Shown here: one piece after another, positions 1 to 64,000 of the stretch
Layout of the letters: every line of letters begins with the position of its first letter
How positions within the stretch are numbered: position 1 is the first letter of the stretch
Source of the DNA: an uncultured Alphaproteobacteria bacterium
GTDB taxonomy: Bacteria; Pseudomonadota; Alphaproteobacteria; Methylaequorales; Methylaequoraceae
Reading direction: 5' to 3'
NCBI GenBank assembly: GCA_902526175.1
Contig: CABZJY010000001.1
Coordinates: forward strand, 134,698-198,697
Length of the DNA: 64,000 bases
The notes under the pieces: model-generated
What the model was told of the DNA's origin: nothing
Seen by the model: the letters and a program-made list of their open reading frames with translations, nothing else
Database searches by the model: none
Made by a program: the position numbers and the translations under genes

Positions 1-698
1 ACAGACTTTATACAATCTGGTACTAGTCTTTTATCATCTAAATTTTGACCTGGACCAAATACATTAAATGGCCTGATTGTATTAACTGCAAGTTTGTACT
101 TTGTTTTATAGACATATGCAAGTGTCTCTGCAATTCTTTTTGATTCGTCATAACATGCTCTTGGACCTTCACAAGAAACATTTCCATTAAACTGTTCATT
201 GGTAGGTATGTTGTTATTGTCTGGGTCACCATAAACCTCACTGCTACTCATTATAACAACATTAGTAACTTTTTTTAAAACAGCCAGCTTCAAAACATTT
301 CTCGTTCCAGAAACATTTGCATCTAGCGTTTCGAGGGGATAAATTCTATAGATGGATGGTGAAGCTATACTTGCACCGTGAATTATGTAGTCCACATCAT
401 TAATATTAACACTTTTACTTACATCAGTATTGTAGAACTTTATTTCATTTTCATTGATTAAATGTTTTAATCTTGTTTTTTTGCTGGAAGAAAAATTATC
501 CATTGCGTGAACAAAGCATCTGTTGGAAGGTTCTAGGGATTTGTTCCATTGATTAATTACATCAACAAAATAGCTACACAAAAAACCATTTGCTCCTGTA
601 ATAAGTAGACTTTTATTTTTGAGATAATCTAATGAACTACCAACTCTCTTAATTATGTGAGAACAATCTTCTTCAATTATTTTGGAGTAATTTGACAT
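1..698 (-). CDS. NAD-dependent epimerase/dehydratase (UDP-glucuronate decarboxylase-like extended SDR), 3' end outside the window
   Basis: Translated by hand from ATG at 698: MSNYSKIIEEDC...LLITGANGFL (Rossmann motif), SSSEVYGDP, catalytic YDESKR (YxxxK), RPFNVFGPG. Not in the ORF track because it runs off the edge. Confidence 0.9.
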   Translation of the reverse strand, partial: MSNYSKIIEEDCSHIIKRVGSSLDYLKNKSLLITGANGFLCSYFVDVINQWNKSLEPSNRCFVHAMDNFSSSKKTRLKHLINENEIKFYNTDVSKSVNINDVDYIIHGASIASPSIYRIYPLETLDANVSGTRNVLKLAVLKKVTNVVIMSSSEVYGDPDNNNIPTNEQFNGNVSCEGPRACYDESKRIAETLAYVYKTKYKLAVNTIRPFNVFGPGQNLDDKRLVPDCIKS

Positions 699-701
699 TT
701 A

Positions 702-1469
702 TTACCAAATTTTCCAATCAGCTTTTTTGTCTTTCCATAAAGATTCCAAAAGATGTTTATCTCTCAAAGCATCCATACATTGCCAAAATCCATGATGTTT
801 GTATGCCGACAGTTTTTTTTCTTTTGCAATTTTTTCAAGCACATCCACTTCTAAGATATCATTATCAGATTTGAGAAAGTCAAAAATCTCGGGTTCTACT
901 ACCATAAACCCACCATTTATCCATCCTTCCTGAATCTGATTTTTTTCTACAAAACTCTTAATTTTGTCTCCTTCAAACTCTATACCTCCAAACCTCGCCG
1001 GAGGTCTTACAGCAGAAATGGTAACAATAGATTTTTGAGATTTATGAAATGAAATTAACTTATTTAAATCTATGTTACTTAATCCATCTCCATACGTAAG
1101 TAAAAACCTTTGATTACCAATAATATTTTGTAACCTTTTTACCCTTCCTCCTGTCATAGTATTAAGTCCAGTTTCAACTAAATGAATTTTCCAGTCTTCT
1201 GAGAAATCTCTGGGTTTTGAAATATTTTTTTTCTTAAAATCTAAATACATATCACCACTAATCTGAGAATAATTAAGAAAATATGTTTTTATCATTTCTG
1301 CCTTATAACCTAAGGCAATAACAAATTCATTAAAGGTAAAAGCTGAATAATATTTCATTATATGCCATAGTATTGGCATTTCCCCTATTTCAACCATCGG
1401 TTTAGGCTTGATAATAGTTTCTTCACTCAATCGAGTTCCAAAACCTCCTGCAAGAATTAATACTTTCAT
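702..1469 (-). CDS. rfbF: Glucose-1-phosphate cytidylyltransferase
   Basis: MKVLILAGGFGTRLSEET..PKPMVEIG, TMTGGR, LTYGDG, WINGGF, GFWQCMD. The likely start is ATG 1469 (track ORF extends to 1496). Confidence 0.93.
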   Translation of the reverse strand: MKVLILAGGFGTRLSEETIIKPKPMVEIGEMPILWHIMKYYSAFTFNEFVIALGYKAEMIKTYFLNYSQISGDMYLDFKKKNISKPRDFSEDWKIHLVETGLNTMTGGRVKRLQNIIGNQRFLLTYGDGLSNIDLNKLISFHKSQKSIVTISAVRPPARFGGIEFEGDKIKSFVEKNQIQEGWINGGFMVVEPEIFDFLKSDNDILEVDVLEKIAKEKKLSAYKHHGFWQCMDALRDKHLLESLWKDKKADWKIW

Positions 1470-1716
1470 ATGTTTAATTTGATTAAAACTTATCACAGGC
1501 TTTTAACTAAAAGAAGAGAAATAAAGAATATTTTTTTGTTACTATGTATTTATCGAATTTTGTATCTTAAGTATTTATTAGAAATTTATTTCTTTTTACA
1601 TATTTCAATAAGAAAGTTTCTCCTCTTATTTTATAGTATTAAATTTTAAAAATAAAATAGTATTACCTTCTCAAAAAATGATACAAATTTTCTATATTTT
1701 ACTGATTTAATAAAAA

Positions 1717-1881
1717 ATGATTGATAAATTTAAAGAAAGTATTCATCAAGAGTTTGAAAGATTCATGAGAGATGAAATGGAAGATAGTGAAAAAAAAAGA
1801 TATATTAAATCTAAGAGATACAAAATTATGATTAAAGAAATATCCAAGATTTTGATAGAAAAAAGTTTAAAGAAAAACTAA
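1717..1881 (+). CDS. Small charged hypothetical protein, 54 aa (MIDKFKESIHQEFERFMRDEMEDSEKKRYIKSKRYKIMIKEISKILIEKSLKKN)
   Basis: Read by hand from ATG 1717 to TAA 1881. Purine-rich, coding-like composition; helical and charged. Below the ORF-track cutoff. Confidence 0.55.
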   Translation: MIDKFKESIHQEFERFMRDEMEDSEKKRYIKSKRYKIMIKEISKILIEKSLKKN

Positions 1882-2122
1882 AAAAGATCAATAAGTTAAA
1901 CATTCTTTATTTTTTTTTAAACCAAATATTAATTTAAATTAAAATTAGTAAGAAGATAAGCCAGAAAACTTTAATTATCATGATCGAACTACGAATTCAT
2001 TTCTTCTGCAAGAGTAGATTTAAAATATCAATAGTTTTATGATTTAGAAATTAAATTCTTAAAAACTTGCAAAATAATTTCAAATCTGGAATAAAAATAA
2101 CATCAACTAAGATAAAATCTTT

Positions 2123-2210
2123 GCGCTCGTGCTGAAATTGGTAAACAGACTGGACTTAAAATCCAGCGGAACATTGTTCCTTGTCGGTTCAAGTCCGACC
2201 GAGCGCACCA
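2123..2210 (+). tRNA. tRNA-Leu (anticodon TAA)
   Basis: Acceptor GCGCTCG/CGAGCGC-A-CCA, anticodon arm CTGGA-CTTAAAA-TCCAG, long variable arm GGAAC..GTTCC, T-loop GGTTCAAGTCC. Confidence 0.97.
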
Positions 2211-2233
2211 AATGAAAAGTAAATTCTATTTAT

Positions 2234-2260
2234 AAAAAAAAGGGGATTTTTAATCCCCTT
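2234..2260 (-). terminator. Rho-independent terminator oriented for the minus-strand small ORF (may also stop tRNA-Leu read-through)
   Basis: 9-bp stem AAGGGGATT/AATCCCCTT with a 3-nt loop. The U-tract lies on the minus strand (A-run 2234-2241 on +). Confidence 0.85.
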
Positions 2261-2290
2261 ATCGTATTAATTTCGGTCAATTTAACTTTT

Positions 2291-2368
2291 CTAATTAACT
2301 TTATTGTTGAGATTATCTGACAAATAGTTAATTAAGTTAAATTGAGTTTCATTTTTAATACTAGACAT
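2291..2368 (-). CDS. Putative 25-aa small peptide (MSSIKNETQFNLINYLSDNLNNKVN)
   Basis: ATG at 2368 is preceded by AAAGGAGGTGATCTG (GGAGG 7 nt from ATG). TAG at 2291-2293. Flanked by a promoter and a terminator. Confidence 0.65.
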   Translation of the reverse strand: MSSIKNETQFNLINYLSDNLNNKVN

Positions 2369-2370
2369 CA

Positions 2371-2433
2371 GATCACCTCCTTTAAATTAGTTAATAATTT
2401 TTATATAGTACAAATTTTTAAAAAGTAATTCAA
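2371..2433 (-). promoter_or_regulatory. Sigma70-type promoter plus extended Shine-Dalgarno for the 25-aa ORF
   Basis: -35 TTGAAT (2428-2433), 17-nt spacer, -10 TACTAT (2405-2410). SD AAAGGAGGTGATC (2371-2383). Confidence 0.7.
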
Positions 2434-2560
2434 ATGTAAATTTAATTGATTATATGTGTTATCAATCTTTAAACTGTAAAATCTTTTGTAAAGAAATTTT
2501 TATTTATTTTATTTATGAAAAAATTCCTACCTCTTATAATTTTTTGCGCAATTATATTTT

Positions 2561-3697
2561 ATGGATTTTATGAAAGTTATAAAAATAAAGTTGAAAAATA
2601 TCCAAAAATATTTAATACAGAAAATACCTTTGATTAATACTATTTTGATTTTTTTAAGAAAGTTCTCTTTTTATTTTTTTATTTATCTTTTTTCATATTG
2701 TTTTTTTATATTTCCCTATGAAGCATTATATTATCTATACTTTGGAAACATAATAGGAATTAATTCTTTTCTAATCAACTTTTGTATAACAACAATAGTT
2801 ATTTCTTATTTTCGATCAGTTATAAGGCTTTCTTTTTTAAGGTATTTAATACATTATGGAATTGGAATAGGTTTTATAGGATTTTTCATTTTAATCTTCG
2901 GGCTTTTAATCAATATAATCTTTACTGGAAACTCTGAGAAAATTGCTCTGATATGTCTAAATATTCATATTTTCTTAATTATTCTAAGTATAAAAAATGG
3001 AAATACAATTTATCTCAAAACATTAGATATTAGAACTGATAAAAAGATAAAAACTGATATAAATCTTATTTTTTTAAGTGATCTTCATTTAGGATCTAAT
3101 TCAAAAAATCATTTAAAAAAAATTATTAAAAAAATAAAACAAATTAAATATGATTTGCTTTTAATAGGTGGGGATATGATTGATTCAAGCAAATTTAATC
3201 TTGGTAATTTAAAATTATTTTTTGAAATCAGCAAACCCATAATATTTGTATCAGGAAATCATGAATACTATTTAAATAATTTTAAAGAAAAACTTTCTTC
3301 GCTAAAAGAATATAATATTAATTTTCTAAACAATATGTCTTTCAAATACAAAGAACTTAATATCATCGGTATTAGTGATGATATCAATCTTAATACAAAA
3401 GAAAATCTTACTACAAAATTATTAAAAAGGAATTTTTTTAATTTAGTTTTGGTACATAAGCCTTGTTTATGGGATTTTTTACCAAGCTCAATTGATTTAA
3501 TGCTATCTGGACACACTCATAATGGCCAAATTTTCCCATTTAATTTAATTGTTAAATTAAAGTATAAATACATCTTCGGTTTATACAAAAAATCAAATTC
3601 CAAACTATATGTTTCAAGTGGTTCTGGTTGTTGGGGACCAAGAATGAGGTTAGGATCTAGAAATGAAATAGTTTATATTAAATTAAGAAAAAAATAG
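2561..3697 (+). CDS. Membrane-anchored calcineurin-like metallophosphoesterase (YkuE/YaeI family)
   Basis: N-terminal TM helices; motifs SDLHLG, GGDMID, GNHE, GHTHNGQ, SSGSGCWGPRMR. The true start may be TTG 2630. Confidence 0.9.
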   Translation: MDFMKVIKIKLKNIQKYLIQKIPLINTILIFLRKFSFYFFIYLFSYCFFIFPYEALYYLYFGNIIGINSFLINFCITTIVISYFRSVIRLSFLRYLIHYGIGIGFIGFFILIFGLLINIIFTGNSEKIALICLNIHIFLIILSIKNGNTIYLKTLDIRTDKKIKTDINLIFLSDLHLGSNSKNHLKKIIKKIKQIKYDLLLIGGDMIDSSKFNLGNLKLFFEISKPIIFVSGNHEYYLNNFKEKLSSLKEYNINFLNNMSFKYKELNIIGISDDINLNTKENLTTKLLKRNFFNLVLVHKPCLWDFLPSSIDLMLSGHTHNGQIFPFNLIVKLKYKYIFGLYKKSNSKLYVSSGSGCWGPRMRLGSRNEIVYIKLRKK

Positions 3698-3699
3698 AT

Positions 3700-3906
3700 T
3701 TAACGTTTTTTCCACTTTTTTCCTGTCAAAAGATCATGCACGTAAGTATTTCCCTTCTTATCAAATTTAGTTTGGTACCTTATTGAATCAAAATTACTGA
3801 TTACAATATTTGCAAAAACGAAGATACTTGACAATGTCAAAACTTGTTTCTTTTTTCTAAATAAGAACAGGAGTACTTGTCCTGAGACAAGAAAATAAAT
3901 AAACAT
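3700..3906 (-). CDS. Small hypothetical membrane protein
   Basis: 68-aa ORF with hydrophobic segments and a YVHDLLTGKKWK tail. It abuts the convergent stop of the neighbouring gene; a TATAAT lies upstream. Confidence 0.55.
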   Translation of the reverse strand: MFIYFLVSGQVLLFLFRKKKQVLTLSSIFVFANIVISNFDSIRYQTKFDKKGNTYVHDLLTGKKWKKR

Positions 3907-4000
3907 AAATTTACCATTGAAAAATTTAATTATAACTTAGTAACTCAATATGTTAAATTTATAATAAGAATGTCACATATTCATAAAATTTATAAGAGCA

Positions 4001-5029
4001 TTAAAAAGAATATTGCCAACCTATTATCGAATTTACACTATCTGACATTTGAATACCTCTTAAATTTTGGTAGACCGGGAATATAAATTCAATACCTAAT
4101 CTATTATTTTTCATGAACTCTTTATGATTTATAAAATTTAATCCAAAACCAAATTCTAATTTGTTGTAACCTTGATTTCGACTATCCATTGCTGGACTCA
4201 TTCTTTTGTTCATTTCATTATCAGAACCAAACATTTTTTCTTGGTATTTGTAATTAATTTTTAAAGATGTTGATAAATTTTTTAACCAACGATAAGAAAT
4301 CCATGTCTTTAAATCAATTAAATTTCCATAATGATAACCTTTTGAATTATGTTTAGAAAAGTTTGTTTTGAACAAAATCTGTTCACCAATCTTAAATTTT
4401 CCTAAATTATTCACATTATTTAAAAATATGAAAGGATCAAGAGTTCCTGTTCCATTCTGCATTGCATATCCAAGACGCGCATTCGATGAAGCAGGTGTAA
4501 CATCTCTTTTATCAATACTACCAGTTGGAATGCTTAACCCAATACCCAATATCGCATCCTGATGATTATCTTGTAGTATTTTAATAAGGCCAGAAATCCT
4601 TATATCTCCAATACCGCTTGAATTTACATCAAATCTTGAACTTCCCGACATCGGCATTCTTTCTTGTTTCATTTCTTTCTCAACATAATTTGTCATCAAC
4701 ATTAGTGTTAAATTGTTATTAGGCGCATACATAGCTCCAAACATGTGCATATCCATCCTCATTTCAACAGGTGAGTTCATATATGTACCAGAATTATCTG
4801 AGGCTGAATTTGGTGAAGCCATAGCCTCCCTAAGGGCTATTTTTTTTTCTCCATTTAATAAACCATGCATTCTCATGTTACTAAAACGATATGAAAACAT
4901 TACTTCACCTTCATTGTGCATATGCTCACCCATTATAGAAATTGGCCCATGGCTGTCTGAAATATGAAGTTCGTCAGCGTGGGAACTTATAAAAACACTC
5001 AAAAAAAGTGTTAAGAATATTAAAAACAT
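4001..5029 (-). CDS. His/Met-rich putative outer-membrane beta-barrel 'transporter' (Phenol_MetA_deg-like), probably metal-related
   Basis: Signal peptide; HGPISIMGEHMHNEGEVMFSYRFSNMRM N-terminus; MRMDMHMFGAMYAP, GIGDI, GLSIPTGS, YAMQNGTGT; C-terminal OMP signature GWQYSF; SD AAGGAGA. Confidence 0.75.
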   Translation of the reverse strand: MFLIFLTLFLSVFISSHADELHISDSHGPISIMGEHMHNEGEVMFSYRFSNMRMHGLLNGEKKIALREAMASPNSASDNSGTYMNSPVEMRMDMHMFGAMYAPNNNLTLMLMTNYVEKEMKQERMPMSGSSRFDVNSSGIGDIRISGLIKILQDNHQDAILGIGLSIPTGSIDKRDVTPASSNARLGYAMQNGTGTLDPFIFLNNVNNLGKFKIGEQILFKTNFSKHNSKGYHYGNLIDLKTWISYRWLKNLSTSLKINYKYQEKMFGSDNEMNKRMSPAMDSRNQGYNKLEFGFGLNFINHKEFMKNNRLGIEFIFPVYQNLRGIQMSDSVNSIIGWQYSF

Positions 5030-5071
5030 TATCTCTCCTTAATTAGATTTAAAATTAAATTTTGTAAAATT

Positions 5072-5365
5072 TTAATATGGGGGAGAGTTTGATTTTGGTT
5101 GTATCTTAGGATTGTGCCTTAAATATGTTTTAAATAATAATTTTTTTACATCTAACTTTAGTAAATTTGAACAGTATTTATTGTTGTTAAGATAATCTAA
5201 TTCAGATAATACACAAAGATTGCAATGATTATTGTTACTATTTTCTTCATTAGAAGAACAAAAACCATCAGGGTTTATATTTATGAAGTTTTTTGCTACA
5301 GAGTTTTGTCCGTATAATAGAAATAAAAAAATAAATATTTTAAAAAAGATTTTACTATTTAACAT
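5072..5365 (-). CDS. DUF2946/CruR/CutF-like leader protein (signal peptide, CxxC, C-terminal NSPP)
   Basis: Likely start ATG 5365. Signal-like N-terminus, FCS, HCNLC, C-terminal QPKSNSPPY; 42 nt upstream of a putative metal transporter. Confidence 0.7.
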   Translation of the reverse strand: MLNSKIFFKIFIFLFLLYGQNSVAKNFININPDGFCSSNEENSNNNHCNLCVLSELDYLNNNKYCSNLLKLDVKKLLFKTYLRHNPKIQPKSNSPPY

Positions 5366-5398
5366 AATAAAGTAAAAACGCAAAACTAATATTACCTT

Positions 5399-5407
5399 AT
5401 TATAACA
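5399..5407 (-). promoter_or_regulatory. Extended -10 promoter element (TGnTATAAT) for the leader-transporter unit
   Basis: The minus strand reads TGTTATAAT about 35 nt upstream of ATG 5365. Confidence 0.5.
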
Positions 5408-5484
5408 TATTATTTTTGAATAATGCTAGTTAACATTAACATGAACTCACATAAGTTATTATCATTAAAGAATTGGACTATGTT

Positions 5485-5664
5485 TTATCCAAATATATTC
5501 TTGATATTTGAGATTGGGTTTCTTAATCTCTCATATACTTTTTCAATAAAACCAATGTGTGTTGACAATTTAGAATCTAGTTCATTTATACTAGATTGAA
5601 GCTTGTTAATTTTAGCTTCTAACTTTTTAATTCTTGCAGCATCAAGGGTATCAATCTTTTTCAT
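5485..5664 (-). CDS. 59-aa coiled-coil hypothetical protein (MKKIDTLDAARIKKLEAKINKLQSSINELDSKLSTHIGFIEKVYERLRNPISNIKNIFG)
   Basis: Read by hand from ATG 5664 to TAA 5485. Clear heptad pattern and amphipathic C-terminus. Just below the ORF-track cutoff. Confidence 0.7.
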   Translation of the reverse strand: MKKIDTLDAARIKKLEAKINKLQSSINELDSKLSTHIGFIEKVYERLRNPISNIKNIFG

Positions 5665-5914
5665 AGTTAAGATTTAATCATACTCTGCAAACTATTCAAC
5701 CAAATTTCTACTAATTTTTATTAAACTTTAGAAATACCTGACGTTATAGTTGTATGTTCCACGTATATTTTAAATTATTTATTTACCTTTACTTACTAAT
5801 AATTTTTAGTATTTTTTTCTTTATTACATTTTATAAACCAAAAAAAGAAGAAAATAAATTTGAAAAATCTTATTCAAAAAAATATAATATATTATAATTT
5901 TTGAGTATTTCATT

Positions 5915-6250
5915 GTGTTTTTTTTTCTTAAGGTAATATTTGCTAGCTTAATAATTTCTTTTGCTAGTTGGTTATCATTTAAAAAACCCGCGACCGCAGG
6001 TTTTATTGTTGCTCTGCCATTAGTAAGCATTATAACGATTTTGTTTTCTTACTTGGAATATAAAGATTTCGAAAAAACTATTATATTTTCTAAGAATATT
6101 CTAATAGCTATTCCTTTATCTGTAACATTTTTTATTCCATTTTTTTTAGCAAAGATACTGGGACTAAATTTTTGGTTTACATATTCGTTGGGTCTCTTAA
6201 TTTTATTTTTAGCGTATATTCTACATAAATACCTTAGCAATTTTTTATAA
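5915..6250 (+). CDS. Small four-TM membrane protein (DUF3147-like)
   Basis: 111 aa; LKVIFASLIISFASW..K.P..AGFIVALPLVSI pattern. Confidence 0.7.
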   Translation: MFFFLKVIFASLIISFASWLSFKKPATAGFIVALPLVSIITILFSYLEYKDFEKTIIFSKNILIAIPLSVTFFIPFFLAKILGLNFWFTYSLGLLILFLAYILHKYLSNFL

Positions 6251-6391
6251 AATAAAATAATGTTTGAATTTATTAGACTGATAAAACACCTCTCAAAAAT
6301 TTTTTTATTTTTTTTTTGTTTTTTTTTTTTAATAAAATCTATATTTAAATTTATTTAGCTCTGTTATATTAAATGAAAATTAACTTAAATC

Positions 6392-6862
6392 ATGGAAAAA
6401 AAATTTATTGATTATGGTCAAAGAATAAACAAAGCTCTTCTTCAAGTTGTAAGAGACATATTAATGGACCTATCGGAATTAAAAATTTCATCTAATCATT
6501 GCTTTTACATTACTTTTGATACAGGATATAAGAATGTAGAAATTAGCAAATCATTAAAAAAAGATTATCCAAAAGAGATGACAATTATTCTCCAAAATCA
6601 ATTCTGGGATTTGCTCATATCTGAAGAATCTTTTAGCGTTACTCTTTCTTTTAATAGAAAACGAGAAAATCTAACTATACCTTTTGAATCAATCAAAAGA
6701 TTTAATGATCCCTTCGTAAAATTTAGTTTAGAACTTGATATAAGGAATAAAGTTAAATCTGACTATAAACACTCTAAAGATAAAAATGTTGGTAATAGTT
6801 CAAACAGTAAAATTGACAAAAATATAGTTTCACTTGAAAATTTTAGAAAAAAGAAAGACTGA
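6392..6862 (+). CDS. sspB: ClpXP specificity-enhancing factor SspB (alphaproteobacterial type)
   Basis: HCFYITFDT, YPKEMTIILQNQFWDL, FSVTLSF, FNDPFVKF, C-terminal ClpX-binding IVSLENFRKK. Confidence 0.92.
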   Translation: MEKKFIDYGQRINKALLQVVRDILMDLSELKISSNHCFYITFDTGYKNVEISKSLKKDYPKEMTIILQNQFWDLLISEESFSVTLSFNRKRENLTIPFESIKRFNDPFVKFSLELDIRNKVKSDYKHSKDKNVGNSSNSKIDKNIVSLENFRKKKD

Positions 6863-6863
6863 C

Positions 6864-8249
6864 ATGGAAAAGAAATTTAGAGAAGAGTATGACTCAATAG
6901 GGAAAATAAAAGTTCCCCAAAACAAATACTGGGGTGCTCAAACTCAAAGAAGTCTTAAAAATTTTAAAATAGGAAACGATTTAATGCCGATTGAAATTGT
7001 TTATTCTTTCGCACTACAAAAAAAAGCCGCGGCAATTAGTAATATTGCTTTAAAAAAATTAGATATAAATCTTGGTGAAAAAATCATCGAAACATGTGAT
7101 GAAATTTTATCTGGAAAACATGACGATCACTTCCCACTATCTGTTTGGCAAACAGGTTCTGGGACACAAACCAATATGAATGTAAATGAGGTGATTGCAA
7201 ATAGATCAAACGAATTATTTGGTGAAAAATTAGGTAAATATAGTCCCATTCACCCTAATGATCATTGTAATATGGGCCAATCTTCCAACGATTCTTTTCC
7301 AACTGTTATTCACTTAACTATCATTGATATTACAAAAAAAAAATTAATTCCGTGTTTAAAAAAGTTTATAAAAAAATTAGAAGAAAAAAAAAGAGAATTT
7401 GATGAAATAATAAAGATCGGGAGAACTCATTATCAAGACGCTACACCACTTACTCTTGGAAGTGAATTTGGGGCCTTTGAGTCACAGGTAACTAATAGTT
7501 TAATGCGGATTGAAAAAGCTCAAGAGGAATTATTATATCTTGCGCAGGGTGGAACTGCTGTTGGAACGGGATTAAATTCATCAAAAGATTTTTCTAACGG
7601 ATTTCTAAAGGCATTAGAAAAAATGACTGGTATAAAATTTAAAAAGAGTAAAAATTACTTTGAATCTTTATCCTCTCATGAACCAATACTAAATTTTTCT
7701 AGTGCAATAAATACACTCGTATCAGCATGTTACAAAATTGCCAATGATATAAGACTTTTATCATCTGGACCAAGATGTGGAATTAATGAGATAACAATTC
7801 CTGCTAATGAGCCTGGTTCTTCTATAATGCCAGGTAAAGTAAATCCAACACAGTGTGAGGCCTTAGCACAAGTTTGTATTTTTCTTCAAGGAATCCACTT
7901 TTCTGTGAGCAACGCATCAAGTCAAGGATCACTTCAATTAAATACAAATAAAACACTTCTTGCCTTTGCGATGATAAAATCAATAAATTTAATTAATGAT
8001 GCAATTAATTCATTTGTCGATAATTGTTTATTTGGAATAAAGGCAAACGAAGAACAAATATTAAAAAACCTCAATAATTCTCTAATGCTAGTAACAGCAT
8101 TAAATCCAAGCCTAGGATACTCTAAATCTGCTGAGATAGCTAAGTTGGCATACGAAAAAAAAATTACACTAAAAGAAGCTGCAAAAAAGCTAAATTATTT
8201 GGACTATACGGAATTTGATAAAATAGTAGATCCCAAAAATATGATATAA
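6864..8249 (+). CDS. fumC: Fumarate hydratase class II
   Basis: WGAQTQRS, WQTGSGTQTNMN, GSSIMPGKVNPTQCE signature; start ATG 6864. Confidence 0.97.
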   Translation: MEKKFREEYDSIGKIKVPQNKYWGAQTQRSLKNFKIGNDLMPIEIVYSFALQKKAAAISNIALKKLDINLGEKIIETCDEILSGKHDDHFPLSVWQTGSGTQTNMNVNEVIANRSNELFGEKLGKYSPIHPNDHCNMGQSSNDSFPTVIHLTIIDITKKKLIPCLKKFIKKLEEKKREFDEIIKIGRTHYQDATPLTLGSEFGAFESQVTNSLMRIEKAQEELLYLAQGGTAVGTGLNSSKDFSNGFLKALEKMTGIKFKKSKNYFESLSSHEPILNFSSAINTLVSACYKIANDIRLLSSGPRCGINEITIPANEPGSSIMPGKVNPTQCEALAQVCIFLQGIHFSVSNASSQGSLQLNTNKTLLAFAMIKSINLINDAINSFVDNCLFGIKANEEQILKNLNNSLMLVTALNPSLGYSKSAEIAKLAYEKKITLKEAAKKLNYLDYTEFDKIVDPKNMI

Positions 8250-8253
8250 ATAA

Positions 8254-9933
8254 TTAAAATATATTTTCGAAAATCTCCTTTAAATTATCAGTTTTTTCTT
8301 TATCTAAATTTTCAAATATTTTTTTTGGATCAATAGTTATCTCGTTTGTATTTTTTAAGATAATATTTAATCCTTTTTCTATAATTGAATTTTTCAAATA
8401 ATTTAAATCATAATTATATTTGAGATTATCTATTGGACCAATTATCTGTAATGGAAATGAAGGAAAATCAGAAAAATTTTTATTTAAAAGTTTTATATTA
8501 TTGTCCATTTTTAAAATATTTTTATTTAAATCTAAAAAACCATTACCTCTCATCTCAAAATTAATATCTTTTACCATTAGATTTTTTATGCTTAATTTAT
8601 TTGACAATAAGTTCAGATCAGAACTTATAAAAGTTAATTTTGAGCTACCATTTGTATTTTTTATTTCAACTAATTTGAGTATATCATCCAAAGAAGATAT
8701 TTCTTTTATTTTTAAAAATAATGTATTGAGATTGATGCCTTTGAGAGATGGGTTCTCAATAAAAATTTTTGATTTAAAGGATAGTTTACTCAAAAACTCA
8801 TCACCAAAAAAAAAATTATTTTTTAAAAAATTGAATTCTATTTTAGATTTACCTCCATATAGACTATATTTTGAATCACCCAGCAAAAAATCAGGAATTA
8901 TATAATCTTTTAGAAAACCTGAACCTGTAATTTTTTTATTTTTTACATCGATATTTGCATTCATCATTAGATTGGAGTTATTTATTTTCGTTTTTATGTC
9001 TCTTATTTTAAAGTAATCTTCATTTCCTTGAATAAAAAACTTGGAGTCTTTTAGTGTAAGACCTTTAGCGGTTATTTTTTTTATTAAAAAAAAAATTTCA
9101 AATTCTGTAGTATTCGAATTTGAATTTACAAAAAATCTTTTAGAACTAAATTTTTCAAATCTTTGGTATAGTCCAAAATTAAATGAATTTAAATTAATAG
9201 AATCTGAAACTACATCACCAAATAACCTTATTTTATGTTTTCTCTCAGCATTAAGGTTCCATGTTATCATTTCTTTGCTTGTGTTAAGTTTTTGATTGAG
9301 CAAAATATCAAAATTTATCAAATCATTTGTTTTTAATTTAAAATCAAATTTAGAATCAAATTTCTTGAAATTTAAATTTCCCTCAATTATTTTATCTTCA
9401 TTTTTTTTATTGTAAGTAAAATCTAAATCTTCAATTAAATAATTATTGTTTTGAAGTTGGAAAAGAAACTCGCCATCTCTTGTAACAATTTTTTCTACAT
9501 TTTCAAAAAAAAAATTTTGTTTACTTATTGCAATATTGATATTCCTCTTTAATTTTTCAGTCTGAACATTTTCATTTAATCCTTCTTTGGAAAGAATAAT
9601 TTTTGGATATACAAAATCCAATCTCGTAATTTTTGGTTTGCCTTTGATTATTGATGACCAATTAGAAATTAAATTAATATTTTCTACTTTAAGAAATAAA
9701 TTTAAATTATCTATTTGATTTGAAAAGGTTAGATTATTAATTTCCACATTTGGGTATGGGAAAAGCGAAAATGATGAATTATCATCAAAATCTACTTGAT
9801 AATTATTATTGTTTATTATTTGTTTTTTTATAGAATTAACAATCTCTTGCTTATCAACAAGTGATAGGAGAATTGAAAATAATGCTACAATAAGAAAAAC
9901 AAAAGAAAAAAAATAAATTAAAAATTTTTTCAT
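8254..9933 (-). CDS. AsmA family protein
   Basis: N-terminal TM anchor, SLFPYPNVEI motif, C-terminal G.G..DL and PLQIIGPIDN AsmA-like segment. Confidence 0.75.
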   Translation of the reverse strand: MKKFLIYFFSFVFLIVALFSILLSLVDKQEIVNSIKKQIINNNNYQVDFDDNSSFSLFPYPNVEINNLTFSNQIDNLNLFLKVENINLISNWSSIIKGKPKITRLDFVYPKIILSKEGLNENVQTEKLKRNINIAISKQNFFFENVEKIVTRDGEFLFQLQNNNYLIEDLDFTYNKKNEDKIIEGNLNFKKFDSKFDFKLKTNDLINFDILLNQKLNTSKEMITWNLNAERKHKIRLFGDVVSDSINLNSFNFGLYQRFEKFSSKRFFVNSNSNTTEFEIFFLIKKITAKGLTLKDSKFFIQGNEDYFKIRDIKTKINNSNLMMNANIDVKNKKITGSGFLKDYIIPDFLLGDSKYSLYGGKSKIEFNFLKNNFFFGDEFLSKLSFKSKIFIENPSLKGINLNTLFLKIKEISSLDDILKLVEIKNTNGSSKLTFISSDLNLLSNKLSIKNLMVKDINFEMRGNGFLDLNKNILKMDNNIKLLNKNFSDFPSFPLQIIGPIDNLKYNYDLNYLKNSIIEKGLNIILKNTNEITIDPKKIFENLDKEKTDNLKEIFENIF

Positions 9934-9938
9934 CTAAC

Positions 9939-10520
9939 TTATTTGTTTGACTTCAGAATTCTCGGTCTATGTGGCCCTGATAAAACTATAAATTTTTCGT
10001 TATTATTTGAATCTCTAAAAGAAAGAAAAGATGGGGACTGGTTTATACCTTTCCAAATCTCATATACCTGAAAGGCTTGTTGTTGGAATCTCTTTCCATT
10101 AAACCAATTATCCTCTGCTATAACATATGCAGCAGCTCCGCCCATATGTTTGACTTCTTTAAATGTTTTTACATTAATTGCACTTTCTATAGCCTTACTC
10201 ATTTCTAAAACACGTTCTTTAAATTCTTCAAATATCAAATTATAGTTTTTCTTACCTATTGATTCTTCAGGTTTTTTAGAAGTAAAATCAACACTTAAAA
10301 CCCATCCCACTAATCCTGTTTGTTTATCTGTTACTTGTATCCAGTCTCCGTTTTTTTTTATAGACAACATTTCATGCCCCATTTCGAGAGGGTAAATTAC
10401 AGATGCATCTAAGCTTGGGTTTATATAAAAGTTAGTAAGGCTTTTCCCATTAAAAATTTGTTCTGATTTCAATATATTTAATGATATAAATACAAAAAAA
10501 ATGACAATTAAATATCTCAT
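9939..10520 (-). CDS. Exported protein with a bacterial SH3-like domain
   Basis: Signal peptide, then P......I..L..G......KKNGDWIQV...GLVGWV (SH3b pattern); C-terminal domain unknown. Confidence 0.65.
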   Translation of the reverse strand: MRYLIVIFFVFISLNILKSEQIFNGKSLTNFYINPSLDASVIYPLEMGHEMLSIKKNGDWIQVTDKQTGLVGWVLSVDFTSKKPEESIGKKNYNLIFEEFKERVLEMSKAIESAINVKTFKEVKHMGGAAAYVIAEDNWFNGKRFQQQAFQVYEIWKGINQSPSFLSFRDSNNNEKFIVLSGPHRPRILKSNK

Positions 10521-10535
10521 GACGCTTCCTCAAAA

Positions 10536-11273
10536 ATGACAGTTAAAATTTTAAAACAATATAATTCCCAAAATTTTGATAATAGGTCAAAAAATACAAA
10601 AATCAAATATATAATTCTTCATTACACAGAAACAGATAATCTTATACAGGCTGTAAATATTTTAAGTGATAAAATCAGAAAAGTAAGTTCTCATTATGTT
10701 ATTGACCAAGACGGCATGATCTATCAATTAGTTGATGATTCTCTGAGAGCCTGGCATGCTGGATTATCTTATTGGAAAAAAGATATTAATTTAAATGACA
10801 ATTCGATTGGGATAGAAATCGTAAATAAAGGAGAGCCATCTAAGAATAAATTTTCTGATTTACAAATTGAAAAACTTATTGCTCTTCTTCAATTTCTTAT
10901 ACATAAATACCAGATCAGTAAATATAATATACTAGGACATAGTGATGTGGCTCCTACTAGAAAAATTGATCCAGGAATATTTTTTCCTTGGAAACAACTA
11001 TTTTCTTTTTCCATTGGGCTTCCAATTTATTCGAATTACAGAAAAATTAATCTTAGGCCTCTTGACGAATTAACTTTACAAAAGTTTTTTAACAATCTCG
11101 ATTATATAGGTTATAGTCAAATTGAAATTAAAAAGAATTTAAATAAAAAAAATTTGTCAATTGTTAATGCATTCCATAGACACTTTTACCCAATATTGTT
11201 AAATAAGGACCCAAATTATACTAGTTTTGAAATTTCTGAAAAACTTAAACAAGATATCAGAAAAAAGGTTTGA
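10536..11273 (+). CDS. N-acetylmuramoyl-L-alanine amidase (Amidase_2, AmpD/AmiD-like)
   Basis: IILHYT, VSSHYVI, RAWHAG, SIGIEIVN, GHSDVAPTRKIDPG. Confidence 0.93.
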   Translation: MTVKILKQYNSQNFDNRSKNTKIKYIILHYTETDNLIQAVNILSDKIRKVSSHYVIDQDGMIYQLVDDSLRAWHAGLSYWKKDINLNDNSIGIEIVNKGEPSKNKFSDLQIEKLIALLQFLIHKYQISKYNILGHSDVAPTRKIDPGIFFPWKQLFSFSIGLPIYSNYRKINLRPLDELTLQKFFNNLDYIGYSQIEIKKNLNKKNLSIVNAFHRHFYPILLNKDPNYTSFEISEKLKQDIRKKV

Positions 11274-11304
11274 TTTTTAGTTATTTAAAAATTATAAAAA
11301 GTTT

Positions 11305-11647
11305 ACTAGATGGTTGTATGGCTGCCTTTTAAGGAGGAAAGTCCGGACTCCACAGAGTAACAGTGCCGGGTAACACCCGGCGAGGGTGACCTTAGGGAAA
11401 GTGCCACAGAAAATATACCGCCTTAGGGTAAGGTTGAAAAGGTAAGGTAAGAGCTTACCGCATTGATGGTAACATTAATGGCAGGGTAAACCCCATTGGG
11501 AGCAAGTCTAAGCAGGCAAAGTCTTTTGACAGCTTTACTCTGAGTTTTGCCAGGTAAGACGCACAGAAGTAATTGGTAACAATTATCTCAAGATGAATAG
11601 CCATAATACTTTTTAAGTAACAGAATCCGGCTTATAGACCATCTAGT
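11305..11647 (+). ncRNA. rnpB: RNase P RNA (type A)
   Basis: GAGGAAAGTCCGGACTCC, GAAAGTGCCACAGAAA, GGTAAACCCC, ACAGAATCCGGCTTA; P1 helix ACTAGATGGT/ACCATCTAGT followed by a T-run; usual position upstream of mraZ. Confidence 0.97.
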
Positions 11648-11670
11648 TTTTTTTATTTTTTTGTTGCTAT

Positions 11671-11710
11671 TTTGGTATAAAATACCATAATATCCCATAG
11701 AATCCCAATT
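11671..11710. promoter_or_regulatory. Putative MraZ operator: three 10-bp-periodic repeats
   Basis: AATACCATAA / TATCCCATAG / AATCCCAATT (TGGGA-type on the minus strand) immediately upstream of mraZ. Confidence 0.7.
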
Positions 11711-11719
11711 TGGAATTTT

Positions 11720-12190
11720 ATGGCACTATTTTTATCAACTATTCAAAATAAAATTGATTCTAAATCAAGAGTTTCTGTACCATCAACATTTAGGAATTCT
11801 TTGAATAAATTATCTTTTAAGGGAATAATAGCATTTCCCTCATATTCGCATCAGTCAATAGATGCATGTGGAATTGATAGGATGGAAGCTCTTGCTAATA
11901 GTATTGATGATGAAAGCAATTATTCAAAGGAAGAATTTGAATTAATCTCTTTATATTTTAGTGAAGCAGAAGAAATACCGTTTGATAAAGATGGAAGAAT
12001 CATCTTACCAAAAAAACTTCTTGATCATGCAGATATTTCAAAAAATGCACTATTTGTTGGACTAGGTCCTACATTCCAAATCTGGAACCCCGATTTATAT
12101 GAAAAACAAAAAGTTTTAACAATTAAAATAGCTAAGGAAAAAAAACTTAACCCCAGACTAAAACCAATTCCAAAAGGAATTCTAGAATAA
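11720..12190 (+). CDS. mraZ: Division/cell wall cluster transcriptional repressor MraZ
   Basis: Two DxxxR motifs (IDSKSRVSVP, FDKDGRIILP); FVGLGPTFQIW. Confidence 0.95.
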   Translation: MALFLSTIQNKIDSKSRVSVPSTFRNSLNKLSFKGIIAFPSYSHQSIDACGIDRMEALANSIDDESNYSKEEFELISLYFSEAEEIPFDKDGRIILPKKLLDHADISKNALFVGLGPTFQIWNPDLYEKQKVLTIKIAKEKKLNPRLKPIPKGILE

Positions 12191-12199
12191 GGAGCTAAA

Positions 12200-13711
12200 A
12201 TGACACTTCATCTAAAAATGCCGGCAAAAGCTAATAATTTATCACCAAAAATTTCAGTAATAGGAATTGGTGGTGCAGGGGGAAATATTATTAATAGCAT
12301 GATTGACTATAATGTTTCTGGTGTTTCTTTCCTGAATGTTAATACGGATAGTCAACAGTTGAAACACTCAAAGGCTGAGGAAACTTTACAACTTGGTCCT
12401 AATTGTACTCAAGGATTAGGAGCAGGTGCTGATCCAGATGTTGGAAAAGCTTCTGCAGAAGAAGTTGTTAATGAAATTCAAGAGTATCTTGATGACGCAA
12501 ATATGGTATTTTTAACTGCAGGAATGGGAGGAGGAACCGGGACAGGTGCTTCGCCAGTTGTTGCTAGGGTTGCAAGAGATATGGGAATTTTAATTGTTGG
12601 TGTTGTCACAAAACCTTTTGAAATGGAAGGTAAAGTAAAAATGCAAAGAGCAGAGGAAGGAATTCGAGAATTACAAAAATATGTTGATAACTTAATTGTA
12701 ATACCAAATCAAAATATTTTTCATTCTGCCAAGCCAGAAACCACTTTTACAGAAGCATTACAACTTGCAAATAATGTTTTAATTGATGGTGTAAGAAGTA
12801 TTATTGACTTGATGGTTAAACCAGGCATTATGAATCATGATTATTCTGATGTAAGAGCTGTCATGAGTGAAACTGGTAAGGTTCATATGGGCACTGGTAT
12901 TGCTGAAGATAATGAACGTTCATTAAAAGCAACCGAAGAAGCAATTTTGAACCCATTGTTAGAAAACAATTCAATGTCAGGGGCTAGAGGAGTATTAGTA
13001 AATATAACTGGTGGCGAAGATGTAACATTACTTGAGGTAGATCAAGCGTTACATAAAATAAAAGAAGAATCTGACGAAAATGCTAATATTATTTGGGGAA
13101 TTACAAAAGACGAAGCATATAGTGGAAAATTCAAGATATCTGTTATATCAACAGGAATAGACTCTGAAACATTTGGTAATAGAATTAAAACAGAAAACAA
13201 AGTTAAAATTGATAATGTTGATGCATTTATAGACAAAAATAACAACTTTATAGAGAAAGATAACAATAATGAAACCTCAGTCCCTAAGTTTCTAGTTGAG
13301 CTAGAAAATCCAAAATTAAACCAAGACTATAACCAAGATCAAGGGGCACACGAACTAAAGATTAAAGAGTTAGAAAATAAAGCTAAAGAGTTTAAAGAAG
13401 AAGATGAGAAAAAAATTGAATCATCATTTTTTGAAAGAATTTTTGGAAATAAAAAAAATAAAGATGAAGACAAGGTATCCAGTGTAGTTAAAAAAAATGT
13501 AGGAGTATTTGATGATCAAGAAAAAGAAGAATTAGAAAAAATGGAGGGAGAACGCTCATTATTTGATTCAAAAAGAATTACAGAAAATTCAAATCTCAAC
13601 TTAGATAAGAATATCGAAGAAAGTGCTATTGAGTCAGATGAAGTTTCTTTAAAGACATCAGATGATGAACTTCTTCAAATACCTGCATTTCTAAGAAGAC
13701 AAGCAAACTAA
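12200..13711 (+). CDS. ftsZ: Cell division protein FtsZ (long acidic linker)
   Basis: GLGAG, AGMGGGTGTG tubulin signature, VTKPF, C-terminal LQIPAFLRRQAN; SD AAGGAG. Confidence 0.98.
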   Translation: MTLHLKMPAKANNLSPKISVIGIGGAGGNIINSMIDYNVSGVSFLNVNTDSQQLKHSKAEETLQLGPNCTQGLGAGADPDVGKASAEEVVNEIQEYLDDANMVFLTAGMGGGTGTGASPVVARVARDMGILIVGVVTKPFEMEGKVKMQRAEEGIRELQKYVDNLIVIPNQNIFHSAKPETTFTEALQLANNVLIDGVRSIIDLMVKPGIMNHDYSDVRAVMSETGKVHMGTGIAEDNERSLKATEEAILNPLLENNSMSGARGVLVNITGGEDVTLLEVDQALHKIKEESDENANIIWGITKDEAYSGKFKISVISTGIDSETFGNRIKTENKVKIDNVDAFIDKNNNFIEKDNNNETSVPKFLVELENPKLNQDYNQDQGAHELKIKELENKAKEFKEEDEKKIESSFFERIFGNKKNKDEDKVSSVVKKNVGVFDDQEKEELEKMEGERSLFDSKRITENSNLNLDKNIEESAIESDEVSLKTSDDELLQIPAFLRRQAN

Positions 13712-13716
13712 GGATA

Positions 13717-14652
13717 GTGGACAAATTTACTCACACTCCAGTGATGGTGGATGAAGTGATGAAAATTTTAGAGCCTAGTTCAAAAAAACTATATGTTGAT
13801 GCAACTTTCGGGCAAGGTGGATATACTAAAGAAATATTTAAAAATTGTTATAATTGTAAGATTATAGCTATTGACAGAGATCCAAATTCAAAAAAATATA
13901 TTAAACAATACCAGTCAAGTTATAAAACAAAATTCTTTTTCTTTAACAAACGGTTTAGTCAACTAAGAAAAATAATTAATAAATTTGGAGAAAAAATTGA
14001 CGGAATTGTATTTGATTTAGGTCTGTCTAATACTCAGTTAGATGATCCTTCCAGAGGATTTTCTTTTAATTCGAACGGACCATTAGATATGAGAATGGGT
14101 AATCAAAATGATAGTAAAATTACTGCAGAAAAAATAATTAATGAATTTAATGAAAAAGATTTGAGTGATATTTTTTTTAAATTTGGGGAAGAAAAAAAAT
14201 CGTTTAAGATTGCTAGAGCAATAATTTCAGAAAGAAAAAAAAATAAAATAACCTCTACACTCCAGTTATCAGAAATTATAAATAGCTTAGGTCTCAAAAA
14301 AAATTATAAAATTAATAGTGCTACAAGATCATTTCAAGCACTAAGAATATTTATTAATGAAGAGCTTAATGAACTGCAAGATACACTAAAATGTATTCCA
14401 AGTATTTTGAACAAAGATGGTAAGATTGTAGTTGTTTCTTTTCATTCACTTGAGGACAGGATTGTTAAAAATTTTTTTAAAGAAAACAGTGGTATTTTTT
14501 ATAATAATTATAGGAATAATCCTCCCAATATTACTCATAAAACTCAAACGCTGTCAATTATTACAAAAAAACCTTTATTACCTAAATTTAGTGAAATAAA
14601 AAGAAACCCTCGTTCTCGTTCTGCTAAATTAAGAGCTGCAAAAAAAATATGA
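13717..14652 (+). CDS. rsmH: 16S rRNA m4C1402 methyltransferase RsmH (MraW)
   Basis: HTPVM, DATFGQGGY, DLGLS..QLD...RGFSF, GPLDMRM, SFHSLEDRIVK, NPRSRSAKLR. Confidence 0.97.
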   Translation: MDKFTHTPVMVDEVMKILEPSSKKLYVDATFGQGGYTKEIFKNCYNCKIIAIDRDPNSKKYIKQYQSSYKTKFFFFNKRFSQLRKIINKFGEKIDGIVFDLGLSNTQLDDPSRGFSFNSNGPLDMRMGNQNDSKITAEKIINEFNEKDLSDIFFKFGEEKKSFKIARAIISERKKNKITSTLQLSEIINSLGLKKNYKINSATRSFQALRIFINEELNELQDTLKCIPSILNKDGKIVVVSFHSLEDRIVKNFFKENSGIFYNNYRNNPPNITHKTQTLSIITKKPLLPKFSEIKRNPRSRSAKLRAAKKI

Positions 14653-14912
14653 TTAAAATTTTTTCTTACTTGATATCTGTCTTAATAATTTTAAATTTTC
14701 TTTTGCATTTTGGCTTAGAAAAACAAGAAAAAAAAATTCAAAAACTTAATCAAGAGTACCAAAATATATTAAAAGAGATGCAACTAATAAAAATTAATTT
14801 TGCTTTTTTGACACGTCCAGAAAACTTAAAAAATATTAACAAAAAATTATTTTATTTAGAACCCTATGATTTATCAAATGTTACAATAATGGATAATCCT
14901 AAAAATGAATAA
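14649..14912 (+). CDS. ftsL: Cell division protein FtsL
   Basis: Lies between rsmH and ftsI; TM helix plus coiled coil, FAFLTRPENL. Confidence 0.8.
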   Translation: MIKIFSYLISVLIILNFLLHFGLEKQEKKIQKLNQEYQNILKEMQLIKINFAFLTRPENLKNINKKLFYLEPYDLSNVTIMDNPKNE

Positions 14913-16623
14913 ATCAAGAAGAATTAAATATGACAATATAATTCCAAAAACATTCTCCTTTGATTCAAAATTCATAGATTTTACAGACGACAAAAAGCTT
15001 ATACAAAATAGTCAGGTTTCGGAAGTTTTAAATCTTGGTAAAAAAAGATTGTCTATTTTTTCCTATTTAATATTTATTCTTATGGCGTTATTAATTGTAA
15101 AATCATTCAAATACTCAACAAAAAATTACTTATTAATTAAATTATCAGAAAATAAAGATAATTTAATGAGAGGAATGATACTCGATAGAAACAATAATGT
15201 CATATCTGGTTCAATTCCTGTAAAAGATTTGTATTTAGAACCCAATAAAATTCTTGATAATGTAAATTTTATTGATCAGGTAAGATTAATTTTTCCTGAT
15301 ATTAAAATCGAGAAGATAAATAATATAATTAAATCTGGAAAATATAGATTATTAAAAAAACATCTTAGTAAAACAGAGGAAGTAAAAATATTAAAGTTGG
15401 GAGAGCCGGCACTAAAATTTCAAGAATCTCAAAAAAGGATATATCCTCAAAATAATTTATTTTCTCAAGTTACTGGATTTGTTTCAAAGTATGGGGTACC
15501 AAAAAGCAAATTAGAAAAGAGTCAAAATCAAAATCTTGAAAAAGGACAAAATATTTATCTTACTTTAGATGCCAAGCTCCAAAATATTTTTTACGAGGAG
15601 CTAAAAAGTGGGATGGAAAAATTTAACGCTAGAGCTGCAGCTGCAATAATGATGGATGTTAATACTGGAGAGATAATTACAATGCTCTCTTTACCTGATT
15701 ATAACCCGAATTTTCCAAATAAAATAAAACCTTTTAGTGAAAATAATTTGATTACTTCAGCTCGTTATGAGATGGGTTCCACTTTAAAAACTTTTAATGT
15801 TGCAATGGCACTACAAGGTAATATTTCTATTAAAAATCAATTTTTTGATGTTTCTAAACCATATAAGCTATCTAAAAATTATTTAGTTCATGATGTAGTA
15901 AAATTATCTAATCAAGCAAATCTCAATGATATTTTCGTTAATTCATCAAATATTGGTAGTATAAAAATATTTGATGAAATTGGACATATCAAACAAAAAG
16001 AGTTTTTTTCAAAATTAAAACTAGATAAAAATCTTCAAATTGAAGGTCTAAAAATTATTAGAAATAGGTTACCAGAAAAGTGGAACCAACTAAGTGGACG
16101 TAGTTTAAGTTTTGGATATGGTGCATCATTGACCCCAATAAGTCTAGTAAGTACTTACGCTTTGCTCGTAAATGGAGGATATTATGTACAACCTAAAATT
16201 CTTAAAAATTTAGAAAATAAGAAAAAAAGGATTTTTTCTGAAACTTTATCAAAAGAAATTAGGGATCTACTTCATGATGTCGTAATTAATGGATCTGGGA
16301 AAAAGGCATATGTAAACGGTATTGATATTGGAGGTAAAACAGGAACAGCAAGAAAAACAAATAATAAGAATTATGGTGATAAGGTTATAACATCTTTTGT
16401 AGGAGTTTTTCCTATTACTAAACCTAAGTACATAATTTTTATTCTCCTTGATGAACCTCAGAATTTAAATTCAGAAAATCTATACGGAGGAAATACAGCT
16501 GCACCAATCTTTTCAAGAATTCTTAAGAGAATTGCAATTGATATTAAAATTTATCCAAAAAAACAACTAAAAAAAGAATTGAAAATCACCAAAAAAAAGA
16601 GTTTGTATAATGAAACTTTCTAG
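14905..16623 (+). CDS. ftsI: Penicillin-binding protein 3 (FtsI)
   Basis: RGMILDRN, RIYP, STLK (SxxK), SSN (SxN), KTGT. Confidence 0.93.
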   Translation: MNKSRRIKYDNIIPKTFSFDSKFIDFTDDKKLIQNSQVSEVLNLGKKRLSIFSYLIFILMALLIVKSFKYSTKNYLLIKLSENKDNLMRGMILDRNNNVISGSIPVKDLYLEPNKILDNVNFIDQVRLIFPDIKIEKINNIIKSGKYRLLKKHLSKTEEVKILKLGEPALKFQESQKRIYPQNNLFSQVTGFVSKYGVPKSKLEKSQNQNLEKGQNIYLTLDAKLQNIFYEELKSGMEKFNARAAAAIMMDVNTGEIITMLSLPDYNPNFPNKIKPFSENNLITSARYEMGSTLKTFNVAMALQGNISIKNQFFDVSKPYKLSKNYLVHDVVKLSNQANLNDIFVNSSNIGSIKIFDEIGHIKQKEFFSKLKLDKNLQIEGLKIIRNRLPEKWNQLSGRSLSFGYGASLTPISLVSTYALLVNGGYYVQPKILKNLENKKKRIFSETLSKEIRDLLHDVVINGSGKKAYVNGIDIGGKTGTARKTNNKNYGDKVITSFVGVFPITKPKYIIFILLDEPQNLNSENLYGGNTAAPIFSRILKRIAIDIKIYPKKQLKKELKITKKKSLYNETF

Positions 16624-18082
16624 TGTGATTTCAAGGTGCCGTGTGGAATCTAAGATTTTATTTAAATCTAATTTTAGCATTAAAGGAATCACTAACAATT
16701 CAAAAAAAATGAAAGAAAATTTTATTTTTACTGCAATTCAGGGTAAACAGTTTGACGGGCACAAGTTTATACAAGATTTTTATCATTTAAAGAATTTTGC
16801 TATTATTTCAAATTGCAAAAATAAAGTTTTAAAGTATTTAAAAAAAATTCCAGAAAACTTCTCATTAATTGAAACTAATTACCCAATTAAATTATGCAAC
16901 GAAATAGCTTCTTTAATATACCCAAATAATATATCGGAGAAAATTGCAGTAACGGGTACAAATGGTAAAACAAGCGTCAGTGAATTTGTAAGGCAACTAT
17001 GGCATATTTATGGTTTTGAATCTGCAAGCGTAGGAACACTTGGAATACAATCGTCAAAAAAACATAAAAAATCAAACCTAACAACCCTTGACGGAATAGA
17101 CTTTCATAAAACATTATCTAAACTACAAAAAATAGGATGCAAAAAAATAGTTACCGAAGCTTCAAGCATCGGAATAGATCGTTGGAGATTGTTCCCAGCA
17201 AAGTTTGACAAGTTGGCTTTTACTAATCTAACAAGAGACCATATAGATTATCATAAAACATTTAGGAAATATCGAGAATCTAAACTAGATCTCTTTAGGA
17301 ATTATAAAACATCAAATTCATTGGCAATAATTAATTCGGATGATCCTAACTCAACTTTTTTTCTAAAAGAATGTAAGATCAATCGGATAAAAGTTTTAGA
17401 TTATGGTTTCAATGCTAAATTTCTTAAAATAACAAAAATTCAAATAAAATCTAATTTATCAATCATTAAAATAGAATTAAATAAAAAAGAAATGGAAATT
17501 ATTCTGAGAACAATATGTGAATTTGATATTCTCAATAAATTTTGTGCTCTTCTCCTAGTAAAAGGAATAAATATAAAAAAAAATGATTTTTCAAACTTAA
17601 ATAAATTAAGCATGCCTCGTGGAAGATTTGATAAAGTTTTTGATAAACAATTTAAGGTTTACATTGATTATGCTCATACGCCAGATGCATTAAAAAATGT
17701 TTTTAAAGGTTTACAAAAAATAAAAAAAAAATATCTTTTTGCACTCATAGGTTGTGGTGGTAACAGAGATTCGGGGAAACGAAACTTAATGACAAAAATT
17801 GCTCTAAAATACTGTGATAAAGTAATAATTACAGATGATAACCCACGTTTTGAAAATCCAGAAAAAATAAGGGAAGAAATGCTTTTAGGTATAAATAAAA
17901 AAAACCTTACGCGTATCTATAACATTGGTAACAGAAGAAAGGCTATAGAATTTGGAATTAAAAATCTAAAAAAAGATGATATTTTTATTATTACAGGTAA
18001 AGGTCATGAAGATTATCAGATTATTAAAAATAAAAAAAAGTATTTTAGTGATTATAAAATAGTTGAAAAGATATTGGGTTAA
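16610..18082 (+). CDS. murE: UDP-MurNAc-tripeptide synthetase MurE (meso-DAP type)
   Basis: VTGTNGKTS, FTNLTRDHIDYH, DYAHTPD, GCGGNRD, DNPR (DAP-specific), GKGHE. Confidence 0.96.
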   Translation: MKLSSVISRCRVESKILFKSNFSIKGITNNSKKMKENFIFTAIQGKQFDGHKFIQDFYHLKNFAIISNCKNKVLKYLKKIPENFSLIETNYPIKLCNEIASLIYPNNISEKIAVTGTNGKTSVSEFVRQLWHIYGFESASVGTLGIQSSKKHKKSNLTTLDGIDFHKTLSKLQKIGCKKIVTEASSIGIDRWRLFPAKFDKLAFTNLTRDHIDYHKTFRKYRESKLDLFRNYKTSNSLAIINSDDPNSTFFLKECKINRIKVLDYGFNAKFLKITKIQIKSNLSIIKIELNKKEMEIILRTICEFDILNKFCALLLVKGINIKKNDFSNLNKLSMPRGRFDKVFDKQFKVYIDYAHTPDALKNVFKGLQKIKKKYLFALIGCGGNRDSGKRNLMTKIALKYCDKVIITDDNPRFENPEKIREEMLLGINKKNLTRIYNIGNRRKAIEFGIKNLKKDDIFIITGKGHEDYQIIKNKKKYFSDYKIVEKILG

Positions 18083-18083
18083 A

Positions 18084-19484
18084 ATGGAACTTTTCACGTC
18101 AGAAGAAATTGAAAGTATATTTAAGAATAAATTTAAAAAAAAGTTATTTTTTAATGAGATAAAAATTAATTCTCGATTAAAATCTAACAACTCTCTCTTT
18201 ATACCTATTAAAGGAAAAAAATTTGATGGTCACGATTTTATTCACGAAGCCTTTAAAAATGGAGCTACTGCTTCATTAGTAAATTATGATTACTATAAAA
18301 AGTATTTAAATAAGACTGAATTCGACGACTTTTTGATACCTGTAGAAGATACTCTTAAATCATTACAATTATTAGCTAAATATTCAAGAATGAGATCTAA
18401 ATTGAAAAAAATGATTTGTATTACAGGAAGTAACGGCAAAACAACGCTTAAAGATTGGTTGAATCAAGTTTTAAAAAAATATTTTATAACTTATGCTACT
18501 CAAGGTAATTTTAATAATCAAATAGGATTACCACTTTCATTGTCAAGAATGCCCAAAAATACAGAAGTTTGTATTTTAGAAGTTGGCACAAATCAGCCAG
18601 GTGAAATTGAGTTTTTAACTTCAATTTCTTCTCCAGATATTTCTATTGTCACAAATATTGGAGATGCGCATATCGGAAATTTTAAAAATCGAAAAAATAT
18701 AGCTATCGAAAAATCAAAAATATTTTCTAGTTTGGAAAAAGGTTTGGCAATAATACCTTATGACAATTTCTATGAAGTATTGATAAATGAAGCTAAGAAA
18801 AATAAAAATAGAATTTTAAGCTTTGGAGATTCAAACAAATCTGACGCAAGTATTTTAAATATTTCATCAAACCAATGTGAATCAAATTATAAAGTAGAAT
18901 TAAAAATATTAGGTAAAAAAATTAAGTTTGATTGGAACTATTTTGGAGTGCACTGGGCAACGAACATCTTAATTATATTAATAATTGCCAAGGAACTAAA
19001 TCTGTTATTCAATGATGTTTTAAAACAAATTTCAAAACTTAAACCCGAAATTGGAAGAGGATCCTTACATAAAACAAAAATAAATGGAAAAGATATTGTC
19101 ATAATTGATGATTCATATAATGCAAATCCAAATTCTATGAAAAACTCACTATTAAACTTTTTAAATCTTAAGATTAAAAATCAAAGAAAAATTTGTGTCT
19201 TGGGAGACATGTTAGAGCTTGGCAAAAAAATGGAGTTTTATCATAAAGAAATCTCACTGATATTAAATGAATCTGATATAGATTTTGTTATAACTGTAGG
19301 AAAGGAGTCTAAGATAATAAGTGAAAATTTAACTAGCTCTATCAAATCAAAACATTTTCCGGATACCAAAAGATTATATAATTTTTTAAATAAAAATTTA
19401 ATTAAAAATGATTTAGTATTATTTAAAGGATCAAATTCTGTTAAACTTTGGGAAATATGTAAAATTCTTACTTGTGGTTCGTAA
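18084..19484 (+). CDS. murF: UDP-MurNAc-pentapeptide synthetase MurF
   Basis: ITGSNGKTT, NFNNQIGLP, DDSYNANP, LGDMLELG; start ATG 18084. Confidence 0.95.
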   Translation: MELFTSEEIESIFKNKFKKKLFFNEIKINSRLKSNNSLFIPIKGKKFDGHDFIHEAFKNGATASLVNYDYYKKYLNKTEFDDFLIPVEDTLKSLQLLAKYSRMRSKLKKMICITGSNGKTTLKDWLNQVLKKYFITYATQGNFNNQIGLPLSLSRMPKNTEVCILEVGTNQPGEIEFLTSISSPDISIVTNIGDAHIGNFKNRKNIAIEKSKIFSSLEKGLAIIPYDNFYEVLINEAKKNKNRILSFGDSNKSDASILNISSNQCESNYKVELKILGKKIKFDWNYFGVHWATNILIILIIAKELNLLFNDVLKQISKLKPEIGRGSLHKTKINGKDIVIIDDSYNANPNSMKNSLLNFLNLKIKNQRKICVLGDMLELGKKMEFYHKEISLILNESDIDFVITVGKESKIISENLTSSIKSKHFPDTKRLYNFLNKNLIKNDLVLFKGSNSVKLWEICKILTCGS

Positions 19485-20573
19485 ATGCTTTATTATTTCT
19501 TAATTCCTCTTATAGATTCGTTTAGTTTTTTAAATTTATTTAAATATATAACATTTCGAGCAGGTGGAGCATTATTCACATCATTAATTATTTGTTTTTT
19601 AATTGGTCCATATATTATTAAATATTTAAAAAATATCCAAAAAGATGGACAACCTATCAGAAGAGATGGACCTAAACATCATGTTTTAAAAAAAGCAGGA
19701 ACACCAACTATGGGAGGTACTATGATTTTAATATCTATGATTACTTCTATTATTTTGTGGGCTAATCTTTCTAATTATCTCGTAATTTTAGTTCTGATGA
19801 TAAGTACTTCATTTGGAATAATAGGTGGAATTGATGATTTTAAAAAAATAAAGTATAAATCATCTCAAGGTGTTAGTGGAAAATCAAGATTATTTGTTGA
19901 ATTTTTTATTGCCTTTATATTTATTTATTTATTACAACAACAGATTAATCAGGATTTGGTGGGTCTTATAAATATTCCATATTTTAAAGATTTATCAATT
20001 GATATTGGTTTTTTTTACTATATTTTTGGCTCTCTAGTTATTGTTGGATCTGCTAATGCTGTTAATCTGACGGATGGACTTGATGGTTTGGCAATTGGTC
20101 CATCAATAGTTACTGCTCTATCTTTTGCATTTATAGCTTATTTTTCAGGGAATTATATTTTTTCTAATTACCTTAAAATCCCTTTTGTAAGTGGGAGTGG
20201 TGAGCTAGTTATTGTATGTTCTGCTCTTATAGGTGCTGGCCTTGGTTTTTTGTGGTTCAATGCACCTCCTGCAATGGTTTTTATGGGAGATACTGGTTCA
20301 TTATCTGTAGGCGGAACTATAGGTGCTATTGCAGTAGCTTCAAAACATGAAATCATATTGGTCATTATTGGAGGTTTATTTGTTTTAGAAACTGTATCTG
20401 TGATAATTCAAGTTTTTTCATTTAAATTAACAGGAAAAAGAATTTTTAAAATGGCTCCTTTACACCACCATTTCGAACAAAAAGGTTGGTCAGAGCCAAC
20501 AATAGTTATTAGATTCTGGATTATTTCAATAATTCTGGCACTGATTGGTCTCGCAAGTTTAAAATTAAGATGA
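19485..20573 (+). CDS. mraY: Phospho-MurNAc-pentapeptide transferase MraY
   Basis: KAGTPTMGG, NAVNLTDGLDGLA, FMGDTGSL, MAPLHHHFE. Confidence 0.98.
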   Translation: MLYYFLIPLIDSFSFLNLFKYITFRAGGALFTSLIICFLIGPYIIKYLKNIQKDGQPIRRDGPKHHVLKKAGTPTMGGTMILISMITSIILWANLSNYLVILVLMISTSFGIIGGIDDFKKIKYKSSQGVSGKSRLFVEFFIAFIFIYLLQQQINQDLVGLINIPYFKDLSIDIGFFYYIFGSLVIVGSANAVNLTDGLDGLAIGPSIVTALSFAFIAYFSGNYIFSNYLKIPFVSGSGELVIVCSALIGAGLGFLWFNAPPAMVFMGDTGSLSVGGTIGAIAVASKHEIILVIIGGLFVLETVSVIIQVFSFKLTGKRIFKMAPLHHHFEQKGWSEPTIVIRFWIISIILALIGLASLKLR

Positions 20574-21940
20574 AATTTAAAAACCTAGATAAAAAAAAAA
20601 TTTTCATTGTTGGATTGGGAATTTCTGGTTTATCTCTAGCTAAAAAATTTAAAAAAGAGAAAATTGATTATTTTTGTTGGGATGATAATGAAAGCATCCG
20701 TAAAAGTTGTTTAAAGAAAAAATTAAATTTAATTTCACCTGATAAAATAGATTTTAATAAAATAGACTTTTTAGTACTAAGCCCGGGGATTTCGAATGAT
20801 CATAAAACTGTATCTCTTGCAAAAAAGTATCAATGTGAAATTATTTCAGATATTGAAATGATTAAGTTTATAAGTAATGACGTATTCCTGATAGGAATTA
20901 CAGGAACAAATGGGAAATCTACAACAACGAAATTAATTGAACATACGATTAAACAAAGTAAAAAAAACTCTTTTTCTGCCGGAAATATTGGAGTTCCTAT
21001 AAGTAATTTAAAACTTAAACATAACCTATTAACATACTTAATAGTAGAAGCTTCTTCATTTCAACTTGAAAGAATAATAGATCTTAGATTTAATATTTCT
21101 GTTCTACTAAATATTACTAATGATCATATTGATAGGCATAAAAATATTAGTAATTACATTGCAGCAAAATCAAATATTTTTAAAAATCAATCAGTTAATG
21201 ATTTTTCAATTATTTGTATTGATGACCCTATCACCAAAAAACTTGCTAAAGATTTTTCAAAAAACTCTAATTCAAAACTTATTACAATTGGTTCAAAAAA
21301 TTCTAATAATTGCGATTTTTTCATTGAATTGAAAAAAGATATGCTGGTTATAACTGATAATAAAAAAAATACGATGTTTAGATTTAATAGAAATTGTTGT
21401 ATTTTGAGAGGCAAACATAATTTACCAAATATACTTGCTTGTTTTGTAATTAGTGAATTACTTCAAATCGATAAACACATTTTTTTAGAAACTTTAAAAA
21501 AATTTAAAGGCCTGGAGCATCGATTTGAATATTTTAAAAAATACAAAAATATTGAATTTTATAATGATAGCAAATCAACCAATGTTGAATCATCAAAAAT
21601 GGCACTTCAAAGCCTAGACAATATATTTTGGATTGTTGGTGGAAGAAAAAAACCTGGTGGCTTGGAAGGAATACACAATTCATTAGGAAATGTGTTGAAA
21701 GCATTTATATTCGGAGAATGTAAAGAAGACTTTAATAAGTATTTATCAAATTATCTAGATACCGAAACCTTCGAAACTCTAGATACAGCATTAGAGCAGG
21801 CAATATTGGTTGCCTTAGAAAAAAAAAAATTAATAAATATTTTACTATCACCAGCATCTGCATCTTTTGATCAGTTTAAAAATTTTGAACAAAGAGGTGT
21901 ATATTTTAAAAAAATAGTTAAAAAAATGGTGTCAATATGA
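20570..21940 (+). CDS. murD: UDP-MurNAc-L-Ala:D-Glu ligase MurD
   Basis: GLGISG, SPGI, ITGTNGKSTT, EASSFQLE, NDSKSTN, LLSPASASFDQF. Confidence 0.96.
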   Translation: MKFKNLDKKKIFIVGLGISGLSLAKKFKKEKIDYFCWDDNESIRKSCLKKKLNLISPDKIDFNKIDFLVLSPGISNDHKTVSLAKKYQCEIISDIEMIKFISNDVFLIGITGTNGKSTTTKLIEHTIKQSKKNSFSAGNIGVPISNLKLKHNLLTYLIVEASSFQLERIIDLRFNISVLLNITNDHIDRHKNISNYIAAKSNIFKNQSVNDFSIICIDDPITKKLAKDFSKNSNSKLITIGSKNSNNCDFFIELKKDMLVITDNKKNTMFRFNRNCCILRGKHNLPNILACFVISELLQIDKHIFLETLKKFKGLEHRFEYFKKYKNIEFYNDSKSTNVESSKMALQSLDNIFWIVGGRKKPGGLEGIHNSLGNVLKAFIFGECKEDFNKYLSNYLDTETFETLDTALEQAILVALEKKKLINILLSPASASFDQFKNFEQRGVYFKKIVKKMVSI

Positions 21941-23037
21941 ACTCATTTTTGTATCAAATCAAATTGTGGTGGTTATCTTTGGATAGATGGATTGTTTTTT
22001 CAATTATATTACTGATGATAATTGGAATTTTTTTAATATTGAGTAGCTCTTCTATTTATGCGAATAGATTAGATATTAGCGAAAACTATCTTATTAAACG
22101 GCATCTTATTATACTTCCAATATGTATTTTTATAATGATAATTTTAACTAATCTTTCTGTGGAAAAAATTGTTATATTTTCTTTTATTATTTTTTCAGTC
22201 TCTCTAGTATTATCGATAATACCAAATTTTGTGTCTTATGAGATAAAAGGAGCTAGTCGTTGGATAAGTATTTATGGTTTTTCAATACAACCATCAGAAT
22301 TTTTAAAACCAACATTTGTTATTGTAACTGCAACACTTTTAACAAGATTTCAAAAAAAAAAAGATAATTCATTAAAAATTAACGTATTTTTATTATCCTT
22401 AATTGGTTCAGTACTTTTTTTTCAGCCTGATTTTGGAATGTTTTTGTTAATTTTATTAACTTGGTTTGCACAATTAATACTTTTTGGAGTATCCAAAAAA
22501 ATAATATTTTTATTATTATTTTTGAGTCTAATTATTATAATTTTAGCATATGTCACACTTGATCATGTGAAATTTAGAATTGATAATTATTTGCAACCAG
22601 CCACAGGTGATAATTATCAAATACACAAATCAATAGATTCTTTTACAAATGGGGGTTTCTTTGGACAAGGGCTGGGGGCTGGGGAAGTTTCTCGCTTCTT
22701 GCCAGATGTTTATTCTGATTTCATTTTATCACTCGCTGCTGAAGAACTAGGGCTAATTTGTGTATTAATAGTTATTATTCTTTATACATTTATATTTTAC
22801 AGATCTATTTATCACTCAACTAGAAAAAATGACATTTTTTATTTTTTATCAATTTCTGGTTTAGCAATCATATTTATTTTGCAGACTATGATTAATATTT
22901 GCTCAACGCTAAATTTGATTCCAACTAAGGGAATGACTCTTCCATTTTTGTCATATGGAGGATCATCATTAATATCTTGCGCAATATTAATTGGCTTTAT
23001 ACTTTCACTATCTAAAATAAAATATGAAAAAGTTTAA
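21937..23037 (+). CDS. ftsW: Peptidoglycan glycosyltransferase FtsW
   Basis: GASRWI, QPSEFLK, QPDFG, PTKGMTLPFLSYGGSS. Confidence 0.95.
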   Translation: MNSFLYQIKLWWLSLDRWIVFSIILLMIIGIFLILSSSSIYANRLDISENYLIKRHLIILPICIFIMIILTNLSVEKIVIFSFIIFSVSLVLSIIPNFVSYEIKGASRWISIYGFSIQPSEFLKPTFVIVTATLLTRFQKKKDNSLKINVFLLSLIGSVLFFQPDFGMFLLILLTWFAQLILFGVSKKIIFLLLFLSLIIIILAYVTLDHVKFRIDNYLQPATGDNYQIHKSIDSFTNGGFFGQGLGAGEVSRFLPDVYSDFILSLAAEELGLICVLIVIILYTFIFYRSIYHSTRKNDIFYFLSISGLAIIFILQTMINICSTLNLIPTKGMTLPFLSYGGSSLISCAILIGFILSLSKIKYEKV

Positions 23038-24076
23038 AAAACTCTTTTTTTGCACTGGAGGAACGGGAGGTCATGTTTTTCCAGCCATATCATTATATGA
23101 AAATTTTAATGACTCTAATCATCAAATAATTTTTTTAACTGATAAAAGATGCGAATATATTTTAAAGGAAAATGGAATTGATTATAAAATAATTAATTTT
23201 ACTACTTTTAACAAAAAAATATTTTTGTGGCCTATTTCTTTTTTTAAAATCATCAAATCCATATTCGAGTGTGTGCGATTATTTTTAATGGAAAAACCAG
23301 ATACTGTTGTTGGTTTTGGCAGTTATGTTTCATTTCCTGGTTTAATATCAGCAAAATTATTAAAAATTCCAACTATCATTCATGAACAAAATGCTGTGAT
23401 GGGTAAATCAAATAGAATACTATCAAAAATCGTAGATTATATAGCACTTTCATACAAAAATACTAAATTTTGTAAAATTAATAAAAAAGTGTTTTATACT
23501 GGCATGCCAATTAGAAGTATTTTTTATAAAAAGAAAATAAAGAGAAATAGATATAAAAAACAAATTTTAATAATAGGTGGAAGTCAAGGAGCGAAAGTAT
23601 TTTCAACTTTAATTCCAAATATATTTAAAAAACTTGATAGAAGATTAAAAGAAAAAATTTTTATATGTCAGCAAACTCAAATCAATCAAAAAAAAAATTT
23701 ACAAAATATTTATAAAGACCTTAATATTGAATTCAAACTAGAATCTTTTTTTAAAGATATTTATGATGAAATGCATAATGCAGATTTAATTATTTCAAGA
23801 TGTGGTTCATCTTCACTTGCCGAAATTGAAACATTCTCAACCCCGGCATTCCTTTTTCCATTACCACATTCAAAAAATAATCATCAGTATGAAAATGCTA
23901 AAAGATTTTCTGAAAAAAATGAATGTGTAATATTTGACGAGACAAATTTGAATGAAAGTAAATTTATTAAGGAATTGAAGAAAAAAATAATTAATAAAGC
24001 TTCAAAAAAACTATATAAAAAAAATAGTAAAAATCTGAAATTAAAAGATTTAGTACTAAGGACATTAAGTACGTAA
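23024..24076 (+). CDS. murG: Undecaprenyl-PP-MurNAc-pentapeptide GlcNAc transferase MurG
   Basis: GGTGGHVFPA, HEQNAVMG, GGSQGA, HQYENA. Confidence 0.95.
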   Translation: MKKFKKLFFCTGGTGGHVFPAISLYENFNDSNHQIIFLTDKRCEYILKENGIDYKIINFTTFNKKIFLWPISFFKIIKSIFECVRLFLMEKPDTVVGFGSYVSFPGLISAKLLKIPTIIHEQNAVMGKSNRILSKIVDYIALSYKNTKFCKINKKVFYTGMPIRSIFYKKKIKRNRYKKQILIIGGSQGAKVFSTLIPNIFKKLDRRLKEKIFICQQTQINQKKNLQNIYKDLNIEFKLESFFKDIYDEMHNADLIISRCGSSSLAEIETFSTPAFLFPLPHSKNNHQYENAKRFSEKNECVIFDETNLNESKFIKELKKKIINKASKKLYKKNSKNLKLKDLVLRTLST

Positions 24077-24077
24077 A

Positions 24078-25478
24078 ATGATTTTTGAAAGATATAAAAA
24101 AGTTTTTTTTGTTGGAATTGGTGGAATCGGAATGAGTGGGGTTGCTGAAATTATGCATAATTTGAATTTCGACATTTCGGGGAGTGATAAAAATGAAAAT
24201 TCGAATACTATTAGACTAAAAAAAATCGGTGTAAAAATTAATATAGGTCACGGAAAGAAAGGAATAAAAGGATCTGATTTAGTAGTTTTCTCATCTGCAA
24301 TTAAAAAAAATAATAAAGACATAATCGAAGCTAGAAAGAATAATATTCCAACTATTTCAAGAGCAAAAATGCTTGCAGAGATTTTAAGATTAAAATACTC
24401 AATCACAATTTCTGGTTCACATGGAAAAACTACAACTACGTCAATTATTTCAAGTATATTTGAGTATGCAAATTTGGATCCTACAATTATAAATGGTGGA
24501 ATAATAAATAAATACAACACAAACGCTAAATTGGGTAAGGGTAAATGGATAATTGCAGAGGCGGATGAATCTGATGGATCATTCACACATCTGCCTTCAA
24601 CAATAGGAGTAATAAATAATATTGATCCTGAACACTTAGATTTTTATAAAACTTTTGATAATCTTAAAGACGCTTTTTTAACATATGGACAAAATATTCC
24701 TTTCTTTGGTTTTTTATGTATTTGTAAAGATGATAAAAATATAAAATCTATTTGCAAAAATCTTAAAAACGTAAGAACAATATCTTATGGAATTTCAAAA
24801 TTTTCTAATATCAGCTGTTCAAATATAAAAATTATCTTTAGAAAAAATACTTATTACTCATGCTTTGATGTAAGAATTAATTGGTTAAAAAAATATATTA
24901 TTAAAAGAGTTTATTTTCCTATGATCGGACTTCATAATATTAAAAATGCCTTAGCAGCAATAAGTGTTGCAGTAGGCGTTGGTATTGATACAAAAATTAT
25001 TAAGGAAGGTATTCAAAAATTTTCTGGTGTAAAAAGAAGATTTAATTTAATTTATAAAAATAAAATTAAAATTTTTGATGACTACGCCCATCATCCTGTA
25101 GAAATTTCAAATGTTATTAATAGCCTAAAATTAATTAGTAAAGAGAGAATAATTGTCGTTCATGAACCCCACAGATATTCTAGAGTTAATTCGTTATTTG
25201 AAGATTTTATAAAAAGCTTAAGGATTGCAGATCATATAATTTTACTACCAGTATTCTCAGCTGGTGAAAAAAAAATCAAAAGGTTCGAAAGTCAAATGTT
25301 AGTAAGTCGTATTGGTGTAAAAAAATCAGATTATGTAACTAATAAATTAAAACTTTTTAAGAAGTTGGAAGATATTATTAAAGTTGGTGATAATATAGTT
25401 TTTCTTGGTGCGGGTCCAATAACAAAACTAGCGTACGAATTTGCTAAAAAAATAGAAAATAATGAATCAAATAAATAA
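24078..25478 (+). CDS. murC: UDP-MurNAc:L-Ala ligase MurC
   Basis: GIGGIGMSG, GSHGKTTT, EADESDGSF, DDYAHHP, PHRYSR. Confidence 0.97.
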   Translation: MIFERYKKVFFVGIGGIGMSGVAEIMHNLNFDISGSDKNENSNTIRLKKIGVKINIGHGKKGIKGSDLVVFSSAIKKNNKDIIEARKNNIPTISRAKMLAEILRLKYSITISGSHGKTTTTSIISSIFEYANLDPTIINGGIINKYNTNAKLGKGKWIIAEADESDGSFTHLPSTIGVINNIDPEHLDFYKTFDNLKDAFLTYGQNIPFFGFLCICKDDKNIKSICKNLKNVRTISYGISKFSNISCSNIKIIFRKNTYYSCFDVRINWLKKYIIKRVYFPMIGLHNIKNALAAISVAVGVGIDTKIIKEGIQKFSGVKRRFNLIYKNKIKIFDDYAHHPVEISNVINSLKLISKERIIVVHEPHRYSRVNSLFEDFIKSLRIADHIILLPVFSAGEKKIKRFESQMLVSRIGVKKSDYVTNKLKLFKKLEDIIKVGDNIVFLGAGPITKLAYEFAKKIENNESNK

Positions 25479-26376
25479 AAAATTAATTTACAGGTTTTTA
25501 GGAAAAATTAATTTTAATTATAATATTGGTAAACGAACTTGGTTTGGTACTGGAGGAAAATGTCTAGTATTTTTTGAACCATCAAATATAAAACAATTAT
25601 TTTTTTTTCTTAAAATAATACCAAAAAATTTTCCTTTTTTTATTTTTGGTCTTGGATCAAACATTCTTTTTCGAGATGGAAGATTTAATGGGGCTGTAAT
25701 AAAACTAGGTGAAGACTTTAAGAAAATTGAGCTAAATAAGAAAAAGAAAATAATTAAAGTTGGTTGTGGAGTTAAAGATATCGATCTAGCTAATTTTTGT
25801 TTAAATAATTCAATATCTAGTTTTGAATTTTTAGTCGGTATACCAGGAACCCTTGGTGGTGCTATTAGGATGAATTCAAGTTGTTTTAATGGGTGTATAA
25901 GCGATAATTTAAAAAGTATTACAGTGTTGAATAGTAAAAGGGAATTAAAGAAAATCAATAAAGATGAAATAAAATTTAATTATAGAGAGGTAAAATTACC
26001 TAAAGATTTTATCTTTTTAGAGGCTGAATTTTTCGTTAATTTTGAAAATAAAATTAAAATTAAAGAAAAAATGCAGGATATAAAAAACTTAAGAAAAAAA
26101 AATCAACCCCTTGGTGTAAGAACAGGAGGAAGTACGTTTAAAAATCCAGAACAAATTAAAGCCTGGGAACTTATTGATAAAATAGGATTTAGAGGTAAGA
26201 AATATAATAATACGCTAATTTCAGAAAAACATCCAAATTTTTTTATTAATATGGGTAATGCATCTTCATTGGAGCTAGAGATTTTAGGTGAGGATATTAA
26301 GAATATAGTCAAAGATAAAACAGGAATAAAGTTATCTTGGGAAATTGAAAGAGTTGGTAATTTTGAAAAGTTTTAA
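25462..26376 (+). CDS. murB: UDP-N-acetylenolpyruvoylglucosamine reductase MurB
   Basis: GLGSNIL, GIPGTLGGA..MN, GGSTFKNP, SEKHPNF. Confidence 0.95.
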   Translation: MNQINKKLIYRFLGKINFNYNIGKRTWFGTGGKCLVFFEPSNIKQLFFFLKIIPKNFPFFIFGLGSNILFRDGRFNGAVIKLGEDFKKIELNKKKKIIKVGCGVKDIDLANFCLNNSISSFEFLVGIPGTLGGAIRMNSSCFNGCISDNLKSITVLNSKRELKKINKDEIKFNYREVKLPKDFIFLEAEFFVNFENKIKIKEKMQDIKNLRKKNQPLGVRTGGSTFKNPEQIKAWELIDKIGFRGKKYNNTLISEKHPNFFINMGNASSLELEILGEDIKNIVKDKTGIKLSWEIERVGNFEKF

Positions 26377-27271
26377 ATTAGGCATATTAATGGGAGGAAA
26401 TTCTTCAGAGAGAAAAATATCTCTTAAGACAGGTAACCAAGTGATAAGTTCCTTTCAGAAAAAAAATTATACTGTAAAAAAATTTATAATTGGAAAGAAT
26501 TTAAAAAAATTTGTAAGAGATATTATTGAATTTTCTCCAAATATAGTTTTTAACGCTCTGCACGGAAAATTTGGTGAGGATGGACAAGTACAATCAATTT
26601 TAAATACGCTCAAAATACCCTACACTCACTCAGGGGCGTTCACATCTTCAATTGCAATGAACAAGTATTTTTCAAAAATTATTTTTAGTAATTTTGGTAT
26701 TCCCTGCCCTAAAGGTATTATTGTAAAAAAGGATACTAAATTTACATTAAAAATACCCTTTCCTCTTGTATTAAAACCTTTAGATGGAGGCTCTAGTATC
26801 GATGTTCTTCTAATAAAAAATAATACAGAACTTATGAGTAAATTAAGTGATTTTTTTTCTGGAAATAAAATAGGAATGTTAGAGGAATTTATCCCAGGTA
26901 GGGAAATTACAGTTGGTGTTTTAGATAATAAAATCCTAGGTTCAATTGAAATTATCTCGAATGAAAGCTTTTATAATTATAAGAGTAAATATATAAGCGT
27001 TGCAAAACATGTGTTATCTCCAGAGCTTCCTGAACATATTAAAAAAAAACTAAGTGAATATACCTTAACAGCGCATAAATCTATAGGTTGTAATTATTTA
27101 AGCCGTGCTGATTTCAGATATAATGAAAAAAAAAACCAGGTATACTTATTAGAAATAAATACTCAACCAGGATTAACAAAGAATTCATTATTACCTGAGA
27201 TGGCAGCTGATATTGGAATAAATTTTGATGAATTATGTAGTAAAATAGTGGAAAACGCTCGGTGCGAATAA
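26363..27271 (+). CDS. ddl: D-alanine--D-alanine ligase
   Basis: MGGNSSER..SL, LHGKFGEDG, GGSS, YNYKSKY, EINTQPG; probable start TTG 26363. Confidence 0.96.
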   Translation: MKSFKLGILMGGNSSERKISLKTGNQVISSFQKKNYTVKKFIIGKNLKKFVRDIIEFSPNIVFNALHGKFGEDGQVQSILNTLKIPYTHSGAFTSSIAMNKYFSKIIFSNFGIPCPKGIIVKKDTKFTLKIPFPLVLKPLDGGSSIDVLLIKNNTELMSKLSDFFSGNKIGMLEEFIPGREITVGVLDNKILGSIEIISNESFYNYKSKYISVAKHVLSPELPEHIKKKLSEYTLTAHKSIGCNYLSRADFRYNEKKNQVYLLEINTQPGLTKNSLLPEMAADIGINFDELCSKIVENARCE

Positions 27272-27963
27272 CTATAATATTTTTTATTTTATTATGTTTT
27301 ACTTTTTTCTACCAAAAAGAATTATTTCCTTTATTTTCAAAAATTAATTTTAACTCTATGAATTCTTTCTTAAATGAGAGAATTAAAATAAAATCCATAA
27401 AAATTGAGAATTTACAACTTCTGGACGAAAAACAAATACTTGAAAAGATTAATTTAAAAGATTCTAATTTATTAAATTTAAATTTAAAAAGTTTAAAAGG
27501 GCAATTAATGAGAATTAATGAAATAGAAACCTTATCAATAGAAAAAAAAATCAATGGTGATATAAATATTCTTGTACAAGAAAAAAAACCTTTTGTTTTT
27601 TGGGAAGTAGACGGAAAAAGATTTTTAATAGATACTAAAGGTACAATACTTAATTATAAAAATTATAAAAATAATGATCTAAAAATTGTGACTGGAAAAT
27701 TAGCTAATTTACATGCAAACTCTATTATTAATAAAATTAACTTATTTCCGAAATTAAATTTAAAATTCCAATCTGCAGATTATGTAGAAAACTATAGATG
27801 GGATATTAATTTATCAAATAACGTTAAAGTTAAACTACCATTTGAAGATAATGAAAATATTGCTTTAAATTTTCTAGATAATCTTATCAAAAATGAAAAT
27901 TTTGAAATTTTTGAGAAAAAAGTTATTGATTTAAGAGTTATTGGCAGAGCTTTTGTTAAATAA
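27262..27963 (+). CDS. ftsQ: Cell division protein FtsQ
   Basis: Between ddl and ftsA; TM plus POTRA-like region, RWDI, IDLR. Confidence 0.85.
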   Translation: MRITIIFFILLCFTFFYQKELFPLFSKINFNSMNSFLNERIKIKSIKIENLQLLDEKQILEKINLKDSNLLNLNLKSLKGQLMRINEIETLSIEKKINGDINILVQEKKPFVFWEVDGKRFLIDTKGTILNYKNYKNNDLKIVTGKLANLHANSIINKINLFPKLNLKFQSADYVENYRWDINLSNNVKVKLPFEDNENIALNFLDNLIKNENFEIFEKKVIDLRVIGRAFVK

Positions 27964-27966
27964 AAT

Positions 27967-29181
27967 ATGTTAAAACTTAAACCTACCAACCATTTTATTT
28001 TGATAGACTTAGGGACTAATAAAATTGTTTTTGTCGAATACAAAAAAAAAAAAAATAATAATCTAGAGTTGATTAATTGGAATCACATTAAAACGCTTGG
28101 TCTTACAGGTGGAAAAATAATTTCCTTAAAACAAACCTCTGAATCTATAAAAAAAATTTTTGCAAATTATAAACTAAAAAAAGAAAAAAAAATTGTAATA
28201 GTTAGTATTTCAGATCCTGAACTAACACTTAAAAAAACATATTTTGACATTGATATTAATGGTCACAAGATAAGTAAAAAAGATGTGAGAGAGGTGTTTA
28301 CTAAAAATTTAAAAAAGTTTTTTTCAACCAGTATGCACCTACTTCATACTATCCCAACAAATTTTTTCTTGGATGATAAAATTATAGATAATAATCCTAT
28401 AGGAATTTCCTGTAAAAAACTGGGTTTAAAATCTATAAATATCCTCATTACCAAAGATACGATTAATCAGTTTAAACATTCATTTAAAAATTCAAGAATA
28501 GTTGAACCAAATAACTTTGTATATTCAGGATTGGCTTCATCGATTTCATCCTTAACGAAAGACGAGAAAGAAAATGGTGCAACATCAATTGACTTTGGAG
28601 CAGGATCAGTAAAAATTGTGACTTTTTATAAAAATACTATTGAGTTTGTAAAAAATTTATCGCTCGGAGGTAATGATGTAACAAATGATATTTCCAAGAT
28701 ACTTGAAATAGATTATGAGCAGGCTGAATATGTAAAGATTATAAAAGGGAATCTTAGCTTTATTAACGAGGAAAAATTTAAAGTTGAACTTCCATGTGGT
28801 GAACATAAGGTAATTACTTCAAATTTTTTGCAAGGAATCATAAAGCCGAGATATGAAGAAATAATTGAAATGTGCAGAAATACCTTAGAGGAGAATCTTA
28901 TCTCGAGAATAGGTATGGATACAGTCGTTTTTTCAGGAGGTGGAGCTGAAATAAAAGGTTTTCAGGAATTTTCATCTAAAATTCTAAATCGAAGAGTTCG
29001 AGTTGCAAAACCTTTTGCTTTTCATAAAGATATTGGAAAACCAGAATTTTCAACTTTAAATGGTTTAATTAAAATATGTAATGATTTAACTTTTAAGAAT
29101 TTATTATTAAATAAATCTATACAAAATGATAATGGCATCTTAGATAAACTGAATAATTGGGTATCTGACAGTATTAGTTAG
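27967..29181 (+). CDS. ftsA: Cell division protein FtsA (divergent)
   Basis: IDLGTNKI, IDFGAG, GGNDVTNDI, SGGGA actin-fold motifs; C-terminal amphipathic helix. Confidence 0.9.
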   Translation: MLKLKPTNHFILIDLGTNKIVFVEYKKKKNNNLELINWNHIKTLGLTGGKIISLKQTSESIKKIFANYKLKKEKKIVIVSISDPELTLKKTYFDIDINGHKISKKDVREVFTKNLKKFFSTSMHLLHTIPTNFFLDDKIIDNNPIGISCKKLGLKSINILITKDTINQFKHSFKNSRIVEPNNFVYSGLASSISSLTKDEKENGATSIDFGAGSVKIVTFYKNTIEFVKNLSLGGNDVTNDISKILEIDYEQAEYVKIIKGNLSFINEEKFKVELPCGEHKVITSNFLQGIIKPRYEEIIEMCRNTLEENLISRIGMDTVVFSGGGAEIKGFQEFSSKILNRRVRVAKPFAFHKDIGKPEFSTLNGLIKICNDLTFKNLLLNKSIQNDNGILDKLNNWVSDSIS

Positions 29182-29249
29182 TTTGTTATTGAAATATTTT
29201 GTAATTATTTGTGAATTTAAGAGTGAAAAAAATCATATATTATCATTAT

Positions 29250-30206
29250 ATGTTATTTAATAAAAAAGCTCCAAGAGTATCAGATCGACAAACAGAAAGT
29301 ATAACCAATCTTCCTAAGCTTAAAATTGCGAATAAGCAGTTTACTTTGTCAAATAAAGTTAAATTTAGTGGGGTTGGTCTTCATTCCGGTAAGAAAATCA
29401 ATATGACGCTGCATCCAAGCGATGAAAATACAGGAATTATTTTTAGATTGAAGAGTAAAGACGGTTTAACTTCAGATATTGAAGCAACCTATAATAATGT
29501 TTCAGATACTTTTCTTTGTACAAAACTTAAAAATGAGGAAGGCCATTTTGTTTCAACAACTGAGCATCTTTTATCTTCTCTTTACTCTCTTAATATTGAT
29601 AACTTAATTATAGAAATTGATAATAATGAAATTCCTATTTTAGATGGTTCTAGTAAAATATTCTTTGATGCCATTTCAAAAGTAGGATTAAGTGAACAAA
29701 ATAGCTTTAAGAAGTTTATAAAAATTAAAAATACCTTAGAGGTAAGTAATGACAACTCTTATGCCAAAGTTTCTCCTAATATAGAGACAATAATAAGTTG
29801 TGAAATAAATTTTCAAACAAAGGTTATCGGCAAACAATCAATAAGTTTTCCTTTAACCAAATCAATTTTTAAAAATGAAATATCCAGTGCAAGAACTTTT
29901 GGTTTTCTAAATGATATTAATTGTTTAAGGAAAAAGGGGTTAACACTTGGTGGTTCTCTAGATAATGCTATTGTGATTTCAGAAGATAAGGTTTTAAACA
30001 AAGGTGGTTTGAGATTTAATGATGAATTTGTAAGGCACAAGGCCCTAGATTTTATCGGAGATCTCGCTCTTTCGGGACATAAAATGATTGGTTCTTTTTT
30101 AAGTGTAAATGGTGGTCATGCCATAAATTATAAACTCGTAAGAAAAATCTTTAGCTGCAGAGACAATTGGGATTTTGTTGATTCAAATCAAGATCCGATT
30201 TTTTAA
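29250..30206 (+). CDS. lpxC: UDP-3-O-acyl-GlcNAc deacetylase LpxC
   Basis: GVGLHSG, TEHLLS, EIPILDGS, ARTFGF, RHKALDFIGDL. Start uncertain (ATG 29250; track ORF from 29211). Confidence 0.95.
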   Translation: MLFNKKAPRVSDRQTESITNLPKLKIANKQFTLSNKVKFSGVGLHSGKKINMTLHPSDENTGIIFRLKSKDGLTSDIEATYNNVSDTFLCTKLKNEEGHFVSTTEHLLSSLYSLNIDNLIIEIDNNEIPILDGSSKIFFDAISKVGLSEQNSFKKFIKIKNTLEVSNDNSYAKVSPNIETIISCEINFQTKVIGKQSISFPLTKSIFKNEISSARTFGFLNDINCLRKKGLTLGGSLDNAIVISEDKVLNKGGLRFNDEFVRHKALDFIGDLALSGHKMIGSFLSVNGGHAINYKLVRKIFSCRDNWDFVDSNQDPIF

Positions 30207-30260
30207 TTTTAACTTTCTTTATTTTTTTGTTAGATTCTAAATTAATAAGATTTAGGCTTT

Positions 30261-31094
30261 ATGAAAAAAATTTTAATAATTATTTCTTGTACACTTTTTT
30301 TGAACTGTTGTAGTTCTAGTAATGAACAACTAGGAATTCAGAGTTATAATAAAACTGATAAGTCAATGTATATTGATGCTCACAAAAAACTAAAGTCAGG
30401 TGAGTACGAAGAAGCAAATAACTTATTTACGGAACTTGATCTTATGCACCCTTATTCTAAATGGGCTATTAAAGGTCAATTAATGTCTGGGTTTTCTCTT
30501 TATCAAGAAAATAAATATGAGGAAGCTATATTTACACTCAATAAATTTATTAATTTAAACCCCAAAGATAAAAATTTAGATTACGCTCATTATTTAAAAG
30601 GATTTTGTTTTTACGAGAGAATTAACAATGTTTCAAGAGATCAAAATATGGCTATTAAAGCTAAAGAAACCTTTACTGAACTTAAAAATAAATTTCCAAA
30701 TTCAAAATATTCACAAAGAGCTATACAGCATATAAAGTTGTTAAATAATCAGTTAGCCGGTTATGAAATGACTATTGGTAAATTTTACCAAAAAAGAGGA
30801 AAATTTATTGCAGCTACATTAAGATACAAAACCATTATAAAAAAATATAAAAATTCTGCTCAAATTCCAGAATCATTATTCAGAATTATGGAATGTTATT
30901 TATCATTAGGTATTAAACCACAAGCAATAACACTTTTTAAAATACTTAATTATAATTTTCCTGGATCAGTGTGGTCAGCTGAATCTGTTGCCCTTTTGAA
31001 AGATACAAAAGTTAAAGTCTCATTGTTAGAGAATTTAAAGGAAAAAAAAAAAATAGAATTAAATACATTAAATATTGATGAATTAGATTTTTAA
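30261..31094 (+). CDS. bamD: Outer membrane protein assembly lipoprotein BamD
   Basis: Lipobox, TPR repeats, HPYSKWA, RDQ, position between lpxC and recN. Confidence 0.92.
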   Translation: MKKILIIISCTLFLNCCSSSNEQLGIQSYNKTDKSMYIDAHKKLKSGEYEEANNLFTELDLMHPYSKWAIKGQLMSGFSLYQENKYEEAIFTLNKFINLNPKDKNLDYAHYLKGFCFYERINNVSRDQNMAIKAKETFTELKNKFPNSKYSQRAIQHIKLLNNQLAGYEMTIGKFYQKRGKFIAATLRYKTIIKKYKNSAQIPESLFRIMECYLSLGIKPQAITLFKILNYNFPGSVWSAESVALLKDTKVKVSLLENLKEKKKIELNTLNIDELDF

Positions 31095-31106
31095 TTTTTT
31101 TTACAA

Positions 31107-32768
31107 ATGTTAAGTTTTTTATCCATAAGAAATATTGTTTTAATTGAAAAGATTGATATTAATTTTGAACAGGGTCTATGTGTTCTAACAGGTGAAACAG
31201 GTGCTGGAAAATCGATAATTCTTGATTCATTAGGTCTTGTTTTAGGAAATAGAGCTAATTATTCTCTAAGACCAAAGAATCAGTTTGAAACTAAGGTAAC
31301 AGCAGTTTTTTCAAATATTCAAGATTTAGAGATAGAAAAAATTCTGCGTGAAAATGGAATAGATCTTAAAGATGAAATTATACTGAAGAGATCTTTAACC
31401 TCTGATGGTAAAAGTAAATCATTTATTAATGATAATTTAGTAAGCCTTTCTACTTTAAAAAATATTGGTGACAAACTTGTTGAAGTTGAAAGTCAATTTT
31501 CAGAACAAGGACTCTTAAATACGTCGAGTCATATCAAAGTTTTAGATGAATTCGGAAACTACAATAATTTGATTATAGACTTAAATAAAAGCTGGGATGT
31601 ATTGCAAGAAAAAACACTAAAATTAAAAACAATGCAAAATTTAAAAATAAAGATTAATGAGAACAAAGAACTGTATAATTTTTATTTAAATGAACTTTCA
31701 AACCTTAATCCTAGTGAATCTGAATATCCTAAACTATTAAAAGCAAAAGAATTACTTGTTAATTCAAAAAAAATCATGAGCAGCTCTTTAATTGTGTTGG
31801 ATAATTTTTTTTCTGAAAATAATAGAAATATTGAAAATCTAATGATTTCTTCAATAAAGGAGCTGGAGAAAATAAATAAATTTGTTGGAAAAGATTGTGA
31901 GAAAATAATTAATACAATCGATGACTTTCTTGTTAATATGGTTGATTTAAAAAATACTATTAACAGTTTTTGCGAAAACAATGATCAAGATGGAAAGAAG
32001 TTAGAATCTCTTGAAGATAGAATCTTTGAATATGTGAGATTAGCAAAAAAACATAATTGTCAAGAAAGTGATCTTATACATAAAAAAAATTCTATAGAGT
32101 TAGAATTACAAAGTCTAGAGGATGAATCAAAAGATTTAAAAAAAATTATTTTAGAAAAAGAACAAGCAGAAAAAATATTTAATGATATAGCAAATGAAGT
32201 ATCACTCAAAAGAATTGAAAATGCAAAAAAAATGGATGAACAAATTAATCTTGAACTACCGGATTTAAAATTAGATGGTGCTACATTTAAGACTTGCATT
32301 GAACAATCTGAAAAACCAAAAAGAGATGGAATTGATGATATTAAGTTTCTAATAAAAACGAATCCTAAAAGTGAACTAGGACATTTTAATAAGATTACAT
32401 CTGGTGGTGAACTGTGTAGATTTGCACTTGCAATAAAAGTAGTTTCATCAAAAATAAAGAAAAATTCCATTGTTTTTGATGAAGTTGATAGTGGCATTGG
32501 AGGGTCTGTAGCATCAGCTGTTGGAGAAAAACTTAATCGCTTAGGTAAAACCAAACAAATAATTGTAGTCACTCATTCTCCCCAAGTTGCAGCATTGGGT
32601 AATCAGCATTATAAAGTTTCTAAAATTATGGAAAGCGGTGTTAACATAACAAAAATAGAAAAATTAGACAATAATAAGAAAATTTTAGAAATTGCTAGAA
32701 TGTTATCTGGTAAAGAAATTACATCTGAGGCTGAGGAGGCAGCAAAAATATTAATTAATACTACATAG
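31107..32768 (+). CDS. recN: DNA repair protein RecN
   Basis: TGETGAGKS, SGGELCRF, FDEVDSGIGG, VTHSPQVAA, EIARMLSG. Confidence 0.97.
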   Translation: MLSFLSIRNIVLIEKIDINFEQGLCVLTGETGAGKSIILDSLGLVLGNRANYSLRPKNQFETKVTAVFSNIQDLEIEKILRENGIDLKDEIILKRSLTSDGKSKSFINDNLVSLSTLKNIGDKLVEVESQFSEQGLLNTSSHIKVLDEFGNYNNLIIDLNKSWDVLQEKTLKLKTMQNLKIKINENKELYNFYLNELSNLNPSESEYPKLLKAKELLVNSKKIMSSSLIVLDNFFSENNRNIENLMISSIKELEKINKFVGKDCEKIINTIDDFLVNMVDLKNTINSFCENNDQDGKKLESLEDRIFEYVRLAKKHNCQESDLIHKKNSIELELQSLEDESKDLKKIILEKEQAEKIFNDIANEVSLKRIENAKKMDEQINLELPDLKLDGATFKTCIEQSEKPKRDGIDDIKFLIKTNPKSELGHFNKITSGGELCRFALAIKVVSSKIKKNSIVFDEVDSGIGGSVASAVGEKLNRLGKTKQIIVVTHSPQVAALGNQHYKVSKIMESGVNITKIEKLDNNKKILEIARMLSGKEITSEAEEAAKILINTT

Positions 32769-34527
32769 TTCTTGTTTTATCCTTCAGCCAACTTCTTAAT
32801 TCTATGCTTATGAGTTTTGAAATGATTTGAAATACTTGTTTATGATATGAATTTATCCAATTTATTTGAATACTATCTAGTTCATTCTTATTAATTAATT
32901 TTTTTTCGAATGGAACCAGACTCAAATTATCAAATTCTAGAAAATTTTTGTATGATGATTTTTTGACCAATAATAAATTTTCCAAACGAATACCAAATTT
33001 AGATTTTTTATAATAACCAGGTTCGTTTGATAAAATCATTCCCTCTTTAATACTTTCATTAATACTGCTTTTTGACAAACTTTGAGGACCTTCATGAACT
33101 CCAAGAAAATTCCCAACACCATGACCAGTACCATGGTTATAATCTAAACCTAAGTTCCAAAGATTATGTCTTGCAATAACATCAATTTGTATACCCAGCG
33201 TTTTTTTTGGAAATTTCATTTTAGCTAAATCAATATGTGCTTTTAAAACATTTGTATATATTTTTATATATTCTTTTTTTGGAGGTCTTGACCCAATTAA
33301 AAAGGTTCTTGTTATATCAGTTGTTCCACCAAAATATTGTCCACCAGAATCACATAAATACAAATCACCTTTTTTTAATTTTTTTGGTTTCATATTTTTG
33401 GGATTATAGTGGATGATAGCTCCATTTTTACCAGTTGCTGAAATTGTATCAAAACTTGGTGAAAAGTATGAATTGTTCTCCTTTCTAAAATTTTCTAACT
33501 TTTGTGCTACTTCTAATTCATTACAATTATATATTTGCCTACTTTTTTCTAACCAGAACATAAATTTTATTATAGCAACAGCATCATAAATATGAATTTT
33601 TTTTATACTACTTATCTCCACAGAATTTTTTATTGATTTTTCTTTTTTACAAATATCCTCAATCATCTCATATTTGAAATTCATTTTATTAATTTCATGG
33701 TAAAAATAATAAGGAGAATCTTTATCTATTAGAATTTTCTTATTTTTTTCTATTTTTTTTAAATCTTTATGTATTTGCTCTTCAGAGCTAATACTTATAC
33801 CTAAATTATTGAAAAATATATTTAGTTTCTTTGTTAACTTATTTTTATCGATATATAAAATAATTTTTTTTGGATTAAAAAAAATCATTCTTGACATAAC
33901 AACCGGAGTAAAATCTAAATCATAACCTCTCAAATTTAAAAGCCACGATACAGACTCAGGTGAAGTAATTATATAGCAATATAAATTTTTAATTTTATTT
34001 CTAATTAAATTAATTTTTTTTTTTGCTGAACAACCAGTATATTTATTGCTGAGCAAAAAAGCATGCTTAGATGGTTGAATGCTGTTAAATCTATAAATGT
34101 GATCAATAAGTATTCCAGCATTAAAATGTATTTTAATTTCTTTTTTTTGTGTAACTTCTATAAGTTTTTTTATAAATGAAATAGAGTGTATTTTTGAATC
34201 AACACAAAGTTTGGTCTTCTTAGACTGGTTATCATTAAAAAAATCAAAGATTGTATATTTAGATGTATCATAAATTTTTATACTTGAAGGTAATTCAGAT
34301 ATTGCCTGCAATGTGTAGCGACCATCAGTAAAGAAAATAAAAGAGTCATTAAAAAGTAGTAGCAAGCCATTTGAACCAGAAAATCCAGTTAACCACTTAA
34401 GTCTTTGTTTATTTACAGGAGCATATTCATTAAGATATTCGTCCATTGTTGACAGTAAATAACTATCAAATTTTTTTTCTTTACATAACTTCTTTAGAGA
34501 ACTTAATCTTTTTAAATATTCTACCAT
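32761..34527 (-). CDS. Aminopeptidase P family (M24B) protein
   Basis: WLTGFSGS, DGRY, DSGGQY..GTTDITRT, HGTGHGVG..L.VHEGP, SNEPGYY, GIRLEN. Confidence 0.93.
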   Translation of the reverse strand: MVEYLKRLSSLKKLCKEKKFDSYLLSTMDEYLNEYAPVNKQRLKWLTGFSGSNGLLLLFNDSFIFFTDGRYTLQAISELPSSIKIYDTSKYTIFDFFNDNQSKKTKLCVDSKIHSISFIKKLIEVTQKKEIKIHFNAGILIDHIYRFNSIQPSKHAFLLSNKYTGCSAKKKINLIRNKIKNLYCYIITSPESVSWLLNLRGYDLDFTPVVMSRMIFFNPKKIILYIDKNKLTKKLNIFFNNLGISISSEEQIHKDLKKIEKNKKILIDKDSPYYFYHEINKMNFKYEMIEDICKKEKSIKNSVEISSIKKIHIYDAVAIIKFMFWLEKSRQIYNCNELEVAQKLENFRKENNSYFSPSFDTISATGKNGAIIHYNPKNMKPKKLKKGDLYLCDSGGQYFGGTTDITRTFLIGSRPPKKEYIKIYTNVLKAHIDLAKMKFPKKTLGIQIDVIARHNLWNLGLDYNHGTGHGVGNFLGVHEGPQSLSKSSINESIKEGMILSNEPGYYKKSKFGIRLENLLLVKKSSYKNFLEFDNLSLVPFEKKLINKNELDSIQINWINSYHKQVFQIISKLISIELRSWLKDKTRTM

Positions 34528-34532
34528 ATTAG

Positions 34533-36677
34533 TTAATTTAACTTTTTGAGATAATCGGCTAATACTTTAACTACTTCTTTTGTTTTTTGAAAAGTTATTT
34601 GAACCTTATCATTACTAATACCAAGTACTATTCCTTCACCAAGATTTTCATGAAATACCTTATCCCCAACTCTAAATTTTTCACTTTTTATTGATTCTAT
34701 AATTCTTGGATATTCCTTCTCCATTTTGTCTTCAACTTTGAGATCACAACTTTTTTTTGGAAGTTCAGATAAAAATCTTGATGGAATTGTTCTATACAAA
34801 GATTGGTTGTATTGTTTTCTATAATTCGCAAAGAAAATACTTAATGAATTTCTTGCACGAGTAATTCCTACATATGCTAATCTTCTTTCCTCTTCTAAAC
34901 CTTTATTACCATGTTCATCAATATTCCTTTGGTTTGGAAAGATCCCCTCTTCCCAACCTGGAAGTAATACTGTATCAAATTCTAATCCTTTTGCACTGTG
35001 TATCGTCATTAACGAAATTTTTTTTTTTTCATTTACATCTGAAGAATTATCTATTACTAAACTAACCTCTTCTAAAAAGTCTCCCAAAGAATTTCTATTA
35101 TTTATATCACTAACAAGTTTCTTTAAATTTTCCAATCTTCCTTCTGATTCATATGTTTTATCATCCTTAAGCATATCACAATAACCAACCTCCTCTAATA
35201 ATTCACCTGCAATATCCGAATGTATTTTTTTTGAAAGTTTTTTTTGATTTGATTCTAATATATTTACAAAATAGTTCATTGAATCTAAGAGTTTTTTTGG
35301 AAAAATTTTTAAAGCTAGATGTTCTTTAAGAGACTGAAAAAGCGAAATATTTTTTGTTCTTGAGTTTTTATATAGATCTGAAAGGTATTTTGTCCCTAAA
35401 CCTCTTTTGGGAATATTTATAATCCTTTCTAAAGCAAGATCGTCATCCCAATTAACTATTATTCTAAAATAAGCAATTGCGTCCTTAATTTCTTTTCTGT
35501 CATAAAACTTTGGTCCTCCAACTACTCTATATTTTATTCCTTCTTTTACAAATCTATCTTCAATTTCTTTGAACTGAAAACTTGCTCTTGTTAAAACAGC
35601 AATTTCATTGGGATTTTTATTTTTTTCTATCAATTGTTTTATTATTTCACACATTCTTATTGCTTCTGCAGTATCATCATCAACATTGATAACTTTAACC
35701 TTTCTTCCATCAGAATCATTAGTCCATAGAGTTTTTCCAATCCTTTCAGTATTCTCAGAAATAATACTTGAAGCGGCAGATAATATATTTCCAGTAGAGC
35801 GATAATTTTGTTCTAATCTAATTATCTTTGATTTCTTAAAATGTTTTTCAAAATTTAAAATATTACTTAATTGTGCTCCCCTCCAACCATAAATTGATTG
35901 ATCTTCGTCTCCTACACAACAAATATTTTGATGTTTAGCAGCTAAAAGTCTCAATAATAAATATTGTGCTGTATTTGTGTCTTGATATTCGTCAACTAAT
36001 ATATACCTGAGTGTATTTTGATAATATTCTAAAACGTTTTCATTTTTTTTAAGTAGATTCAAAGTTTTTAAAATCAGATCTCCAAAATCTACTGCATTAA
36101 AGCCTTCTAATCTTTTTTGGTAACTTTCATATACTTTACTTAAAATTCCGTTGGTATGTATCTCAAATTCATGGTTTGAAATTTGATCAAAATTAAGCGC
36201 GTAATTTTTTAAACTATCTATAAAATATAAATAATTTTTGGGATTATGTTTTTTATTATCCAAATTTAAATACGACAAGATTTGTTTTAACAATCTCAAT
36301 TGATCATCTGTATCCAAAATGGTAAAGTCATTCTTTAAATTGACATAACTAGCATTTTTTCTCAATATTCTTAGACCAATAGAATGAAACGTTCCTATAT
36401 ACATCCCCTCTATAGGTTTCTTTATTAAACTTTCTACTCTTCTTTTCATTTCGTTTGCTGCTTTATTTGTAAAAGTCACTGCAAGAATTTGAAAATTTTT
36501 TGCTTTGTTTGAAAATATTAAATTTGCGAGTCTTGTAGTTAAAACCTTTGTCTTGCCAGTTCCAGCACCAGAAAGAACTAAAAGAGGGCCCTCAGTAGAT
36601 GTAACGGCTTGCCGTTGCTGATCATTTAATCCTTGCAAAAAGTCAGGCTCAGGAATTATCAATAACTTTTCATTCAT
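34533..36677 (-). CDS. uvrD: ATP-dependent DNA helicase UvrD/PcrA
   Basis: GAGTGKT, TFTNKAA, VDEYQDTN, VGDEDQSIYGWRGA, LEQNYRS, TIHSAKGLEF, EERRLAYVGITRA. Confidence 0.96.
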   Translation of the reverse strand: MNEKLLIIPEPDFLQGLNDQQRQAVTSTEGPLLVLSGAGTGKTKVLTTRLANLIFSNKAKNFQILAVTFTNKAANEMKRRVESLIKKPIEGMYIGTFHSIGLRILRKNASYVNLKNDFTILDTDDQLRLLKQILSYLNLDNKKHNPKNYLYFIDSLKNYALNFDQISNHEFEIHTNGILSKVYESYQKRLEGFNAVDFGDLILKTLNLLKKNENVLEYYQNTLRYILVDEYQDTNTAQYLLLRLLAAKHQNICCVGDEDQSIYGWRGAQLSNILNFEKHFKKSKIIRLEQNYRSTGNILSAASSIISENTERIGKTLWTNDSDGRKVKVINVDDDTAEAIRMCEIIKQLIEKNKNPNEIAVLTRASFQFKEIEDRFVKEGIKYRVVGGPKFYDRKEIKDAIAYFRIIVNWDDDLALERIINIPKRGLGTKYLSDLYKNSRTKNISLFQSLKEHLALKIFPKKLLDSMNYFVNILESNQKKLSKKIHSDIAGELLEEVGYCDMLKDDKTYESEGRLENLKKLVSDINNRNSLGDFLEEVSLVIDNSSDVNEKKKISLMTIHSAKGLEFDTVLLPGWEEGIFPNQRNIDEHGNKGLEEERRLAYVGITRARNSLSIFFANYRKQYNQSLYRTIPSRFLSELPKKSCDLKVEDKMEKEYPRIIESIKSEKFRVGDKVFHENLGEGIVLGISNDKVQITFQKTKEVVKVLADYLKKLN

Positions 36678-36679
36678 AA

Positions 36680-39319
36680 TTATTGCTTATTTAAATAACT
36701 TAGATTTGGAGCTAACCATTTTTCTGCATCTTTGATACTTATTTTTTTTCTTTTTGCATAACTTATTATTTGATCTTTATTTATCTTTCCAATTCCAAAG
36801 TATTCTGATTTTTTATTAGAAAAATAAAAGCCTGAAACTGAACTTGTTGGAAGCATTGCAAAAGAGTCAGTAAGGGTAACTCCAATTAATTTTTCAACAT
36901 TTAATAACCTAAATAACGTTTTTTTCTCTGTATGATCTGGACATGCGGGATATCCTGGAGCTGGTCGGATACCAAAATACTTTTCGTTAATTAATTCCTG
37001 ATTGTCAAATTTCTCTTTTTTTGAATATCCCCAAAATGTTTTGCGAACTTCTTCATGCATTTTCTCTGCAAATGCTTCTGCAATTCTGTCACCCAATGAT
37101 TTAATAAGAATTGAATTGTAGTCATCCTTTTTGTCTTCATACTTCTTTGAAATTTCTTCAATACCTTTACCAGCCGTAACAACAAATCCACCCAAATAAT
37201 CTTTTACATTACTTTCAACAGGTGCGATAAAATCGGCAAGACAATAATTAGCTCTTCTACCTGATTTTCTATGCATTTGTTGCCTAAGAAAAAAAAGTTT
37301 CTCTTGAATATTATTTCTTTTTTCATTTGTATATAGTTCTAAATCGTCATTTGTTGAATTGACCGGCCAAAAACCAATAATCGCTTTGGGTACAGTCAGT
37401 TTATCTTTTTGAATTCTTAATAACATTTTTTGTGCATCATTCCATAAATCTCTTGCAGAACTTCCAATTATTTTATCATCAAGTATCTCTGGAAATTTTC
37501 CATAAAGCTCCCACGCTGAAAAAAAAGGATCCCAGTCAATATAAGGAATTATTTCTTTAATTGAAAAATTATTAAATAATTTCAACCCAAGAAAAGAAGG
37601 TTTAACTGGCTTTTCTTCATTCCATTTTATATTAAATTTATTTTTTCTTGCCAACTCAATAGGGTAATCAGATCCTTTTTCTTGCGATTTGATAAACTTC
37701 TGTTTTATTTCTGTATACTCTTTACTAATCATTTGAGTGAATGCCATATTATTTTTATATGAAGAAAGTTTTGAAGCAACACTAACTGCCTTTGAAGCAT
37801 CTTGAACGTGCACTACTCCAAAATTATAATTAGGAAAAATCTTAACTGCTGTATGAATTTTACTTGTGGTTGCTCCACCAATCATCAATGGAATTTTAAT
37901 ATTTTGTTTACTTAATTCACTGGCAACAAAACACATCTCGTCCAAGCTTGGTGTAATTAAACCTGAAAGACCAATAACATTAACATTTTCTTCAACTGCT
38001 TTATCAATTATATTTTGTGCTGGGACCATTACACCCAAATCTATAACCTCAAAATTATTACATTGCAAAACAACACCTACAATGTTTTTACCAATATCAT
38101 GAACATCTCCTTTGACTGTGGCTAATAAAATTTTTCCTTTTCTTTTCTTTTCTCCAATTTCTTGGTTTTCCATGTAAGGTAATAATATAGAAACAGACTG
38201 CTTCATTACTCTTGCTGATTTTACAACTTGGGGTAAAAACATTTGGCCTGATCCGAAAAGATCACCAACAACATTCATCCCATCCATTAACGGACCCTCG
38301 ATTACATCAAGAGGATTCTTAGCATTCTTTCTTAGTTCTTCAGTATCAACATCTACATAATCATTTATTCCATTTATAAGTGCATACTCCATCCTTTTTT
38401 TAGGATTAAGTTTTCTCCATGATATATCTTTTTTTATTACTTTTTTTTTCCCAGAAAAAGTTTGAGCAAGATTAATTAAATTTTCTGTTGCATTTTCATT
38501 TTTATTAAATAGAACATCTTCAATTGCATTTTTGAGTTTATTTGGAATTTGATCATAGATTGTAATTTGACCTGAATTTACTATTGCCATATCTAAACCA
38601 GCGTTTATTGCATGGTATAAAAAACACGAATGCATCGCTTCTCTGACAATATTATTTCCTCTAAAACTAAATGATACATTAGAGACCCCTCCAGAAACTT
38701 TAGCATGAGGAAGCTTTTTTTTTATTTCTTTCGTTGCATCAAAAAAATTTAAGGCGTATTCATTATGTTCTTTAATTCCAGTTGCAACAGCAAAAATATT
38801 TGGATCAAAAATTATATCATGAGGGTTAAAATTCAATTTCTTTGTTAATAAATCATAAGCTCTTTTGCAAATATTATATTTTCTTTCGCAGGTTTCTGCC
38901 TGCCCTTTTTCATCAAAAGCCATAACAATTACTGCAGCACCATATGCTTGCACTAGTTTAGCTTGTTCTAAAAAGACTTTTTCACCTTCTTTAAGGCTTA
39001 TTGAATTTACAATTGATTTTCCCTGTACGCATTTTAATCCAGCTTCAATTACACTCCATTTTGATGAATCTATCATAAAAGGTACTTTGGCTATTTCAGG
39101 CTCAACCGCTAAGAAATTTAAGAAAGTCTGCATTGCCTTTTCGGAGTCAAGTAAACCCTCATCCATATTTATATCAATGATTTGTGCTCCATTTTCAACT
39201 TGCTGTTTAGCAACACTAACAGCTTCCTCATATTTTTCATTTAGAATTAACTTATTGAAAACGGCTGAACCGGTGACATTAGTTCTTTCACCAATATTTA
39301 TAAATTTTTGTGCATTCAT
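36680..39319 (-). CDS. metH: Cobalamin-dependent methionine synthase, pterin/B12-binding/reactivation subunit (split MetH)
   Basis: [37 protein letters not shown] (B12 His ligand), [22 protein letters not shown]. Confidence 0.96.
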
Positions 39320-39321
39320 AA

Positions 39322-40380
39322 TTAATCCAGATTAAACGGTTCTAAACCAGATAACCTGAAAGAAGCTTTTATTTTTCTGGGGTTACGAGGTTTAAATTTT
39401 TCTACAGCCTGTTTTATTTTTGCTATATGTTCAGGTGTAGTTCCACAACATCCACCTATTATATTTACATAACCATCTTTTGACCAATTACTAGCATACT
39501 CAGCCATTTTTTCTGGAGTTTCGTCATATCCACCAAAAGCGTTAGGTAATCCTGCATTAGGATGAATACTTACAAAAAACTCATTAAATCTTGACAATTC
39601 TTTTAAGTAACTATCCAGTTCTTTGGGGCCTAAAGCACAATTAATCCCTATACTTATTGGATTAATGTGTCTTACTGAATTATAAAAAGCTTCTAATGTT
39701 TGTCCTGATAACGTTCGTCCGGATAAATCCGTGATTGTAGCTGACAGCATTAAAGGTATTTTCAAATCTAATTCTTTTTCTATTTCATAAATTGCCATCA
39801 TTGCTGCTTTAGCATTAAGAGTATCAAAAATTGTTTCTATTAATATTAAATCTGCTCCACCATCAAGCAATGCTTTAGTTGATTGAAAATAATCTTTCTT
39901 TAAATCATCAAAATTTATATTTCTATAATCTGGTCTGTTAACGTCTGGAGACATTGAACAAGTTCTATTGGTAGGACCTAAAACGCCTGCTACAAAAATC
40001 TGTCTTTTGTTTATTTTTTTAAATTTTAAAGCTACTTTTTTAGCAATTTTTGCACCTTCAAAATTAAGTCTATTTGTTATATGCTCACATTTATAATCGC
40101 TTTGAGAAGTTTGGTTAGAATTAAAAGTATTTGTCTCAATTATATCAGCACCAGCTGAGAGATATTTAAAATGGATTTCAGAAATTATATCAGGTCTAGT
40201 TAAATTCAAAATATCGTTATTTCCTTTTAAAGGAATATCATGTTTTTCAAATTCTTTTCCACGAAAATCTTTTTCAGTTAATTTTTCATTCTGAATCATG
40301 GTTCCCATTGGACCATCTAAAATTAGAATTCTTTTTTTTGCAATCTCAGTTATTTTAAATCCAAGCATTATATCATCCAT
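39322..40380 (-). CDS. metH: Homocysteine S-methyltransferase subunit of split MetH
   Basis: LDGPMGT, ETNTF, ETIFD, GINCA, PNAGLPN, GGCCGT Zn ligands; ends RLSGLEP. Confidence 0.94.
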
Positions 40381-41236
40381 TAATCTTTACACCTAAAAGA
40401 TGGCATATTGCAAAAGAAAGATCCGCTCTGTTTAGTGTATAGAAGTGAAATTCTTTTATGCCTTCATTAAGAATTTGTTTACATTGTTCTGTAGCGATTG
40501 ATGCAGCCACTAATTTTCTAGTCTCTGGATCTTCATCTAATCCGTAAAACATTTTTTTTAACCATAAAGGAATTGAACAGTTCATTGATTTGGCAAATTG
40601 AATAGTTTTGTTAAAATTAGAAATTGGTAAAATTCCTGGAATAATGGGTATTTGAATATTTTTTTTCTGAGCCATTTCAATAAATTTAAGATATTTAGAT
40701 GTGTCAAAAAAAAACTGTGTAATTGCTCTATTGGCCCCAAGATCAATTTTTTTTTTAAGAATATCAAATTCTTGTTCTATTGATTTTGAATCAGGATGGC
40801 ATTCAGGATATGCAGAAACTGTTATTTCAAAATCTCTTTTTTTCTTTAACACTTTGATTAAATCAGTTGCAAACCTCAAGTTTTGGTCTTGAAAAGATTT
40901 TTTTTTGGGGATATCTCCTCTCAATGCAACTATATGCTTAATTCCATCATCCCAGTATTTCTGAGCTATACTTTCTATTTCATTAACCGATGAACCCATG
41001 CATGTAAGGTGTGCTGCTGGTTCAATGTTAGTTTTATGTTTAATTTGCTTAACAAGTTTATGTGTTCTATCTCGAGTTGATCCACCTGCTCCGTATGTTA
41101 CGGATACAAACTGGGGGTTCAATGGTTCAAGTCTTCTTAAATTTTTCCACAAGGACTTCTCCGTAGTAGAGTCCTTTGGAGGGAAAAACTCAAAAGATAC
41201 ATTAACAATATTATCTACTTTACTATTTTTTAAAAT
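40373..41236 (-). CDS. metF: 5,10-methylenetetrahydrofolate reductase
   Basis: VSFEFFPP (upstream of the track start), SVTYGAGG, AHLTC, ALRGD, AYPECH, ITQFFF, HFYTLN. The start must be non-canonical (ATT 41236 or ATA 41248). Confidence 0.94.
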   Translation of the reverse strand: MLKNSKVDNIVNVSFEFFPPKDSTTEKSLWKNLRRLEPLNPQFVSVTYGAGGSTRDRTHKLVKQIKHKTNIEPAAHLTCMGSSVNEIESIAQKYWDDGIKHIVALRGDIPKKKSFQDQNLRFATDLIKVLKKKRDFEITVSAYPECHPDSKSIEQEFDILKKKIDLGANRAITQFFFDTSKYLKFIEMAQKKNIQIPIIPGILPISNFNKTIQFAKSMNCSIPLWLKKMFYGLDEDPETRKLVAASIATEQCKQILNEGIKEFHFYTLNRADLSFAICHLLGVKING

Positions 41237-41382
41237 TTTTAGACCTATTTAAATAATTTTTTTATATCAATTTATACAATCTTAGTTTATTTTTCTATAT
41301 GAATGATTATTTTAGATATTAATAATTTATTTTAAAATTTTAAATTTTATGCTAAATTAGCATTTGTGTTAGATACTATATT

Positions 41383-42288
41383 ATGAAATATCTTTTTAAT
41401 AAATACTATATATTGTTTTTTGGGTTAATTTTAACCATATCCGGCTGTACCACAAATAATCTAGCTGAAAATAGCAATAGCAATGATCCTTTTGAGCAAA
41501 CTAATAGAGATATATTTAAGTTTAATAACGGTGTAGATGATTATTTTTTTAAACCAGTGGCACGCGGCTGGAGAAAGTTACCTTCATTTCCTAGAGATAA
41601 TTTGGCAAATTTAGCTGAAACAGCATACGCACCGTTAAGCCTCGCAAATGCAATGTTACAGTTTGATACGGAGGGAGCAAGCGTTATAATTAGAAGACTG
41701 CTAATTAACCTTACTTTTGGTATTGGAGGTATGTATGATGTCGCAAGTACTGAAGAATTTGGAAATATAGAAAAAAGAGAAGAGGATTTTGGTCAAACAT
41801 TAGCTGTTTATGGTTTTTCTGATGGACCATATATAATGCTTCCTATATTTGGGCCATCAAACCTTAGAGATTCTTTTGGCAGAGTTGTTGATGCTGTATT
41901 TAATCCAATGACATTTGCATTTAGAATGCAAAATATTGGATTGGAAGGCAGATTAAGTCAACCAGTTGTTGCAGGGGTTGAGAAAAGAGAAACCTATTTA
42001 GATTATATGGAAGAAATAGAAGAAAGTTCTCTTGATTACTATGCAACAATAAAGAGTCTTTATATGCAGAAAAGAAAAAAAGATATTAAAAATGGAAAAG
42101 GTAGTATTGAGTCTAAAATTAATTATGAATTAGATGAAAACTGGGATGTGGGCTCTGATTCATTAATACAAAATCCTACTAAAGCATTTTTAGAACCAGA
42201 AATGGAGAAAAAAGTTGACTACATTGACGATCTTCCTTCATCTAATCACCCAAAATTTAACGAGGAAACCATTTATCTTACTAACTAA
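41383..42288 (+). CDS. mlaA: MlaA/VacJ lipoprotein
   Basis: Lipobox LTISGC, DPFEQTNR..F.FN, EDFGQTL, GPYIMLPIFGPSNLRD. Confidence 0.93.
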   Translation: MKYLFNKYYILFFGLILTISGCTTNNLAENSNSNDPFEQTNRDIFKFNNGVDDYFFKPVARGWRKLPSFPRDNLANLAETAYAPLSLANAMLQFDTEGASVIIRRLLINLTFGIGGMYDVASTEEFGNIEKREEDFGQTLAVYGFSDGPYIMLPIFGPSNLRDSFGRVVDAVFNPMTFAFRMQNIGLEGRLSQPVVAGVEKRETYLDYMEEIEESSLDYYATIKSLYMQKRKKDIKNGKGSIESKINYELDENWDVGSDSLIQNPTKAFLEPEMEKKVDYIDDLPSSNHPKFNEETIYLTN

Positions 42289-42290
42289 AA

Positions 42291-42884
42291 ATGTTAAAAA
42301 AATCTTCTTTTTTTCTTATTTTTTTATTTCCCTTTTTTGTTTCATCCAAAGATCCATTAACCAGTAGTAGAATATTTATTGAAAATTTGGGAAGTAAAGT
42401 TATTAAAACTGTTGCTGACAAAACCCTTGATGACAAAGTTAGGGAAAAAAACTTCAGAAAACTATACAATGAAGCTTTTGATAACAAATATATATCAAAA
42501 TTTGTTTTAGGGAGACACTGGAAAAAAATTGATGAAAAAACAAAAAAGATTTTTTTTACTTCGTTCAATGATTATCTAGTTATGGTTTATGCTCCAAAAT
42601 TCAAAGGATGGAGTGGAACATTTAAAACCACAAAATCTTCCCAAATAAAAAAAAATTTATATCTTGTTGAAATGAAACTAATTAATTCAAAAGATTCACC
42701 TTCTTTGAAACTTGATTGGAGAATGTACCTTAATTCTAAAAATGAATTTAAAATTTTAGATGTAAATATTGATGGTGTAAGTATGCTTGTTACACAAAGG
42801 GCAGAATTTATTTCGGTAATTAAAAATAGTCCAGAAGGTGTGATGGGACTTATAAAAAAAATGAAAACAAAAACAAATTCTTAA
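42291..42884 (+). CDS. mlaC: MlaC/Ttg2D periplasmic phospholipid-binding protein
   Basis: FVLGRHW, LDWR, KILDVNIDGVSMLVTQRAEF; follows mlaA. Confidence 0.9.
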   Translation: MLKKSSFFLIFLFPFFVSSKDPLTSSRIFIENLGSKVIKTVADKTLDDKVREKNFRKLYNEAFDNKYISKFVLGRHWKKIDEKTKKIFFTSFNDYLVMVYAPKFKGWSGTFKTTKSSQIKKNLYLVEMKLINSKDSPSLKLDWRMYLNSKNEFKILDVNIDGVSMLVTQRAEFISVIKNSPEGVMGLIKKMKTKTNS

Positions 42885-42911
42885 TTTGTAAATTAGTTTG
42901 TAGACGATATT

Positions 42912-42988
42912 TGGTAGGCCCGGAGGGACTTGAACCCCCGACAACACCGTTATGAGCGGTGCGTTCTAACCAACTGAACTACGGGCCT
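42912..42988 (-). tRNA. tRNA with CAT anticodon, most likely tRNA-Ile2 (lysidine)
   Basis: AGGCCCG...CACCG-CTCATAA-CGGTG...GGTTCAAGTCC...CGGGCCT-A-CCA. It has no initiator GGG/CCC stem, has C4-G69 and C5-G68 TilS determinants, and lies downstream of rpoD. Confidence 0.92.
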
Positions 42989-43073
42989 AGAGTTTTAAAT
43001 CGAATACATGTAGATTTTACTGTTTACAAGAAAGTTTACAACAATAAATATTTTACCCCCTATTAATTTTAAC

Positions 43074-43502
43074 CTAGAGAACTTGACTATTAACTAAATG
43101 GTAAGTAAATCTTGAAAAAAAATAGGAACAATTTAGCCCCACAATAAACATTATAAAAACCCTAAGTGATTCTTCCAAGCTCTCTCCTATCCAATTTATA
43201 AATCTTTCAGATTTGGATACTTTAAGACAAACCTCAAGTAGCAATATAAATGAAAAAATAAAATTTATAACTTGAATACCCTGAGATCCTTTTAAAAAAA
43301 ACATTAACATGCTAAATAAAATAAAAACGAAAGAGTATATAAAAAAGGGAAACAGGTAATGTCCTTTTTTAAACTTTGGTAAAAGCCTTATAATAAAGCT
43401 ATCAATTTTAAATGCCTCAGCCACTAAGGATAGTACAGTAAGCAAGAGAAGGTGAAAGAATAAGCAAATAAAAATAGTTGTGATGATTATATTAATTGTC
43501 AA
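43074..43502 (-). CDS. Hypothetical four-TM membrane protein overlapping the rpoD stop
   Basis: 142-aa ORF with four hydrophobic segments; the TTG start overlaps the last rpoD codons. Confidence 0.7.
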
Positions 43503-45411
43503 GAAAGCTTCTTAGTTTTCTGGATCGACTTGGATGCTTAAGTTTTCTTAGGCCCTTAGCTTCAATTTGGCGTATCCTTTCTCTTGTTACAGAAAATTGT
43601 TGTCCTACTTCTTCTAAAGTATGATCAGTATTCATACCAATTCCAAAACGCATTCTTAAAACTCTTTCTTCTCTTGGCGTTAAAGTGGATAAAACGTTAG
43701 TAGTAGCTTCTCTAAGATTATTCTGAATAGCTGCATCAAGAGGTAGTTTGGTTTGTTTGTCTTCAATAAAATCACCAAGATGACTGTCATCTTCATCACC
43801 TACAGGCGTTTCCAAACTAATAGGCTCTTTAGCAATTTTAAGGACTTTTCGCACCTTGTCCAATGGCATTCCTAATCTTTTTGCTAGTTCTTCTGGCTGA
43901 GGCTCAATACCATTTTCATTTAGTAATTGTCTAGATACCCTTACTAATTTACTGATCGTTTCAATCATATGAACTGGTATTCTTATCGTCCTTGCTTGAT
44001 CAGCAATTGACCTGGTAATAGCCTGTCTGATCCACCAAGTTGCATATGTAGAAAATTTGTACCCTCTCCTGTACTCAAATTTATCTACAGCTTTCATTAA
44101 ACCAATATTACCTTCTTGGATTAAATCAAGAAATTGGAGACCTCTATTAGTATATTTCTTCGCAATTGATATAACGAGTCTAAGGTTTGCCTCAATCATT
44201 TCCTTTTTTGCTTTATTAGACTGATTAACTCCATTCTTCACTTTTTGAGATGATTGAGTTATTTCTTCAAGTGTCATTGAAGTTTTTTCAGTAATCTCAT
44301 GAAGTGCATCGAAAATTTCTAGAACTTCTTTAGATTTAGAAAATTTAACCCAACTAGTTTTTTTTCTTCTTGATAAATTTTTTAACCATGACTTATTTAA
44401 AACATTAGAATTATACTCTTCATAAAACTCTGATTCGGAAATTTTCTTTTTTTTCGCAATATTAAAAATTTTACTCTCTAAAATCTTTATATTTCTGCCA
44501 CAATCGTATAATTCTTCAACTATATCATCTATTCTACTTTGATTGATAAATAAAGATTTTACAATTTCTGAGATTTCGAATTTTAACTTTTCAAATTTCT
44601 TAGTTTTTTTTTCTTCGATATTCTTGTTAATATATTTGTGATGCAAATTTTCAATTTGTATTTTTTTAAGTTCTTTATATTTTCTCGAGAACTTTTTTAA
44701 TTTGTCTAATAGAATTGGTTTTAAGTTCTCTTCCTTTTCTAATATAGAAAGTTCATTAATATCATCAGATTCAAAATCTGTATTCTCTTCATTTTCGTCT
44801 TCGGATTCGTTATCTTCTTGATAAATATCCTCCTGGTTTTGTTCATCTTGCTCAAATAATTCATCCTTCTCTCCAGAGATAGATCTATAGGTTGCATCCA
44901 AATCGATTAAATCACGAAGAGGTTTTTCACCTTTTGAATAAATATTAAAAAATTCATCAATATATTTCATTGATAGAAAACAGCTTGAAAAGGAATTAAT
45001 GGTTTGTTTCTTTCCTTCTTCAATCCTTTTTGCAATATCAATTTCACCTTGTCTTGAAAGAAGGTCGACATTACCCATTTCTTTTAGGTACATTCGTACT
45101 GGATCATCTGTTTTTCCAGTGTCTTCGTCTTTACTATCAATAATATCTTGCCTATCTTCATCCTCTCTACTTTCTTCATTTTCATAAATTTGAATACCCA
45201 TAGAGGTTATTTTAGATTGGAATTCCTCAATACTGTCTGAAGATTCATGGGCCAACTCACTCTCGATTTCTGATAGATTTATGTAACCTAACTTTTTAGC
45301 TTTTAAAATAAGTTTTTGCTTCAAGTCATTTGTTTGGTCTATTATTGGGGCCTCTTGTTTGATGGAGGGAGATTCTGAATTCTTCTCGTCTGTTTTAGTG
45401 TTCTTTGTCAT
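43492..45411 (-). CDS. rpoD: RNA polymerase sigma factor RpoD
   Basis: [45 protein letters not shown]. Confidence 0.99.
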
Positions 45412-45500
45412 ATTTAATAAATAGGTTAGATTGCTTGAAAAACAATGATTCTGAAATATAATTCTGTTACATGAACTTATGATGAATATTAAAAAAAAGT

Positions 45501-47246
45501 CTATTTGCTTTTTATTTTATTAATTTCTTTAGATAGATTTTCATATTTTTTAATATATTCTTCAGAATTTTCACTTTCTTTGCTTTGTAGTATTTCTTTC
45601 TTTAGTTTTTCTCGTTCATTTAAAAGCATTGGCAGTCTTAGATTTAGTATAATATCTCTTAAAAATAATTTTTTGTTCTCATAATCTAAGTGTTTAAAAT
45701 GCGTATTTTTTACATAGTTAAATTTTTTCCACTCTGATTCATTTAACTTTTCTTTAATTTGATCAATATCCTTTGAATTAGAAAAGTAAAAACTTAAAAT
45801 ATCAGATTTATTTTTATTAAGAGTGGGGTCATTGAACATAATTGCATCGATTTGTTCAATAAAATCTGTTGACAATTCTTTTTCAAAAATTAAAAAACTT
45901 AAAACAATATATTCATTTATATTTTTAAATTTCTCAAAACTTTCTTTGTTATCAGATTTTTTTAAAGATTTTTTGCTGATTATCTTTCTTTTATTCCAAA
46001 AATAATCATTCCTTTTGGAGATTAAATATTTATAGTATTCCTGAGATAGATTTGAATCATTAATTGAGGAGGTAATTTTTTTAATTCTGCTCTCAATTAA
46101 TGCACTATATTCAGGTGTTATATTATCAGTTTCATCTAAAATATTGCTCCAAATTAAATCAGATAAATTTAAAGATTGGTTAGAGTAATTGTAAAATTCC
46201 TCCTTACTATTTTTCTGAATAAAACTATCAGGGTCGTCTCCATCAGGTAGAGTCATAAACTTCATAGTTTTTCCAGGTTTCAAAAATTTTAAAATCTTTA
46301 ATGATAATTGATTCATAGCCCTAAGCCCTGCATTATCTCCGTCATAACACATAATTGGATTATTAGTGTAACTCCAAATTTTTTCAATCTGAGTTTGTGA
46401 TAAACTTGTACCGAGTGTTGCAACTGAATTATCTACTTTTTTTGAATATAGAGAAATAACATCAAGATACCCCTCAACTAAAAAGAGGTTATTTCTATTT
46501 TTTATTGATTCTTTATTTTGCCATAACCCATAGATGTTGTCACTTTTCTTAAAAAGAATACTTTCAGGTGAATTGATGTATTTTATCTTAGAATTAACTA
46601 TTGTCCTCCCCCCAAATCCCACAACTTTACCTAGCATATTATAAATAGGAAAAGTTATTCTATTTTGAAACCTCAAGAAAAGTCGTTTATCTTCATTTGA
46701 CTCAATGATAAGTCCAGCCTCTTTGATATCATTTTCAGAGAAACCTTTTAGATTCAAAATTTTATTAAAATTTCCCAGATCTTGGTTACATAATCCAATA
46801 TTAAATTTTTTTATAGAAGAATGATCAATTCCTCTTTTTTTCAAATAATTTCTGGCAAAACTATTATTTTCTAAGTTAGCTTTGAAAACTTGATTGATAT
46901 TGGCTAGTAAATTGTAAAGGTTTGTAATCTTACCAATTTCTTTGCTAGAGACTGTTTTTAATTCTATTCCTAAATAATCTGCAATTATCTTAAGCGCTTC
47001 TTGAAAAGAAATATTTTTATATTTTTTTAAAAATGTAAATACATTACCTCCAACACCACAACCAAAACAGTAAAACAAACCCTTTTCGTTGCTTACAGAA
47101 AATGAAGGTGTTTTTTCATTATGAAATGGACATTTACCTACAAAAGAATTGCCTCTTTTCTCTAGTGAAATGAAATTTGAAAGATAATCTGAAAGATTAA
47201 TTTTATTTTTGAATTGTTGTAATATATCCTCAGCTGAATTTTTCAT
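45501..47246 (-). CDS. dnaG: DNA primase
   Basis: [11 protein letters not shown]...CFGC zinc finger, KYINSPE, VEGYLDV, YDGDNAG, DPD. Confidence 0.97.
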
Positions 47247-47707
47247 CAGCTAAGTATTTTTTTTCCAAAATCTGCAGCTTTTTTCATATCAAATTGTCCA
47301 GGGTATCTTTCCTTAACAAGTTGCATGAGTTTACCCAAGTCTTTAATTGATTCAGCTTGTACTTCCTCTACTAATTCTTGAATAATTTTTTTTATGTCTT
47401 CATCATTCATTTGTGTAGGTAAAAATTGACTAATAATCTTAATTTCACTTTCTTCTCTTTGACTTAACTCAACCCTCCCAGCATCATCGTAAATTTTTTT
47501 ACTGTCTTTTCTTTGTTTAATCATACTTTGAAATAAATTGAAAATCTCAGAATCAGGCGTATCGCCCTCCTTTTTTTTGGTTCTATTTTCTATATCTCTA
47601 TCTTTTAATGCAGCTATAATCAGTCTAATAGTAGCAACCGCAATCTCATCTTTATTTTTAATACCATTTTCTAAAGCACTTTTGAGCTTTTGTCTTAAAT
47701 CAACCAT
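47246..47707 (-). CDS. GatB/YqeY domain protein
   Basis: TIRLIIAALKDRDI, MIKQRKDS...Y...GR, FLPTQM, IKDLGKLM. Confidence 0.92.
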   Translation of the reverse strand: MVDLRQKLKSALENGIKNKDEIAVATIRLIIAALKDRDIENRTKKKEGDTPDSEIFNLFQSMIKQRKDSKKIYDDAGRVELSQREESEIKIISQFLPTQMNDEDIKKIIQELVEEVQAESIKDLGKLMQLVKERYPGQFDMKKAADFGKKILS

Positions 47708-47822
47708 ATTTTTTCAATGTTAAAAATAGATAACTGACATAAAACTATTTATAAATCAAGTTTAAATAAATAGAATTACTTTCTTGAATTTTCTATAATC
47801 CAGAGTGTATATTAAAAATTAA

Positions 47823-48992
47823 ATGAATAAACCTAAACTTTTGTCATCTCCCAAAAAAAGTATTTTACTTCTAGAAAATGGAGAATTTTATTATGGTTCT
47901 GGAGTTGGAGCATATGGAACAACAATAGGAGAAATTTGTTTCAATACATCTATAACAGGTTATCAAGAAATAATGACCGATCCCTCCTACAAAGGGCAAA
48001 TAATTACTTTCACCTTTCCTCATATTGGAATAACAGGTGTTAATAGAAATGATTATGAAAGTGATAAAATTTTTGCTTCTGGTTGTATAGTTAATAATCC
48101 CTTTTCAATAACATCAAATTTTAGATCTGAGAATAGTTTTGACAATTGGTTAAAAACCCATAACAAAATATGTATTACAGGTATTGATACAAGAGAACTT
48201 ACACAAAAAATTAGAGATAATGGATATTTTAAAGTTTTAATTTCTACAAATATCGAGGGTAAATATTGTGTAAAAAAACTCATGTCAGAACTAGAGGATC
48301 ATCCAAGTTTAGAATCAAATGATATGGCAACAGATATATCAACAAAAACTATTTTTGAATGGTCAAATGGGAAAAAAAAAAAAATTGATGGTAATTTTTC
48401 AAATTTAAAAAAATCCAAATTTATTGCAGTTTTAGATTTTGGTATAAAAGCAAATATCTTAAATTTACTTGAACTTACTGGTTATCAAGTAATTGTTTTC
48501 CCAGTTTCTTACAAATCTGAAAATATAGTGAAACTTAAACCCTGTGGTATTTTTTTATCAAATGGCCCTGGTGATCCAAAGTCTACGTATTACAGGAATA
48601 AAAGTAATCTTGATTTTTTATTTGGAAAAAAAATCCCTATTTTTGGTATTTGTCTGGGTCATCAGATTTTGGCTCTCGCGCATAATGCAATCACAGAAAA
48701 AATGCATCACGGACACAGAGGAGCAAATCATCCAATTAAAAATCTTTTAAATCAAAATGTAGAAATAACTGTTCAAAATCATGGTTTTGTTGTTTCTAGA
48801 ACAGGAATTCCAGATAATATTGAAATTACCCATAAATCACTTTTTGACAACACTATTGCAGGACTAAGAATAAAAAATAAGCCGTTTTTTTCTGTACAGT
48901 ATCACCCTGAAGCATCGCCAGGTCCAAGAGATAGTAGATATTTATTCAAACAATTCAGAAAAGAAATAGATAAATATGCCAAGAAGAACTAA
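47823..48992 (+). CDS. carA: Carbamoyl-phosphate synthase small subunit
   Basis: [44 protein letters not shown]. Confidence 0.98.
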
Positions 48993-51900
48993 TTTGAAAT
49001 CAATAATGATTATTGGAGCTGGTCCTATAGTAATTGGCCAAGCTTGTGAATTTGATTATTCTGGTACACAAGCTTGTAAAGCATTAAAGGAAGAGGGTTT
49101 TAGAGTAATTTTAGTAAATTCTAATCCTGCTACAATTATGACCGATCCAGATATGGCAGATTCAACGTATATTGAACCACTTACTGTAGAACATCTAGAG
49201 CCCATAATAAAAAGAGAGAAACCAGATGCCCTTTTATCAACAATGGGGGGACAAACAGCACTAAATATTTCAATTGAATTAGAAAAAAAAAAAATTTTAA
49301 AAAAATATGGTGTTGAATTAATTGGAGCATCTAGGAAGGTGATTGAAAAGGCTGAAGATAGAAATATTTTCAAAAAAGCAATGAAAAAAATTGGTTTGTC
49401 AACAGCCATTGGTTTTACTGTAAATTCGATCTCTGAGGGTAGGAAAGCAATAAAAAGTGTTGGCTACCCTGCAATTCTTCGTCCCTCTTTTACACTTGGT
49501 GGAACAGGAGGAGGTGTAGTCAATAATGAAAAAGAATTTATATCTACATTAAAGAAAGGATTATCAAATTCTCCTATCAATGAGGTTTTAATTGAAGAAT
49601 CAGTTTTGGGTTGGAAAGAGTACGAAATGGAAGTTGTTAGAGATAAAAATGATAACTGCATAATAATTTGTTCTATAGAAAATATTGATCCAATGGGGGT
49701 TCACACTGGTGATTCAATGACAGTTGCTCCAGCATTAACACTAACAGATAAAGAATTACAAGAAATGAGAACTGAATCAATAATGATTCTTAGAGAAATT
49801 GGAGTTGAAACTGGTGGTTCCAATGTACAATTTGCTGTGAATCCTAAAAACGGAAAAAGAATTGTAATTGAAATGAATCCCAGGGTTTCTAGATCCTCTG
49901 CCTTAGCATCCAAAGCCACTGGATTTCCTATTGCAAGAATAGCAACAAAGCTTGCGATTGGTTACTCATTAGATGAACTTAGGAATGAGATAACCAAAAT
50001 AACTCCAGCTTCTTTTGAACCCACTATTGATTATATTGTAACTAAAATACCAAGATTCACATTTGAAAAATTTAGTCGTACTGAAGCAATTCTTGGAACT
50101 GCTATGAAATCAATTGGAGAGTGCATGTCAATCGGAAGGAGTTTTAAAGAATCTTTTCAAAAAGCTTTGAGGAGCCTAGAGATTGGTATCACAGGATTAG
50201 AAGTTCCTAACGAAATTCAGGTTAAAAAAAAATCAGAATTATTAAAGCTTCTTGAAAAAAGACTTCCATACAAATTTTTATTGATAGCTGAGTGCCTAAG
50301 AAGGGGCATATCAATAAAAAAAATATGTCAAATCACAAAGTATGATTTGTGGTTTGTTAATCAAATATTTGAACTAATTTCCATCGAGGAAAAAATTAGA
50401 GGTAAAAAAATTAATAAATTAGAGTACAGAAATTTAAAAAGCGATGGTTTCTCTGATAAAAGAATTTTACAACTTTCATCATTATCACAAAAACAACTGA
50501 CAAATCTTAGAATACAATCTAAAGTAAGGCCCTCTTTTAGAAGTGTTGACACATGTGCTGGAGAATTTCCTGCAAAAACACCGTACATGTACTCTTCATA
50601 TGTAAATTCACATAATTGTAACAGATTTGAAAAAGAAATTGATATTTCAACCAAAAAAAAAGTTGTCATAATTGGTGGTGGTCCAAATAGAATAGGTCAG
50701 GGAATTGAGTTTGATTATTGTTGCGTTCATGCTTCCTTTGCTTTGAAAGAGTTAGGAATTGAATCAATTATGATAAACTGTAACCCTGAAACAGTCTCAA
50801 CTGATTTTGATATATCTGATAGATTGTATTTTGAACCACTTGATGAAGAGTCAGTTCTTGAAATTTGTATTGCAGAGAGAGAAAAAGGCACACTTCTTGG
50901 AGTCATTGTTCAATTAGGTGGTCAAACGCCCTTAAAATTAGCTAAATTTCTAAATCAAAAAGGTATCAAAATTTTAGGAACCTCATTTGATTCAATTGAT
51001 CTAGCGGAGGATCGAGATCGTTTTAAAAAATTAATCAGTAACTTAAAATTAAATCAACCACATAATGCAATTGCAAATAACTTTTTAGAAGCCAAAAAAC
51101 ATATTAAAATAATTGGTTTTCCTGTTGTAGTTCGACCTTCTTATGTACTTGGAGGCAGAGCGATGCAGATAATATATGATTCTAATGAACTTGAGAAATA
51201 CTTTCAAAAAGAAAAGAACCATGTTAAGTCGATACTTATTGATAAGTTTCTAAACGATGCAAAAGAAATTGATGTTGATGCAATTAGTGATGGAAAAGAA
51301 ACCTTTATTGCTGGAATCTTGGAGCATATTGAAGAGGCTGGAATTCACTCTGGTGATTCAGCATGTTCATTACCTCCACAAACCCTAAGTAAAAAAAATA
51401 TCTCATTCATAGAAGAAATTACTTGCAAAATAGCAAAAAAACTTAAAATCATTGGGTATATTAATATACAGTTTGCAATCAAAGATAATCAAATCTACTT
51501 AATTGAGGTAAATCCCAGAGCAAGTAGAACAATACCATTTATTGCAAAATCAATAGGAGTTCCAATTGCAAAAATTGCAACAAAAATAATTCTTGGGCAT
51601 GAAATAAGAGAGCTTAATTTAAAAACCAAGACCGCTAATTACGTCAGTGTAAAAGAATCAGTATTTCCATTTGATAAATTTCCTGGTGAGGATATCGTTT
51701 TAGGCCCTGAAATGAAATCTACAGGAGAAGTGATGGGAATAGATCAAAATTTTCCTCTGGCTTTTGTTAAATCTCAAATTTCTTCAGGTAATAATCTTCC
51801 AGAAAAAGGTACAGTTTTTCTTTCAGTTAAAGATGAAGATAAGGAAAATATTATTTTAATGTCACAAATACTACAAAAACTCAACTTTAAATTAATCGGC

Positions 51901-52203
51901 ACAAACGGAACGGCAGAGTTTCTTAATAAATTTTCAGTTAATATTGATAGAGTTAATAAGGTTGCTGAAGGGCCACCCCACATTGTCGACAAAATAGAAG
52001 GTAATGAAATACAACTTATTATTAATACAACGCAGGATTCTCAATCACTTAAAGATAGCCATTCAATCCGAAGCGCAGCAGTAAGGTTTAAAATACCTTA
52101 TTTTACTACAATTTCAGCAGCAAAATTAGCAATAACTGGAATTGGAGTAATAAAAGGTAAAAAAACTGCTGTGAAATCTTTACAAGAATATTATAAGAAT
52201 TAA
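48976..52203 (+). CDS. carB: Carbamoyl-phosphate synthase large subunit
   Basis: [49 protein letters not shown]-terminal MGS domain. Confidence 0.99.
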
Positions 52204-52274
52204 TTCTAACTGATCTATTTTTAGGCGTAGAAAAAAAAAAAAAAAATTATATAATATCCCTCTAGGATAGTTAT

Positions 52275-52751
52275 ATGAGTGAAAAGTTTCCAATGACATT
52301 AGAGGGCCTTGAAAAGCTTAAGTCAGAGTTAGAGGATCTAAAAAATAACCAAAGACCAGAGGTTATCAAAGCGATAGCAGAAGCAAGAGAGCACGGAGAT
52401 TTATCTGAAAATGCTGAGTATCATGCGGCGAGAGAAAAACAAGGGTTTATTGAAGGCAAAATAAATGAATTAGAAAATAAGGTTAGTAGGGCAGAGGTGA
52501 TCGATCCCAAGAAAGTTAAAAGTGAAACAGTAACTTTTGGTGCTACAGTTGTAATAGTTGATTTAGAAACAGAGATCAAATCAGAATATAAAATTGTTGG
52601 AGTTGATGAATCAGACATTGAAAAAAAATTAATTTCAATTAACGCACCATTATGTAAAGCGATGATAAACAAAAAAATTAATGATACATTTGAGGTACAA
52701 ACTCCAAATGGTTTGAAAGAATATCTAATAAAAACTATATCATTTAAATGA
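52275..52751 (+). CDS. greA: Transcription elongation factor GreA
   Basis: [16 protein letters not shown]. Confidence 0.98.
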
Positions 52752-53698
52752 ATTCAAATAAAACAGAGAAGGTTATAATTATTGGATCTGGCCCTGCTGG
52801 GTACACTGCCGCAATTTATGCAGCCAGATCTGGTTTGAACCCACTAATAATATCTGGACTAGAACCGGGCGGACAATTAATGATAACTACTGATGTTGAA
52901 AATTTTCCTGGTTTTGAAAGTGCAATTCAAGGGCCTTGGTTAATGGATCAAATGCAAAAACAAGCTTTAGCCGTTGGGGCCAAAATCAAATATGATACAG
53001 TTAAAACAGTCGATTTTCAAAATTTTCCGTTTGAAGTAGTGACTGAAAAAAATGACTTCATAAAAACTTATTCAGTAATTATTTCCACTGGTGCAAGTGC
53101 GAGATGGCTAAATGTAGATGGAGAAGATAATTTTAAAGGTTTTGGAATATCTGCATGCGCAACTTGTGATGGCTTTTTCTATAAGAACAAAAATGTAGCT
53201 GTAGTTGGAGGAGGCAATACCGCAGTTGAGGAGGCACTCTATCTTTCAAATATGTGTAGAAAGGTCACACTGATTCATAGAAGAGAAAAATTAAGGGCAG
53301 AAAAAATACTTCAAGATAGATTAATGAGAAAAAAAAATATTGATTTTATGTGGAATAAAAAGGTTACTAAATTTATTGGTACCAAAAATCCTAAGGTTTT
53401 AACCCAGATAAATATTTATGATGTTTTAGAAAAAAAAGAAAGTTCAATGGAAGTTGATGGAGTATTTGTTGCCATAGGGCACAGTCCAGCAACAAAAATA
53501 TTTAAGAATCAAATCCCAATGGATGATAGTGGATACATACATACAACTGATAACTTAACAAAAACGAAAATTGAGGGAGTATTTGCAGCTGGTGATGTCA
53601 CAGATAAAGTATATAGACAAGCTGTCACTGCAGCTGGTTACGGTTGTATGAGTGCTATAGAAGTAGAAAACTTTTTAAGTAAAAAAAATATTATTTAG
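52748..53698 (+). CDS. trxB: Thioredoxin reductase
   Basis: [31 protein letters not shown]. Confidence 0.98.
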
Positions 53699-54602
53699 AC
53701 TTTATCCCCTCTATGATTTTATTGTGTGCGTCGCACGATATTGAAAAATCTTTACCCATTGAAACAACGCTACCCGAAAGCCAATCTAATTCTAGTTTTT
53801 TTTTCTTTTTAAAATCCATGAACATTGATGAAGTCAAATTTCTTGGCATTTTAGATATTCTTTCTATCCATACTTCAATAGGGTTATAATCAAATCTTAT
53901 ACTCTTTTTCTTAGATAATAAAAAAGTCTCTTCCATAGCTTTTATAAAAAGGTCTCTGTATTTTTTGTCATCAAAAATTTCCCCTATTGTCATCTCAGTA
54001 AGTGTAGTAATTCCACTATATGCAGACAAAAAAATAAATTTATCCCAAATTTTTTGAGATATTTTATTTGAATATCTAAAGTCAATACCAAGGTCATTTA
54101 CTTTTTCTGAAAATTGAATAATTTTATTTTCATAATTATTTCTAGCAATTATTTTTCCTACAAAAAAGGAAGCTAACTTACCGTTATGAATAATTTGTTT
54201 TTTGTCATCTAAAAAAGATGAAATTTGTGCAACAGCTCCAAAAACTTTTTCTTTTCCAAATTTTTTTTTTATCATACTTTCGGCAATTACTCCGTTTTGA
54301 AACGGCAATATAGTAAAATCACCCTTTGCGTATTTTTTTAGTTCATTTAATGAATCTTCTAAGTCATAAAGTTTTACTGCCAAAATCACAATATCCAGTT
54401 CAGGACATTTTTTAATATTATTTAGAAGATTAATTTCTTTACATTCAATATTTTCAATTTCACTTTTTAAAATTAGTCCATTTTGGTTAAATTTCTGGAA
54501 GGTTTTTCCCCTGGCTAAAAAAAAAATTTGGAAATTTGATTTTAATAAGAAAGCTCCTAAAAATCCGCCAATTCCACCAGATCCATATATTAAAATATTC
54601 AT
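53691..54602 (-). CDS. panE: 2-dehydropantoate 2-reductase (PanE/ApbA family)
   Basis: GSGGIGG, LAVK, FQNG, WDKF, SSMFMD, LELDWLSG. Confidence 0.88.
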   Translation of the reverse strand: MNILIYGSGGIGGFLGAFLLKSNFQIFFLARGKTFQKFNQNGLILKSEIENIECKEINLLNNIKKCPELDIVILAVKLYDLEDSLNELKKYAKGDFTILPFQNGVIAESMIKKKFGKEKVFGAVAQISSFLDDKKQIIHNGKLASFFVGKIIARNNYENKIIQFSEKVNDLGIDFRYSNKISQKIWDKFIFLSAYSGITTLTEMTIGEIFDDKKYRDLFIKAMEETFLLSKKKSIRFDYNPIEVWIERISKMPRNLTSSMFMDFKKKKKLELDWLSGSVVSMGKDFSISCDAHNKIIEGIKSK

Positions 54603-54603
54603 A

Positions 54604-55806
54604 TTATTTTAAAAGAGAAATTGCTGAGTCAATGTTATCGCAAGCTTTTTCCAGTAGCTCCATAGATGAGGCATATGATATTCTAAAGTAAGGAGAAGCA
54701 CCAAATGCTTTCCCAGGAACTACAGCTACTCCTGCAAATTCGAGAATAAAATTTGAAAAATCAACGTCGTCTGAAATGACTCTACCATCTGGAGATTTTT
54801 TACCTAATATACCTTTACATGATGTAAACATATAAAATGCTCCATCAGGCTTGATACACTCTAATCCCTGAATTTTATTGAATTTTTCATGTATAAAGTC
54901 CCTTCTCTTCAAAAACTCAAAAATCCATTTTGGCAAAAATTTTTTTTCAGAATTTAATGCACTTATAGCAGCCATTTGACTAATTGATGTTGGGTTTGTA
55001 GTTGATTGTGACTGAATCTTAGCAATGGACTTAATAATTTCATTTGAACCCGCTCCATAACCAATTCGCCATCCAGTCATTGAAAATCCTTTTGAGACTC
55101 CATTTACAATAAAAGCTCTTCTATATAATTTTGGTTCAAGATTAATGATATTGTGAAAATTTTTTTCACCATAAATTATATATTCATAAATATCATCTGA
55201 TAGAATATTGACATGATCATATTTCATTAAAACTTCAGAAATTTCTTTTAATTCAGTATCTGTGTATACAATTCCGGTTGGATTTGAAGGTGAGTTCATA
55301 ATAAACCATTTAGTTTTCTTTGATATTTTTTCTTCTAATTGCTTAGCAGTAATCTTAAACTTTGACTCTAAGCTTGTTTGCAATATTATTGGTTTTCCCT
55401 TACATAGTAAAATTATATCTGGATAAGAAACCCAATAAGGTGAAGGAATGATTACTTCATCTCCATCATCAATTGTTGACATAAAAAGGTTATAAATTAC
55501 ATGCTTACCTCCGACGCCTACTGTAATCTGATCGGTATTGTAATTAAGTTTATTTTCATTCCATAATTTTTTTTTTATAGCTTTTTTTAAATCTAATATT
55601 CCATCAACAGGAGTATATTTTGTGAAATTATTTCTTATGGCTTTAATAGCTTCAGTTTTAATCTCATCAGGTGTATCAAAATCTGGCTCCCCAGAACTTA
55701 AACTTATAATATCTTTTCCTTTAGATCTTAAATCTCTTGCTTTTTGTGATATTTCTACTGTAACAGAGGGTTGAAATCTGCTTATTCTTTTAGATAAAAG
55801 ACTCAT
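54604..55806 (-). CDS. Aspartate aminotransferase (class I/II PLP enzyme)
   Basis: GEPDFDTP, PYWVSY, NSPSNPTG, SDDIYE, GVSKGFSMTGWRIG. Confidence 0.94.
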   Translation of the reverse strand: MSLLSKRISRFQPSVTVEISQKARDLRSKGKDIISLSSGEPDFDTPDEIKTEAIKAIRNNFTKYTPVDGILDLKKAIKKKLWNENKLNYNTDQITVGVGGKHVIYNLFMSTIDDGDEVIIPSPYWVSYPDIILLCKGKPIILQTSLESKFKITAKQLEEKISKKTKWFIMNSPSNPTGIVYTDTELKEISEVLMKYDHVNILSDDIYEYIIYGEKNFHNIINLEPKLYRRAFIVNGVSKGFSMTGWRIGYGAGSNEIIKSIAKIQSQSTTNPTSISQMAAISALNSEKKFLPKWIFEFLKRRDFIHEKFNKIQGLECIKPDGAFYMFTSCKGILGKKSPDGRVISDDVDFSNFILEFAGVAVVPGKAFGASPYFRISYASSMELLEKACDNIDSAISLLK

Positions 55807-55883
55807 TAATTTAAGAGGATATTAAAATTTAAATCTATAATTTGTTAATTATATATTATACTAATAATATTGAAATAAAAAAA

Positions 55884-57896
55884 ATGACTATTTCTTTAAA
55901 AAAATTTAAGCCAACATTTGATATTACTAATTCAAGAAGATTTGAACTTGCTTCAGATTTTTCTCCAGATGGGGATCAGCCCAGAGCAATAGAAAATTTA
56001 TGTAGAGGACTTATAAAAAAACAAAATGATCAAGTTCTTTTAGGTGTAACAGGTTCGGGAAAAACATTTACTATGGCAAATGTGATTTCAGAATTACAAA
56101 GACCTGCTTTGGTATTTGCTCCTAATAAAATTTTAGCAGCACAGCTTTTTAGTGAAATGAAAAATTTTTTTCCTAATAATGCTGTAGAGTATTTTGTATC
56201 ATATTATGATTATTATACCCCAGAAGCATATGTTCCACGTACAGATACTTATATTGAAAAAGAATCATCAATAAATGAACAAATTGATAGGATGCGACAC
56301 TCTGCTACAAGATCTCTGCTGGAAAGAAAAGATACTATAATTGTTGCAAGTGTTTCTTGTATTTACGGAATTGGATCCGTTCAATCATATTCCTCAATGA
56401 CATTTAAAATTAATAAAGAAACAAAACACAATCTCGATGAAATAAAAAAAAAACTAGTTGAATTACAATACAAACGAAACGACCAAAATTTTGTGCGTGG
56501 AACATTTAGAAATCGAGGTGATATTTTAGAGATATATCCAGCTCATCAAGAAGACAGGGCTTGGAGAATATCTTTTTTTGGAGAAAGTATTGAAGATATT
56601 GACGAATTTGATCCTTTAACTGGCAAAATTTACGGAAATTTGAATAATGTTATTGTATATGCAAACAGTCATTATGTTACTCCAAAACCATCCTTAAATA
56701 ATGCTATTAGGGAGATAAAAAAAGAGCTTGTGGATAGAATTGACTTTTTCACTCAAGAAAAAAAACTTATAGAAGCTCAGAGAATTGAAGAAAGAACAAA
56801 TTTTGATTTAGAAATGATGGTTGCTACAGGGAGTTGTTCTGGAATTGAAAATTATTCTAGACATCTTACTGGTAGAAAAGAAGGTGAACCTCCCCCTACT
56901 TTATTTGAATATTTACCTGATGATATAATTCTCTTCGTTGATGAATCTCATGTAACAATACCTCAAATAGGCGGAATGTATAAAGGGGACAGATCACGAA
57001 AGGAAACCTTGGCTAATTTTGGTTTCAGACTTCCCTCATGTAAAGATAATAGACCTTTAAAGTTTGAGGAATGGATAAAATTTAAAGGACAGACTGTTTA
57101 TGTTTCGGCAACACCCGGCACATGGGAACTTAGTCAAACATCAGGTGTAATAGTCGAGCAAGTTGTAAGGCCAACTGGTCTAGTTGACCCTAAGTGCTTT
57201 GTAAAACCAGCCAAAAACCAGATTGAAGATCTTATGTATGAATGTAAAAAAGTTGTTGATAAGGGATTTAGAGTATTAGTAACTACGTTAACAAAAAAAG
57301 ATGCTGAAAAAATTACTGACTATTTTAATGAAAATCTTCATAAAACAAAATACATGCATTCTGATATTGACACATTAGAAAGGATGGAAATTATTAAAGA
57401 TTTGAGGACTGGTAAATTTGATATTTTAGTGGGTATAAATTTGCTTCGTGAAGGTCTCGATATCCCTGAATGCGGGTTAGTTGCAATTCTTGATGCTGAT
57501 AAAGAAGGTTTTTTAAGATCTCATGTTTCATTAATTCAAACTATAGGAAGAGCTGCAAGAAATGTTGATAGTAAGGTAATTTTATATGCTGATGAAAAGA
57601 CAAAATCAATTTGTAAAGCAATTGAAGAAACAGAAAGAAGGAGAAAAAAACAACAGTTACATAATGAAAAATATGGAATTTCTCCAAAATCAACTACAAG
57701 AAAAATTTTAGATCTAGATGAAAATAAAACCGTATTAAAAAAAGAGACAGAAGTCATTGGCAATAACTTAAATCAACACATTGATATCTTAAAGAAACAA
57801 ATGTTAGAAGAAGCTGAAAACTTAAATTTTGAAAAAGCTGCAACTCTTAGAGATGAGATAAACAAACTTCAAAAAAAGGATTTAGGGATAAAGTGA
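55884..57896 (+). CDS. uvrB: Excinuclease ABC subunit B
   Basis: GVTGSGKT, FVSYYDYY, DESH, GFRLPS..DNRPL, QTIGRAAR; start ATG 55884. Confidence 0.98.
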   Translation: MTISLKKFKPTFDITNSRRFELASDFSPDGDQPRAIENLCRGLIKKQNDQVLLGVTGSGKTFTMANVISELQRPALVFAPNKILAAQLFSEMKNFFPNNAVEYFVSYYDYYTPEAYVPRTDTYIEKESSINEQIDRMRHSATRSLLERKDTIIVASVSCIYGIGSVQSYSSMTFKINKETKHNLDEIKKKLVELQYKRNDQNFVRGTFRNRGDILEIYPAHQEDRAWRISFFGESIEDIDEFDPLTGKIYGNLNNVIVYANSHYVTPKPSLNNAIREIKKELVDRIDFFTQEKKLIEAQRIEERTNFDLEMMVATGSCSGIENYSRHLTGRKEGEPPPTLFEYLPDDIILFVDESHVTIPQIGGMYKGDRSRKETLANFGFRLPSCKDNRPLKFEEWIKFKGQTVYVSATPGTWELSQTSGVIVEQVVRPTGLVDPKCFVKPAKNQIEDLMYECKKVVDKGFRVLVTTLTKKDAEKITDYFNENLHKTKYMHSDIDTLERMEIIKDLRTGKFDILVGINLLREGLDIPECGLVAILDADKEGFLRSHVSLIQTIGRAARNVDSKVILYADEKTKSICKAIEETERRRKKQQLHNEKYGISPKSTTRKILDLDENKTVLKKETEVIGNNLNQHIDILKKQMLEEAENLNFEKAATLRDEINKLQKKDLGIK

Positions 57897-58648
57897 CTAA
57901 AACTGCACTTATAACGGGGGGGGCAAAAAGAGTTGGGCTATCTATAGCAAAACATTTAGCCTCAAAAGGATTTAACATTGCAATTCACTATAATTCTTCA
58001 GAAATTGATTCAAAAAAAATAGTTGATGAGTTAAAAAAAAAAAAAACTATTGTTGAGAGATTTAAACTTGATTTAGCTAAGACCAACTCAATAGAAAAGT
58101 TTTTTACTAAAATAAAAAATCATTTTGGAAAAATTGACTTATTAGTAAATAACGCATCTGTGTTTGAATACGATTCCTTAAAATCTAGTTCAATGGATAG
58201 TTATAACAAACATATGGATATCAATTTGAAAGCTCCATTTTTTTTAAGTAAATATTTTCATGAATATTTAAGAAATAAAGAGGGTAATATTATTAATATA
58301 TTAGATCAAAGGGTTGTAAATATTACCCCTTACTTTATATCATACACTCTAAGCAAATCAGCATTATGGACACTCACCCAAAGTTTAGCACTTTCACTTG
58401 CGCCGAAAATCAGAGTTAATGCTATAGGATTGGGTCCAACTTTAAAAAGTTATAGACAAACCAAAAAACAATTTGATCAACAAATAATGAGAACCCCTTT
58501 AAAAAAACAAGTAAAATTATCAGAAATTAATAATACAATTGATTTAATTCTAAATTCTGAGTCAATTACCGGGCAGCTTTTTCTTTTAGATAGTGGCCAA
58601 AACCTTGGCTGGGCAAACACAAGATCAAAAAAATTTATAGAAGATTAA
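57893..58648 (+). CDS. SDR oxidoreductase (pteridine reductase-like)
   Basis: TGGAKRVG, VNNAS, YTLSK (YxxxK), RVNAIG; conserved position upstream of uvrC. Confidence 0.9.
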   Translation: MTKTALITGGAKRVGLSIAKHLASKGFNIAIHYNSSEIDSKKIVDELKKKKTIVERFKLDLAKTNSIEKFFTKIKNHFGKIDLLVNNASVFEYDSLKSSSMDSYNKHMDINLKAPFFLSKYFHEYLRNKEGNIINILDQRVVNITPYFISYTLSKSALWTLTQSLALSLAPKIRVNAIGLGPTLKSYRQTKKQFDQQIMRTPLKKQVKLSEINNTIDLILNSESITGQLFLLDSGQNLGWANTRSKKFIED

Positions 58649-58671
58649 AAAAAAACTTGACAAGGCATAAG

Positions 58672-58891
58672 TTGTTCACACCAGTTTTTCATTTAATTTT
58701 TGTTATTTATATACTATGCAAAAAAAAAATACTCAGTTAAATGAGATGGATTATTAATAAATATGTAGTGAATTCAATGGTTTATAAAATTGCTTATTTT
58801 TTAGGCATATTTTATAAATCCTTGAAGTAATTACTGTTTAATAAAATTTACAACAAATATAAACAAAGTTATCCACAATTTTGGTGGATAG
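58672..58891. promoter_or_regulatory. DnaA-box-containing intergenic region
   Basis: Perfect TTATCCACA (58869-58877); inverted 2-mismatch box GGTGGATAG (58883-58891); 2-mismatch TTGTTCACA (58672-58680). Confidence 0.6.
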
Positions 58892-58932
58892 TTTTTTTTT
58901 TATTTTTTATATAATATTATTAATAAAAAAGA

Positions 58933-60771
58933 ATGATAAAGAGTTTGGAAAATAACATTGAAAATGGACTTGATATGATCAAGGATTCGCTGCTTTCATG
59001 CCCTAAAACACCTGGTGTATATATTTTTAGTAATAAAAATGAAGTATTATACATTGGGAAAGCAAAAAATTTATTTAAAAGGGTTAAGTCCTATTTAGGG
59101 TTTACTTCTCAAACAAGAAGAATAAAAAAAATGATTTCCTATGCTACAAATCTTAAATTCATAAATACTCATACAGAGTCAGATGCTTTATTACTGGAAG
59201 CTAATCTTATAAAGAAACACAAGCCGATATTCAATATTAGGCTTATAGATGATAAAAGTTTTCCATATATACTAATAAGTAAGAGTAATAACTGGTCACG
59301 CCTGCAAGTAATTAGAGGACAAAAAAAAAATAAAGGATTTTATTTTGGCCCTTTTTCCAGTCCATCAGCTGTAAGAAATGTAATTTCAACTATTGAGAAA
59401 GGTTTTTTAATAAGAAATTGTAATGATAATTTTTTTAAAAATAGAAAAAGACCATGTATGCAATATCAGATTAAAAGATGCTCGGCGCCGTGTGTTGATC
59501 TTATAGAAAACAGAGATTATGAAAAACAAACTGAACAAGCCATTTCGTTTTTAAAAGGTGATGATAAGAAAGTTAAAGAAACCTTGATTCGTATGATGTT
59601 CAATTATAGTAAAAATCAAAATTTTGAAGAAGCAGCAAAAATTCGAGATAGGATAAAATCATTATCAAAAATTAATTTAAAAAACTTTTCAGTAATTAAT
59701 GAGAAATCGAATTTTGATATTATGTGTTTTGCAGAATCTAATAATTCAATTTTTGTACAGGTATTCTTTTTTAGGAATGGAAAAAATTTAGGGAATAAAG
59801 AATATAGGTTCCTTAATAGTAAAGAAAAGGAATTTGATGATTGCATCAGAGACTTTATTGCAACATTTTACTTTCGCCATGAATCTCCATCAGAAATCAT
59901 AATAAATAAAAATATTTCAAAACTGGGTGTGATAGAAGAAGCAATAAAGAAGTTAAAACAAAAAAAAACTACAATTCAGTTTGCAAAAAAAGGACAAAAA
60001 AAAGATCTTCTAATGATTGTTGAAAAGAATCTTGAAAACTCGATTAAAAGATACTTACAAAGTAGTTTACAAAACGAAAAAATTCTTAAAGATTTAAAAC
60101 TAACTTTTGATTTAAAAAAAATTCCAAAAAGAATTGAAGTTTTTGACAACAGTCACTTAAACGGACAAAATCCAACTGGTGCCATGATAGTTTTTGAAAA
60201 TGGTAAATTTGACAAAAGTAGTTATAGGAAATTTAATATAAAAGATATAGAAAAAACAAATGATGACTATCTGATGATGAAACAAGTTTTGCAAAGAAGA
60301 TTTAATTTACAAAAAAACAAAAATACATGGAAAAATGTTTTACCTGATTTAGTTCTAATAGATGGTGGAAAAGGGCATTTAAATATTGCTGAGGATATTT
60401 TAAAGAATTTCAAAAGCATTGAATTTGTTGCTATTGCTAAAGGAAAAAATAGGAATAAAGGAAATGAGTCTTTTTTTATGAAAAATAAATATTTTAAATT
60501 AAAAGAGAATAGTCATTCACTTTTTTTTCTACAAAACTTAAGGGATGAGGCTCATAGATTTGCAATTACAACACAAAGGACTAAAAGAACGAAAAATATT
60601 TATAATTCTGCGTTTGATGATCTAAATGGTATTGGTGGAAAATTAAAAAAATTACTATTAAGTCATTTTGGTTCACTTGAGGGTGTAAAAACAGCTGGTT
60701 TAAAGGATCTTAAAAAAGTACCAGGAATCGGTAATATTTTAGCAAAAAAAGTATATGATGAATTTAATTAA
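58933..60771 (+). CDS. uvrC: Excinuclease ABC subunit C
   Basis: PGVY..LYIGKAKNL..R GIY-YIG, Cys cluster, RIEVFDNSH, IDGGKG, RDEAHRFA, HhH tail. Confidence 0.97.
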   Translation: MIKSLENNIENGLDMIKDSLLSCPKTPGVYIFSNKNEVLYIGKAKNLFKRVKSYLGFTSQTRRIKKMISYATNLKFINTHTESDALLLEANLIKKHKPIFNIRLIDDKSFPYILISKSNNWSRLQVIRGQKKNKGFYFGPFSSPSAVRNVISTIEKGFLIRNCNDNFFKNRKRPCMQYQIKRCSAPCVDLIENRDYEKQTEQAISFLKGDDKKVKETLIRMMFNYSKNQNFEEAAKIRDRIKSLSKINLKNFSVINEKSNFDIMCFAESNNSIFVQVFFFRNGKNLGNKEYRFLNSKEKEFDDCIRDFIATFYFRHESPSEIIINKNISKLGVIEEAIKKLKQKKTTIQFAKKGQKKDLLMIVEKNLENSIKRYLQSSLQNEKILKDLKLTFDLKKIPKRIEVFDNSHLNGQNPTGAMIVFENGKFDKSSYRKFNIKDIEKTNDDYLMMKQVLQRRFNLQKNKNTWKNVLPDLVLIDGGKGHLNIAEDILKNFKSIEFVAIAKGKNRNKGNESFFMKNKYFKLKENSHSLFFLQNLRDEAHRFAITTQRTKRTKNIYNSAFDDLNGIGGKLKKLLLSHFGSLEGVKTAGLKDLKKVPGIGNILAKKVYDEFN

Positions 60772-61336
60772 ATCCTTAAAATTATCAGATATTCCAAATT
60801 TATTGACTGTATTCAGAATATTCTCTATTCCAATTATAATTCTTTGCCTTTTACCACAAACAGTTTTTTTTAACTGGGTAGCACTCATTTTTTACGGACT
60901 TGCCTGCATAACAGATTTTTTTGACGGATTTCTTGCAAGAAGATTTTCTGTAGAGTCCTCATTTGGAAAGTTTTTTGATCCAGTAGCTGATAAAATTCTA
61001 GTAATTTCAGTAATTTTCATTTTAGTTGCAATTTCAAAAATTGATGGTTTGTTGATTTATCCATCATTAATAATAATAATCAGAGAGGTTCTTGTTTCAG
61101 GGTTAAGAGATTCTGCACCAAATAACCTATCAAATTTGAATGTAACAAAATTGTCTAAAGTGAAAACATTATTACAAATGTTTTCACTTGCATTTTTAAT
61201 AATTGGTGAAGATTTTAAACTAATAAATGGATTATTCATGATTGGTCAAATTGGTATTTGGATTTCATCCTTAATAACTATTTACACTGGGTACATCTAT
61301 TTCAAAAATAATTTTAATCTTTTTAAAAATGACTGA
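60755..61336 (+). CDS. pgsA: CDP-diacylglycerol--glycerol-3-phosphate 3-phosphatidyltransferase
   Basis: IPNLLTVFR, TDFFDGFLAR...GKFFDPVADK, REVLVSGLR. Confidence 0.95.
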   Translation: MMNLIKSLKLSDIPNLLTVFRIFSIPIIILCLLPQTVFFNWVALIFYGLACITDFFDGFLARRFSVESSFGKFFDPVADKILVISVIFILVAISKIDGLLIYPSLIIIIREVLVSGLRDSAPNNLSNLNVTKLSKVKTLLQMFSLAFLIIGEDFKLINGLFMIGQIGIWISSLITIYTGYIYFKNNFNLFKND

Positions 61337-61844
61337 TATTTTTGGAATATGCGGCTGGAGTGGCAGCGGTAAAACCGACTTAATTTGTAGATTACTAAAA
61401 TATTTTACTAAACAAAAATTAATTGTATCAACAATCAAGCATACCCACCATAATTTTGAAATTGATAAAAAGGGTAAGGATAGTTTTAAACATAGAGAAA
61501 ACGGAGCTTATGAAGTTTTAATAGGTGGGTCAAATAACTTTGCTTTAATCCATTCTGGAATTAAATCAACTGAATATAATATCCATAATCTCAAAAAAAA
61601 GTTATCAAAAGAAAATGATTTAATTTTAGTAGAAGGATTCAAAAAAAGTGATTTACCAAAAATTGAAGTATACTACAGTTGTTTAAACAAAGAAGTTTTG
61701 TGGGAAAATAATAAAAGCATAAAAGCACTTGTTTATGATATTGATGACAATATTGTACAAAGATGTAGTCTTCCAAAATATAAATTTGAGGAAACAAAAA
61801 AAATAGCTGATTTTATTTCTAAGTTTCTAAAATTAAAGATATGA
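61329..61844 (+). CDS. mobB: Molybdopterin-guanine dinucleotide biosynthesis protein B
   Basis: GWSGSGKT, KHTHH..D..GKDS..H..GA, LVEGFK. Confidence 0.94.
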   Translation: MTDIFGICGWSGSGKTDLICRLLKYFTKQKLIVSTIKHTHHNFEIDKKGKDSFKHRENGAYEVLIGGSNNFALIHSGIKSTEYNIHNLKKKLSKENDLILVEGFKKSDLPKIEVYYSCLNKEVLWENNKSIKALVYDIDDNIVQRCSLPKYKFEETKKIADFISKFLKLKI

Positions 61845-61859
61845 AAAAATCAAGATTTT

Positions 61860-63098
61860 ATGCATTATAAAGAAAAAAATATAAAAGCAACTAAAGCTGA
61901 GAAAATATTAAGTAAATATGCTTTTCCAATAAAAAAAAAGGAAACAATAAATGTTAAAGATTCTGCTAACAGAATTTTAGCTGAAAATATTGTTTCAAAA
62001 TTTGATATTCCAAAATTTGATAATGCAGCAGTTGACGGGTATGCGTTTAATATCAAAGATGTTAAAGCGAATATAAGAAAATTTGAATTAGTAGGTTCAT
62101 CAAAACCTGGAAAACCTTACAATGGAAAAATTAAACCGGGTCAAGCTATAAAAATTTTTACTGGTGCATTAATATTACCAAAGTTTAAAAATATTATAAA
62201 CGTAGTTGTGATGAAAGAGTTTTGTATAGAGTCGGACAATACAGTGATTCCTTCTGGTGAATTTATATTAGGACAAAATATACGCAAAAAAGGTGAGGAT
62301 ATTAAAAAAGGTAAAATAATTATTAAAATGAGAAGAAAAATAAGGATAGTCGATCTTGGATTTTTATCTTCAATAGGTCTAGAAAAGGTTAAGGTTTTTA
62401 AAAAATTAAGTGTTGGAATTTTTTCAACAGGTGATGAAATTGTCACAAAGGCTACTGGTGACTTAAAAAATAAAATTTTTGACAGTAACATGCTATCTTT
62501 ATTTTCAATGCTTAAGAGATTAGGGTGTGAACCGAAAGATTTAGGAATCATTAAAGATAACTACAAAGACTCTAAAAGAAGTATATTGAAATCTTTAAAA
62601 ATTTGCGATATTTTACTAACAACTGGCGGCATTTCATCCAGTGAAACTGATCAAATTAAAAGATTTATGTTGAAAAATGGTAATATTAAGTTTTCAAAAA
62701 TTGCTATTAAACCAGGAAGACCATTCTCTTTTGCAACTATAAAAAACAAACCCTTATTAGGCCTTCCAGGTAACCCTGTTGCAGTAATAGTTGTTTTCTT
62801 AATGTTTGTAGTGAATTTTATTCGTAAGATTTCTGGAGTTAAAAATCATAAAATCAACTTTAGTTTAATTCCCTCTTCATTTGAGTTTAAAAAAAAAAAA
62901 AATAGAAAAGAATGGATAAGAGGCTCTGAGTTTCAAAAAAATGGTAAATTATTTTTAAAAAAATTTCAAAATGAAGGTTCTGGAATATTATCATCAATTT
63001 TTACAACAGAAGGAATAATTGAATTAGATGAAAAAACAGAATATATAAAAAAAGGAGATCTTTTAAAATTTTACAGATATGAGGATATATTAAATTGA
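61860..63098 (+). CDS. moeA: Molybdopterin molybdotransferase MoeA
   Basis: FDNAAVDGYA, IFTGA, STGDEI, TTGGIS, IKPGRP, GLPGNP. Confidence 0.95.
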   Translation: MHYKEKNIKATKAEKILSKYAFPIKKKETINVKDSANRILAENIVSKFDIPKFDNAAVDGYAFNIKDVKANIRKFELVGSSKPGKPYNGKIKPGQAIKIFTGALILPKFKNIINVVVMKEFCIESDNTVIPSGEFILGQNIRKKGEDIKKGKIIIKMRRKIRIVDLGFLSSIGLEKVKVFKKLSVGIFSTGDEIVTKATGDLKNKIFDSNMLSLFSMLKRLGCEPKDLGIIKDNYKDSKRSILKSLKICDILLTTGGISSSETDQIKRFMLKNGNIKFSKIAIKPGRPFSFATIKNKPLLGLPGNPVAVIVVFLMFVVNFIRKISGVKNHKINFSLIPSSFEFKKKKNRKEWIRGSEFQKNGKLFLKKFQNEGSGILSSIFTTEGIIELDEKTEYIKKGDLLKFYRYEDILN

Positions 63099-63343
63099 AA
63101 ATAATTTACTTTGCTAATGTTAAAGAATTAATTGGAAAGGATAGTGAGTTTATAAAAATAGACAAACCGTTAAAAATTAGTGAGATTATCGAAATCTTAG
63201 TTAATAGGAGTGAAAAACATAGAAAAGCATTTACTGTAATACCCAATCTGGCTTGTTCAATAAATTGTTGTTTTTCTGACTTTAATCAACTTGTGAATGA
63301 TAGTGACGAAATAGCTTTCTTTCCGCCGGTTACAGGAGGTTAG
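63095..63343 (+). CDS. moaD: Molybdopterin synthase sulfur carrier subunit
   Basis: YFA..KE..G, C-terminal DEIAFFPPVTGG. Confidence 0.95.
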   Translation: MKIIYFANVKELIGKDSEFIKIDKPLKISEIIEILVNRSEKHRKAFTVIPNLACSINCCFSDFNQLVNDSDEIAFFPPVTGG

Positions 63344-63344
63344 A

Positions 63345-63797
63345 ATAAAAATCTTAATTCAAAAAAAAATAATTAACCTCTATAAGGAATTAAAAAACTT
63401 TTCTAATTTAAATGGAGATTCTGGTGCAATTGTGGAATTTGTAGGAAAAGTTAGAAAAAATTCAAATTCAAGAATTCTTAAAGGAATGTTTATAGAATGC
63501 TACAAAAAAATGGCAGAAAGTCAAATTCAAATCATAGCAAATGATGCTATGAGAAAATGGAATTTAGACGATTACAAGATCATTCATAGGTACGGTAATT
63601 TAGATGTAGGTGATGTAATAGTAATAGTTATGGTATCAAGTCAACACAGAAAAGACGGATTAGAGGCAACTTCATACATAATAGACTGGCTGAAAATAAG
63701 ATCTCCATTCTGGAAAAAAGAGATTTATAGTGATTCAGAAAAATGGGTAGAACAAAATAACAAAGATCTAAAAATAATAGGTAGATTTAGTCATTAA
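63345..63797 (+). CDS. moaE: Molybdopterin synthase catalytic subunit
   Basis: GAIVEFVGKVR, IHRYGNL..GD, HRKD, DWLK..SPFWKKE. The conserved N-terminus extends upstream of GTG 63432 to ATA 63345. Confidence 0.93.
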   Translation: MKILIQKKIINLYKELKNFSNLNGDSGAIVEFVGKVRKNSNSRILKGMFIECYKKMAESQIQIIANDAMRKWNLDDYKIIHRYGNLDVGDVIVIVMVSSQHRKDGLEATSYIIDWLKIRSPFWKKEIYSDSEKWVEQNNKDLKIIGRFSH

Positions 63798-64000
63798 CAA
63801 TCTCACTAAATTTTTTCATAAGCCTTTTTGTCATATATCTTTGCTCAAAAATAATGTTGTCTATTCTTTTTACTGGAGTAATTTCAACAGCAGTTCCGGT
63901 CAAAAATACTTCTTCACATCCTTTTATAAATGATGGTCTAAGAAATTTCTCGACTACTTTTATTTTAAGTTTTTTAGCAATTTTTATAACTGTCTGTCTT
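63787..64000 (-). CDS. ilvE: Branched-chain amino acid aminotransferase (class IV PLP), C-terminal part only
   Basis: Translated by hand: [18 protein letters not shown]...EEVFLTGTAVEITPV..ID, then TAA at 63787. Confidence 0.85.
   Translation of the reverse strand, partial: RQTVIKIAKKLKIKVVEKFLRPSFIKGCEEVFLTGTAVEITPVKRIDNIIFEQRYMTKRLMKKFSEIVND

Follow-up and report, generated by a model that had tools for sequence, protein, structure and literature searches.

A probable AT-rich branch of the rre/CC2171 small mRNAs, with a Shine-Dalgarno sequence complementary to the 16S rRNA tail, in a genome-streamlined marine alphaproteobacterium

Background

RNAs of the rre and CC2171 types are widespread in Alphaproteobacteria and have been shown on 30S ribosomal subunits. 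According to Hahn et al. (2017, PMC5711450), rreB of the Bradyrhizobiaceae is a mapped small mRNA of 165 nucleotides that adjoins a tRNA gene and carries an ORF of 14 codons. It contains a perfect 17-nucleotide complement of the 16S 3' end, which takes in the first G of its GTG start codon, and both the GTG and the length of this complement hold its translation down. The RNA co-sediments with 30S subunits and is weakly translated. Changing its start codon to a stop codon stabilised the RNA, and its overexpression left growth unaffected. Hahn et al. also describe rreR of the Rhodobacterales, with 18 codons, and rre analogues in four alphaproteobacterial orders, the analogue of Azospirillum having an ATG start. 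The peptides encoded by rre genes of different clades bear no relation to one another, RreB and RreR made synthetically had no structure, and gene context is not conserved beyond the Bradyrhizobiaceae.

The CC2171 RNA is represented in Rfam by RF01867, whose consensus has an unpaired region cAAcaA..GAAAGGAGGUGAUCCAGUGUCU, followed at once by a basal helix, with a terminator at the 3' end. CC2171 has been confirmed by Northern blot in Methylorubrum, where no condition is known to affect it (10.1101/2022.01.24.477521); the available portion of that preprint draws no connection between CC2171 and rre, and the terms 'CC2171' and 'Rfam' are absent from the available text of Hahn et al. (PMC5711450). 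In the literature searched, we found no later functional work on rreB or rreR, and the citing papers found there all concern trpL.

Here we describe a unit within a 64,000-nucleotide stretch of alphaproteobacterial DNA (the window). The original prediction for this locus was an unannotated, self-contained transcript of about 165 nucleotides, which could be either a very highly translated small-peptide mRNA or an RNA whose task is to hold 30S subunits, its peptide being of secondary importance.

Results

Anatomy of the unit

The whole unit spans positions 2433–2232 of the minus strand and consists of the following features, given with the neighboring tRNA gene.

2433–2428 and 2410–2405, minus strand: promoter-like pair TTGAAT and TACTAT with a 17-nucleotide spacer, as read from the sequence
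about 2398–2397, minus strand: predicted transcription start, from the position of the promoter-like pair
2395–2390, minus strand: ATTAAC ('AAC' box) inside a 5' leader of about 30 nucleotides, conserved in alignments of the window's own order
2383–2371, minus strand: extended Shine-Dalgarno sequence AAAGGAGGTGATC, an exact complement of the organism's own 16S 3' tail
2368–2366, minus strand: start codon ATG, with seven nucleotides (TGATCTG) between GGAGG and ATG
2368–2291, minus strand: ORF of 25 codons, MSSIKNETQFNLINYLSDNLNNKVN, with TCT AGT as codons 2 and 3 and the stop codon TAG at 2293–2291
2361–2264, minus strand: long imperfect hairpin that begins directly after ATGTCTA and contains most of the ORF
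2361–2355 and 2270–2264, minus strand: basal helix GUAUUAA/UUAAUAC at the base of the long hairpin
2322–2309, minus strand: internal site TGTCAGATAATCTC, complementary to the Shine-Dalgarno/start block, located where relatives have the GAGCARCCT apex motif
following the ORF, minus strand: tail of 30 nucleotides ending in AATACGAT
2268–2263, minus strand: AATACG, conserved in the alignment with relatives
2260–2240, minus strand: terminator stem-loop of nine base pairs, AAGGGGATT-AAA-AATCCCCTT, followed by a T run at 2239–2234
2123–2210: tRNA-Leu(taa) gene, convergent with the unit

The promoter-like pair, Shine-Dalgarno sequence, ORF, tail, terminator, and convergent tRNA gene are all found on the minus-strand layout that had been proposed. 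The distance of seven nucleotides from GGAGG to the ATG also stands; however, the 13-mer does not lie directly before the start codon as had been described, since TG intervenes. In the RNA, this UG could add two G-U pairs with the rRNA. The 13-mer has one exact match within the window.

Between positions 1500 and 3500, we counted two terminator-like sites where 0.2 were expected. In a promoter scan around the locus, promoter-like sites were no more common than in shuffled sequences, and the hexamers of the unit agree with the consensus at eight of twelve positions, below the scan cut of nine of twelve. The proposed promoter pair is present, and judged on its own sequence alone it is weak evidence; its position, however, is conserved in relatives. 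A pair of the form TTGnnn-16..18-YAnnnT ends 15–32 nucleotides before AAGGAGG in 56 of 111 distinct members of the family, compared with 4.5 expected from shuffling. The distance from promoter to AAGGAGG is most often 22–23 nucleotides and is 22 nucleotides in the window. The AAC box is found at positions -16 to -4 relative to AAGGAGG in 93 of the 111 members.

Contigs from marine metatranscriptome runs were compared with positions 1900–3400. The sole contig falling within 2234–2433 is 206 nucleotides long (run X1) and matches only 2358–2394; this match to the invariant block most likely derives from a relative's copy.

Shine-Dalgarno usage in the host genome

The assembly comprises 1,330,477 bases in 31 contigs, with 29.3% GC and a single 16S gene. 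The 3' end of this 16S gene reads ...GGCTGGATCACCTCCTTTCT, to which the 13-mer is exactly complementary, in agreement with the earlier claim based on the conserved 16S end. A genome-wide count of long matches to the tail, suggested earlier as a check, gave one copy of the 13-mer outside the rRNA gene in the entire assembly; the next-longest complements outside the rRNA gene are 11 nucleotides long and occur at two sites, whose context reads as coding-like.

The remark that most genes have a weak Shine-Dalgarno sequence or none, made for the window, holds across the genome. We examined positions -18 to -4 upstream of 888 ORFs with 200 codons or more, taking the first ATG as the start. A core match of at least four nucleotides is present in 11.8%, compared with 7.8% at a within-gene control position. 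Matches of at least six nucleotides precede 4.2% of the ORFs (0.9% in the control), and the longest upstream match is seven nucleotides. The small excess over the control and the seven-nucleotide maximum mark the genome as poor in Shine-Dalgarno sequences, and the Shine-Dalgarno sequence of the unit is nearly twice the length of any other candidate in the genome. The leader and the last 20 nucleotides of the 16S rRNA are predicted to form a duplex of -25.1 kcal/mol. To open the 13 nucleotides, the window unit is predicted to need 3.08 kcal/mol, compared with a median of 3.93 kcal/mol over 71 units.

Distribution among Alphaproteobacteria

When 60 relatives were searched at the DNA level, 25 genomes belonging to the window's family proved to carry the unit. 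We searched 42 genomes of the order with the pattern AAGGAGGTGRTCTGATGTCTAGT, allowing up to two mismatches. The pattern is present without mismatch in 28 genomes, which represent 11 of 14 genera and include seven of the nine genomes that are at least 90% complete. The block AAGGAGGTG(A/G)TCTGATGTCTAGT is likewise free of mismatches in 28 of these 42, among which 23 nucleotides are invariant. The pattern was not found in 14 of the 42 genomes, two of which are 93% and 99% complete. In five of these, a search with our covariance model R1 (see below) gave no match at E<=0.01 among the 150 candidates scored in each genome, out of roughly 2,600 that passed the first look.

The exact 21-nucleotide core of the block occurs in 93 stretches in genomes of other alphaproteobacterial species (one genome per GTDB species). 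Named carriers include SAR116/Puniceispirillum, Rhodobiaceae, Filomicrobium, Methyloligellaceae, Hyphomicrobiales, Parvularculaceae, Candidatus Levibacter, and unclassified marine Alphaproteobacteria, and the local GC content of these loci ranges from 0.21 to 0.61. Nearly all of the fetched loci (80 of 93) have in common the AAC box, the Shine-Dalgarno/start block, and TCT AGT. In their 3' part, they have an ORF of mostly 24–26 codons, ...ACG, and a GC-rich terminator, the latter being absent in a few loci by the pattern used. A class-wide search with the pattern AAGGAGGTGATCNNRTG found it in 75 of 401 sampled genomes and 61 of 308 genera, nearly always once per genome, and the reversed pattern used as a control had no matches in the 401 genomes. 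The fetched AAGGAGGTGATCNNRTG loci share one build, consisting of the AAC box, extended Shine-Dalgarno sequence, start codon, TCT, basal helix, and terminator, with an ORF of mostly 20–28 codons. The Shine-Dalgarno sequence, ORF length, terminator, tail, and promoter position are co-conserved in relatives, and the comparison supports the proposal of an independent, previously unannotated transcript; its predicted length of about 165 nucleotides equals that of the homologous rreB (PMC5711450).

Relationship to RF01867

Six of 20 loci of the AAGGAGGTGATCNNRTG type reach 76–101 bits over their full length, above the gathering score of RF01867 (75 bits). These six carry GAAAGGAGGTGATCCAG followed by TG, which is the 17-nucleotide hallmark of rre, together with a GTG start codon. 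Other loci form a descending series of full-length RF01867 matches from 74.9 to 28.2 bits. Four GC-rich carriers of the window's 21-mer have sub-threshold matches over their full length, namely L122 (36.6 bits, E 2.8e-4), L107 (34.5 bits), L100 (29.9 bits), and L082 (28.2 bits), with E values for the four from 2.8e-4 to 0.03. R1 matches these four and also L169 and L174, to which RF01867 gives 51.6 and 32.8 bits.

The window copy itself has no RF01867 match in positions 1900–2800, or at this place in a genome-wide search (both at E<=10). It has none at E<=1 in the search of the collected loci either, where the other AT-rich forms likewise have none. With all Rfam models, the entire window and the surroundings of the locus gave RNase P and two tRNAs only, none of them at the locus. 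As there is no direct match, the window copy is assigned to the family via a chain of intermediates, through which its homology to RF01867 was found. It thus appears that rre genes and RF01867 form a single family, with the window unit as a divergent branch. The unit is a new member, invisible to Rfam, of a known family rather than a new class.

Conserved RNA structure

The window unit folds with a minimum free energy of -34.9 kcal/mol and a z score of -3.66, and none of 200 shuffled sequences is equally stable. We folded 71 distinct units as single sequences and, among the folds listed, found one architecture. The Shine-Dalgarno/start block lies outside stable helices, and a long hairpin extends from after AUGUCUA to just before the terminator. 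The apex of the hairpin in this common fold is GAGCARCCU, which forms a GAG/CUY stem and a CARC loop. The window's fold has the architecture of RF01867, with the AAC box and extended Shine-Dalgarno sequence unpaired, the basal helix following the start codon and UCU, and the terminator.

For the covariance model R1, we used 21 sequences from the window's order and annotated three helices only, namely those of the base, apex, and terminator. It matches both AT-rich and GC-rich forms over their full length (60 of 61 loci at E<=0.001). Because the resulting alignment of 60 sequences is fitted to the structure of the model, its covariation counts lean towards that structure, with 95.3% of pair cells being standard pairs (77.2% when shuffled), two-sided changes in 18 of 24 pairs, and a covariation score of 0.453, compared with 0.168 for shuffled alignments (reached in 0 of 500) and 0.07–0.15 when partners are slid by one to three columns. 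In the basal helix, four of six pairs have changed on both sides and 95.5% of cells are paired; at its third pair, 35 sequences have A-U, 14 have G-C, and five have U-A. In the terminator helix, eight of nine pairs have changed on both sides and 97.8% of cells are paired. When all 71 units were aligned with MAFFT, RNAalifold recovered the pairing between the Shine-Dalgarno sequence and the apex motif alone. The long hairpin was missed there because its variable arms were misaligned, and it needed the model-guided alignment.

Within the window's own order, RNAalifold predicts a mutually exclusive pairing of 13 base pairs, in which GGAGGU pairs with ACCUUU and UCUGAUG with UAUCAGA. This pairing has no double compensatory changes in the order alignment, where all of its columns are invariant. 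The window copy keeps most of the alternative pairing by means of one-sided changes (GAGGU with AUCUC), with one G:A pair broken. The best predicted duplex between its Shine-Dalgarno block and the downstream 95 nucleotides, which falls at the internal site, has an energy of -14.6 kcal/mol, compared with a mean of -7.6 kcal/mol for shuffled sequences, 1% of which are as strong. In 55 of 104 members, most of them AT-rich, such a duplex is strong enough for the 5% level, and many GC-rich members have a duplex no stronger than shuffled sequences. It is positioned at nucleotides 36–59 in 95 of the 104. In predicted folds of the nascent RNA, the Shine-Dalgarno sequence is occluded at lengths of 95–110 nucleotides and is open at 130 nucleotides and at full length.

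The ORF and its peptide

The length of the ORF is conserved. The first in-frame stop falls at codons 20–29 in 106 of the 111 distinct members, compared with 13.5% of composition-preserving shuffled sequences; related sequences are not independent in this statistic, which holds across clades with unrelated peptides and GC contents from about 25% to 60%. The 111 include L160 and L180, which have longer, signal-peptide-like ORFs and are considered unrelated. In 97 members, the first stop falls at codons 23–26, and in the other two frames the first stop falls at codons 20–29 in 22 and four of the 111 members.

The peptides of different clades are unrelated, with MSS alone being common. One clade has the type MSSIxDxxQLxxFxxFLSEQPLIKR, and other clade-specific types are MSSIFYENCSRKVLNLSEQPLIKLSL, MSSDKRFGSKDLVSVWRAEEQPSGCA, MSSEFRLKARNQEVTTRLMSSLITSV, MSSSIGFGSATVAGGLKSSLVGRA, and MSSENSLGLTHHGRMTWVLEQPLALK. 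The apex motif GAGCARCCT is read in more than one frame. Among 77 distinct sequences, it is in frame 0 (E-Q-P) in 54 and in frame 2 ((K/M/T)-S-S-L) in 14, and nine, including the window copy, have no match; in L089, the motif stands behind the stop codon. Since the motif is kept despite a changed reading frame, it is conserved as RNA. The window copy has lost SEQPL and kept the complementarity to the Shine-Dalgarno sequence. The MSS codons show no synonymous variation across the 28 order genomes, and in four of five clades the mean pairwise differences are even across the three codon positions. The window's own order shows a modest excess at third positions (0.368 compared with 0.241 and 0.220, or 1.5–1.7 times) and a peptide pattern, MSSIxDxxQ(F/L)xx(F/L)xx(F/L)LSEQPL, with hydrophobic periodicity; these two features leave room for a functional peptide in that clade. 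Nine representative peptides had no match in Pfam and NCBIfam at E<=1.

Overall, selection maintains the RNA features and the length of the ORF, not the sequence of the peptide. The comparison of orthologous loci that had been put forward to distinguish a peptide from an RNA thus favors the RNA, given the two-frame motif and the flat codon positions. A leader peptide with regulatory codons, a type I toxin, and a RiPP precursor were considered and dropped on the basis of the peptide sequence. The ORF is without codon runs and the peptide without a hydrophobic helix, and neither the peptide nor any partner gene is conserved.

Genomic context

The unit in the window is flanked by the tRNA-Leu gene and a metallophosphoesterase gene. 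Downstream genes in relatives differ and include UPF0114 (in four genera), MORN_2, FkbM methyltransferase, and Fur genes, and we rejected a conserved neighbor or target gene because of this variation. By a hand tally of the 26 own-order loci with downstream sequence, the next ORF is on the same strand in about 19 and convergent in seven. Same-strand ORFs begin about 150–190 nucleotides past the start codon in most loci and 500–900 nucleotides past it in four. Adjacency to a tRNA gene was also rejected as a trait of the family, since a tRNA gene lies within about 1.5 kb at three of 42 loci.

Discussion

Proposed function and alternatives

We consider it probable that the unit is a divergent, AT-rich small mRNA of the rre/CC2171 family, independently transcribed as an RNA of about 165 nucleotides and predicted to be captured by 30S subunits. 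A free 5' tail, costing about 3 kcal/mol to open, would expose the over-long Shine-Dalgarno sequence, which would pair with the whole single-stranded 16S 3' tail and place the AUG at the usual spacing of seven nucleotides. The body of the RNA would be one long conserved hairpin that holds the ORF of 24–26 codons and abuts the intrinsic terminator. By analogy with the experiments on rreB, 30S subunits would capture the RNA via the extended Shine-Dalgarno sequence, translation would be weak, and turnover would be coupled to initiation at the start codon, as in 'ribosome-regulated expression'. To this we add a suggestion from the predicted folds, in which the Shine-Dalgarno sequence of the nascent RNA would be occluded by the internal site around codons 15–20 and then released by the finished hairpin, such that complete transcripts alone would engage ribosomes.

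The original prediction's alternative of an RNA that holds 30S subunits, with a secondary peptide, is the one favored here, although not in the two forms suggested for it. A plain 'ribosome sponge' is argued against by Hahn et al., since overexpression of rreB had no effect on growth, and a 'self-stabilising' RNA is contradicted by the stabilisation of rreB when its start codon was changed to a stop (PMC5711450). The expectation of a very highly translated RNA runs counter to the weak translation reported for rreB in the same text. However, with its ATG and its complement of 13 nucleotides, the window branch is without the two features that hold down translation of rreB, and it may be translated better than rreB. 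A more far-reaching reading, which we regard as doubtful, is that, in streamlined marine Alphaproteobacteria that have nearly abandoned Shine-Dalgarno-led initiation, this RNA would be the one transcript made to capture the whole free 16S tail and would gauge or buffer free 30S subunits, with the length of the ORF serving as a mechanical ruler and the peptide as a by-product. The nascent Shine-Dalgarno sequence would be hidden against a mimic of the anti-Shine-Dalgarno sequence (the GAGCARCCU region, or TGTCAGATAATCTC in the window) and exposed by the finished hairpin, and the passage of a ribosome over a fixed length of the hairpin, ending at codons 24–26, would decide between refolding and decay. 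The absence of a growth phenotype on rreB overexpression (PMC5711450) leaves any ribosome-directed role unproven.

Other explanations begin from the same features. The unit would be an ordinary, efficiently translated small-protein gene if the peptide of 24–26 amino acids were functional and the RNA features served its expression or stability, and the consistently open ORF (106 of 111 members), the peptide pattern of the own order, and the third-position excess there are what such a gene would show. Its ATG and shorter Shine-Dalgarno sequence would also remove the two brakes on translation described for rreB (PMC5711450). We nevertheless judge a small-protein gene to be unlikely, as peptides of different clades share only MSS, the conserved motif encodes EQP in 54 sequences but (K/M/T)SSL in 14, codon positions differ equally in four of five clades, the MSS codons are free of synonymous variation across the 28 order genomes, and the window copy has lost SEQPL while keeping its complementarity to the Shine-Dalgarno sequence. 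The synthetic RreB and RreR peptides, moreover, were unstructured (PMC5711450), and our representative peptides matched no protein family.

With its free 5' tail, structured body, and hairpin terminator, the window unit is built in the way typical of trans-acting small RNAs. Its 5' tail or apex loop might then be a seed for pairing with mRNAs, with the resemblance to a ribosome binding site being secondary; Rfam classes RF01867 as an sRNA gene, and the CCU-rich apex GAGCARCCU could pair with the Shine-Dalgarno sequences of mRNAs. This is very unlikely in our estimation. The invariant tail is an exact complement of the 16S rRNA, with an optimally spaced start codon and an ORF of maintained length, none of which an mRNA seed needs, its complement is found nowhere else in the genome but in rRNA, and rreB was found on 30S subunits (PMC5711450). 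Least probable, and to our minds scarcely credible, is a cis-acting leader or attenuator, whose terminator would be read through into a downstream gene according to how the small ORF is translated. The order of small ORF and terminator does resemble that of ribosome-dependent attenuators, the next ORF in the own order is mostly on the same strand at about 150–190 nucleotides from the start codon (about 19 of 26 loci), and UPF0114 recurs downstream in four genera. However, the next feature in the window is the convergent tRNA-Leu gene, the next ORF is convergent at seven of 26 loci, downstream genes range over UPF0114, MORN_2, FkbM methyltransferase, and Fur, our folds showed no anti-terminator alternative, and rre context is not conserved outside the Bradyrhizobiaceae (PMC5711450). 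With selection acting on the RNA, as seen in the Shine-Dalgarno block, covarying hairpin, and two-frame apex motif, and on the length of the ORF, the plausible functions narrow towards a mechanism that involves the RNA and the ribosome.

The family extends into abundant, genome-streamlined marine lineages, namely the window's order and genomes labelled SAR116. In these lineages, the Rfam model is blind to it and almost no other gene has a Shine-Dalgarno sequence.

Comparison with known systems

In the Shine-Dalgarno-poor Bacteroidetes, the rpsU gene (ribosomal protein bS21) is reportedly autoregulated through its Shine-Dalgarno sequence. The likeness to the window unit is one of analogy only, in that a rare strong Shine-Dalgarno sequence in a lineage poor in them marks a transcript that would report the state of the anti-Shine-Dalgarno sequence. 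The rpsU mRNA is said to encode a ribosomal protein in a known feedback loop, whereas the window unit is without a product of known function.

The unit resembles RF01867 in its unpaired 5' region cAAcaA..GAAAGGAGGUGAUC.., start codon followed by UCU, basal helix, inner hairpins, and terminator. It differs in the inner part, which consists of several short hairpins in the Rfam model and, for most of the window's branch, of a single long one whose apex is GAGCARCCU.

The differences from rreB and rreR lie in dimensions and in the host. The window unit has 13 Watson-Crick pairs with the 16S tail, plus two possible G-U pairs, and members of its order have 12–13, compared with 16–17 in the rre RNAs. 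It starts with ATG rather than GTG, and its complement stops two nucleotides before the start codon. Its ORF has 25 codons compared with 14 in RreB and 18 in RreR, and its host is poor in Shine-Dalgarno sequences, with 29% GC and a genome of 1.3 Mb. The window copy and rreB each adjoin a tRNA gene, which is not general (three of 42 loci). In all of these RNAs, AGGAGG is extended on both sides as a long complement of the 16S tail and stands seven nucleotides from the start codon, and a very small ORF encodes a peptide that varies between clades within a structured body. Each is a stand-alone alphaproteobacterial unit of about 165 nucleotides with a promoter and a terminator, those of the window being read from its sequence, and the rre genes of the literature are now tied to Rfam RF01867.

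Use of the Shine-Dalgarno sequence

A match of at least 4 nt to the Shine-Dalgarno (SD) core is found upstream of 11.8% of 888 long ORFs in the genome that contains the window; the corresponding share at a control position is 7.8%. None of the upstream matches is longer than 7 nt, the length of the longest one. The genome is SD-poor, although its 16S RNA retains the canonical CCUCC tail.

In predicted folds the invariant GGAGGU and AUGUCU of the unit pair as a weak local hairpin (positions 2366–2380, minus strand) through G-U, G-C, A-U, G-U and U-A pairs. This hairpin may explain why the second codon, UCU, does not vary.

Terminator hairpin and other RNA genes

The unit's terminator and two further RNA features of the window are as follows.

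2240–2260, minus strand: terminator hairpin of the unit, located 30 nt past the 3' end (2210) of the convergent tRNA-Leu
11306–11650, plus strand: bacterial class A RNase P RNA, a full-length match of 286 bits
42912–42988, minus strand: tRNA-Met (cat)

When read on the plus strand, the terminator hairpin is followed by ATCGTATT rather than by a T run, and it is therefore probably not an efficient terminator for tRNA-Leu.

Neighborhood and copies in relatives

Within the order Methylaequorales, the unit is often found near genes encoding a UPF0114 membrane protein, a MORN_2-repeat protein or a Fur-family regulator (loci L038, L039, L053, L035 and L042, L055, L057, L034). The order and orientation of these genes vary among the loci, suggesting a syntenic block that has undergone rearrangement and is gone from the genome of the window. 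One 2,309-nt contig (L070) carries the 21-mer of the SD/start core twice, inverted and 132 nt apart at the contig end; this pair is probably an assembly artefact.

Relationship to known RNAs

In two genomes of the class (L160 and L180) the same extended SD precedes longer ORFs of 49 and 57 codons, whose products look like signal peptides. The over-long SD therefore also occurs beyond the rre build. Class relatives L165, L166, L178, L179, L181 and L182 pass the Rfam model RF01867 ('CC2171'). These same loci bear the hallmark of rreB/rreR, a 17-nt complement that includes the G of GTG. The rre paper (Hahn et al. 2017, PMC5711450) mentions neither CC2171 nor Rfam, and the literature examined does not connect the two. 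Because the loci with the hallmark are those that pass RF01867, rre and CC2171 seem to be two names for one family.

Follow-up and report, generated by a model that had tools for sequence, protein, structure and literature searches.

We found that a 97-aa ORF of an uncultured alphaproteobacterium is probably a copper-sensing regulatory leader of the CruR/CutF (DUF2946) class. It lacks the Arg of that class, has diverged beyond recognition by HMMs, and would control translation of an outer-membrane channel by Pro-Pro pausing and exposure of the Shine-Dalgarno (SD) sequence. The 64,000-nt stretch of DNA that was analysed is called here the window.

Gene pair in the window

Both genes are on the minus strand: the 97-aa leader ORF comes first, followed by a gap of 42 nt and a 342-aa barrel gene. 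The recognized features were:

5399..5407, minus strand: candidate extended -10-like sequence TGTTATAAT, with the leader ATG 42 nt downstream (sequence match only)
5072..5365, minus strand: leader ORF, 97 aa plus stop, starting at ATG
5291..5365, minus strand: putative N-terminal export signal of the leader, approximately residues 1–25 (inspection of the translation, alignment)
5213..5260, minus strand: cysteine block of the leader, Cys36 (FCS) and His47-Cys48-Asn-Leu-Cys51, with C36 and C48 invariant
5078..5104, minus strand: C-terminal arrest-like module of the leader, I88-Q-P-K-S-N-S-P95-P96 (conservation in 56 sequences)
5082..5087, minus strand: candidate anti-SD arm CTCTCC, part of the Asn-Ser-Pro codons, with complementarity to the barrel SD
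5030..5071, minus strand: intergenic spacer of 42 nt (A20 T16 G4 C2)
5033..5040, minus strand: strong SD AAGGAGAG of the barrel gene
4001..5029, minus strand: 342-aa Met/His-rich outer-membrane beta-barrel, predicted to have a COG4313/Phenol_MetA_deg-like fold (AF2 model and Foldseek)
3868..3884, minus strand: terminator-like hairpin with a T-run downstream of the barrel gene (pattern scan)

All leader elements listed in an earlier note on this DNA (97 aa, signal, FCS, HCNLC, KSNSPPY-stop), as well as the 42-nt gap and the His/Met-rich barrel, were present. In the leader, FCS occupies residues 35–37, HCNLC residues 47–51, and KSNSPPY precedes the stop codon. An alternative start, TTG at 5383, would give a protein of 103 aa. 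The N-terminus is hydrophobic (MLNSKIFFKIFIFLFLLYGQNSVA) and, by inspection, has the composition of an export signal, with a basic n-region, a hydrophobic core and SVA-K. In all 29 aligned leaders a hydrophobic stretch of ~15–20 residues followed the basic n-region, likewise by inspection. We rejected a lipoprotein reading, because on inspection the conserved Cys sits 10–15 residues past the hydrophobic core, without a lipobox. Pfam and NCBIfam scans returned no usable family for the window’s leader or barrel.

Within the 1.33-Mb genome, no small exported ORF other than the leader combined Cys with a PP tail. NSPP was seen once in the genome’s proteome against 2.1 expected, too few to show avoidance, and it also lies inside one ordinary protein of the genome.

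Terminator pattern scanning gave two sites where 0.5 were expected, and the hairpin at 3868..3884 is a candidate end of a two-gene operon. The extended -10 proposed in the earlier note was recovered as a sequence match, but not as a conserved element: only 3 of the 29 orthologous loci had TGnTAnA[A/T]T upstream, and scanning the region for promoters gave no excess over shuffles (16 sites vs 15.4).

Conservation of the leader in the AT-rich marine family

The leader-barrel pair was found in all 30 loci examined from an AT-rich marine alphaproteobacterial family and was intact in 29; L028 had frame breaks in both the leader and the barrel gene. The leader alignment was built from the 29 intact loci, and tail motifs were tallied over 56 unique sequences. 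Conservation across the family loci ruled out that the leader is a chance ORF.

Mean column identity of the leader alignment was 31%. C36, C48, P95 and P96 were invariant, S94 was present in 28/29 sequences and the second Cys of the motif was conserved to at least 90%. Only three Cys, Ser-Pro-Pro and a tail module of ~9 residues (I-E-P-K-x-N-S-P-P) were kept. As judged from the alignment, such retention of few residues at 31% identity is typical for sensor or arrest leaders.

The upstream Cys, in the context FCS in the window and ICS, ICK or ICT in the orthologues, preceded the Cys motif by 9–16 residues in 28/29 leaders, compared with ~31 in L032. The earlier note expected CxxC and SPP to be conserved among orthologues. 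SPP and the cysteines were indeed kept, whereas the typical motif was CxxxC (28/29 clade leaders), with CxxC as an exception of the window and its genus-level relatives.

In the tail, counted over the 56 unique sequences, I was found at position -7 in 51, [ED] at -6 in 40, [KR] at -4 in 48, [NQ] at -2 in 54 and S at -1 in 55 (A in one), and PP was present in all 56. The residue at -2 was N in 47 sequences, Q in 7, and H and T in one each; it was never R. PP was located 1–8 residues before the stop codon.

Between Cys51 and Pro95 of the window’s leader there are 43 residues, in agreement with the CxxC-to-PP count in the earlier note. The corresponding Cys2-to-Pro1 distance was fixed at 42–45 residues across the 29 family loci, at 42–44 in 27 metagenome proteins and at 42–46 in 57 of 60 further cluster representatives with a retained C-terminal PP. 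Counted to the start of the four-residue motif, 40–43 residues follow Cys2 in the clade leaders. The stretch of ~30 residues that links Cys block and tail was unconserved in sequence and fixed in length.

The S-P-P codons varied synonymously (TCT/TCA/TCC/TCG for Ser; CCT/CCA/CCG/CCC for Pro), with free third positions. Since synonymous changes occurred at all three codons, selection acts on the peptide and not on the RNA alone. A profile search against 1.84 billion representatives yielded 72 proteins; the 68 further ones inspected were all of the AT-rich type, none of them a canonical DUF2946 protein. The pattern-based locus search returned only the same clade, with 31 loci.

Relation to DUF2946 leaders

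The HMM comparison with DUF2946 suggested in the earlier note was negative. The PF11162 profile matched none of the 29 clade leaders at E ≤ 10 and nothing in the whole genome, while 12 of the 14 canonical leaders scanned as a control matched at E ≤ 1. Aligned by hhalign, the 29 clade leaders and the 14 canonical ones gave a probability of 0.1 (E 0.54), with only the ‘IC’ residues aligned. Because the profile searches were negative, we base homology of the clade leaders with DUF2946 solely on architecture and synteny.

With respect to architecture, the clade leaders have an export signal (by inspection) and a Cys motif with an additional upstream Cys. Their Cys-to-Pro distance is fixed, yet 2–5 residues shorter than the CruR-type 45 (± 1–2 among CruR relatives), and they are encoded by the first gene before a metal-related one, here the Met/His-rich barrel, after 24–59 nt in most loci. 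Where DUF2946 leaders carry a C-terminal RAPP or PPP, the motif of the clade is [NQ]SPP, with an invariant PP and neither the Arg nor a third Pro.

With respect to synteny, in 21–22 of 44 loci from other Alphaproteobacteria the homologous barrels were preceded by leaders that combine a CxxC/CxxxC motif with R[AGSD]PP. These canonical leaders have a signal or TM segment, an ‘ICT’ Cys, CxxC/CxxxC, R[AGSD]PP and a short tail, with 41–48 residues from Cys2 to the first Pro in the 12 loci measured. The invariant upstream Cys of the clade leaders parallels their ‘ICT’. PF11162 matched the leaders of L032 (30.6 bits) and L105 (RSPP, 30.2 bits). The likeness to the signal-peptide, Cys-motif and PP-tail layout of DUF2946 leaders, pointed out in the earlier note, was thereby borne out. 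Its view that pairing with a non-TonB barrel is special to a streamlined lineage has to be dropped, such pairs being common in Alphaproteobacteria with ordinary RAPP leaders.

In the barrel tree the xSPP group formed one clade (SH-aLRT 100), placed among lineages with RSPP or RAPP leaders. The motifs are bridged by RSPP in P0062, which is of the AT-rich type, and by NAPP in L026 and P0031. RSPP intermediates occur on both sides, in L105 with its PF11162 match and in the AT-rich-type P0062. They speak for the earlier proposal that NSPP is a variant of RAPP within the DUF2946 class, a proposal to which PF11162 and hhalign added no link.

A proline motif without arginine

According to the available text of PMC12992588, the Arg of RAPP is irreplaceable in ApdA and ApdP, R139A abolishes arrest by CruR in vitro, and an Ala to Ser change (RSPP) is partially permissive in RAPP-type arrest. 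The small residue ahead of Pro-Pro in such peptides is Ala or Gly, with Ser, Asp or Pro tolerated in part. The clade leaders have the small residue (Ser in 55 of 56 sequences, Ala in one) and not the Arg, with N, Q, H or T at -2 in 56/56 and R in one of 60 further representatives. In E. coli XPPP reporters, formation of the peptide bond is favoured by Ser, among other residues, ahead of the prolines (PMC4176338), and therefore SPP alone may be a weak pause. Our literature search on NSPP and the ribosome gave nothing relevant. RAPP-type arrest is characteristically refractory to EF-P. The efp gene was detected in 22 of 41 family genomes, including 8 of the 9 of high quality, and was not found in the window’s genome, which is 83% complete. 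Arrest in this clade, if there is any, would come from another contact or from plain EF-P-type slowness at Pro-Pro.

A leader motif without the Arg needed by RAPP-type arrest would also suit a stable secreted or periplasmic Cys protein, serving the barrel as metal-binding partner, plug or chaperone and merely co-transcribed with it; the SPP tail would then be a structural, docking or processing motif, with no arrest. Consistent with such a protein are the effect of Ser in the E. coli reporters (PMC4176338), the NSPP within an ordinary protein of the genome and the absence of a sequence-level link between the leader and DUF2946. However, a ~30-residue spacer that is fixed in length and unconserved in sequence is odd for a folded partner and typical of a tunnel-spanning spacer, and the conserved part stops 1–8 residues before the stop codon. 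DUF2946 leaders take the same slot before homologous barrels, and the available text of PMC9973294 describes CutF as rapidly degraded after export. We regard a stable protein as unlikely, and favour a regulatory leader.

Spacer, Shine-Dalgarno and RNA folding

The leader-barrel spacer was AT-rich and measured 24–59 nt in most family loci. An Rfam scan of the spacer gave one sub-threshold chance match only (eiav_FSE, 17 bits vs 40). By pattern search, a SD motif was found ahead of the barrel start in 27 of the 29 orthologues; only 158 of the 904 ORFs of at least 200 aa in the genome have a motif of such kind.

In the minimum free energy (MFE) fold of the window’s locus, CTCTCC paired with GGAGAG of the SD (−8.5 kcal/mol), and the SPP codons, or those immediately following, were the partner of the barrel SD in the MFE folds of nearly all orthologues. 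Measured from the first Pro codon, the SD partners lay at -2 to +23 nt in 26 of the 27 loci analysed, and L002 had one extra partner at +38. These positions are within or next to the footprint of a paused ribosome.

The masking of the SD was compared with 100 dinucleotide shuffles per locus in 27/29 loci, L013 and L019 having been dropped because no SD was recognized by pattern. The mean P(SD paired) was 0.83 vs 0.77 in the shuffles, a difference that was not significant; for the 158 SD-bearing genes of the genome the mean was 0.54. The value for the window (0.65) was below its own shuffle mean (0.71) and was exceeded by 38% of the SD-bearing genes of the genome. Because the pairing was not above shuffles and the window’s value was ordinary, we keep SD unmasking as an inference only.

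Metal-independent translational coupling would make direct use of the complementarity between CTCTCC in the N-S-P codons and GGAGAG of the SD. Translation of the leader would then only open the SD-hiding hairpin, and the S-P-P codons would be kept since TCNCCNCC is an anti-SD in a C-poor mRNA. Pairing of the SD with SPP or nearby C/U-rich codons in the MFE folds of nearly all orthologues fits with this, as does the higher P(SD paired) of the family loci than of the 158 SD-bearing genes. We nevertheless consider coupling very improbable: third positions vary (e.g., TCACCGCCA, with no CTCC) while the amino acids are invariant, the SD pairing did not exceed that of shuffles, and the invariant Cys, the fixed Cys-PP distance and the conserved I-E-P-K-x-N would be left unexplained.

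The weak SD-masking statistic is also compatible with a transcriptional output, in which the PP-paused ribosome would shield the RNA from Rho, and release of the pause would lead to Rho termination before or inside the barrel gene. The available text of PMC9426467 reports that CruR works via Rho, and Rho is encoded in the genome (686 bits). Against it, the spacer has 24–59 nt in most loci and only 2 C in 42 nt in the window, which is far from a C-rich rut site and, going by the same text, from the 162-bp GC-rich cruR-bfrG spacer. Rho-dependent output therefore appears quite improbable here, and translational control remains our preferred reading; polarity inside untranslated barrel mRNA could add to it.

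The Met/His-rich barrel and its copper context

The barrel contains 7.3% Met and 3.2% His, vs 2.0% and 1.5% on average in the genome; of the 904 ORFs of at least 200 aa, just two are as rich in Met, and one of them is the barrel itself. Many Met and His positions were invariant among orthologues, and the N-terminal segment is His/Met-rich. The AF2 model (pLDDT 81.9, pTM 0.80) had as best Foldseek matches FapF (5o65, E 2.8e-14) and a COG4313 channel (4rl8, E 1.1e-13), with TM scores on the query of 0.58–0.61. The window’s barrel had no Pfam match at E ≤ 1 and missed the PF13557 threshold. Among its clade orthologues, two of the three tested reached 23.4–23.6 bits with PF13557 (cut-off 22), the L032 barrel reached 24.7 bits, and 17 of 40 distant barrel frames scanned matched at E ≤ 1e-5.

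The barrel was present in 29/36 family genomes and in 54 of the 401 Alphaproteobacteria searched. Its homologues were fused to PCuAC in three loci and adjacent to it in another three; Sco was adjacent in two loci, and a TonB receptor in two. PCuAC and Sco are encoded elsewhere in the window’s genome. Since PCuAC, Sco and DUF2946 leaders recur alongside this barrel family, we propose it as a candidate outer-membrane copper channel, most likely a copper-passing pore feeding the periplasmic chaperones PCuAC and Sco. In another AT-rich group (L102–L104) no leader was found ahead of the barrel homologues, so the channel can do without one. Our literature search for COG4313 or ‘MetA-pathway of phenol’ together with copper found no description as a copper channel.

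Comparison with known systems

The closest known systems are the leaders CutF and CruR. CutF, a DUF2946 protein of the cutFOG operon of Rhodobacter capsulatus, has CxxxC and a tail ending in EGPPPRL; it is sensitive to EF-P, and an anti-SD stem-loop masks the cutO SD (available texts of PMC9973294 and bioRxiv 10.1101/2025.02.05.636593). It resembles the clade in its alphaproteobacterial origin, the Sec signal, the extra upstream Cys with CxxxC (28/29 in the clade), the non-RAPP proline tail, the short spacer and the output through an anti-SD/SD stem, which in the clade is putative. By the numbering given in the available texts, ~40 residues separate the second Cys of CutF from the first Pro, vs 42–45 in the clade. 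The clade differs from CutF in having an [NQ]SPP tail with two prolines only, in a peptide to which Pfam is blind, in a SD masking without statistical support, and in its downstream gene, which codes for an outer-membrane barrel and in CutF for a periplasmic multicopper oxidase.

CruR (Bp2923, DUF2946, cruR-bfrG of Bordetella pertussis) has CXXC and RAPP with 45 intervening residues, and bfrG is under copper control, as given in the available text of PMC9426467; in vitro it stalls while its two Pro codons occupy the P and A sites, as given in that of PMC12992588. Like the clade leaders, it is an exported small ORF, first in its operon, in which a fixed distance separates the Cys motif from a C-terminal xxPP (3 residues before the stop in CruR). 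Its downstream gene encodes an outer-membrane metal importer, that of the clade an outer-membrane barrel. In CruR the Arg of RAPP is essential, the Cys motif is CxxC and the spacer is GC-rich and 162 bp long; the output depends on Rho, and the transporter on TonB. The clade has no Arg, mostly CxxxC, an AT-rich spacer of 24–59 nt in most loci and a predicted 12-strand-type channel without TonB plug.

ApdA, ApdP and ApcA (RAPP/RGPP) and SecM (RAGP) share with the clade a C-terminal xxPP near the stop in a small exported protein encoded upstream of the regulated gene. In these peptides a variable N-terminal adjacent region is also needed, according to the available part of the source. They differ in their Arg, which is absent from the clade leaders. 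On the barrel side, the best structural matches were COG4313/Phenol_MetA_deg channels (Pput2725, PDB 4rl8) and FapF (5o65). The members known so far have been described as channels for hydrophobic substrates or for amyloid secretion and not for metals, while the window’s barrel has a His/Met-rich N-terminal segment and homologues fused or adjacent to PCuAC and Sco.

Proposed mechanism

The leader would be made with its export signal, so that the Cys36/C48xxC51 block reaches the translocon or periplasm while the last codons are decoded. At this point the tail I-x-P-K-S-N-S-P-P would be in the upper exit tunnel, with Pro95 and Pro96 in the P and A sites. Slow Pro-Pro bond formation would keep the ribosome over codons 93–96. 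The held ribosome would block CTCTCC from pairing with the barrel SD ~45 nt downstream, and the channel would be translated. How long the pause lasts would depend on whether the Cys block is metal-bound, in disulfide form or pulled, and channel synthesis would track periplasmic copper. As the sign of control, ‘on when copper is scarce’, which is the CruR logic for uptake, is slightly favoured over ‘on when copper is high’, the CutF logic.

A bolder interpretation, which we put forward as a tentative possibility, is that the tail I-[ED]-[PQE]-[KR]-x-[NQ]-S-P-P constitutes a new, Arg-independent arrest module. It would stall the ribosome at Pro-Pro by contacts that differ from those of RAPP/RAGP, and copper on the CxxxC block 42–45 residues upstream would release or strengthen the arrest. 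Abundant, regulator-poor ocean bacteria would then have a copper switch that needs no transcription factor and acts on a class of outer-membrane copper channels (COG4313-like, Met/His-rich) not recognised before.

Implications

The conserved [NQ]SPP in the RAPP slot would mean either that a second arrest chemistry exists, or that this class of sensors needs no more than a plain EF-P-type Pro-Pro pause. The gene that would be regulated encodes a barrel from a Met/His-rich, COG4313-like family with a wide distribution in Alphaproteobacteria. Since Pfam is blind to this branch, surveys of small ORFs based on DUF2946 or RAPP undercount such leaders where marine genomes are AT-rich and streamlined. 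How oligotrophic ocean bacteria tune their trace-metal uptake with few transcription factors would be explained by a nascent-chain sensor.

Leader and locus layout in the window

The earlier note had proposed a metal-sensing arrest leader, and the parts it described (FCS, HCNLC, KSNSPPY-stop, a 42-nt gap and a Met/His-rich barrel gene) were all present, on the minus strand. The features are:

5399-5407, minus strand: candidate extended -10-like TGTTATAAT, 42 nt upstream of the leader ATG
5365 (ATG; or TTG at 5383) to stop at 5072-5074, minus strand: leader ORF from sequence reading, 97 aa from the ATG
42 nt, minus strand: leader-barrel spacer, A20 T16 G4 C2, 3' end AAGGAGAG-gata-ATG
4001-5029, minus strand: barrel ORF, 342 aa
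3868-3884, minus strand: predicted terminator-like hairpin

The 97-aa form of the leader reads MLNSKIFFKIFIFLFLLYGQNSVAKNF...DGFCSS...HCNLC...KIQPKSNSPPY. The extended -10 claimed before was there as a sequence, but a similar upstream match was found in 3 of 29 orthologous loci only, and a promoter scan gave no excess of promoter-like sites in the region. The flanking genes were an SspB (6392-6862, plus; PF04386, E 4e-31), a membrane-anchored, YaeI/LpxG-like metallophosphoesterase (2561-3697, plus), a PRK09272-like small membrane protein (5915-6250, plus) and a 59-aa coiled-coil ORF (5485-5664, minus). None has a metal connection. Leader and barrel form a stand-alone two-gene unit.

The genome, G000, has 1.33 Mb in 31 contigs, 29.3% G + C and 83% completeness. 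Related loci came from single-cell or metagenome assemblies of uncultured marine Alphaproteobacteria, labeled ‘Rickettsiales’ or ‘Pelagibacteraceae’. The strong Shine-Dalgarno (SD) sequence of the barrel gene is unusual, since just 158 of 904 G000 ORFs of at least 200 aa had an SD-like motif 4–15 nt ahead of the candidate start. Among small Cys-bearing ORFs of G000, only the window leader combined a hydrophobic N-terminal stretch with a PP tail. ORFs of acidic Pro/Gly/Met/Asp repeats (MGPPP..., GGPPPGDMPP... type) on contig C7 (plus, 60275-60653) and on both strands near the start of contig C28 were conspicuous against a genome proline content of 3%.

Conservation of the leader

Of 36 other genomes in the family, 29 had the barrel gene. 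A small ORF stood immediately upstream in all 30 family loci read (window included), intact in 29. In L028 (G027:C24) frame breaks split leader and barrel alike, which reflects either decay of the locus or misassembly. Identity to the window’s proteins was only 15–32% for leaders and 48–65% for barrels. In the alignment of 29 leaders Cys36, Cys48, Pro95 and Pro96 were invariant, and Ser94 and the second motif Cys near-invariant. The proposed CxxC was found in the window (HCNLC) and its genus-level relatives P0006, P0022, P0024, P0025 and P0027, whereas 28 of the 29 leaders carried CxxxC. The second motif Cys lay 42–45 residues before the first Pro in all 29. Third positions of the Ser and Pro codons varied freely, and therefore selection acts on the leader peptide itself.

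A profile of the 29 leaders matched 28 proteins in a 5.8-billion protein collection, all of them unnamed and devoid of Pfam domains. Of these, 27 were intact, and each ended in [NQ]SPP with a Cys-Pro spacing of 42–44. In a 1.84-billion library 72 cluster representatives matched; 68 were further representatives, of which 60 kept a C-terminal xxPP and eight were truncated or tail-less. The tails were NSPP (49), HSPP (3), QSPP (3), TSPP (2), NAPP (1), NYPP (1) and RSPP (1). Among 56 unique sequences, conservation was I(-7) 51, [ED](-6) 40, [KR](-4) 48, [NQ](-2) 54, S(-1) 55 and PP 56, with the stop codon 1–8 residues past PP. One metagenome representative, P0090 (122 aa), joined the C-terminal half of a leader (Cys motif and RTTSPP tail) to an unrelated N-terminal piece, probably through a fault of gene calling or assembly.

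Relation to DUF2946 leaders

Direct searches did not recover the DUF2946 kinship that the earlier note had assumed. PF11162 matched none of the 29 family leaders at E ≤ 10 and nothing in the whole of G000, and hhalign of the family leaders against 14 canonical leaders gave a probability of 0.1. The layout, however, recurred ahead of homologous barrels. The barrel profile found homologues in 54 of 401 Alphaproteobacteria, and 21 of the 44 loci read outside the family, plus the uncertain L112, had an upstream ORF with matching order of parts: basic/hydrophobic N-terminus, ‘ICT’ Cys, CxxC/CxxxC, R-[A/G/S/D]-P-P and a short tail. The second motif Cys preceded the first Pro by 41–48 residues (12 loci measured). 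PF11162 matched 12 of 14 scanned non-family leaders at E ≤ 1. L032 scored 30.6 bits and the RSPP-ending L105 30.2 bits. Two RAPP-tailed leaders, L069:2701-3135 (minus) and L070:837-1265 (plus), had a single Cys and a His-rich stretch instead of CxxC/CxxxC, which may be a different metal-binding solution within the class.

A quick maximum-likelihood tree held 61 barrels, all 44 non-family ones and 17 of the 30 family loci; the other 13 were near-duplicates or had odd starts. The xSPP-associated barrels formed one clade (SH-aLRT 100). Its neighbors were L105 (RSPP), L081 and L118 (RAPP) and three leaderless loci, on joining branches of only 86–90 support, with a midpoint root and a compositional bias flagged by the program. 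Most simply, a standard DUF2946 leader ahead of the barrel would have been remodeled in the AT-rich lineage, by R to N/Q, A to S and a shorter stretch from the first Cys to the motif. Single-step intermediates existed as RSPP (L105, P0062) and NAPP (L026, P0031). AT-richness alone does not force the tail change: L074, L077 and L081 retained RAPP or RGPP at 41–44% G + C, and L102, L103 and L104 (~30% G + C, 1.4-Mb genomes, another family) had the barrel preceded by an unrelated enzyme-like ORF instead of a leader. The channel thus exists leaderless in another streamlined group.

Barrel gene and copper context

Met made up 7.3% and His 3.2% of the window barrel, compared with 2.0 and 1.5% on average in the genome. 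Its AF2 model was a beta-barrel (pLDDT 81.9, pTM 0.80), with FapF and the Pseudomonas putida COG4313 channel as best structural matches. Orthologues narrowly passed the PF13557 threshold; the window’s own protein fell below it. A dozen Met positions, along with His27 and His36, did not vary even when the L032 homologue (30% identical) was included.

PCuAC was fused to the barrel N-terminus in L068 (same place as L032), L083 and L085, in frames of 505–531 aa, and encoded beside the barrel in L070 (just upstream, Pfam-confirmed), L076 and L080. Other genes adjoining barrel homologues encoded Sco (L068, L085), a TonB-dependent receptor (L078, L079) and CutA1 (L084). G000 encodes PCuAC and Sco, on a contig other than the window’s. 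Given these links, copper is most likely the metal concerned. Zinc is a less likely candidate, since some Zn/Cd systems of Caulobacter begin with a DUF2946 gene, according to the accessible part of PMC4176598. In a 44% G + C genome, a Fur-family regulator gene (L074:1010-1501, minus) lay immediately downstream of an RGPP-leader/barrel pair, a hint that metal control there may be both transcriptional and leader-based.

Possible arrest and output

The precedents are given here as in the accessible parts of the cited sources. In CruR, CXXC and RAPP lie 45 residues apart, and both motifs and their spacing matter; copper relieves the arrest and Rho then terminates within the 162-bp spacer (PMC9426467). 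In vitro, ribosomes translating CruR stop with its two Pro codons in the P and A sites, an arrest that is lost in the R139A variant (PMC12992588). CutF combines CxxxC with a PEPEGPPPRL tail; copper promotes its stalling, which is EF-P sensitive and opens a stem-loop in which the cutO SD is masked by an anti-SD (PMC9973294; bioRxiv 10.1101/2025.02.05.636593). Tails already vary within the class, from RAPP to PPP, and some members have no prolines (PMC9973294). The window leader is closer to CutF than to CruR: its clade has CxxxC, there is an additional Cys, RAPP is absent, and the short, C-poor spacer carries a strong SD.

The leader peptide might not arrest ribosomes at all. The RAPP Arg, called irreplaceable in ApdA/ApdP, where Ala to Ser is partly tolerated (PMC12992588, accessible part), is absent from the [NQ]SPP tail; in E. 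coli XPPP reporters, Ser ahead of prolines fell in the class that favors peptide-bond formation (PMC4176338, likewise); and no avoidance of NSPP was visible in the G000 proteome. We regard this reading as rather improbable. The same three points suggest instead either that tunnel contacts of another kind are made by the conserved I-E-P-K-x-N-S context, or that the pause is modest, of the EF-P type and modulated by the Cys block, as proposed for CutF. The efp gene (TIGR00038) was not found in the 83%-complete G000; 22 of 41 family genomes had it, among them eight of the nine of high quality.

In minimum free energy folds the barrel SD paired with the S-P-P codons (CTCC/CCTCC with GGAG/GGAGG) or, at loci with TCACCGCCA-like S-P-P codons, with C/U-rich codons just downstream. 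In 26 of 27 loci analyzed, the most probable SD partners lay between -2 and +23 nt relative to the first Pro codon; at L002 one further partner was at +38. A ribosome paused at Pro-Pro would occlude or open the anti-SD arm, leaving the SD ~27 nt past its leading edge, as estimated from usual footprint sizes. SD unmasking is inferred to be the most likely output, although the pairing statistic is weak: mean pairing was 0.83 vs 0.77 in shuffles, and the window’s 0.65 was ordinary for G000, where the 158 SD-bearing genes averaged 0.54 and 38% reached at least 0.65. A Rho-dependent, transcriptional output would find Rho encoded in G000, but the 42-nt spacer with its two C is a poor rut site.

Novelty of the leader branch

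The observation was thus confirmed, and its earlier interpretation partly supported. The DUF2946/CruR/CutF class itself is already known. Downstream classes named in the accessible parts of Roy 2022, Ozturk 2023 and 2025 and Fujiwara 2025 are TonB receptors, PepSY, YcnI, PCuAC, Sco, CopC, MbnPH-like proteins and others; a Met/His-rich COG4313-like barrel is not among them, and their supplementary tables may list such members. Literature searches linking NSPP with the ribosome, or COG4313 or ‘MetA-pathway of phenol’ with copper, gave nothing relevant. New are a large, marine, AT-rich leader branch invisible to Pfam, its strictly conserved, Arg-less [NQ]SPP tail, and the repeated occurrence of leaders of this class ahead of a Met/His-rich COG4313-like barrel.
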